Positions 1 through 32,000 of a stretch of 32,000 nt of DNA are shown piece by piece. How positions within the stretch are numbered: position 1 is the stretch's first letter; each line of letters opens with the position of its first letter. Below the pieces are notes generated by a model, which saw nothing but the letters and a program-made list of their open reading frames with translations, searched no databases and had not been told where the DNA came from. Source of the stretch: Nanobdellota archaeon (lineage in GTDB: Archaea; Nanobdellota; Nanobdellia; Nanobdellales; Nanobdellaceae); assembly GCA_042850255.1 (NCBI GenBank), contig AP031373.1, positions 120,001 through 152,000 of the forward strand, written 5' to 3'. A program made the position numbers and the translations under genes.

Positions 1-116
1 TGGGTACTTTATCCATAAGAACATTTACATTAAAATTAGCAGAGAGATTAAATGTAAATCCATATGAAAGTAAAAATATTGTTGGATTAAAAGCATTTTT
101 AAAGAATATTATATGA
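1..116 (+). CDS. 3' end of an unidentified CDS entering from the left edge (…GTLSIRTFTLKLAERLNVNPYESKNIVGLKAFLKNII*)
   Basis: The frame is open from position 3 to the TGA at 114-116. That stop overlaps the next gene's ATG (ATGA, 113-116), which suggests translational coupling. I recognise no domain. Confidence 0.35.
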   Translation, partial: GTLSIRTFTLKLAERLNVNPYESKNIVGLKAFLKNII

Positions 117-550
117 TAAATTTAGAAAAATTAGAAAGAGAAGGAAAAATTGAAATATTAGAATTTAAAAATGATGTATCTACATCAGAAAAATCTGCAA
201 AGGAATCTGGATACCCAATAGAGAAAATTACTAAAAGTATATTAGTTATTGCAAATAACATACCTATATTAGTAATAATACAAGGAGATAAAAGAATAAA
301 TATAGAAAAATTATCAAAATATTTAAATACAGAAGTTAGATTGGCAAAGGCAAGAGAAGTAGAAAGATATACTGGATTTAAAATTGGAGGAGTTTGTCCA
401 TTATTAGTTAATACTAAAAAAGTATTAGATAAAAATATATTAAATTTAGATGAAGTATTAATTGGTGGAGGAGATACTCATAAATTAATTAAAATAAAAG
501 TAAAAGATTTAATAGAATTAACAAATCCTGAAATAATAGATATAACATAA
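113..550 (+). CDS. YbaK/ProX-type aminoacyl-tRNA deacylase domain protein
   Basis: 145 aa. The layout and the motif …YTGFKIGGVCPLL… followed by …LIGGGD… are typical of the YbaK/EbsC trans-editing family. Confidence 0.7.
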   Translation: MINLEKLEREGKIEILEFKNDVSTSEKSAKESGYPIEKITKSILVIANNIPILVIIQGDKRINIEKLSKYLNTEVRLAKAREVERYTGFKIGGVCPLLVNTKKVLDKNILNLDEVLIGGGDTHKLIKIKVKDLIELTNPEIIDIT

Positions 551-583
551 TTATTTTTAAATAATAAAAACAAAATAATAATT

Positions 584-844
584 ATGGTAAAAGTTATAAA
601 AAGATCTGGAAAAGAAGAAGAATATTTATCGGATAAAATATATAATTCTTTAATAAACAATAGCGTATTTAAGAAAATTGGAAATCAAATTGTGAAAAAA
701 ATTGATGAAAAAGTAAAAAATATGAAAAAGGTATCCACTAAGGAAATAAGAGAATATATTTTAAACAGATTACAACAGATAAAACCTGAAATTATAATAA
801 ATGGCAATCTTATAAAAAGATACCTAAGGAAAAACCAATGTTAA
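584..844 (+). CDS. Stand-alone ATP-cone domain protein
   Basis: 86 aa. It starts MVKVIKRSGKEEEYLSDKIYNSL…, matching the V-x-KRdG-x-x-E-x-f-x-x-x-KI ATP-cone signature, and the length fits a single ATP-cone. Confidence 0.6.
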   Translation: MVKVIKRSGKEEEYLSDKIYNSLINNSVFKKIGNQIVKKIDEKVKNMKKVSTKEIREYILNRLQQIKPEIIINGNLIKRYLRKNQC

Positions 845-1629
845 AATTAAAAACAAAAGATAAAGAACAAATAGTAAATAAAATTAAGTCCGATACAGCC
901 AAATTATTAATTCCATTGATCCTATTGATATTTCAAAATTTTATTGCTTCACTAGTTACTTTTTATACAATTAGTTATAATAATATAATTATCAATAACA
1001 ATAATAATATTTTACCAAATTCTGCACAAAATATAATTATTAGAGAGTCTCCGAGTACTTATATAAATGTCGGTAACATTATACTAGCTAACTTAGGTCT
1101 ACTTTCTATTTCTTTAATTTTTATAATGATTATATTTTCTGCTCTTTTTGAATGGTTTTATAGCTGGAATGAAAGTTTTAAGATACTTAGATCAGCGGGA
1201 TATGATGTTAAGAAAGGAAGATTGGGTTTTATATTAGTTTTAATAGGTATGCTAATTATAGTATCTACACTTGGATTATTAATGATCCATACTCAATCTA
1301 ATTATACTTATATTAATTTATCTTTATCATTTCGTTATTTAATATCAATTTCTCCAATCTTACAATATTTTTATATAGGAGATATTTTAACCCCAATGTT
1401 AATTGGAATTATACTTTCTACAATTGGAGAAATAATTTCATACAGCATGATTAAAAAATTATTTAAAAATAAATTAGTAAGAACAGGATCTATATTAAGT
1501 ATCATAGGATTTATAATAACCATCTTTGTCTCAATTCCTGGATTCATACTTATATTTATTGCTTCGGTTTTAATTTATACAGGGTTAAGAAAGGTAGAAA
1601 CTAAATTAAAAAGAAAAGTTCAAACATAA
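838..1629 (+). CDS. Integral membrane protein, unknown function
   Basis: 263 aa with several long hydrophobic segments. The start overlaps the upstream stop by 7 nt. Confidence 0.55.
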   Translation: MLKLKTKDKEQIVNKIKSDTAKLLIPLILLIFQNFIASLVTFYTISYNNIIINNNNNILPNSAQNIIIRESPSTYINVGNIILANLGLLSISLIFIMIIFSALFEWFYSWNESFKILRSAGYDVKKGRLGFILVLIGMLIIVSTLGLLMIHTQSNYTYINLSLSFRYLISISPILQYFYIGDILTPMLIGIILSTIGEIISYSMIKKLFKNKLVRTGSILSIIGFIITIFVSIPGFILIFIASVLIYTGLRKVETKLKRKVQT

Positions 1630-1712
1630 TTTTCATAAATCATTATATTTTTATTTAGTTATATTATTTACCTTCTATTAGCTTTATATAATAATTTATA
1701 CAAACAATTATT

Positions 1713-2762
1713 ATGAAAAATAAAATAATTATTTTTACAACAATATTATCAACAATAGGACCTGCAATATTGGCAACTACCCATCTATCTATATATATAA
1801 CATTGCCATCATTTTTACTAGCATTAATAATATCCTATTTAACTTATTTATTAGTAAATTATAAAGGGGATTATACAGGATTATATGGATATTCAAAAGA
1901 TTTCCATCCTTTAGTAGGTTATATATTTTTAATTAGCTGGTTAGTTAGTTATTATTTATATACAATCTATACAGCAATTTATATTCCATATTATTTATTA
2001 AATCTAGATGGAAATATTGCAACTATGTTATCTATAATAATAGAAACAGTAATTGTTATTTCATTATTAACAAATTTTTATTATATATTTCCAATAATAA
2101 TATTTTCTCAACTATTCTTTATATTACCATTTAATATAAAATTACAATCTGGAAATTTAGTAAATATACATTCTTTATTTTATAATATTTTATCTTCTTC
2201 ATTAATATTAGTTTGTATAACATTATCTACATTTTTCAAATTTGAGAAAGAATATTCGAAATATGTTTTATATTCTGCAATAATTGGAGGAATTTTATTA
2301 ATTTATGGTTCATTTTTCATATTATCTAAATTTTCAATATATGGAGAAGCTATAGGAAATTTTGGTTTAATAATGGTTGAATTTTTAGCAATAAAAGATT
2401 TGTTTAAAGGATTAAATAAAGAAAAAATAATAAAATATTTGGCTTTATTATCTATTCCAATAGTTGCAATAGGAAATATAAATTATAATATATTTTATAA
2501 TTCTTTAATAGCTCCATCAGTTACTTTATTATACTTAAGTCTATTTTTAGGATTTTTATCAATATTTAGATATTTCAAATCATATAAAATATGGATATTA
2601 AATATTATTGCATTATCTTTATTTATCTTTGGATTATATAATGCAATTATATCTTCAAGAGGACATTTATTTTATGAATCTATAAGTGCTCTAATTTTAT
2701 CTATATTAATAGGAAGTATAGTATATGTCAAAAAATACAATATTATAAAAAATACTTATTGA
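1713..2762 (+). CDS. Polytopic membrane protein (about 10 hydrophobic helices), unknown function
   Basis: 349 aa, almost entirely hydrophobic helices. I recognise no signature. Confidence 0.55.
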   Translation: MKNKIIIFTTILSTIGPAILATTHLSIYITLPSFLLALIISYLTYLLVNYKGDYTGLYGYSKDFHPLVGYIFLISWLVSYYLYTIYTAIYIPYYLLNLDGNIATMLSIIIETVIVISLLTNFYYIFPIIIFSQLFFILPFNIKLQSGNLVNIHSLFYNILSSSLILVCITLSTFFKFEKEYSKYVLYSAIIGGILLIYGSFFILSKFSIYGEAIGNFGLIMVEFLAIKDLFKGLNKEKIIKYLALLSIPIVAIGNINYNIFYNSLIAPSVTLLYLSLFLGFLSIFRYFKSYKIWILNIIALSLFIFGLYNAIISSRGHLFYESISALILSILIGSIVYVKKYNIIKNTY

Positions 2763-2783
2763 TATTTTATTTTACTAAATTGA

Positions 2784-3044
2784 TTATATCTTTTTTTCTC
2801 CAATAATTTCTCTTAATAATCTTATAAATTCATTATAATTATATAATTCTCCAGATAATTTATTATAAATTGTTCTATCTCTATTTACAAAGAAATATTT
2901 ATCATATTTTATAAAATTTTCTATTAAAAAACTTTTCCCAGTTTTTCTCCTACCATATATAATCATTCTTGGAAAACTATTATTAATTTCTTTTATTTCT
3001 ATGAATCTATTTATTATGTTTATATTCATAATGATATCGTTCAT
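2784..3044 (-). pseudogene. N-terminal remnant of an archaeal ATPase (Arch_ATPase/PF01637-like, Walker A only)
   Basis: The 86-aa ORF contains …PRMIIYGRRKTGKSFLIENFIK…, the G-R-R-x-x-GK-S/T P-loop context of this family. Full-length members are several-fold longer. The ORF ends 21 nt from the convergent neighbour. Confidence 0.55.
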
Positions 3045-3117
3045 AATATTTCTTGTATTATTTTTAATTATGACTATATAGTGATAAATATTTAAATTTT
3101 CCTATTATTTAATTGTT

Positions 3118-4215
3118 ATGACTAAGAAAAGCAAGGGTCTAAAAGAATCTTTGAATGATATAATTAGAAAAAACGAAATAAATAAAGAAGAAATAATAGA
3201 TATTATTGATAGTTTCTGGAATAGAGAAAATATTGACGAAAATACTATAATAGATAATAAATTTAAAAGTTCTAATGATGAATATTTAAGAATAACATAT
3301 ATTAGAGATATTATTAAATCAAAGATGATGATAGGAACTTCAATGTCTATTCCAAATAATATAGGATTATATATTCATTCAAATATTAATAATTTATATA
3401 AATTGTTAATGTCTTATCAATTTGCTGAATTAATTTTAAATAATAATGCCAATGTATTTATGCAAAAATGGAATATATATCCCCCTATATCAAGAATTTA
3501 TGAAATAGATTTATCTAGTATGAGAATAACACCACTAGAAGATCCTTTAGAGTATGATGTAGAAATATTTTTTGTACATTTTTTAGATAATAAAGGTAGA
3601 ATAAAAAATAATCTAAAAGAAATTTTAGGTAAATTATCCAACTATATAAAATTAGACGAGTTACCCAAATTTAGCAATTATTCAAATGTTTATAATTTAT
3701 CTATTCTAAAATTAAAAAATATGGATAATAAAACAATAAATGGAAGAATATATATTGATGATCCCGAAAGTTTGGAGTGGGCAGCTAAGCTTTCTTTATT
3801 TTATGCTACTATGGATAAAGATCTTTTATCGACAATTATAAGAAAAACTAATTCTTATAGCATATTTGAATATATTTCCTTGTTAGCATCAAGTGATGTA
3901 AAAAAACCTAAAGAAGAAATAAACTATTATTATATATTATCTGCTAATTTTGAAGGATTGGAGAAATTAATAAATAACATAGGGGGATCTTATAATATAT
4001 ATAATCAAATTGAAGATATTAATAAATTTCCTAAATATGGATTATTGTTATGTACAAACTATGATAATAAAAATGTTTTAGGTATTGTAAATAATATTAT
4101 AACAACTAATAATAGAATAGATAATATAGAACTATCTATACCAGGAGGAAAATCTATTAATATAAGAGGCTATGAAAGGAATCTAATAAAAGAACCAATA
4201 GAATGCTTTAAATAA
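3118..4215 (+). CDS. Hypothetical protein (orphan, 365 aa)
   Basis: Long uninterrupted ORF in AT-rich DNA where stop codons are frequent. I recognise no domain. Confidence 0.55.
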   Translation: MTKKSKGLKESLNDIIRKNEINKEEIIDIIDSFWNRENIDENTIIDNKFKSSNDEYLRITYIRDIIKSKMMIGTSMSIPNNIGLYIHSNINNLYKLLMSYQFAELILNNNANVFMQKWNIYPPISRIYEIDLSSMRITPLEDPLEYDVEIFFVHFLDNKGRIKNNLKEILGKLSNYIKLDELPKFSNYSNVYNLSILKLKNMDNKTINGRIYIDDPESLEWAAKLSLFYATMDKDLLSTIIRKTNSYSIFEYISLLASSDVKKPKEEINYYYILSANFEGLEKLINNIGGSYNIYNQIEDINKFPKYGLLLCTNYDNKNVLGIVNNIITTNNRIDNIELSIPGGKSINIRGYERNLIKEPIECFK

Positions 4216-4236
4216 TTTTTTAATTAATTTTTTATT

Positions 4237-4581
4237 ATGATAAAAATAAAGAGAGTTTATGATCCTATTGAAAATGATGATGGAATAAGAATTTTAGTTG
4301 ATAGAATCTGGCCAAGAGGTATTAAAAAAGATAAAATATATATTTGGTTGAAAGATATAGCCCCTAGTAATGAATTAAGAAAATGGTTTAATCATGATCC
4401 AAATAAATGGGAAGAATTTAAAAGAAGATATTTTGAAGAATTAGATAAAAATTCTGAATTGAATAAGCTAATAGAAATAATAAAAAATAACAAAAATGTA
4501 ACACTATTATATTCTGCAAAATCTCCATATAATAATGCAGTGGCATTAAAAGAATATCTAGAAAAATTAAAAATTATATAG
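4237..4581 (+). CDS. DUF488 (YeaO-like) family protein
   Basis: 114 aa. RVYD…[15 protein letters not shown]…[33 protein letters not shown] matches the DUF488 consensus along its whole length. Confidence 0.85.
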
Positions 4582-5547
4582 TTATTTTTCTCTATAACTA
4601 TTTAATTTCTCTAAATAATAATTATCTTCCTTCTCACATAATTCTTCCATCTTTTTATTTATTTCTTTTTTATCTAATATAGATTTCCAGAATTCAATAT
4701 TATTATTTATGTTTTCTAGATATTTTATACTTTCTGTTGGATTTATATAAATTTTAGTATGTTTACATTCGTAATATATAATAGAGTCTTTAATGTTAAA
4801 TTTTTTATTATTCAATTCTTTTTGCATACATGCTAAAGAATAGAGTCCTTTAATTATATCCGGATTATTATAATATTTAATTATAGAAGATCTATTTTCA
4901 CAAAATTCTTTAAATATTTTTTCTGATTCTTTATCCTTTATCCAACCAATACCTTTTCTATTTTCTATATCATTACAACTCTTTTTTAATAAATCTTCTG
5001 GTAAAAATGGTAAAACATAATATAATAATATCTCTTTATTTCCTACATTTGGTATTATATAATCGTTATATTTATAGAAAGAACTATTTATTACAATAGT
5101 AGGACATCCCATGTTTTTAATATCTTCATATTTTGGCAATCTTTTATTTCTTTCTATATAATCCTTTATTTTATCTTCATATTCTTCCGCTATCTTTTCT
5201 CTAAGTTTTAATGATAAATTAGTAAGATATAGAATTATAGCCCTTTCAGGATCCTTTATAGCAATATTAAATAAATAAGGTTTTAATACTTCTTTTAGAG
5301 AATCTTTTGCTATTTAAAATAATGATTCTTCTATTAATAAATCCAAATCCTTATAAGAGTAATTATTATTTTTAGCTATTTCATCAAATATAATTTTTCT
5401 TATTTTCATTATATCTTCATCTAATAAATATTCTACAGTATAAACTATCAGATCTTTGAGTATATCACTATCTGGAATAGAAGAAACTATTAATCTAAGT
5501 TTCTCTTTTATTCCTTCATATATAAATTCATTCGACTCTTCAGACAT
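4582..5547 (-). pseudogene. Member 0 of the ~310-aa paralog family, interrupted by one in-frame TAA (5314-5316)
   Basis: Track ORFs 5314..5547 and 4582..5139 are in the same frame. My manual translation of 5140-5313 has no further stop, and the listed start at 5139 is only a TTG. The joined 321 codons match family length and motifs (YIIPNV…LLYYVLPFL…IGWIKDKESEKIFKEFCENRSSIIKYY…NINNNIEFW). Confidence 0.6.
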
Positions 5548-5595
5548 TCTAAAATAATATTAAAAAGCTTTAAATTCTTTATTACTACACTATAA

Positions 5596-6546
5596 CTAAT
5601 AAATTTTATAATAATTTTTATTTAAAACTTTCCCAGCTAATCTATACCAAAATAAGATATTTTCATTTATATTTCTTAGATTCTCTATATAACTTTTCTC
5701 ATTTTCTGAACTATTATTTAATACAATATTCCATCGTAAATCAAAATTTTTTAAATTATTGTTATCTAAATCAAGGATTATTCTAAGATATCCAACTTCA
5801 TTAATTTTATTATAAAAACTGTTTAAATATATTTCAAAATCTTCATTTATATATTTCTTATAATATTTTATTATAGATTCTGGATTGTTATAGTATTCTC
5901 TAAAAACTATGTATGGACTAAAACTGGCAAAATATTTTATTATATATCCTTTTTCTATATCTTCATAAATTTTTTTCATTATGTGATCAGGTATAGATGG
6001 GAGAATAGATAATAATGTTTTTGTTCTTCTAATTATTGGAAAATAATAATTATCACTAATATTATAAAATACTTCTGGATTTTTACTATATATATCTTCT
6101 GATATATTCAATTTACCACTTTCTCTTATATTTGATAATATATCTATAAAATTATCTATATCTTCGATACTAACAGGTTTTCTATTTATTCCAATTTCAT
6201 ATATATCTTTATGTATTAATTCTAAAGTATAAAAAGAGATATAAAATCTTATACAAGTACCTCTACTGTTACAAAATAATTTATAAAAATCTTCTTTAGT
6301 TTTTATTTCTTGTAATAATTTATCTATATAATCTTTAGCTTCCTTATATAATGTATTTTTTATTATATTACTTAAATTCTCTTCTCCATGTCTTTTTCCT
6401 TTTATTATATCTTTTGCTGTTTTTTCTATTATATCTTTTTTAGCTTCCTTTAGATAATAATTTATAATATTTGTATTATTTTCCTTAATTTTATAGTAAT
6501 TATTAATTATATGATCTATTTTATTTCTTATATCAATCTTTTTCAT
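5596..6546 (-). CDS. Paralog family member 1 (316 aa), unknown function
   Basis: Shares family motifs: YYFPII…LLSILPSIPDHI…FREYYNNPESIIKYYKKY…NINENILFWY. Confidence 0.7.
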   Translation of the reverse strand: MKKIDIRNKIDHIINNYYKIKENNTNIINYYLKEAKKDIIEKTAKDIIKGKRHGEENLSNIIKNTLYKEAKDYIDKLLQEIKTKEDFYKLFCNSRGTCIRFYISFYTLELIHKDIYEIGINRKPVSIEDIDNFIDILSNIRESGKLNISEDIYSKNPEVFYNISDNYYFPIIRRTKTLLSILPSIPDHIMKKIYEDIEKGYIIKYFASFSPYIVFREYYNNPESIIKYYKKYINEDFEIYLNSFYNKINEVGYLRIILDLDNNNLKNFDLRWNIVLNNSSENEKSYIENLRNINENILFWYRLAGKVLNKNYYKIY

Positions 6547-6601
6547 AATTATTATTTATAAAATATATTTAACTTTATTACGCAGTTATATTTATATTAT
6601 C

Positions 6602-7519
6602 CTATATCCTATCTTTACAATTATCTATAATATTATACCAAAATCTGATATTATTATTTACATTTCTAATAGTTTCTATATATTTCAAAACTTCTAAGAA
6701 ATTAAAATTATTATTTTCATACATTTTATTTATAATAGCTTTTTCTATATCACGCCATGCATCACAATATTCTTCATATCTTGCATTCTTTCTAATATCA
6801 GAAACTTCTTTTACTATATCATGATACTCGGTAAAAACATATAATCCCTTCGCTATATCTTTATTTAATTGTTCATAATATTTTATTATTGAACATTGGT
6901 TATTACAATATTCTTTAAATATTTCTAAAGCTTTTTCATTATTTAAAAAGTTCCTTGCTTTTTCTGAATTTTTATTATTTACTGCATTACAGTACTCATC
7001 TTTTATATTTTCACTAATAGATGGTATAACTTGTAAAATTTCTTCTTTATTTTTTATTACTGGAAGGATATAACCACTTACTCTAATAGTTGCATTTCTT
7101 AATTCTTTTTTATTTACTTTTGATACTATATCACTTGATAATAAATGTCCAAGTGATTTAGTATAATATATTACCTTTTTTCTATATATTTCATAATCAT
7201 TTGTATTTTCAAGCTCTATAAAAATGTTTACACAATTTTTATATGTTAAATTTGCTAAATTATATGATATACTATATATTAATGCATCTTCTAAAGATTT
7301 AAATTTTTTTAAATATTTTTCTTCCAACATAAATTTTATTAAATCCTCCAAATTTCCATCATCTTCTATTTTTAATACATTATCATATAGAATTTTCAAA
7401 AGTTTATTTTTAGATTCTTCTATATAATTATAAATTAAATCATTATTATTGGTATCTGCTTTAAAATGCTCGTTTATTATTTTTTTAATACTATCTTTTA
7501 AACTTTTATTCGATATCAT
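6602..7519 (-). CDS. Paralog family member 2 (305 aa), unknown function
   Basis: Family motifs: GYILPVI…ILQVIPSISENI…NNEKALEIFKEYCNNQCSIIKYY…NVNNNIRFWY. Confidence 0.7.
   Translation of the reverse strand: MISNKSLKDSIKKIINEHFKADTNNNDLIYNYIEESKNKLLKILYDNVLKIEDDGNLEDLIKFMLEEKYLKKFKSLEDALIYSISYNLANLTYKNCVNIFIELENTNDYEIYRKKVIYYTKSLGHLLSSDIVSKVNKKELRNATIRVSGYILPVIKNKEEILQVIPSISENIKDEYCNAVNNKNSEKARNFLNNEKALEIFKEYCNNQCSIIKYYEQLNKDIAKGLYVFTEYHDIVKEVSDIRKNARYEEYCDAWRDIEKAIINKMYENNNFNFLEVLKYIETIRNVNNNIRFWYNIIDNCKDRI
6875..6946. repeat. 72-nt tract near-identical to 7794-7865 (copy A)
   Basis: Direct comparison gives 71/72 identical positions, with the mismatch at 6897 versus 7816. The flanking sequence of the two paralogs is strongly diverged. 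Confidence 0.85.
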
Positions 7520-8441
7520 AATCTTTTAAACATTTTATAGACATTTCGAGCCAGAAAGCAATATTACCATTAGTATTCTCCAATACTTCTATAGCCTTTA
7601 GCATATTATAAATGTTTTTATTATTATTTTCAATTATTATATATTTTCCAACAGATTTCCAAATTCTTACTAATTTATCATATTTATTTGGCCCCTTACT
7701 TTCTTCTAATTCTTTGGATTTACTATACAAATTCTCAGGTACACTTTTTAAATATCTTAAATATTCATCAAACGATTTATCTACATATTTCTTATAATAT
7801 TTTATTATTGAACATGGGTTATTACAATATTCTTTAAATATTTCTAAAGCTTTTTCATTATTTAACCATTCAATTTCTTGATTATTTTCTATTTCTCTAC
7901 AAAATTTTTTCTTTATATCATGTCTAATCGATGGAAGTATATGTAACAAATCTATTATATTTTCTTTTTCATCTTTATAATTAATTTTTGGAAATATATA
8001 GTCATATCTGATTATTATTTTATCACTACTTTTACATCTTATTTTATCTATATCGTCTCTTCTTAAAGACATACCGGTACTCCTTAAATATTCTATAAGT
8101 CTTTCCCTACAATCATTTACTCTCAATATATCTAATTGTAAATTGTATGAATTCTTTTTATGCATATTTTCTATAGAAATAATAGATATAGATGTTTTAA
8201 TTAATTCATCTAAAGATTCGGAATTTACTTTATTTACTAAATCTTCATCTAAATATTTTTTAATTATATTAATTATTATATTTTTAATATCTTCTATACT
8301 ATAATTATAAGTATTTTTCAAATTTTCATTAATATTATTTTTTAAATAATCTGCAGATTCCTTAACATAATTTTTTATATATTTATACTTTTTATTAATG
8401 GGTTTATTAATTATACTATTAATATAATCTTGTATATCCAT
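7506..8441 (-). CDS. Paralog family member 3 (311 aa), unknown function
   Basis: Family motifs: YIFPKI…LLHILPSIRHDI…NNEKALEIFKEYCNNPCSIIKYY…NTNGNIAFWL. Its 3' end overlaps the start of member 2 by 14 nt. Confidence 0.7.
   Translation of the reverse strand: MDIQDYINSIINKPINKKYKYIKNYVKESADYLKNNINENLKNTYNYSIEDIKNIIINIIKKYLDEDLVNKVNSESLDELIKTSISIISIENMHKKNSYNLQLDILRVNDCRERLIEYLRSTGMSLRRDDIDKIRCKSSDKIIIRYDYIFPKINYKDEKENIIDLLHILPSIRHDIKKKFCREIENNQEIEWLNNEKALEIFKEYCNNPCSIIKYYKKYVDKSFDEYLRYLKSVPENLYSKSKELEESKGPNKYDKLVRIWKSVGKYIIIENNNKNIYNMLKAIEVLENTNGNIAFWLEMSIKCLKDYDIE
7794..7865. repeat. 72-nt tract near-identical to 6875-6946 (copy B)
   Basis: See copy A. The tract encodes NNEKALEIFKEYCNN(Q/P)CSIIKYY. 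Confidence 0.85.
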
Positions 8442-9357
8442 TTTCTATTTTCAAGCAAGTAATTGCAATATTTAACCATCCAAATATATTACTATTAACT
8501 TCCAAAACTCTCTCTATTTTCATTAATTCTTCGACTTTTTTATTATAGATATATTCTAATTCTATTCTCATTCTACTCCTAAAATTTTTTTCATATCTTA
8601 CTCTATCATTCAAACCAGGTTTTATTATATCTTTATATTCTAAAAAATTTTTTAGATATTCGCTAAAATTTGGATCTATGATTTTATTATAATAATCTAA
8701 TATAGAGCATTTATTTTTACAATATTCTTTAAATACTTTTTTAACATCCTCATTTTTTATCCATTCTATTTTATGATCATTCTTGGTTAATTCTTTATAT
8801 ATATTATCTTTTATGTTTCCATACATTGATGGAATTATATATAAAAGATCTTCTAATTTGTTTATTTCAGGAAAATATTTGCCCTTAAAAGTATATAATT
8901 TTGATGTATTAAATCTAGAACACTCAATTTCTGATAAATTTGTATTATTTACTAAAAATCCTATTTCTCTTATATATTTTCTAATTCTTTCTTCACATCC
9001 ATTAATTTTTTTAATATCCTCAATTTTGTTATCTCTAATATATTGAGTTTGTATATCCTTTTTTTGAAAACCTTTATATAGAAGCAGTATAAATTTATCA
9101 GATAAGTCTCCTGGTATCTCTTTTTTCGTAAAACCAAGTCTCCTTAATTCTCTATCTATTATAAAACTCATCAACATATCCAAATAATTAGAATTTTTGT
9201 CTATATATTTCTCAGAAATATCAATTAATTTTTTTATTTCATTATTAATATAATATTTAATTAGAGTATTTTCTAATATATTAGAATCTCCAATATATTC
9301 TTTTATTGAATCCTGTAAGATGTTTCTTATACTAATTTCTAAATCTTCATTATGCAT
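8419..9357 (-). CDS. Paralog family member 4 (312 aa), unknown function
   Basis: Family motifs: KYFPEI…LLYIIPSMYGNI…IEWIKNEDVKKVFKEYCKNKCSILDYY…VNSNIFGWL. Its 3' end overlaps the start of member 3 by 23 nt. Confidence 0.7.
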   Translation of the reverse strand: MHNEDLEISIRNILQDSIKEYIGDSNILENTLIKYYINNEIKKLIDISEKYIDKNSNYLDMLMSFIIDRELRRLGFTKKEIPGDLSDKFILLLYKGFQKKDIQTQYIRDNKIEDIKKINGCEERIRKYIREIGFLVNNTNLSEIECSRFNTSKLYTFKGKYFPEINKLEDLLYIIPSMYGNIKDNIYKELTKNDHKIEWIKNEDVKKVFKEYCKNKCSILDYYNKIIDPNFSEYLKNFLEYKDIIKPGLNDRVRYEKNFRSRMRIELEYIYNKKVEELMKIERVLEVNSNIFGWLNIAITCLKIENGYTRLY

Positions 9358-9495
9358 GCTAAATAAATCATTATATGAAAAATTTAAATATTATTACTAA
9401 ATAGTAATAAACCTTTAATATGGTAAGAAAATTTATTATTATTTATTAAATAATCGTAACGTAATGTTATTATAAATTTTTGGAAATAATATATT

Positions 9496-10431
9496 ATGAA
9501 TAATTACAATAATCTTGAAGATAAAATAAGTAATATAATAAAAAGCTTCTTCAAAGATAATAAAGATTATCCTAATGAAGAAAATTTAGAAAATTATGGA
9601 ATAAATATAAATTATAATATAAATAATTTGAACGAAGAAGATATAGAAAAAATCACTTTATATATTTATTCATCTACATTTAGTAGATTATCCTTATATA
9701 ATTGGGGAATAAAAGTATATATTACTCCAGAAAATTTAAATGATTTAATAAATAAAATCACAAGTTATAGTTTTATAAAATCAATAAAAGAAGAACAATT
9801 TGGATTAGAAATAAATAAATCTGTTTATAAGAGTGTATCTTTATATGAAATAATAATCAGTATTCCATTTTTTTCTAGTAAAGACTATGACATATCTCCA
9901 CTAAGTTACCTAGGTTTTAAAAATAATTTAAATAATCTTCCCAAGATGGATATATTAAATATTAACAAAATAGAATTTTCGGGGAATGTAATGGGAAGAT
10001 TTTCTCCATGTTTATATAAAGATAATGAGAAATCAATTGAAATAGGAGCTTGTAGTTTAGATAAAGAAATCGAAGAGGCTTTTGAAAAAAGTAGATTATT
10101 AATAAATTTTAACAATAATTATAATACCAATATTCTAGCTGTTTCAAAAGATGGATTAATAAAGCTATTGAAAGAAAAATTTGATAAGGAGTATAGATTA
10201 GATCTTGATGAAGATAAAAAAGAAAAAGATATTATAATTTTAGAAGCTGAGATAAATAGCAAATCTTTAGAAAAGCCAATAGAAATTCCTGTAATAGTTG
10301 AAAATGCATCGTTCTATGACAAAAATCTTTTAAATGTTATAGTATTAGCTCCCGTTTACCCTTATACATTTCACATTTCCGAAAGTTCTATATTAAATGA
10401 TTTTTTACATAATTTTGAAAATAGATTATGA
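9496..10431 (+). CDS. Hypothetical protein (311 aa), divergently transcribed from the paralog array
   Basis: Long ORF. Its N-terminus NLEDKISNIIKSFFKD resembles that of member 2 (SLKDSIKKIINEHFKAD), but the rest is not recognisably related. Confidence 0.55.
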   Translation: MNNYNNLEDKISNIIKSFFKDNKDYPNEENLENYGININYNINNLNEEDIEKITLYIYSSTFSRLSLYNWGIKVYITPENLNDLINKITSYSFIKSIKEEQFGLEINKSVYKSVSLYEIIISIPFFSSKDYDISPLSYLGFKNNLNNLPKMDILNINKIEFSGNVMGRFSPCLYKDNEKSIEIGACSLDKEIEEAFEKSRLLINFNNNYNTNILAVSKDGLIKLLKEKFDKEYRLDLDEDKKEKDIIILEAEINSKSLEKPIEIPVIVENASFYDKNLLNVIVLAPVYPYTFHISESSILNDFLHNFENRL

Positions 10432-10861
10432 AATCTCTAAATAGAATTATTTTTTAGAGTTATTGTAATTTATTGGAAGAATAATAGATTTCATTAAACA
10501 ATTATTACTATAATTTCTACAAAATTTTATATTTAAATAAAAAATAATATTCCCCAATATAGCTTTTTTAACAGTATTATTATAACATCTAATATATTAT
10601 TTAATTCCGTTTTTATATAATCGTCACAATATTCTATATTTTTTAAATTTTCAATAATTTCTATCAGCTATCTCTATACAATTTTTATAATATTCTAAAT
10701 CTTTATTTTCTAATTTATTATTTTTTATTAATTCATATAAAATAATTAAATATATAATTTTAAAAAGCACTATTAACTAAAGATAATAAGTAACATTTTT
10801 GAGTTTTTATTATTATTGCCATTAAACATTAATTTTTAGATATAAGAAAATCTATATATTT

Positions 10862-11395
10862 TTATGGAGAATCTCTATCTATTAAATTGATTTCTTTTTC
10901 TATACTAAGATCTTTTTCATCTAATATTACTATCTCCTTTATATTTTCTGTTTTTACTTTTTCTAAGGTTTTAAATGAACTATCTGTAGTCAAGAATACT
11001 TCACATATAAGATCTGATATAGAAAAGTGTAATAAATCATTAAATCCAGGAACACTAGAATGTATTTTTACATTATTTATATAATCTATACTTTTATTTA
11101 ATGCCCCTATAATGTTCAAATATTTTATCGTTATTTGTTTATTTTCTTTAATATCTATGATTTTATATATAGACATCATATCTTCTATAAATTTTTCATA
11201 AGCTTCTGATTTACTCATATTTGGATACCATTCATCTTTATATCTTTCTCTTGAAAATAATATATGTAAAGCTTCTTCTATCCCAATAATACTAATATAA
11301 GGTGTTATATTTTCAGAATATGGAGAATAAGCATGATTTTTAATTTTTTTAATAGAAAATGCAATTGCCGGATATGTATCATAATATACCTTCAT
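10862..11395 (-). CDS. PIN-domain-like protein (putative nuclease) with an enlarged central insert
   Basis: 177 aa. Acidic residues sit in the PIN pattern: KVYYDTYPAI (beta1 Asp), IGIEEALH, and GFNDLLHFSISDLICEVFLTTDSSF (the D…A/S…T-x-D-x-x-F C-terminal signature, Asp-to-Asp spacing about 18). Confidence 0.45.
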   Translation of the reverse strand: MKVYYDTYPAIAFSIKKIKNHAYSPYSENITPYISIIGIEEALHILFSRERYKDEWYPNMSKSEAYEKFIEDMMSIYKIIDIKENKQITIKYLNIIGALNKSIDYINNVKIHSSVPGFNDLLHFSISDLICEVFLTTDSSFKTLEKVKTENIKEIVILDEKDLSIEKEINLIDRDSP

Positions 11396-12098
11396 TTCTT
11401 AATTTCTTTAAATCTTTAGAGAACTCTATTAAAGTATCCTCATTAACTTTTTTATCTTCTACAATATCTATTATATTTTTATTTACTCTTATAGCTAAAT
11501 CATTTACAAAGTCAATATATTTTATATAAAAATCTTCTTTCTTTATATATTTAGCATTGTAATATAAAGATATAGCAAATATAGGTTCTAAACCAACTTT
11601 GAATCCTAAAATAGAATAATCCAAATTTATATCGTAAGGTATTTTAATTTCAGTATAATTTTTGATTATAGCTTCCAATACTTTTGTTAGAATCTTAATA
11701 TGTAAATTATGAACTATATAAACTAAATTAGGTAACAGATTTTTATCTAGGTATATTATAGGAAATTTCTCGCTAGATAATATAATTTTATAATTATTAT
11801 TCATAAAATCAGAAAATTTTACTTCCATAAATTTAGATAATTTTATTTTTTTGTTTCTTAATTTTTTAATTTTTTTCTTAATTATTTCTTTAATTATATT
11901 TTCATCATTCAATATATTATAAGAAAACCTGTATATATTTTTTAAAACAACTTCTGTATCTCTTTTTCTAAATAAAATTTTAATAATATTATTTAGAGTA
12001 TATATATCTCTAATTTTTAATGTTTTTCTTTCCTTTACTAGATTTATGTCCGATATCGAATATAACCCATAGGCTAAACTAGGATATATATAATTCAT
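11379..12098 (-). CDS. Hypothetical protein (239 aa), upstream partner of the PIN-like gene
   Basis: Long ORF whose 3' end overlaps the PIN-like gene start by 17 nt. I recognise no domain. Confidence 0.55.
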   Translation of the reverse strand: MNYIYPSLAYGLYSISDINLVKERKTLKIRDIYTLNNIIKILFRKRDTEVVLKNIYRFSYNILNDENIIKEIIKKKIKKLRNKKIKLSKFMEVKFSDFMNNNYKIILSSEKFPIIYLDKNLLPNLVYIVHNLHIKILTKVLEAIIKNYTEIKIPYDINLDYSILGFKVGLEPIFAISLYYNAKYIKKEDFYIKYIDFVNDLAIRVNKNIIDIVEDKKVNEDTLIEFSKDLKKLRNEGIL

Positions 12099-12388
12099 AA
12101 TTTTAATATTTTTTTTATCTATTTAATAATGTTTACAAACACCCTAAATAAAATTTGTTAAAAATTAATAATTTTATTGATTGAAATTTTTAGAATAATA
12201 AATGATCCAAATGCGATTCTATTCTTTATTTTATTGAATAAAAAACTATAATATGAGTTTTTAATTTATTTTCATTTTTAAATATTGTTTAAAAATACTA
12301 GTAACAATTAATTTAATTTATTTAATTTTAAAGATTCCTAAGTTGAAGAAAGTTATATTTATAAATTTTATTCACAAAATACTATCAT

Positions 12389-13225
12389 ATGAGTAATAAA
12401 GATAATAAATATAATTTATTGCCATATATATCACTTGGAGGATTTATATTATCATCTATAGGAACTGTTGATGTTGCTAAAAATACATCAAATTTTGATC
12501 TTATAGCACCCCTTTTTATAAGTTCTGTAGGCTTTTTGATGGCTTTTGTAATATCCGCTACTAACTCAATTAGAAAAGAAATAGGAAAATTTGATAATGA
12601 TCAATTCGAAAACTCACAAGTTTGGGATATATATAAATATACTATAAAAATAAATAATGGATTAAAAGAAGAAGTTACAGTTATTATGCCAGATAGATCC
12701 TCTTATGATTATATAATAACAAAGGATAAAGATAGCTATGAAACACTAAATAGAATATATTCTATATCAAAAAATTATAATAAAAATTTACATATAATTA
12801 CTAGTAGAGATTCAGAAGGCGATTACATATCCTTCTTTTTTACGGGTGAAATAAAACCATATTATATATATGTAATAACAGATAATGAATATTTTAATTT
12901 AGATGGTATATTATATAACTATAAACCTTTATTATTAGTTAAAGATGAATCTGGAAAAACATTTGGATATAATCCTAATACTGGCTTTACAAAAATAAAA
13001 GATAATGGAGCAAAAGAATATGTTAAAATATCTGAAGAAATAAATGGAAAAAGTTTAAATAAATATGATTTATATAATAATAGACCAGATAATATAGTAA
13101 AGGATTATAAGATGTTGCCTATAGGGTTTGTAAATAAATATGAGGGAAGATTAATATATAGTGTTATGGGATCCGATAACAGCGAAATGGGTAAGAAGAA
13201 GTTGGTTGAAATATTATCTAAATAA
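12389..13225 (+). CDS. Membrane-anchored protein (two N-terminal TM helices plus a soluble domain), unknown function
   Basis: 278 aa. Two hydrophobic segments in the first ~60 aa (LLPYISLGGFILSSIG…, LIAPLFISSVGFLMAFVISA) are followed by a Y/N/K-rich domain. Confidence 0.55.
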   Translation: MSNKDNKYNLLPYISLGGFILSSIGTVDVAKNTSNFDLIAPLFISSVGFLMAFVISATNSIRKEIGKFDNDQFENSQVWDIYKYTIKINNGLKEEVTVIMPDRSSYDYIITKDKDSYETLNRIYSISKNYNKNLHIITSRDSEGDYISFFFTGEIKPYYIYVITDNEYFNLDGILYNYKPLLLVKDESGKTFGYNPNTGFTKIKDNGAKEYVKISEEINGKSLNKYDLYNNRPDNIVKDYKMLPIGFVNKYEGRLIYSVMGSDNSEMGKKKLVEILSK

Positions 13226-13287
13226 TCTAAAAAATTTCAATAAATTAACCTTGCCTATACATAATAAAATTTTATATTTTTCATAAT

Positions 13288-13328
13288 AGGTCTGGTAAGG
13301 ACGACGGATAATTGCTGTTATCCGACCT
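13288..13328. ncRNA. GC-rich structured island between convergent genes (candidate small RNA or terminator hairpin)
   Basis: About 49% G+C over 41 nt (20 G/C counted) in an otherwise AT-rich spacer. A perfect 7-bp hairpin forms between cggataa (13305-13311) and ttatccg (13318-13324) with loop ttgctg. The flanking aggt (13288-13291) and acct (13325-13328) can also pair. Confidence 0.3.
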
Positions 13329-13433
13329 GATAATTATAATATATACTATAATTTCTAACCTTCTTAATGTATGTTACTTATTTACACAAGCTTTATATCT
13401 TGTTATCAAATATTTTCCATATATAAATAATAG

Positions 13434-14288
13434 TTAGGCAGAATTTTCTGTACCTTTATATATTAAGCCAAATTTAATAAAACTTAAGGAATCATTAGAT
13501 ATATCTTTTAATTCTATATTTTCTACTTTTTTTCCATTATAAGAAATAACATCTAGTTTTATACCATCTTTATCATTATATATTTTCCATACTAAATATG
13601 GTAAATAAATATAATGATCATTATCATCAAATTTTTTCAAATTGACTAAATATATATTGATATCTAAGTTTAATAAATCTCTAATTTTAGATTCTCTTAA
13701 TCTATTTAATTTTTCTTCTAAATTATAACCCATATTTTTTGTTATATATTCACCTGATACAAAATATACTTTCTCATCAAGAGTTAAAAGATCTATTAAT
13801 GGGTCCAAACCAATTGAATAAAAGTTAATGTAAATATTATCTGAAATTTTAAATTTATTAAGATTTACATAATTATATAAAGGGTTTAGATTTGCCAATG
13901 ATATCCCTATAGTATCAAACAAAGATCTTATTGTTTTGTCTTTATCTTCATTTATTTTATATAATATTTCTATATAATTATTTTCTTCAGATGATAATCT
14001 ATTATCTTTTTTTACTCTTATCATTATATATCCATTGTAAAGATATGATAGAAACTGTATATAATTTTCTAAAAGATGATCATAAATATTACCATAGTTT
14101 ATATTTATAGAAACTATAAACTTACTTTGATTTTTATTATATTTTTCTGAGTATATTTTTAATTCATAACCTCCAAACTCCAATTTTTTTATTTCAACTG
14201 TTATATTATCTATTTTACAATTACTTTTTTCTTGTGTATGAAATAAAAAGTTATTTATTACATCAAATAAATCGAGATTGTAAGACAT
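13434..14288 (-). CDS. Hypothetical protein (284 aa)
   Basis: Long ORF with no recognised domain. Confidence 0.55.
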   Translation of the reverse strand: MSYNLDLFDVINNFLFHTQEKSNCKIDNITVEIKKLEFGGYELKIYSEKYNKNQSKFIVSININYGNIYDHLLENYIQFLSYLYNGYIMIRVKKDNRLSSEENNYIEILYKINEDKDKTIRSLFDTIGISLANLNPLYNYVNLNKFKISDNIYINFYSIGLDPLIDLLTLDEKVYFVSGEYITKNMGYNLEEKLNRLRESKIRDLLNLDINIYLVNLKKFDDNDHYIYLPYLVWKIYNDKDGIKLDVISYNGKKVENIELKDISNDSLSFIKFGLIYKGTENSA

Positions 14289-14656
14289 AAAATATTATTT
14301 ATCCTTTATCTTTATATCCATACCTCCTTCATAACTATCATTTTAATATATTTTACCCTTTCGTAAGATCTGATAATGAATTTATACATTCTTCTTTTCC
14401 CAATTTTTTAATATATATATTACATAATTTCTCCCTATATTATTATCCCTCCAGATATATTTACAAAACATTACTAAGATCCTCTTTATATTTTTTATAA
14501 TATTATCCTAAAGTAGTATATAATCTATGATCTGACCTAGTTAAACCCCCCAAATGTATGATATACTATCTTTTTCTGGCATCGACTATTATCATTTAAA
14601 ATTCTACCATTAAATTAATAATAAATATCTATGATAATTTTTCTTCTTATGATTTC

Positions 14657-15262
14657 TTATACCTTTTCCAATATGGAAAATACATAATAAAAGATTCCCC
14701 AAGAATACAGAGTATCATTAATTTTATTGAAAAAATCAATTATTTTATTTTTTATTCCTTTTAAATTATTATTATATTTTATTTCTATTAAATCTATATT
14801 TATATTCATTTTATTTAATAAATCTTTTATATTAATTCTATCATATTTATCAATTAATAATTTTACATTATAATATTTTTCTTCAGAATATTGTAAAGAT
14901 AAATCTAAATATTTATAAAATTCTCTTAAAAGAGTTTTTTCAATCATATAATTTATTATTGGATTAATTTTATTATCTGTATAAAAAATTATTTTTTCTA
15001 TATTTTTATTTGAAGATATATAATACAAAATATTTATTAAATATTCAAAAGGATCTTCTGATCTTTCATAAACACAATTTATACCTGATTTTTTTAATAA
15101 TATTAAATAATCTCTAATATATTTTTCATCTCCTCCATTAATTAAAATAATAAAATCTTTATTTTCTTTTAATATTTTATCTAAATTTTGAAACAAATAA
15201 TTTAACCTAAAAATTTTTCTATTTTTATTATTTATACCATACTCTGCAATTAATATTGTCAT
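14657..15262 (-). CDS. Hypothetical protein (201 aa), faint NYN/LabA-like alpha/beta layout
   Basis: The pattern TILIAEYG…ILINGGDEKY…GINCVY…KIIFYTDNKINPIINYM loosely recalls NYN/LabA strand order. The first catalytic Asp is not conserved, so this is very tentative. Confidence 0.4.
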   Translation of the reverse strand: MTILIAEYGINNKNRKIFRLNYLFQNLDKILKENKDFIILINGGDEKYIRDYLILLKKSGINCVYERSEDPFEYLINILYYISSNKNIEKIIFYTDNKINPIINYMIEKTLLREFYKYLDLSLQYSEEKYYNVKLLIDKYDRINIKDLLNKMNINIDLIEIKYNNNLKGIKNKIIDFFNKINDTLYSWGIFYYVFSILEKV

Positions 15263-15327
15263 TATATAATAGTAGAAACAAAACTAATAAATAAAATTAT
15301 TTAAGTATTGAAACTTTTAGATAATTC

Positions 15328-15963
15328 ATGATAGGAGTATTAGACTTTGATGGTACTTTAGTAGATAGTTATTCATGTATACCAATATTTTATGAAAAAA
15401 TTAAAGAAAGAATGAATTTAGATGATGGATTTATAGATGCAATGCTATTATTGGAAGAAACTGGGGATTATTTTGGAATATTTGAAAGAAATAGGTTTGT
15501 AAGATTAATATTTGACAATGTAGATGATTTTGTAGAAGAATATTGGAAATTTAGGACAGAAAATACATTAATATTATCTGGGACTATAGAATTTTTAGAA
15601 AAATATAAAGATAAAATAGATTTATATTTACTAACATCTAAAGATGATTCAAAAGAAGTGAAATTAAGAAGAATAAAATATATAGGTCTAGATAAATATT
15701 TTAAAGATATAATAATTTATGGAACTGATGATTTTAAAACTATAAAAGATGGATTACAGTATATTGCTGATAAAGATAAAGTACTATTTTATGTAGATGA
15801 TAAAAATGTAAACTTATATTCTTTAAGAAATATAATCGGAGTTCCATTATTTAAAAAAATATATTACCCACCATTTCCATTAAAATTGGCATGGAAGTAT
15901 CCAAAATTAAATTTACCAGAAATATTAAATTTATTAGAATTAGAAAAATATATAAAAATTTAA
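15328..15963 (+). CDS. HAD-superfamily hydrolase
   Basis: N-terminal MIGVLDFDGTLVDS (DxDGT motif I), LLTSKDD (motif II Ser/Thr) and a late YVDDK acidic motif. Confidence 0.8.
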   Translation: MIGVLDFDGTLVDSYSCIPIFYEKIKERMNLDDGFIDAMLLLEETGDYFGIFERNRFVRLIFDNVDDFVEEYWKFRTENTLILSGTIEFLEKYKDKIDLYLLTSKDDSKEVKLRRIKYIGLDKYFKDIIIYGTDDFKTIKDGLQYIADKDKVLFYVDDKNVNLYSLRNIIGVPLFKKIYYPPFPLKLAWKYPKLNLPEILNLLELEKYIKI

Positions 15964-16577
15964 AAAATATAGGGAAAGAACTTGTATTTTACTCTCTTTT
16001 TATAATTTAAATATTCTTCTCCTAAATTTTTTATTAATAATTCTTCTTCAATACTTGCTCTATAATTATATGCAAATATTAGTATTAATATTAAGGGAAT
16101 AGATAACACATTTCTATAAACTATTGGAATACCTAAAAATATTAAAATAGCTCCTGAATATATAGGATGTCTAATATATTTATAAGGACCTTTATCTATA
16201 ACTTTATGACCTTTACAGATAGTAACAGTAGTAGAAAAATATCTACCTAAAGATATCTTCCCCCAGATATTTATAATTAGTCCAATTAAGGAAATTATAA
16301 GTCCTATGTATATAAAAATTGGAGGAAGAATAAAGTAATGTAAAAAATATATTTTATTGCTTAAATAATATATAAAATAAGCAAGAAAGATAACAATAGT
16401 TACATAAATAAATATTGAGAACATTAATATTATATAAGATCTTTTCTCTATTTCTTTAATTTCTTTATTCTTATTTTTTATATCTTTTATATTTAATATA
16501 ATAAAGTATAAAAACATACTATAATAAATTACAATAACTAGTATTTCATTAGAAATATTTCCAAATATATTACTCAT
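15960..16577 (-). CDS. Isoprenylcysteine carboxyl / phospholipid methyltransferase family membrane protein
   Basis: 205 aa and polytopic. It carries the signature …VIDKGPYKYIRHPIYSGAILIFLG…. Confidence 0.8.
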   Translation of the reverse strand: MSNIFGNISNEILVIVIYYSMFLYFIILNIKDIKNKNKEIKEIEKRSYIILMFSIFIYVTIVIFLAYFIYYLSNKIYFLHYFILPPIFIYIGLIISLIGLIINIWGKISLGRYFSTTVTICKGHKVIDKGPYKYIRHPIYSGAILIFLGIPIVYRNVLSIPLILILIFAYNYRASIEEELLIKNLGEEYLNYKKRVKYKFFPYIF

Positions 16578-16635
16578 AAAAACAAAATCTATTAAAATTT
16601 TTTAAATTAAGTTTTGGAATAAAATAAAAAATAAT

Positions 16636-17127
16636 TTATGTTAGTTGAGCAGTTTCTGTTATACCATCATAAGATAATGAGAATACGTAATAATACAGTC
16701 CACTATTAACATTACTTATTATTGTTGAATCTGTACCACCTGAAGTACTTGTACAACTTAATAAAACTGTTGACTGAGATCCTGGTGGAATTGCAGTAGA
16801 AGTGGTAGTATTAGAAGCTGTACAGGTATATGTATTTCCGTCATATGAATCATTAGCAGTATAATATTCTTGAGCAACTCCACTCACACTACTTATAACT
16901 ACAGGTATATTCCCATTATTATAAATTATTGCATATATATTTCCCCCACTATCATATATTTGAGAAATATAAAAAGAAGGTGTTTGTGTTAATTTATTCG
17001 TTGCTGTGCTTGCAGAAGCTGTTAAAGATCCAAATAATCCACTTAACCATGCATATAACAATCCTGCTATTGCTACAGTCATTACTATTAATAATATAGT
17101 TGCTATAATTGGTGAAATACCTTTCAT
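16636..17127 (-). CDS. Archaeal type IV pilin-like protein (class III signal peptide)
   Basis: The N-terminus MKG|ISPIIATILLIVMTVAIAGLLYAW is the archaeal prepilin signal (short basic leader, Gly, hydrophobic helix). The remainder is S/T/G-rich and visibly less AT-biased. Confidence 0.85.
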   Translation of the reverse strand: MKGISPIIATILLIVMTVAIAGLLYAWLSGLFGSLTASASTATNKLTQTPSFYISQIYDSGGNIYAIIYNNGNIPVVISSVSGVAQEYYTANDSYDGNTYTCTASNTTTSTAIPPGSQSTVLLSCTSTSGGTDSTIISNVNSGLYYYVFSLSYDGITETAQLT

Positions 17128-17200
17128 GAATATATCTAGATACTTCTGTATTTATAAACTTTTATCCTATCATAAATTCAAAAATTAGAATGCTATTAAT

Positions 17201-17275
17201 GGACCCGTAGCTCAGCATGGATAGAGCGGTGGCCTCCTAAGCCACAGGTCGGGGGTTCGAATCCCCCCGGGTCCG
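17201..17275 (+). tRNA. tRNA-Arg (anticodon CCT)
   Basis: Manual cloverleaf: GGACCCG/CGGGTCC acceptor, GCTC…GAGC D arm, GTGGC-CTCCTAA-GCCAC anticodon arm, GGGGG-TTCGAAT-CCCCC T arm. It is GC-rich, has no encoded CCA, and is followed by TTTTT. Confidence 0.95.
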
Positions 17276-17280
17276 TTTTT
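17276..17280 (+). terminator. Oligo-T tract immediately after tRNA-Arg
   Basis: TTTTT directly follows the discriminator base. Oligo-T is the usual archaeal termination signal. Confidence 0.4.
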
Positions 17281-17286
17281 AATTAA

Positions 17287-17748
17287 TTACAATAGATTTC
17301 TTTCCTTTAATGTTAATAGAAGTCTTAAAGATTTTACAGCATCCTCTGGAGATTCAAATACTGGTGCATATCTTTCTAAAGATATTTTTATTTGCTCTGT
17401 AAATCCACCTCCATATACTACAAAAACTAATGGTTTTTTATTAATTATTTTCGAAACTTTTTCTGGGAATTTTTCTGTAAAAAAGGATAATTGAGGCAAT
17501 ACAATAGATATTATACCCTCAGTCCTATAATCATTTAATAATATTTCTAAACCTTTTATATATTGATCTTCATTTGCTTGAGCAGTAGTATCTATAGGAT
17601 TATGAAATGAGGAAAAAGAAGGTAAAATTTGTTTTAGTTTTTCTTTTATATCCTCAGGAGTTTCTTGTAAAAGTATATTATTTTGTTCTAACGCATCTGT
17701 AGCTAAAACTCCTTCCCCACCACCATTTGTATAAACATATACTACCAT
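17287..17748 (-). CDS. ADP-forming acetyl-CoA synthetase (ACD) alpha subunit, C-terminal domain encoded as a separate ORF
   Basis: 153 aa starting MVVYVYTNGGGEGVLATDA… This corresponds to the …ITNGGGxGVxAxDA… start of the last alpha-subunit domain and continues to the normal C-terminus (…PVFESPEDAVKSL…). Confidence 0.8.
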   Translation of the reverse strand: MVVYVYTNGGGEGVLATDALEQNNILLQETPEDIKEKLKQILPSFSSFHNPIDTTAQANEDQYIKGLEILLNDYRTEGIISIVLPQLSFFTEKFPEKVSKIINKKPLVFVVYGGGFTEQIKISLERYAPVFESPEDAVKSLRLLLTLKERNLL

Positions 17749-17768
17749 ACTAACAAAATATAATTTCT

Positions 17769-17782
17769 AAAATTTAAAAATT
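17769..17782. promoter_or_regulatory. Shared A/T element (AAAATTTAAAAATT), putative bidirectional TATA box
   Basis: Its centre lies about 27.5 nt from both the ATG at 17803 (+) and the ATG at 17748 (-), within a 54-nt divergent spacer. Confidence 0.4.
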
Positions 17783-17802
17783 GTAAAAGAGAGATAAAGA
17801 AT

Positions 17803-18504
17803 ATGCGTGGATGGTTTGGTAAGAAAAAATATAGTGTACAAGAAATTGAAAGTGAACTAAATAAATTTAGAATATCTATGGAAAAACAACTAAATATAAC
17901 CGGTATTGAACCTCATATAAATGAAATAATACAACTTATAGAAACCAATAGAAAGGACGAAGCAAAAAATAAATTAAATCAAATGAGGAATGAGTTGCAC
18001 GAAATCTTATTTTTAAGAAAAGAAATTTTTAGTAAGTATAAAGATGCTGTTAAACTATTAAGCAATATAATTAGATTGGTTAGTGGAGAAGCTGTAGTAC
18101 ATGTAGGAGGAAATCCAAAAGTAATAGATGCAGAAAAATCTCAGACACTTTTAAAAGAAGAACATCAAAAAATTAAAAAATCATTAGAAAAAATGGAATC
18201 AGATATACGCAGAATTAGAGAAGATATGATTAAAGAAAGAAGATTAAATATAGTAAGTCATGATGAAATATTTCAACGTGCAGTTACGTTTATATCAGGA
18301 TTTAATAAAAATGAAATGTTAAAATATCTTGAAAATGCTAATGGAAATCGAGGAATAATAGTAGAATTAGCTAGAAAATATGGAATACCATATGAAGAAA
18401 ATATCCAAGAATTTATTAAAATATTAGAAGAAAAAGAAAATAAATATGAGGAGTTCCTAAATAAAGATATAAGATTATTGGAAGATATAGAAAATAGATT
18501 ATAA
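17803..18504 (+). CDS. Coiled-coil protein, possible ESCRT-III/PspA-superfamily member (copy A)
   Basis: 233 aa. It has a basic/aromatic N-terminus (MRGWFGKKK), long heptad-like helices and the pattern …IETNRKDEAKNKLNQMR…LRKEIF… reminiscent of the k-G-n-x-x-x-A-k-x-x-L-x-x-k-k hairpin motif. The tail is helical and HTH-like, ending …LLEDIENRL. Confidence 0.4.
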   Translation: MRGWFGKKKYSVQEIESELNKFRISMEKQLNITGIEPHINEIIQLIETNRKDEAKNKLNQMRNELHEILFLRKEIFSKYKDAVKLLSNIIRLVSGEAVVHVGGNPKVIDAEKSQTLLKEEHQKIKKSLEKMESDIRRIREDMIKERRLNIVSHDEIFQRAVTFISGFNKNEMLKYLENANGNRGIIVELARKYGIPYEENIQEFIKILEEKENKYEEFLNKDIRLLEDIENRL

Positions 18505-19374
18505 GTAATAAGAAATTGTTTTTAAATATATCATAAAATCATTCATATTTTTTGCTTCTATTATTCCATATTGCTTAAATAAATTTTTATATACTTCATA
18601 ATCTCCAGCTAATGATGCGGTATGTGAAGAAACTGCAACAGAACCTCTCTTTGTTTTTCCAGATTTTAATACTATTATTGGTTTATTTAATTCCTTTGCG
18701 ATTTCTAAAAATTCTCTACCTTTTCCTTCTTTTAATCCTTCCATATATATAAATATAGCTTTTGTATTTTCATCATTTCTTAATTCTTTCAATATTTCTA
18801 TTTCATCTAAATCAATTTTATTTCCATATGATATAATTTTTGATACTCCTATATCTTTACTTGACAACCATTCCATTACTGCTAAAGATATTGCACCAGA
18901 TTGTGATAATAAAGCAATTTTACCTTTTTTTGGTCTTTTAATTCTAACTTCTTCTACAAAAAATGTATCAAAACCAATATATGGATCATATAAACCCATT
19001 CCATTCGGACCTAAAATTCTTATACCATATTCTTTTGAATATTTTAATATTTCTTCTTCTAAATCTTTTCTTCCAACTTCAGAAAATCCTGCAGATACTA
19101 TTATTCCTAATTTTATTCCTTTTTCTCCAGATTCTTTAATTATCTCAGGAACACCTTCTGCTGGTATAGCGACTATAACACAATCTACAGGTTCTTTTAT
19201 ATCTAAAACAGATTTATAACATTTTAATCCATATAAATTTTCATAATTTGGATTTACAGGATATATTTTACTATTAAATCTTTTTATAAAATTTTTTAAT
19301 ATTATATTTCCAACTTTCCCTTCTTTATTACTTGCTCCAACAATTGCTACAGATTTTATATCGAAGAGTCCCAT
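18499..19374 (-). CDS. ADP-forming acetyl-CoA synthetase (ACD) alpha subunit, N-terminal CoA-binding/ligase-CoA domains encoded as a separate ORF
   Basis: 291 aa. KSVAIVGASNKEGKVGNIILKNF (CoA-binding Rossmann), LSQSGAISLA, and SSHTASLAG (phosphohistidine loop). It ends where the last alpha domain normally begins. Confidence 0.85.
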   Translation of the reverse strand: MGLFDIKSVAIVGASNKEGKVGNIILKNFIKRFNSKIYPVNPNYENLYGLKCYKSVLDIKEPVDCVIVAIPAEGVPEIIKESGEKGIKLGIIVSAGFSEVGRKDLEEEILKYSKEYGIRILGPNGMGLYDPYIGFDTFFVEEVRIKRPKKGKIALLSQSGAISLAVMEWLSSKDIGVSKIISYGNKIDLDEIEILKELRNDENTKAIFIYMEGLKEGKGREFLEIAKELNKPIIVLKSGKTKRGSVAVSSHTASLAGDYEVYKNLFKQYGIIEAKNMNDFMIYLKTISYYL

Positions 19375-19700
19375 AAAACTTTAATATTACATATTTGATC
19401 CTTATATTTTTTTTCACATATCTTACAAAGCATTGCATGTAAATTGTCCAATTTTTTGTCTTTTTCTTTATATAATACTTCTGCAATTTTATATATAATT
19501 TCTAAATCTTCTTTGTCAAATATATAAGACTTCTTTCCTCTAACCCCATTTAAATATTGAGAAACTGCAGCTTGTGTAATTAATAATTTTTCTGCTATAT
19601 CCTTTTGAGATAATTTATATTTATCATAAAGGGTTATAGATAATTCTCTTCTTATTAAGGGTAATATATTTTTTACGAATTCTTCACATCTTATCCCCAT
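19356..19700 (-). CDS. HTH (XRE/COG2522-like) transcriptional regulator with C-terminal Cys motif
   Basis: 114 aa. …LSQKDIAEKLLITQAAVSQYLNGVRGKK… is a helix-turn-helix. There is an N-terminal Cys (GIRCEEF) and a C-terminal CKICEKK…C. Its 3' end overlaps the ACD N-part start by 19 nt. Confidence 0.65.
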   Translation of the reverse strand: MGIRCEEFVKNILPLIRRELSITLYDKYKLSQKDIAEKLLITQAAVSQYLNGVRGKKSYIFDKEDLEIIYKIAEVLYKEKDKKLDNLHAMLCKICEKKYKDQICNIKVLWDSSI

Positions 19701-19732
19701 TATATAACTTTATTATATTAATATTTAAAAGT

Positions 19733-19804
19733 TGGGACCGCGGGGATTCGAACCCCGGACCTCCGCCTAGTGAGGGCGGCATCATACCACTAGACTACGG
19801 TCCC
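19733..19804 (-). tRNA. tRNA-Val (anticodon CAC)
   Basis: The reverse complement folds as GGGACCG-TA-GTCT-AGTGGTA-TGAT-G-CCGCC-CTCACTA-GGCGG-AGGTC-CGGGG-TTCGAAT-CCCCG-CGGTCCC-A. Position 37 reads as U, which is unusual. Confidence 0.88.
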
Positions 19805-20066
19805 TTAAACATTTATATAGATCTTTTATATTAAAATATCCTGCTTTATAATATCATTATAAAACAATATAGCAATAGGACCTGAAGAAGTATATAATAA
19901 ATGAATAAAATAAAGATAATAGATAATTTTAAAATATATACAATTAAAAAAATATAAAATTATTTCTATAACATATCTACAGTTTTTAGATTTTTATTTG
20001 ATTGTTATGGCATTTATTATTCATATAATAAAATTTATAAATAATAAAAAAGTCTTAAAAAAAAAT

Positions 20067-20864
20067 ATGGATAATGAGAGAGATATCATAAATGAGTTAA
20101 TAAAAACATATAATGAAATAAAAAATGAACTAGGGATAGGATCAAAAGAAATAGAGGAGGCAATACAAGAACTTGAAAAAAATGATACTAGAGATGCAAG
20201 AATTAAATTAGATCAAGCTGCCAAAAGATTTAGAGATAACATATTATATTGGAGAAAAAAATTTATAAGTGAATATAAAAAAATATATGAAGATTTAAAG
20301 AGAATAGAAAAAGATGTAAAAGGTAATTATAGTCAACACTTAGATAATCTAGAATCACTAGAAAAAGAGGTAAAAAAAGATATAAAAAAAGCTAAAGAGA
20401 TTGTTAAAGATTTAGAAAAAATATCTGTTGATATAGCTCAGTTAAGAAGTTATATTAACAGTTATGAAAAAGATTTGAGAAGTAATAAATTTGTTATATT
20501 AAGAGAAGAACCTGAATTTCAAAAATTAAAAGAAGTATTGCAAAATTCCAAGCTTGAGTACAATAGAGAATTAGCATTAATAAGCAAGATAGCTATTATA
20601 TTAGAGGGACTAGAACAAGGGAGAAAAGATTATAGATTAGAGCGTCAAGACTTAGCATTTCTAATTAATTTGTTTAAAACTTTATCAGCAGAAGTTAAGA
20701 AATTTGAGGAATCTACAAATTTTGAAAAATTAGAAGAATTAGAGAAAAAATATGAAGAAAAATCTAAAAATCTTGAAAATGCTATAAATAAGTTAAATGA
20801 AAAACTATTTCCACATAAAAAGGAGCATAGCTCACAAAAAGCAACTTGGTTAAAACGCTTTTAA
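20067..20864 (+). CDS. Coiled-coil protein, paralog of 17803..18504 (copy B), possible ESCRT-III/PspA-superfamily member
   Basis: It aligns with copy A: …KEIEEAIQELEKNDTRDARIKLDQ…WRKKFISEYKK… versus …INEIIQLIETNRKDEAKNKLNQ…LRKEIFSKYKD…. I place the start at ATG 20067 because TTTATAAATA (20034-20043) lies about 28 nt upstream. The track ORF starts at TTG 19998, and ATG 20007 is an alternative. Confidence 0.4.
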   Translation: MDNERDIINELIKTYNEIKNELGIGSKEIEEAIQELEKNDTRDARIKLDQAAKRFRDNILYWRKKFISEYKKIYEDLKRIEKDVKGNYSQHLDNLESLEKEVKKDIKKAKEIVKDLEKISVDIAQLRSYINSYEKDLRSNKFVILREEPEFQKLKEVLQNSKLEYNRELALISKIAIILEGLEQGRKDYRLERQDLAFLINLFKTLSAEVKKFEESTNFEKLEELEKKYEEKSKNLENAINKLNEKLFPHKKEHSSQKATWLKRF

Positions 20865-20929
20865 TAAGTTTTATAATTAACTTTCAAATATAACAAATCT
20901 TCTTATTTTTTTATCTTAAAATTTTATAT

Positions 20930-21682
20930 ATGATATTAGAAAAAATAACATCAAAATATATCAATTATATTACTGTTAGAAATTATGATAAAAATAAAAA
21001 ATATTTAGGACAAGATATTTTAGTAAAATATTTGTTGAATAAAAAAAGAATATATAAAGATGAAGGGAAAACAATATACAAAAATTTTATAGAAGTAAAA
21101 TTAAACCAAAATGCAAAAGAAATGTTGGAATTAGATAAAGAAAAAATATTAAAAGATTTAGAAAATGAAAAGAAATTTTTAATTGATAATTCTTTATATA
21201 ATTTATTATCTAATAAAGGAAAAATAAGTTTAAAAACACAAATAACACAATCATTAAAGTTTATAAGAGAATATTTATTTGACACAAATTTAATTTTAAT
21301 AGGAGATATCGATTATTCTTTTTTAGGAAAAAATATGGTAAAAATATATAAAAAACAAGAAGAATTTAATTTCTATAAATATAAAGCCGTAATTTTAGAT
21401 CCATACGGAGAAGAAGTATTAAATGATGATGATTTAAAAAAATATGATCTATTTATTTTAGGAGGAGTTGTTGATATAGATTTAAAATGGTATTATGCAA
21501 CTCAATATTTATTTAGAAATATTAATTTGCCACATAAAAGAATTGAATATAAAGGAAGTATAGAAAATGTTCCAGATAGAATAAATATTTTAATAAAAAT
21601 TTTGTTAGATTCTATCTATTTAAATATTCCTTTAGAAAAATCTATTGAAATAAATTCTCCAAAAAAGTTTAAATTATCTTAA
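20930..21682 (+). CDS. SPOUT-type RNA methyltransferase, Trm10-like (tentative)
   Basis: 250 aa. The C-terminal half …AVILDPYGEEVLNDDDLKKYDLFILGGVVDIDLK…PHKRIEYKGSIENVPDRINILIKILLD resembles the archaeal Trm10 SPOUT core (x-LdP-x-g-x-x-L … h-I-h-GG-I-V-D). Confidence 0.45.
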   Translation: MILEKITSKYINYITVRNYDKNKKYLGQDILVKYLLNKKRIYKDEGKTIYKNFIEVKLNQNAKEMLELDKEKILKDLENEKKFLIDNSLYNLLSNKGKISLKTQITQSLKFIREYLFDTNLILIGDIDYSFLGKNMVKIYKKQEEFNFYKYKAVILDPYGEEVLNDDDLKKYDLFILGGVVDIDLKWYYATQYLFRNINLPHKRIEYKGSIENVPDRINILIKILLDSIYLNIPLEKSIEINSPKKFKLS

Positions 21683-22516
21683 TATTAATTCAGGATTTAT
21701 TTCCCTATATATAGAATTTTGATGAGTATTTATATAACTCTTATATTTTTCTATTATCCTTTTTCTTCCTTTATCTCCAAATATTTCTAAAACTTTTTTC
21801 TTATCTTCTTCATCAAAATATTTTTGTAAATTTTTCCATTTTTCATAATCAAGATTTTCCTCTAATTTTTTCAAATCTTCTTGATCCTTTTGAGAAAATC
21901 TGTAAAATTTATATATTAGAGTAAATAATGTAAAATTATTTAAAAAATATATTGTATCATATTTACTTTTCTGTAATACTATATTACTTTCATTTGTTAC
22001 TAAAATATGTACTTTTTTATCTTTAAATGATAAATATGAATAATAACCAATTTGATTTGGGATACATAAGGTTTTTTCATTATAGGAAAAACATATCTTA
22101 TAAATATCTGGATTCATATTATATGCTCCTATCTTTAATAATTCTTCCCTTATTATTTCAATATCTTCTTTACTTTTTGTAACTATATCAATTACATTAC
22201 TTGATTTAGATCCTTCCAATTTTTTATATAAGTTTAATATAAGATCTAAACTCCCCATAATTCCTATATTTAAATTATTTTTGATTCTTAAATCTTCTAA
22301 TATATTTATAACATATTCTAAATCATTTATATCTACCCTTCTTTTTTGGATCGATGAATAAAAATCTATTTTTACTTTAGTTTTATTTTTATTTAGATAA
22401 TTAATTATTTGATAAGCATAATTTATCTGCGATATAAGATCTTTAGATATCTCTAAATATGGAAAATTAGGCAAAGTTGAAATACTATATAATATATCTA
22501 TTGGATTAGTAGACAT
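21674..22516 (-). CDS. Hypothetical protein (about 280 aa)
   Basis: The track ORF (to 22615) begins inside tRNA-Gln. I trimmed it to ATG 22516 (MSTNPIDILY…), which has TTTTTAAAAATT about 28 nt upstream. ATG 22558 (MKIFLKIIIIICFF…, hydrophobic leader) is the alternative. Confidence 0.5.
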   Translation of the reverse strand: MSTNPIDILYSISTLPNFPYLEISKDLISQINYAYQIINYLNKNKTKVKIDFYSSIQKRRVDINDLEYVINILEDLRIKNNLNIGIMGSLDLILNLYKKLEGSKSSNVIDIVTKSKEDIEIIREELLKIGAYNMNPDIYKICFSYNEKTLCIPNQIGYYSYLSFKDKKVHILVTNESNIVLQKSKYDTIYFLNNFTLFTLIYKFYRFSQKDQEDLKKLEENLDYEKWKNLQKYFDEEDKKKVLEIFGDKGRKRIIEKYKSYINTHQNSIYREINPELILR

Positions 22517-22585
22517 AAAAAAGCATATTATAATTATAATTTTTAAAAATATCTTCATTTTTAACAGAAATAAAATAAATAAAAC

Positions 22586-22658
22586 TAGCCCCGCGGGGAT
22601 TCGAACCCCGGTCACAGGGACCAGAGCCCTGTATCCTAGACCACTAGACGACGGGGCT
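22586..22658 (-). tRNA. tRNA-Gln (anticodon CTG)
   Basis: The reverse complement folds as AGCCCCG-TC-GTCT-AGTGGTCTA-GGAT-A-CAGGG-CTCTGGT-CCCTG-TGAC-CGGGG-TTCGAAT-CCCCG-CGGGGCT-A. The A1-U72 pair is typical of archaeal tRNA-Gln. Confidence 0.93.
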
Positions 22659-22729
22659 TTCTAATTTTTTAATGTATTTTCAATTTATGAAACTTTTTAA
22701 ATGTATAAATATAATTTTATTTTTATAAA

Positions 22730-23137
22730 ATGACCGAGGAGTATAAAAAAATTTCAATAAGAGATGTAAAAAGATTATTATTAATTATAAGATGCGATAA
22801 AAATCAAAATATAATAGATAAAATAGATGAATTAGCAGAAGATATAGCAAAAAAGATAAATAGTAAAATACTATACAAAAAAATATATTATTTTCCTGGA
22901 GATTTTGAAGGAAATAAGGATATAACATTTATTGGAATTTTAACTACTTCTCATATTATTATTAGTAGTTATACTGAAGAAGATGGAATTTATTTAGATA
23001 TAGATGCTGCATGGTGTAGTGGAAAAGATATAAATAAGATAGATATAAAGGATGTTCTAAATAAATACTTAAAAAATTATGAAATAAAATCTTTGAAAAT
23101 ATTAGATTATATAGGTGAAGAAAGCCTTCTCATCTGA
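22730..23137 (+). CDS. S-adenosylmethionine decarboxylase-like (SpeH/class 1b pyruvoyl family) protein, divergent
   Basis: 135 aa. …ITFIGILTTSHIIISSYTEEDGIYLDIDAAWCSGKD… aligns to the family core …[29 protein letters not shown]…. The Glu-Ser processing site reads Thr-Ser and HTWPE reads SSYTE. Confidence 0.5.
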   Translation: MTEEYKKISIRDVKRLLLIIRCDKNQNIIDKIDELAEDIAKKINSKILYKKIYYFPGDFEGNKDITFIGILTTSHIIISSYTEEDGIYLDIDAAWCSGKDINKIDIKDVLNKYLKNYEIKSLKILDYIGEESLLI

Positions 23138-23138
23138 T

Positions 23139-23197
23139 AAATGATGAATGCCGAGTATGCAGATTTATAAGTATGTTATAACATATATTACTGAATG
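23139..23197 (+). ncRNA. Candidate C/D box sRNA filling the speH-like/taw1 spacer
   Basis: There is a perfect C box aATGATGA (23140-23147), a 12-nt relatively GC-rich spacer (atgccgagtatg), a D'-like CAGA (23160-23163) and a perfect D box CTGA (23191-23194). No convincing C' box is present. Total length is about 55-60 nt. Confidence 0.3.
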
Positions 23198-24235
23198 GAT
23201 AATACAATAAATGTTGAAAAAGAAAAATGGACTGTTCATGATGAAAAAACTAAAAAACAATTAGAAAAAGCTGGATATGGATTATATAATCACTCTGCTG
23301 TTGAAATTTGTCATTGGACAAAAGAAGCAATTGTAAATGGAAGAGTTTGCTATAAAAATAAATTTTATGGAATAGATACTGCTGGATGCATGGAAATGTC
23401 ACAATCCATTATGTGGTGTACAAATAGATGTATATATTGTTGGAGACCAAATACAAAATTCGAACCATATTATAATATTTTACCAGAAGATAAAGTAGAT
23501 TCTCCTGAAGAAACTATGGAAAAATTAAGAGAACTAAGGAAAAAGTTATTAATAGGATATTATGGAAATCCAAAAGCAAATAAAAAATTATTGGATAGAT
23601 TTATTGATAAACCTACACATATTACATTTTCTTTATCTGGAGAACCATTATTATATCCATATGTACCAGAAACAATATTATATATTAAAAAGAACTGGCC
23701 ATGGGTAAGATCTATATTTGTAGTAACAAATGGTCAAGTTCCTGAAGCATTGGAAAAAATGATAAAATTAAATGCATACCCTACACAATTATATATATCA
23801 TTTACAGGTCCAAATAAAGAGATATATAAAAAAGTATCTGCTCCTATATATAAAGATTATTGGGAAAGATTCCTAAAATCTATAGAAATTGCATCTAAAA
23901 TGAAAGTTAGAAGAGTTGCGAGAATAACATTATTAAAAGGAATAAATGATGATCCAAAATACTTTGATGATTGGGCAAAGATAATAGAGATATATAATCC
24001 TCATTTCATTGAAGTAAAATCTTATTCATATCTAGGATATTCAAGAATAAGGTTAAAGTATGAAAATGTACCAAAAATGGAAGATGTAAGGAATTTCTCT
24101 AAAGGATTGGCAGAAAAATTGCCTGGATATGAAATATTTAAAGAGGATATAGATTCAAGAGTTGTATTAATAAAAAATAGAAGACCCGGTATGGATATTG
24201 ATCCTATAATAAGAAGTGTAGAGCCAAACGTATAA
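23195..24235 (+). CDS. taw1: tRNA 4-demethylwyosine synthase (radical SAM, Taw1/TYW1)
   Basis: 346 aa. …YNHSAVEICHWTKEAIVNGRVCYKNKFYGIDTAGCMEMSQSIMWCTNRCIYCWRP… has the Taw1-specific N-terminal Cys cluster followed by the CxxxCxxC radical-SAM motif. Confidence 0.9.
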   Translation: MDNTINVEKEKWTVHDEKTKKQLEKAGYGLYNHSAVEICHWTKEAIVNGRVCYKNKFYGIDTAGCMEMSQSIMWCTNRCIYCWRPNTKFEPYYNILPEDKVDSPEETMEKLRELRKKLLIGYYGNPKANKKLLDRFIDKPTHITFSLSGEPLLYPYVPETILYIKKNWPWVRSIFVVTNGQVPEALEKMIKLNAYPTQLYISFTGPNKEIYKKVSAPIYKDYWERFLKSIEIASKMKVRRVARITLLKGINDDPKYFDDWAKIIEIYNPHFIEVKSYSYLGYSRIRLKYENVPKMEDVRNFSKGLAEKLPGYEIFKEDIDSRVVLIKNRRPGMDIDPIIRSVEPNV

Positions 24236-24361
24236 TTATTTTAATCTAGCTGGATATACTATTCTACCAAATTTTCTTAAAGCTGCCCATAAAGGTGGTA
24301 TATCTCTTTTTCTAGATTTAACTATTTTTCTTATTTTAACATTATAATTTTTGAAGACCAT
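24236..24361 (-). CDS. Unannotated 41-aa highly basic protein (possible small ribosomal protein, eL39-like)
   Basis: Manual translation gives MVFKNYNVKIRKIVKSRKRDIPPLWAALRKFGRIVYPARLK*. It is below the track length cut-off and rich in K/R. It loosely resembles the L39e core (K-x-R-x-x-K…R-h-P-x-W…G/R-R-V) but lacks the usual C-terminal WRR. Confidence 0.4.
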   Translation of the reverse strand: MVFKNYNVKIRKIVKSRKRDIPPLWAALRKFGRIVYPARLK

Positions 24362-24392
24362 TGATATAAAATATTATGAAAAAATTTTAAAA

Positions 24393-25184
24393 TTATAGTA
24401 AAAAGAAGAAACCTACCGCAATTGCTGTTAATATTACACTATGAAGAACTCCAGATTTTATGGTACCCTTTCCTATTTTTCCAATAACTAGACCTGTAAA
24501 TACAGCATTAATTAATAATAATATAAAAGATATCCATTTATATAAATTTATTATAGAATAATAGAAATTTTGTCCTCCAAATATATTAAATCCTTTCATA
24601 TTTAATACTAAGAAATATATAACTACTATAGATAATAATACACCAAAGTATAATCCATAATATGTATATGTAATAACTTTTAATTGGGATAATCTATCTC
24701 TTCTAATTACATTTAGATTTTCTATACTTTCAGATAATGTATCCAATAAATTACTTAGATCTCCACCGCTTTTTAAAACGTAATTTATATTTAATAAAAC
24801 TTCAGATATTTCTCTATTATTTATTCTTTTAGTAGTATCTTCTAATACTTCATAAAATGTTTTTCCATATTTCATTTGTAAAACCATATAACTTAATTCC
24901 TTATTTAGTTTTCTTCCATAATTATTATTTAATAAATTTTGTAATGCAATTGGTAATGGTTGTCCTATTTTTAAATAATGAGAGAGATCTCTTAAAAATA
25001 ATGGAAAATTATTTATCATCTCTTCTTCCTCTAAATATAATCTTAGATATTTTATAGAATATATTAAAAATAATAGTACTATTATACCAATTTTTACAAA
25101 TATATTTAAATTAATCGGTGAAATTAAAAATAATATTGAAAAAATAGATATTATTGATAAATATATTATATCTTTTCTATTCAT
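24393..25184 (-). CDS. Type II secretion system F-domain membrane protein (TadC/FlaJ-like pilus assembly platform)
   Basis: 263 aa. N-terminal TM helices are followed by a cytoplasmic helical domain (…FPLFLRDLSHYLKIGQPLPIALQNL…LKSGGDLSNLLDTLSE…) and then C-terminal TM helices. There is a single T2SSF repeat. Confidence 0.65.
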   Translation of the reverse strand: MNRKDIIYLSIISIFSILFLISPINLNIFVKIGIIVLLFLIYSIKYLRLYLEEEEMINNFPLFLRDLSHYLKIGQPLPIALQNLLNNNYGRKLNKELSYMVLQMKYGKTFYEVLEDTTKRINNREISEVLLNINYVLKSGGDLSNLLDTLSESIENLNVIRRDRLSQLKVITYTYYGLYFGVLLSIVVIYFLVLNMKGFNIFGGQNFYYSIINLYKWISFILLLINAVFTGLVIGKIGKGTIKSGVLHSVILTAIAVGFFFLL

Positions 25185-27465
25185 ATAATTCTCTTAATTT
25201 ATCTAACATTATTTTCTTTTCCATTCTCAATACAGTTTCTCTTACTAACTCTATTGCATCTACATTTACAGATATAGAATCTATTCCTAATTTTACTAAT
25301 AATTCTGCATATTCTGGTCTAGATCCTGCTTGTCCACATAATGATGTATATACTCCATATTTCTTACATATTCTTATTACCCTTGATATAAATTTAACAA
25401 CTGCTGGATGTGATTCATCCATTAACTTTTGTACTAATTCATTATTTCTATCTACTCCCAATGTTAATTGTGTTAAATCATTTGTTCCAAATGATATAAA
25501 ATCTATTCCTGCATTTTTAATTATATCTTCTATAGTCATTGCAGCTGCAGGAGTTTCTACCATTATTCCAACTTTTACATCTTTATGAGGTATTAATCCT
25601 TCTTCTTTCATAATTTCTTTTGCTTTATAAACTTCTTCCCATGATGTTACAAATGGGAACATTATCCATAAATTATTTAATCCTCTTTCTTTTACTAATT
25701 TTTTAAATGCCCTTATTTGAGCTCTCAATAAATCTACTTGATCTAAATCTCTTCTAATTCCATGCCATCCCATCATTGGATTTGCTTCTTTAGGTTCTTT
25801 TTCTCCCCCTTCTAAATTTCTATATTCATCAGTTCTCATATCTAATGTTCTAACTATTACAGGTTTTGGATACATTATCCTTAATATTTCTTCTAATCTT
25901 TCTGTTATCATATCTGTAAATTCGTTTAATTTTCCATTTTCTAAATACCATCTAGGATGTTTTCTATTCCTTAATACTAAGAATTCCATTCTTAATAATC
26001 CAATACCATCTACTAAATCTTTTACCTTGCTTGCAGTTTCTGGATAATCTGCTATAGCCATTATTTTTGTTGCAGATATTTCCACAGGAGTAGATTTTAT
26101 AAGTTTCTTAGCAACTTCTTTCTTAGTTAATTCTTCCAATTTTACTTCTCCCTCATATACAACTCCATGGGTTCCATCTACAGTTATTATCATTCCATCT
26201 TTCAATATTTTTGTAGCTTCTCCAGTACCAACTACAGCAGGTTTTCCTAATTCTCTAGAAACTATTGCAGCATGAGATAAATGTCCACCCTCATCTGTTA
26301 CAATTGCAGAAGCTTTTGCCATTAAAGGTTCATAATCTGGATTTGTCATTTTAGTTACTAATACATCCCCTTCTTCAAATTTATCAAATTCTTCAGGTGA
26401 TAATATTATTTTTACTTTTCCAACCCCGATACCAGGAGATGCGGCAATACCTTTTAATAATACCTTAGCTTCCTTTGATATTTTTTCCTCTTTTACATTT
26501 TTCTTTATTGTCGTAATAGCTCTTGTTTGTACAATATATATACCAGTATCATCAATAGCAAATTCTATATCTTGTGGTTTTTCATAATGAGCTTCTAATA
26601 TTTTACCATATGTTGCCAATTTTCTTATTTCTTCATCATTTAATACTCTAGCATTTTTTAAATCTGGAGGAACCTCTACTTCTTTTGTATAAGAATCTGG
26701 ATCGTATATTGTCATAACTTTCTTTTCGTTTATTTTTACATTAATTATATTTAATGTACTTTTATCTACAATATATTCATCGGGTATTACCATTCCAGAT
26801 ACTATTGCTTCCCCTAAACCCCATGAAGATTCTATTACAATTTTTGAACAATCATTTTTAACAGGTTCACATGTAAACATTACTCCAGATTTCTTTGAGA
26901 ATATTTGTCTTTGTATTACAACTGCCAATGCAACTTTATCTTGATCAAATCCAAATGTATGTCTATAATTTATTGCTCTTGCTGTCCATAATGATGCCCA
27001 ACATTTTTTAATTGCATCTAGTAATTTTTCATCTCCTTTTACATTTAGATAAGTTGCCTGCTCACCCGCGAAAGACGCATTAGGAAGATCCTCTGCAGTA
27101 GCAGATGATCTTACAGCTACAAAAATTGGTTCATCTCCAAATATTTTCGATAATCTTCTATAATTATCCAATATTTCATTTTTCATATCTTCTGGTATTT
27201 GACCTTTTATAAATAATTCTTGTATTTGACTCGATGCTTTCCTTAATTGAGAGGGATTATTTATATCTATAGAATTTAATATTTCTTTTATCTTATTTCT
27301 TATATTATTGTAGTCTACAAATCTCCAATATGCTTCCGAAGTTAATACAAACCCAGGAGGTACTGGAATACCAACTTTAGTCATTTCTCCCAAATTTGCA
27401 CCTTTGCCACCAGCAATGTTTACATCATTTTTCGATAATTCATTAAACCACTTTATATATGCCAT
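25177..27465 (-). CDS. ppsA: Phosphoenolpyruvate synthase (pyruvate, water dikinase)
   Basis: 762 aa. N-terminal …VNIAGGKGANLGEM… (ATP-grasp), central …TDEGGHLSHAAIVSRELGKPAVVG… (phosphohistidine swivel) and a C-terminal PEP-utilising TIM barrel (…GIDFISFGTNDLTQ…). Confidence 0.95.
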   Translation of the reverse strand: MAYIKWFNELSKNDVNIAGGKGANLGEMTKVGIPVPPGFVLTSEAYWRFVDYNNIRNKIKEILNSIDINNPSQLRKASSQIQELFIKGQIPEDMKNEILDNYRRLSKIFGDEPIFVAVRSSATAEDLPNASFAGEQATYLNVKGDEKLLDAIKKCWASLWTARAINYRHTFGFDQDKVALAVVIQRQIFSKKSGVMFTCEPVKNDCSKIVIESSWGLGEAIVSGMVIPDEYIVDKSTLNIINVKINEKKVMTIYDPDSYTKEVEVPPDLKNARVLNDEEIRKLATYGKILEAHYEKPQDIEFAIDDTGIYIVQTRAITTIKKNVKEEKISKEAKVLLKGIAASPGIGVGKVKIILSPEEFDKFEEGDVLVTKMTNPDYEPLMAKASAIVTDEGGHLSHAAIVSRELGKPAVVGTGEATKILKDGMIITVDGTHGVVYEGEVKLEELTKKEVAKKLIKSTPVEISATKIMAIADYPETASKVKDLVDGIGLLRMEFLVLRNRKHPRWYLENGKLNEFTDMITERLEEILRIMYPKPVIVRTLDMRTDEYRNLEGGEKEPKEANPMMGWHGIRRDLDQVDLLRAQIRAFKKLVKERGLNNLWIMFPFVTSWEEVYKAKEIMKEEGLIPHKDVKVGIMVETPAAAMTIEDIIKNAGIDFISFGTNDLTQLTLGVDRNNELVQKLMDESHPAVVKFISRVIRICKKYGVYTSLCGQAGSRPEYAELLVKLGIDSISVNVDAIELVRETVLRMEKKIMLDKLRELYE

Positions 27466-27486
27466 AAAAAATAATAAAAATTTGAT

Positions 27487-27494
27487 ATTTATAA
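27487..27494 (-). promoter_or_regulatory. Putative TATA box of ppsA (TTATAAAT on the minus strand)
   Basis: It is centred about 26 nt upstream of the ppsA ATG (27465), consistent with a leaderless transcript. The same spacing recurs at several other genes in the window. Confidence 0.4.
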
Positions 27495-27608
27495 GGATGT
27501 AATATTAAACACTACTACTCTGAACTAATAAAATATTAAAACACCCTATAATCTTTAAATTATGATAATATCAAAAAATTAGTTTAAAATTATAGATGAC
27601 CTCCTTGT

Positions 27609-28523
27609 TTATGTTGTCCCTGTAGGGTTTGTTGCTGTTGTTGTGCCAGGTGATTGTTGTTGTCCTTGTGAGGTTTGTTGTTTAGATTTCATTTCATTTA
27701 ATAAGTCTGCATATGTTTGATTATATTTGTTTACTATAGCATCTTCTACCATTCTATATACTATATCATTCTTATACTTTATCATTCCTGTTATTATTGA
27801 TATAGCATATTTTAATTCAAAGTCGTCTCCTCTATCACTCTCTGCAAAGCTGGTAGCCATATGATTTATTGCTCTAGCAAACCAACTTACTACTGAACCA
27901 CTATAGGTACTCAATAAGTAATCTGCAATTTCTGTAATAGATCCTTTTGGTACATACTTCTTAGGCATTCCTGTTTGCTTTGAATACTCATCTATTAACT
28001 TATTAATAAATGCTGTTCTAAGTCCTTGATATTCTCCCATATATTTTCTTATTTGATTTGCTATTTCACTCTCATCTATTTCTTCTCCATTGCTTACGAA
28101 CTTTCTATATATTCTGGTAAATAGTAGATACAATGTCTTTAAATTCTGATTTCTACTTAAAGCATACTGATTTATATTGCCATTTCTATCAAATATTCCA
28201 GCTCCTGTTAATGCATAAGCAAGAGATGCTAAATAAAAATCTATATATTTATTTTTAAATTGTTGTTGTACTAAATCATCTATTTTAGGATCAAATTTAA
28301 AGTTAGATTTTTCATTAATATAAGCAGCTCCTGCTAATCTATTAAAATACTTTTTATATTTTCTTCCAATGTGGGATTCAAACGAGTCTCCAAATTCATT
28401 TATGCTACCATAATATAAATCTATTATTTCAGTATCATCACTATAATCTTCTTGAGGAAGAGCATGTTTTATTATATCTTCTAGATCCTTCCTTTGAGGT
28501 ATGTATTTATCTATTCCGACCAT
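27609..28523 (-). CDS. Hypothetical protein (304 aa) with a Q/T/G/P-rich C-terminal tail
   Basis: Long ORF that is visibly less AT-biased than its neighbours. It ends …KSKQQTSQGQQQSPGTTTATNPTGTT. GTTTATAAAA lies about 25 nt upstream of the ATG. I recognise no domain. Confidence 0.6.
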   Translation of the reverse strand: MVGIDKYIPQRKDLEDIIKHALPQEDYSDDTEIIDLYYGSINEFGDSFESHIGRKYKKYFNRLAGAAYINEKSNFKFDPKIDDLVQQQFKNKYIDFYLASLAYALTGAGIFDRNGNINQYALSRNQNLKTLYLLFTRIYRKFVSNGEEIDESEIANQIRKYMGEYQGLRTAFINKLIDEYSKQTGMPKKYVPKGSITEIADYLLSTYSGSVVSWFARAINHMATSFAESDRGDDFELKYAISIITGMIKYKNDIVYRMVEDAIVNKYNQTYADLLNEMKSKQQTSQGQQQSPGTTTATNPTGTT

Positions 28524-28619
28524 ATTATATATATCTATGGAAAATTTTATAAACCTATCGTTACTGATAATCCGATAATAGTAAATAACAAAAAGAAAAA
28601 AGTTTATAAATATTCAGCT

Positions 28620-29012
28620 TTATTTCTTTAATAGTTCATCTACTGCCTTTATTATTTCATCCATCAATTGTTTACCTTCTCCAGGTTCTATTATTGCTGC
28701 TGTAGATGCTTGTGTATTTATTCCGCATGATTGTCCTAATTTTTGTTTAGAAGATACATAAACATATTTTACTCCCTTTTCTTCACATAATTCTGGCAAA
28801 TGCATAACTATTTCTGGTGGATCAACATCTAATGCAATTGCTACTAATTTTGCTTGTCCTCTATCTACTGCCTTGGTTGTTTCATTTGTCCCTTTTCTTA
28901 TCTTCCCTGTTTGTCTTGCTTTTTCAAATAATTCATATACCTTTGCTTCATAGTTCTGCACAAATGTATTTAATACATCTTCAGGCCATTTTACGTATGG
29001 AGCTGTCATCAT
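28620..29012 (-). CDS. rpl7ae: Ribosomal protein L7Ae (K-turn binding protein)
   Basis: 130 aa. …[58 protein letters not shown]… is the canonical L7Ae core. Confidence 0.95.
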
Positions 29013-29055
29013 GATTCATCATGTATAAAAACAAAATAAAAAAAATATTTAAAAA

Positions 29056-29361
29056 TTATATCTCTGCAGACTCTCCTTCTTGAGAAGATGGAAATCCTTC
29101 TTCGGATCCTTCTGAAGAATTATCTAAAGAACTCTCTTCAGAAACTGAAGAACTAGTAGTGCTTCCTTCAGAAACAGGTTCAGCAATTACATAACTTGGT
29201 CCAACTCTAGTAACTTTAACATTACCTTTCCAACCAGGAGTAACATTCTTAACAAAAGTAGCAATTCCTTTTATCCTAGCAAATCCATCTCCCCTCTGTG
29301 TCAAACTCTTTATCTCTACCTCATATACATCTCCTACTTTTATACCTCTAACAGCCATCAA
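29056..29361 (-). CDS. TRAM-domain protein with an acidic Ser/Glu-rich tail
   Basis: The N-terminal ~60 aa (…VGDVYEVEIKSLTQRGDGFARIKGIATFVKNVTPGWKGNVKVTRVGPSYVIAEPV) form a TRAM fold signature. They are followed by …STTSSSVSEESSLDNSSEGSEEGFPSSQEGESAEI. Confidence 0.8.
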   Translation of the reverse strand: MMAVRGIKVGDVYEVEIKSLTQRGDGFARIKGIATFVKNVTPGWKGNVKVTRVGPSYVIAEPVSEGSTTSSSVSEESSLDNSSEGSEEGFPSSQEGESAEI

Positions 29362-29389
29362 ATTATATTTAATTAACTTATATATAAGT

Positions 29390-31291
29390 TTAACTATTTT
29401 TTATATTTTTTCCTTTTTCGATTATTTGGTTTGTCTCTTCATAAAGATTTTCCAATATTTTTTTGTAATCTTCTTTCCCTTCAGATATTTTATCCATAAT
29501 ATCTTCTAAATCTCTTGTTCTTTTCTCAGATACAAAATCTCCAAAATTTTTTTCTAAGAAATCATAAACATTAATTCCTAATTTTGTTGGGATAAGGTTA
29601 TTACTTTTATCTATTACATATCCTCTTCCCATTACTTTTTTTACTATTATAGCGTATGTAGAAGGTCTTCCTATATCCCTTTCCTTCATTAAATTTATTA
29701 TATCTGCTTGAGAATATAACCTAACTTTAGGTATTTTCCTACCTATAATATCCTTTATTTTTATTGGTTTTATTGGATTATTCTTCATTACATTTATTCT
29801 ATATGGATATATTAAATCCCATCCATGTTCTTTTACATCTTTTAATCCTTCTATTTGTATTTCTTTTTCTATAACTGGAATTTTTATCCTTTCTATAAAT
29901 TTATTTATAATTACATATTTCATTTGAGATTGAATGAATCTTCTAAATATCAGATCATAAATTATATAGTGATATCTTGTCATATTTATAAAAACTTCTA
30001 TTTCTCCATTTTCTATTGCTTCTCTTAATTGTTCTGAATCCAAAGGTCTAGTAGGTCTTATAGCTTCATGAGCTCCACCTTCTCCCCATGATCTACCAAC
30101 AAATAATTCTTCTCCAAATTTTTCAGAAATATAATCTTTTGCTATAGAGATTCCTAATGGAGATATTCTAGTAGAATCTGTTCTATGATATGTAATTAAT
30201 GCAGATTCGAATAATTCTTGTAATATTTGCATTATTCTATCTACCCCTATTTTTAATACCATATTTGCATCTTGTAAAATTGTACTAGTTATATAGGGAG
30301 GTAATGGATCTATTTTTTCTTCTACCTCTTTATATTCTAAAACCTGTATTTCTTTATCTTTTAAATTTTTTATTATTTTATTTATTGTTCTTCTATCCTT
30401 TGCATCAGTATCTATTACTAATTTCCTATCATCTTCTAATATCAATTCTAAAATATATGATCTTGATCTATTTCTTTCAATAAATCTATCAATTATCCAA
30501 CCTAAAACAGGAGTTTGAACTCTTCCAGCAGATAACCAATTTTTATTAAAATATTTTTGGACTATTTGGGATAAACTAAATCCTAACCATCTATCTTCTA
30601 TTCTTCTAACAACTTGTGATTTTACTAAATTTAAATCTATATCCCTTAAATTTTGTAAAGCATTTAATATTGCAGTTTTTGTTACTTCATGAAATTCTGC
30701 TCTTTTTATATTTCTATTAAATGGGTATAAAACTAAATATAATGAATATGCAATCATTTCACCTTCTGTATCAGGATCTGTTCCTATTATTACCTGGTCT
30801 ACTTCTTGTGCTAATTCTTGTAAAGCTTTAATCCTATTTATAGAATCGTCTATATTTGTAGAACCACAATATGGACATTTTCCATCTTTATATTCAGTAA
30901 ATTGAGCTCCACAATTCAAACATTTTTTTATAGTATTATAATATGGATAAAAATCTTGTTCTTTTCTTTCTATACCAAATAAACCTATTGGATCTGTAGT
31001 TAATTCTAATATATGACCTTTGGAGGCGGTAATAATTAAATGAGCATTACCTAACGATACTTCATATATTTTTATTCCATTTATATTTCTTATAGAAGGT
31101 CTACCAAAAAATGATGATATAGTTCTAGCCTTATTAGGAGATTCAACTATAAATAATATAACTTTCATTAATTCTTGTACACTTTTTTCAATTTTTCCAG
31201 TTTTAATATCTTTCACTATTTCCCTTTCTTCTTCAATTTCTTTTTTTATTTTTTCTATATCTATTTCTGAAAAATTCTTAAAAATATACAT
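29390..31291 (-). CDS. rgy: Reverse gyrase, topoisomerase IA module encoded as a stand-alone ORF (split reverse gyrase)
   Basis: 633 aa. Toprim start …LFIVESPNKARTISSFFGRPS…, the inserted zinc ribbon CLNCGAQFTEYKDGKCPYCGS, and the active-site motif …ALITYHRTDSTRISP…. No helicase-like domain lies upstream; the adjacent upstream gene is aEF-1beta. Confidence 0.85.
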   Translation of the reverse strand: MYIFKNFSEIDIEKIKKEIEEEREIVKDIKTGKIEKSVQELMKVILFIVESPNKARTISSFFGRPSIRNINGIKIYEVSLGNAHLIITASKGHILELTTDPIGLFGIERKEQDFYPYYNTIKKCLNCGAQFTEYKDGKCPYCGSTNIDDSINRIKALQELAQEVDQVIIGTDPDTEGEMIAYSLYLVLYPFNRNIKRAEFHEVTKTAILNALQNLRDIDLNLVKSQVVRRIEDRWLGFSLSQIVQKYFNKNWLSAGRVQTPVLGWIIDRFIERNRSRSYILELILEDDRKLVIDTDAKDRRTINKIIKNLKDKEIQVLEYKEVEEKIDPLPPYITSTILQDANMVLKIGVDRIMQILQELFESALITYHRTDSTRISPLGISIAKDYISEKFGEELFVGRSWGEGGAHEAIRPTRPLDSEQLREAIENGEIEVFINMTRYHYIIYDLIFRRFIQSQMKYVIINKFIERIKIPVIEKEIQIEGLKDVKEHGWDLIYPYRINVMKNNPIKPIKIKDIIGRKIPKVRLYSQADIINLMKERDIGRPSTYAIIVKKVMGRGYVIDKSNNLIPTKLGINVYDFLEKNFGDFVSEKRTRDLEDIMDKISEGKEDYKKILENLYEETNQIIEKGKNIKNS

Positions 31292-31569
31292 TATAATTGA
31301 GCCAAAGATACAGATACTATTTCAGAATTACTTACCCCTTCTATGCTATTTATTTTTTCTAATAATTCTTCTTCACTAAATTCTTGATCTGGATATAAAA
31401 ATTTTATTAATAAAGCATTTAATCCAAATGCAATAGGTTGTATTTCATGAGATAAATATTGACCTCCAAATTCTTTTATTTTTTCCTTAGCTTTTTCATT
31501 TATATTTTCTAAATTTACATCTACATCGTTTGGGGATATTTTTAATGTTATAACAACATATCTTGCCAT
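31291..31569 (-). CDS. Translation elongation factor aEF-1 beta
   Basis: 92 aa. MARYVVITLKISPNDVDVNLENI…IQPIAFGLNALLIKFLYPD…IEGVSNSEIVSVS matches aEF-1beta over its full length. Its TAA overlaps the rgy ATG (TAATG). Confidence 0.9.
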   Translation of the reverse strand: MARYVVITLKISPNDVDVNLENINEKAKEKIKEFGGQYLSHEIQPIAFGLNALLIKFLYPDQEFSEEELLEKINSIEGVSNSEIVSVSLAQL

Positions 31570-31570
31570 T

Positions 31571-31744
31571 TTATGGTCCTATAAATCCACAGTTTGGGCA
31601 TTTCCATTCTAAGCCTAGAGATTTTTCTCTATTATTTCTTATTATAACACCTTGTCCACAATTTGGACATATAAATTTTACTATAGTATCTCCCACCATT
31701 AACTTCCTTAATGTATTTGTTCTTTCAATTTCATTTATATCCAT
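31571..31744 (-). CDS. Unannotated 57-aa Zn-ribbon protein (COG2888-type, usual upstream partner of aEF-1beta)
   Basis: Manual translation gives MDINEIERTNTLRKLMVGDTIVKFICPNCGQGVIIRNNREKSLGLEWKCPNCGFIGP*. It has two CPNCG knuckles and the family-typical C-terminal CG-F-x-GP. The stop lies 1 nt before the aEF-1beta ATG. The track lists only an antisense ORF here. Confidence 0.8.
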   Translation of the reverse strand: MDINEIERTNTLRKLMVGDTIVKFICPNCGQGVIIRNNREKSLGLEWKCPNCGFIGP

Positions 31745-31768
31745 TAAATATTCATAATTAATTACCTT

Positions 31769-32000
31769 TTAAATCTTTTGTATAGATAGAAGTAATAAAT
31801 TTTTATTGTTATTATATATATTAACTTTATCTGAAATTTCTAGATTATATTTAATAATATAATTTTTGATATTATTAATTATCTTTTCGTATTTTTCTTC
31901 TTTATTGTATAATAATAAAAATAATTTTCCATTGTTTTTTAGAATCTTATCAGAATGATAAAAAATATATTTATCTTTTATATTTATTTTTTGATCCTTT
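31769..32000 (-). CDS. 3' end of an unidentified CDS entering from the right edge
   Basis: The frame is open from the window edge to the TAA at 31769-31771 (…HSDKILKNNGKLFLLLYNKEEKYEKIINNIKNYIIKYNLEISDKV…SIQKI*). I recognise no domain. Confidence 0.3.
   Translation of the reverse strand, partial: KDQKINIKDKYIFYHSDKILKNNGKLFLLLYNKEEKYEKIINNIKNYIIKYNLEISDKVNIYNNNKNLLLLSIQKI

Follow-up and report, generated by a model that had tools for sequence, protein, structure and literature searches.

A conserved split in the alpha-subunit gene of ADP-forming acetyl-CoA synthetase in Nanobdellota archaeon YN1 and its relatives

Archaeal ADP-forming acetyl-CoA synthetases (ACD) such as ACD1 of Ca. Korarchaeum cryptofilum (4xyl/4xym) and PH0766 of Pyrococcus (2csu) are heterotetramers. 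Their alpha subunit, described by the family model TIGR02717, carries domains 1, 2 and 5, and their beta subunit carries domains 3 and 4. In the genome of Nanobdellota archaeon YN1, two minus-strand open reading frames that flank a gene on the opposite strand each resemble a different part of this alpha subunit. Do the two still make up one functional subunit or are they the remains of a broken gene, and did the gene between them cause the break? A first-pass annotation of the sequence had favored a functional split gene over a disrupted pseudogene. We examined the locus within the 32-kb stretch of YN1 DNA that was analyzed (hereafter the window; Table 1) and compared it with related loci.

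Table 1. Features of the split ACD alpha locus and its surroundings (positions within the window)
Feature	Position	Strand	Product	Basis
tRNA-Arg(CCT), convergent with the C-terminal half; synteny marker	17200..17276	+		ARAGORN, Rfam
C-terminal half of ACD alpha, domain 5 (CoA-ligase)	17287..17748	-	153 aa	Pfam PF19045, TIGR02717, fold model
TATA-like element TTTTTAAA in 54-nt divergent intergenic region	17773..17780	.		sequence
Intervening gene, mostly helical, coiled-coil-like	17803..18504	+	233 aa	paralogue and synteny comparison
N-terminal half of ACD alpha, domains 1 and 2	18499..19374	-	291 aa	Pfam, PDB and TIGR02717 matches
Predicted transcriptional regulator, HTH_3 type	19356..19700	-	114 aa	Pfam HTH_3
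Second coiled-coil ORF, between tRNA-Val and an SFM1-like gene	19998..20864	+	288 aa	BLASTP E 2e-6

Two reading frames cover the domains of the alpha subunit

Both reading frames lie where the first-pass annotation had placed them, 750 nt apart (17749..18498). The longer one contains domain 1, the Rossmann-type CoA-binding domain (PF13380 CoA_binding_2, E 6e-24, plus PF02629), and the flavodoxin-like domain 2 (PF13607 Succ_CoA_lig, model positions 1-137/138, E 3e-45). It aligns with residues 7-292 of 4xyl_A (E 1e-70) and covers positions 4-288 of the 447 positions of TIGR02717 with an E value of 2e-99, against 3e-14 for sucCoAalpha. The phosphohistidine swinging loop (SHTxxxAG) is present as SSHTASLAG; this motif lines up with the His loops of 4xyl and 2csu and is kept in all relatives in our alignment. 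The Pfam, 4xyl_A and TIGR02717 alignments thus confirm that the N-terminal part is complete through this loop. Its relatives are 291-295 aa long and 62-93% identical.

The shorter reading frame matches PF19045 (Ligase_CoA_2) from model position 2 and aligns with residues 296-443 of 2csu_A, residues 302-445 of 4xyl_A and positions 298-444 of TIGR02717. Its N-terminus, MVVY, lies just before the TNGGGxGV loop. These matches bear out the earlier description of a protein that opens at this loop and runs to the normal C-terminus of the subunit. Its homologues (n=30) are 146-156 aa long, and the TNGGG, GVL..D and NPxDxT motifs show little or no variation across all 30. AlphaFold2 models the protein with a pLDDT of 94 and a pTM of 0.90. 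In Foldseek comparisons this model superimposes on domain 5 of ACD alpha (TMq 0.85-0.88, rmsd 1.8-2.3 Å), with a weaker structural match to the C-terminal part of the succinyl-CoA synthetase (SCS) beta chain. The C-terminal half is therefore predicted to form an autonomous and complete domain 5.

At the junction, the N-terminal half ends in YLKTISYYL followed by a stop and the C-terminal half begins with MVVYVYTNGGG; the closest unsplit relative (452 aa) reads ...YLQVFSYFGKRRVKKLLIYTNGGG across the same region. Relative to that protein ~4 linker residues are absent, and relative to TIGR02717 ~9 model positions. The two frames jointly span positions 4-288 and 298-444 of the model with no domain lost and no overlap, and their combined length is 444 aa vs 452 aa for the unsplit protein. 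As judged from these alignments, the cut falls within the linker that joins domains 2 and 5. The earlier suggestion that nothing is missing or duplicated holds as regards duplication; the interdomain linker, by ~4-9 residues, is absent, and aligning the junction with ACD alpha subunits reveals no loss of an essential segment. Neither half behaves as a single ~450-470-aa chain scoring above the TIGR02717 cut-off of 567 bits: they score 333 and 95.5 bits, respectively.

The same split in related genomes

The split is old and family-wide, not peculiar to YN1. An identical breakpoint is found at ~50 Nanopusillaceae loci, including those of Nanopusillus, Nanobsidianus, Nanobdella and NZ13-N, and the clusters to which the halves belong have members from N. 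acidilobi and Nanobsidianus. The boundaries of the reading frames are the same throughout, at 52-93% identity. The two halves are adjacent in most relatives, with spacers of -4, 2, 4, 5, 6, 27, 30, 31 or 38 nt (2 nt in the Nanopusillus group), or of ~750-800 nt with an inserted gene. All three relative reading frames occur among the loci, and in-frame stops are present. Among copies not truncated by the end of a contig, the N-terminal half is intact in 34 of 35 cases and the C-terminal half in 48 of 49.

This recurrence bears directly on whether the split could be an error of sequencing or assembly. Long-read assemblies do yield false split genes, and two loci from other organisms (L149 and possibly L150) look like such cases. 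For YN1 this explanation is refuted by independent replication: its genome is closed and was built from hybrid Illumina and Nanopore data, and the same split is present in dozens of independent assemblies, in single-cell genomes and in two further closed genomes. We rejected L149 as an instance of the same split, its breakpoint being different. Short domain-5 matches in other lineages were likewise considered as further splits, and most proved to be fragments of full-length proteins.

Selection is purifying on both halves. Between YN1 and its closest relative, KM4331-08, dN/dS (NG86) is 0.12 for the N-terminal and 0.12 for the C-terminal half; between YN1 and Nanobdella, both of which carry the insertion, it is 0.20 and 0.13, respectively, dS being near saturation in distant pairs so that the ratios are quantitative for the closest comparisons only. 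Conservation is on par with that of neighboring housekeeping genes: the halves are 86% (N-terminal) and 84% (C-terminal) identical to those of KM4331-08, compared with 88% for PEP synthase and 84% for a radical-SAM wyosine-synthesis gene (23195..24235). These values, together with the shared ORF boundaries, the intact catalytic motifs and the high-confidence domain model of the C-terminal half, largely refute the idea that the fragments are a decaying pseudogene left behind by genome reduction. Such an idea would draw on the reduced genome, from which most of central metabolism is missing according to the YN1 paper, on the unrelated gene between the fragments, on one metagenomic contig (L112) in which the N-terminal half is disrupted and on 'Ca. 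Nanopusillus massiliensis', for which there is only a 99-aa partial call; we regard it as very unlikely. The proposal of a functional split gene is instead supported by the shared breakpoint, the intact copies, the dN/dS of 0.12-0.20 and the predicted fold.

The closest unsplit relative (L004) encodes its 452-aa alpha subunit next to a beta subunit. All other ACD alpha subunits above the listed score range are ~440-480 aa long, except for a small number that are shorter, one of which is labeled partial. In a neighbor-joining (NJ) tree with 13 unsplit sequences besides L004, L004 and the split forms make up a clade with 100% support, and 62% of bootstraps recover the split forms as monophyletic. 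A placement of L004 inside the split clade (78%), obtained by NJ with one distant outgroup, gave way to a sister position once the 13 unsplit sequences were used. The tree lends moderate support to a single origin of the split in the ancestor of the Nanopusillaceae/Nanobdellaceae.

The intervening gene and the expression of the two halves

The plus-strand reading frame between the halves, noted earlier as a coiled-coil gene, is real, and its 3' end overlaps the stop codon of the N-terminal half by 6 nt. It returned nothing significant in Pfam, NCBIfam or PHROGs, and AlphaFold2 run on the single sequence gives a helical model of low confidence (pLDDT 66). It is a paralogue of the second coiled-coil ORF in the window (BLASTP E 2e-6; DNA repeats). 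This second copy is a YN1-only insertion that is missing at the syntenic site in two related loci (L005 and L001), both of which share with YN1 the tRNA-Arg(CCT) gene downstream of the C-terminal half.

At the same site Nanobdella has a 247-aa ORF in the same orientation and with the same 6-nt overlap. The YN1 and Nanobdella proteins are not significantly similar in BLASTP (E 0.22), and we consider the genes homologous on account of their position, orientation and overlap and of the weak similarity of each protein to the second YN1 paralogue. The gene was seen in YN1 and Nanobdella and is absent from ~45 other loci. Since most relatives have the halves adjacent, the opposite-strand gene entered an already split gene at a later time and, contrary to the first-pass annotation, is not what divided ACD alpha.

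Most relatives have a predicted regulator of the HTH_3 type directly in front of the N-terminal half. In YN1 the two genes share 19 nt, at the start of the N-terminal half, and are therefore probably co-transcribed; a TATA-like sequence, TTTTAAATA, is found 30 nt upstream of the ATG of the regulator. For the C-terminal half, the first-pass annotation had described a TATA-like element about 27 nt upstream of an ATG of its own. We find such an element, TTTTTAAA, between two divergent ATGs: ~28 nt separate it from that of the C-terminal half (17748) and 27 nt from that of the inserted gene (17803). Elements of the TTTAWAW type occur 27-32 nt upstream of the ATGs of first genes across the window, and in KM4331-08 TTTTTAAAT directly follows the stop codon of the N-terminal half. 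In a genome of ~22% G+C a lone AT-rich match to a TATA box is weak evidence, and we regard TTTTTAAA as a candidate promoter that may drive leaderless transcripts in one or both directions. A scan for bacterial promoters and terminators, which is not apt for an archaeon, returned no more sites than in shuffled sequence.

If in YN1 and Nanobdella free domain 5 has left the operon that carries the N-terminal half and shares this promoter, in its two directions, with the coiled-coil gene, it could act as a separately regulated, limiting subunit that switches ACD on and off. We think this distinctly unlikely. Were it true, ACD activity, possibly the main source of substrate-level ATP, would be set by the production of domain 5. 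More speculatively, pieces made by the symbiont might combine with ACD or SCS subunits derived from the host through the cytoplasmic bridge.

A proposed three-polypeptide enzyme and its relation to known systems

We consider it likely that the two halves form a stably split alpha subunit within an ACD of three polypeptides, [1-2]/[5]/[3-4], whose assembly and activity we infer. The split would have arisen once, in the Nanopusillaceae/Nanobdellaceae ancestor after its divergence from the lineage with the closest unsplit gene, and its original form would have been two adjacent cistrons in an operon of HTH regulator, N-terminal half and C-terminal half, joined in some relatives by beta and pyruvate:ferredoxin oxidoreductase (POR) genes. 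Later on, a coiled-coil gene that evolves fast would have been inserted antisense between the halves in the lineages of YN1 and Nanobdella, where the C-terminal half may now be expressed from a TATA-like promoter of its own, with a leaderless mRNA as the probable transcript. The enzyme would assemble non-covalently, with [1-2] supplying the CoA site and the phosphohistidine loop, [5] the second 'power helix' and the substrate side of the active site, and [3-4] being the ATP-grasp beta subunit. Together with POR it would convert pyruvate to acetyl-CoA and on to acetate and ATP, or run in reverse. In published structures from the ACD superfamily, subdomain 2 of one monomer and subdomain 5 of the opposing one form a composite active site (PMC11494057; PMC13018889). 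Assembly from three pieces appears feasible because the domain 5 of an intact ACD already works in trans, where it fills out the active site of the other protomer; in SCS, too, domains 1 and 2 do not share a chain with domain 5.

A full-length alpha subunit could in principle still be made from the two genes by frameshift or readthrough recoding, RNA trans-splicing or split-intein splicing. Nanoarchaeum equitans joins tRNA halves in trans, its split DNA polymerase (PolB) is joined by a split intein, and the spacer of the Nanopusillus group is a mere 2 nt. The spacers of -4 to 38 nt and the varying relative frames are not what a conserved recoding signal would leave, in-frame stops intervene, and in YN1 and Nanobdella 750-800 nt with an opposite-strand gene separate the halves. 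The combined 444 aa leave no room for intein segments beside the 452 aa of the unsplit protein, and the C-terminal half continues after its initiator Met with Val, which is not one of the nucleophilic residues (Cys, Ser or Thr) expected at the +1 position in split-intein splicing. Restoration of a single chain is in our view exceedingly improbable.

The three-polypeptide model requires a beta subunit. Relatives encode a 193-197-aa ATP-grasp protein with a conserved His (LHKT) and a VDAR motif, among them the metagenome-assembled genome closest to YN1 (L012), and in three loci (L006-L008) its gene adjoins POR genes. A pattern-based genome scan found beta in N. acidilobi, Nst1 and KM4331-08 and returned none for Nanobdella aerobiophila. 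In YN1, no partner beta (PF13549) lies within the window, and neither beta nor POR was present in the short Logan contigs (run DRR287338) reached from the genes at the window ends. A homology search with the beta of L004 missed existing Nanopusillaceae betas owing to its word prefilter and is uninformative for YN1 and Nanobdella. In the published N. acidilobi proteome there are no values for the N-terminal half (Nps_02631), for the ATP-grasp protein Nps_01715 or for the adjacent, uncharacterized Nps_02630, and added acetate was without effect on growth (Wurch 2016). By its position, Nps_02630 is probably the C-terminal half.

Alternatively, the halves could be conserved and no longer form a joint ACD, one serving for instance as a CoA-binding or regulatory protein or with another partner. 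Annotation pipelines treat them as unrelated proteins, the N-terminal half has the architecture of SCS alpha, and stand-alone CoA_binding_2 proteins of ~140 aa are known from the PDB (1y81, 2d59). One locus (L130) keeps the C-terminal half with beta and has no N-terminal half upstream, and the lack of a Nanobdella beta among the results of the pattern scan and the undetected N. acidilobi proteins would also fit. However, the halves co-occur at every other sufficiently flanked locus, both retain the residues of the shared active site (the His loop in one, TNGGG and NPxD in the other), and dN/dS is similarly low in the two. The beta subunits of relatives have their catalytic residues and are often clustered with the halves and POR. 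Separate roles are therefore unlikely, and we favor the three-polypeptide ACD.

Such an enzyme would resemble the heterotetrameric archaeal ACDs in that the best PDB and NCBIfam matches of both halves are ACD alpha subunits, the phosphohistidine loop and domain-5 motifs are kept and relatives encode a separate ATP-grasp beta; it differs in being a three-gene enzyme whose alpha consists of two polypeptides, [1-2] and [5], that have lost part of the linker and each score under the family cut-off. With SCS, alpha(1,2)/beta(3,4,5), it shares a chain break at the same 2|5 boundary, a domain 5 supplied by another chain and an N-terminal half (291 aa) matching SCS alpha in length and architecture. 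Unlike in SCS, where one chain carries domain 5 together with the ATP-grasp domains, domain 5 is free-standing here, and both halves are of ACD type in sequence. The same five subdomains also recur in Nmar_0206 [1-2-5-3-4], Nmar_1309 [3-4-1-2-5], PatZ and DddX, which, unlike the split ACD alpha, are single-chain fusions or permutations. Domain shuffling is a recognized trait of the ACD superfamily, and a free-standing domain 5 is absent from the arrangements listed for it (PMC11494057; PMC13018889).

Genes published as split in Nanoarchaeota include those for reverse gyrase, GatE, archaeosine TGT, RpoB, a large helicase, DPH2 and others (Podar 2013; Wurch 2016). The topoisomerase half of reverse gyrase sits in the same 32-kb window. 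As with those genes, ACD alpha is intact elsewhere in archaea, and in these same organisms it is encoded by two ORFs, with a conserved breakpoint and presumed post-translational assembly. It differs in being an enzyme of central metabolism and in its absence from N. equitans, so that the split is specific to the terrestrial lineage. In most relatives its halves still lie side by side; the majority of the pairs listed have locus numbers far apart. Neither Podar 2013 nor Wurch 2016 includes ACD alpha among its tabulated split genes, and our literature text searches found no report of a split, in line with the first-pass remark that the enzyme is not known to have been described as such.

ACD alpha extends the list of split genes in nanoarchaea by a metabolic enzyme, and the extant loci form a series from an intact gene through adjacent cistrons (with a 4-nt overlap or 2-38 nt apart) to separation by an inserted gene and dispersal. 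If the pieces assemble as proposed, the natural [1-2]/[5]/[3-4] layout would bridge the ACD and SCS arrangements, and the split layout suggests that a covalent link between domain 2 and domain 5 is dispensable. The C-terminal half is still annotated as 'hypothetical protein' or 'acetyltransferase', and metabolic reconstructions of these symbionts can consequently miscount ACD. Published tables record the absence of ATP synthase in the close relatives Nst1 and N. acidilobi, and the function of ACD therefore bears on the energy independence of these symbionts from their hosts.

The two halves and their junction

The alpha subunit of ADP-forming acetyl-CoA synthetase (ACD) in Nanobdellota archaeon YN1, an ectosymbiont of Sulfurisphaera ohwakuensis with a closed genome (PMC11420986), is encoded by two separate ORFs, both present as the first-pass annotation had claimed. 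The YN1 genome paper is silent on ACD and on split genes (PMC11420986). The window has a G+C content of ~22% and carries archaeal markers, namely a type IV pilin, L7Ae, aEF-1beta and a radical-SAM wyosine-synthesis gene.

Positions of the ACD alpha halves and other features in the window
Feature	Position	Strand	Description
ACD alpha C-terminal half	17287..17748	-	153 aa; Ligase_CoA_2 match from model position 2
TATA-like element TTTTTAAA	17773-17780		in 54-nt divergent spacer
Inserted gene	17803..18504	+	in 750-nt gap between halves; 233-aa ORF; 3' end overlaps N-terminal half stop by 6 nt
ACD alpha N-terminal half	18499..19374	-	291 aa; CoA_binding_2 and complete Succ_CoA_lig domain
Second coiled-coil ORF	19998..20864	+	between tRNA-Val and SFM1-like gene; inserted in YN1 only
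Radical-SAM wyosine-synthesis gene	23195..24235		
Five tandem paralogous ORFs	4582..9357	-	185-316 aa
Reverse gyrase topoisomerase half	29390..31291	-	633 aa

The N-terminal half aligns end-to-end with Ca. Korarchaeum ACD1 alpha (4xyl_A) over residues 7-292 (E 1e-70), phosphohistidine loop included, and with its Pfam matches comprises complete domains through that loop, as had been proposed. The C-terminal half aligns to 2csu_A (residues 296-443) and 4xyl_A (residues 302-445) and, also as proposed, starts at the boundary of the last domain. Of the 447 positions of NCBIfam TIGR02717, the N-terminal half spans 4-288 and the C-terminal half 298-444. Aligning the junction with unsplit homologues, a check that the first-pass annotation had recommended, leaves the interdomain linker as the sole segment absent. 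The N-terminal half ends in YLKTISYYL followed by a stop and the C-terminal half opens with MVVYVYTNGGG, while the closest unsplit relative reads ...YLQVFSYFGKRRVKKLLIYTNGGG. Both halves score below the TIGR02717 cut-off of 567 bits (333 and 95.5 bits), so that pipelines call them 'CoA-binding protein' and 'hypothetical protein' or 'acetyltransferase', respectively. The Nanobdella halves are misleadingly named 'ACD I subunit alpha' and 'ACD II subunit alpha'.

In the window, a TTTAWAW-type element lies 27-32 nt before the ATG of most first genes of transcription units. This spacing is typical of leaderless archaeal mRNAs, implying that YN1 transcripts may be mostly leaderless. The C-terminal half has its own ATG, with the putative element TTTTTAAA 28 nt away (~27 nt had been claimed); the inserted gene's ATG is 27 nt from this element. 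Directly ahead of the N-terminal half there is no TTTAWAW-type element; the HTH gene that overlaps it has one.

Elsewhere in the window, one ORF matches positions 562-1172 of 1172 of TIGR01054 (E 2e-237) and corresponds to one piece of the split reverse gyrase already published for nanoarchaea; no helicase half lies within the window. The tandem paralogous ORFs belong to no Pfam family (pairwise BLASTP E 1e-6 to 1e-25) and look like a locally expanded gene family.

Conservation of the split among relatives

Homology searches identified ~25 N-terminal halves (291-295 aa, 62-93% identical) and 30 C-terminal halves (146-156 aa, 52-88% identical), beneath which solely unsplit alphas of ~440-480 aa were ranked. 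The clusters contain Nanopusillus acidilobi, Nanobsidianus stetteri, Nanobdella aerobiophila and NZ13-N and bear the same names, with 'Ligase-CoA domain-containing protein' as a further one for the C-terminal half. For 'Candidatus Nanopusillus massiliensis' the N-terminal-half cluster holds only a 99-aa 'partial' CoA-binding protein, which could mean either a disrupted gene or a flaw of annotation.

The first-pass annotation had suggested looking for the split in relatives, and the breakpoint is common to the ~50 split loci gathered from a metagenome scan and fetched contigs. At every locus the N-terminal half ends in ...[SAT][YFI][YFLI][LI] (...SYLRK in NZ13-N) and the C-terminal half opens with M[VKI][VI][YC][IV]YTNGGG. 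The spacers between halves measure -4, 2 (17 loci), 4, 5, 6, 27, 30, 31 or 38 nt, with relative frames of 0, 1 or 2. This variability rules out both a conserved recoding signal and sequencing error and shows two cistrons maintained through many local changes. Judged from these sequences, the split is old and family-wide.

Among copies not cut by a contig end, 34 of 35 N-terminal and 48 of 49 C-terminal halves are intact. Between YN1 and its closest relative, the MAG KM4331-08, dN/dS (NG86) is 0.12 for each half, and between YN1 and Nanobdella it is 0.20 for the N-terminal and 0.13 for the C-terminal half, dS being saturated in more distant pairs. The halves, 86% and 84% identical between YN1 and KM4331-08, equal in conservation the neighbouring PEP synthase and radical-SAM wyosine-synthesis genes (88% and 84%). 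The TNGGG, GVL..D and NPxDxT motifs are invariant or almost so. AlphaFold2, run on a 30-sequence alignment, predicts the C-terminal half to be a compact alpha/beta domain (pLDDT 94, pTM 0.90), which Foldseek places on ACD alpha domain 5 (2csu, 4ybz, 4xyl; TMq 0.85-0.88, rmsd 1.8-2.3 A), with a weaker match to the C-terminal part of succinyl-CoA synthetase (SCS) beta chains (TMq ~0.64). The intact copies, low dN/dS, kept motifs and predicted fold support the proposal of a functional split gene rather than a pseudogene.

Order of events and the inserted gene

The closest unsplit gene (452 aa, 59% identical) adjoins a 202-aa beta at locus L004, which belongs to a related archaeon; the Hef helicase of the latter shares 54% identity with its counterpart on a Nanopusillaceae contig. 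In a neighbor-joining tree with 13 further unsplit sequences, this gene groups with all split forms at 100%. Within that clade, 62% of bootstraps recover the split forms as monophyletic (NJ only), which fits a single split event with moderate support.

In relatives the halves are usually adjacent, preceded by a small HTH regulator gene, and this gene and the start of the N-terminal half overlap. The 750-nt gap of YN1 does hold a plus-strand gene, as described; however, the notion that this gene split the subunit does not stand, as the split long predates it and most relatives have adjacent halves. An opposite-strand gene between the halves occurs only in YN1 and Nanobdella, with identical orientation and 6-nt overlap. 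KM4331-08 groups with YN1 (96% bootstrap) yet lacks the inserted gene, therefore requiring either a single insertion that was later lost or two separate ones. Its 30-nt spacer starts with TTTTTAAAT, also found ahead of the YN1 C-terminal half.

The two intervening proteins are barely alignable to each other, and the second YN1 coiled-coil ORF resembles both (E 2e-6 and 6e-4); terminal repeats were looked for around this ORF and none were found. By sequence comparison the coiled-coil family evolves fast and seems to be spreading into intergenic sites. Besides insertion, a further kind of separation is found at locus L130 (2915..4342) of a metagenomic relative: no N-terminal half occurs up to 2.9 kb ahead of the C-terminal half, and downstream of the latter come a 144-aa ORF carrying an HWHIDYL motif and, after it, beta.

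A putative three-polypeptide enzyme and its physiology

In superfamily structures, SCS is arranged as alpha(1,2)/beta(3,4,5) and ACD as alpha(1,2,5)/beta(3,4), with fused forms [1-2-5-3-4] and [3-4-1-2-5], and subdomain 2 of one monomer and subdomain 5 of the opposing one form the composite active site between them (PMC11494057; PMC13018889). Domain 5 therefore always acts in trans, and a cut in the 2-5 linker should for this reason be tolerated. We propose that the nanoarchaeal ACD would be assembled from three polypeptides, [1-2]/[5]/[3-4]. A free-standing domain 5 is absent among the arrangements given in these papers (PMC11494057; PMC13018889). An exhaustive HMMER search over 1.84 billion cluster representatives returned one representative for all C-terminal halves (252 bits), the next scoring 96 bits. 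Other short domain-5 matches, mostly in clusters that also hold full-length proteins, were set aside, as was a singleton from another organism (L149) whose breakpoint differs and which could be an assembly error. Another singleton (L150, 3095..5200), on a 1.6-Mb contig of a G+C-rich organism encoding SelA ~0.5 kb upstream, is a fused-type ACD with one in-frame TGA and an ATG directly after it at the same 2|5 linker, giving [1-2]/[5-3-4]; this may reflect either a genuine independent split or a fault in the assembly.

One Nanopusillus sp. contig carries the N-terminal half, C-terminal half, beta and pyruvate:ferredoxin oxidoreductase (POR) alpha and beta in order, and beta adjoins POR at two further loci (L006 and L007). 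This clustering suggests a route from pyruvate through acetyl-CoA to acetate and ATP. The opposite direction, acetate activation for gluconeogenesis, has been proposed (Podar 2013). ATP synthase is listed as absent from Nst1 (Podar 2013) and N. acidilobi (Wurch 2016), and growth of the latter is unaffected by acetate (Wurch 2016). In the table of Wurch 2016, proteomic values are missing for its N-terminal half (Nps_02631) and ATP-grasp subunit (Nps_01715), and also for the 'uncharacterized' Nps_02630, which adjoins Nps_02631 and from that position is probably the C-terminal half. At L004 (4292..7964), ACD alpha and beta come right after a gene for aldehyde:ferredoxin oxidoreductase, stops overlapping starts, a gene order that suggests an aldehyde to acid/acyl-CoA module and not the POR linkage of Nanopusillaceae.

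The first-pass annotation knew of no description of this enzyme as split. ACD alpha is not in the split-gene tables of Podar 2013 or Wurch 2016 (Supplementary Table 1), is unmentioned as split in Jarett 2018, and full-text searches for split acetyl- or acyl-CoA synthetase genes in Nanoarchaeota or Nanopusillus returned no other report. Taken together, the observation is confirmed and its interpretation as a split gene supported. The split ACD alpha varies two themes that are already known, the splitting of genes in nanoarchaea and the shuffling of domains within the ACD superfamily.
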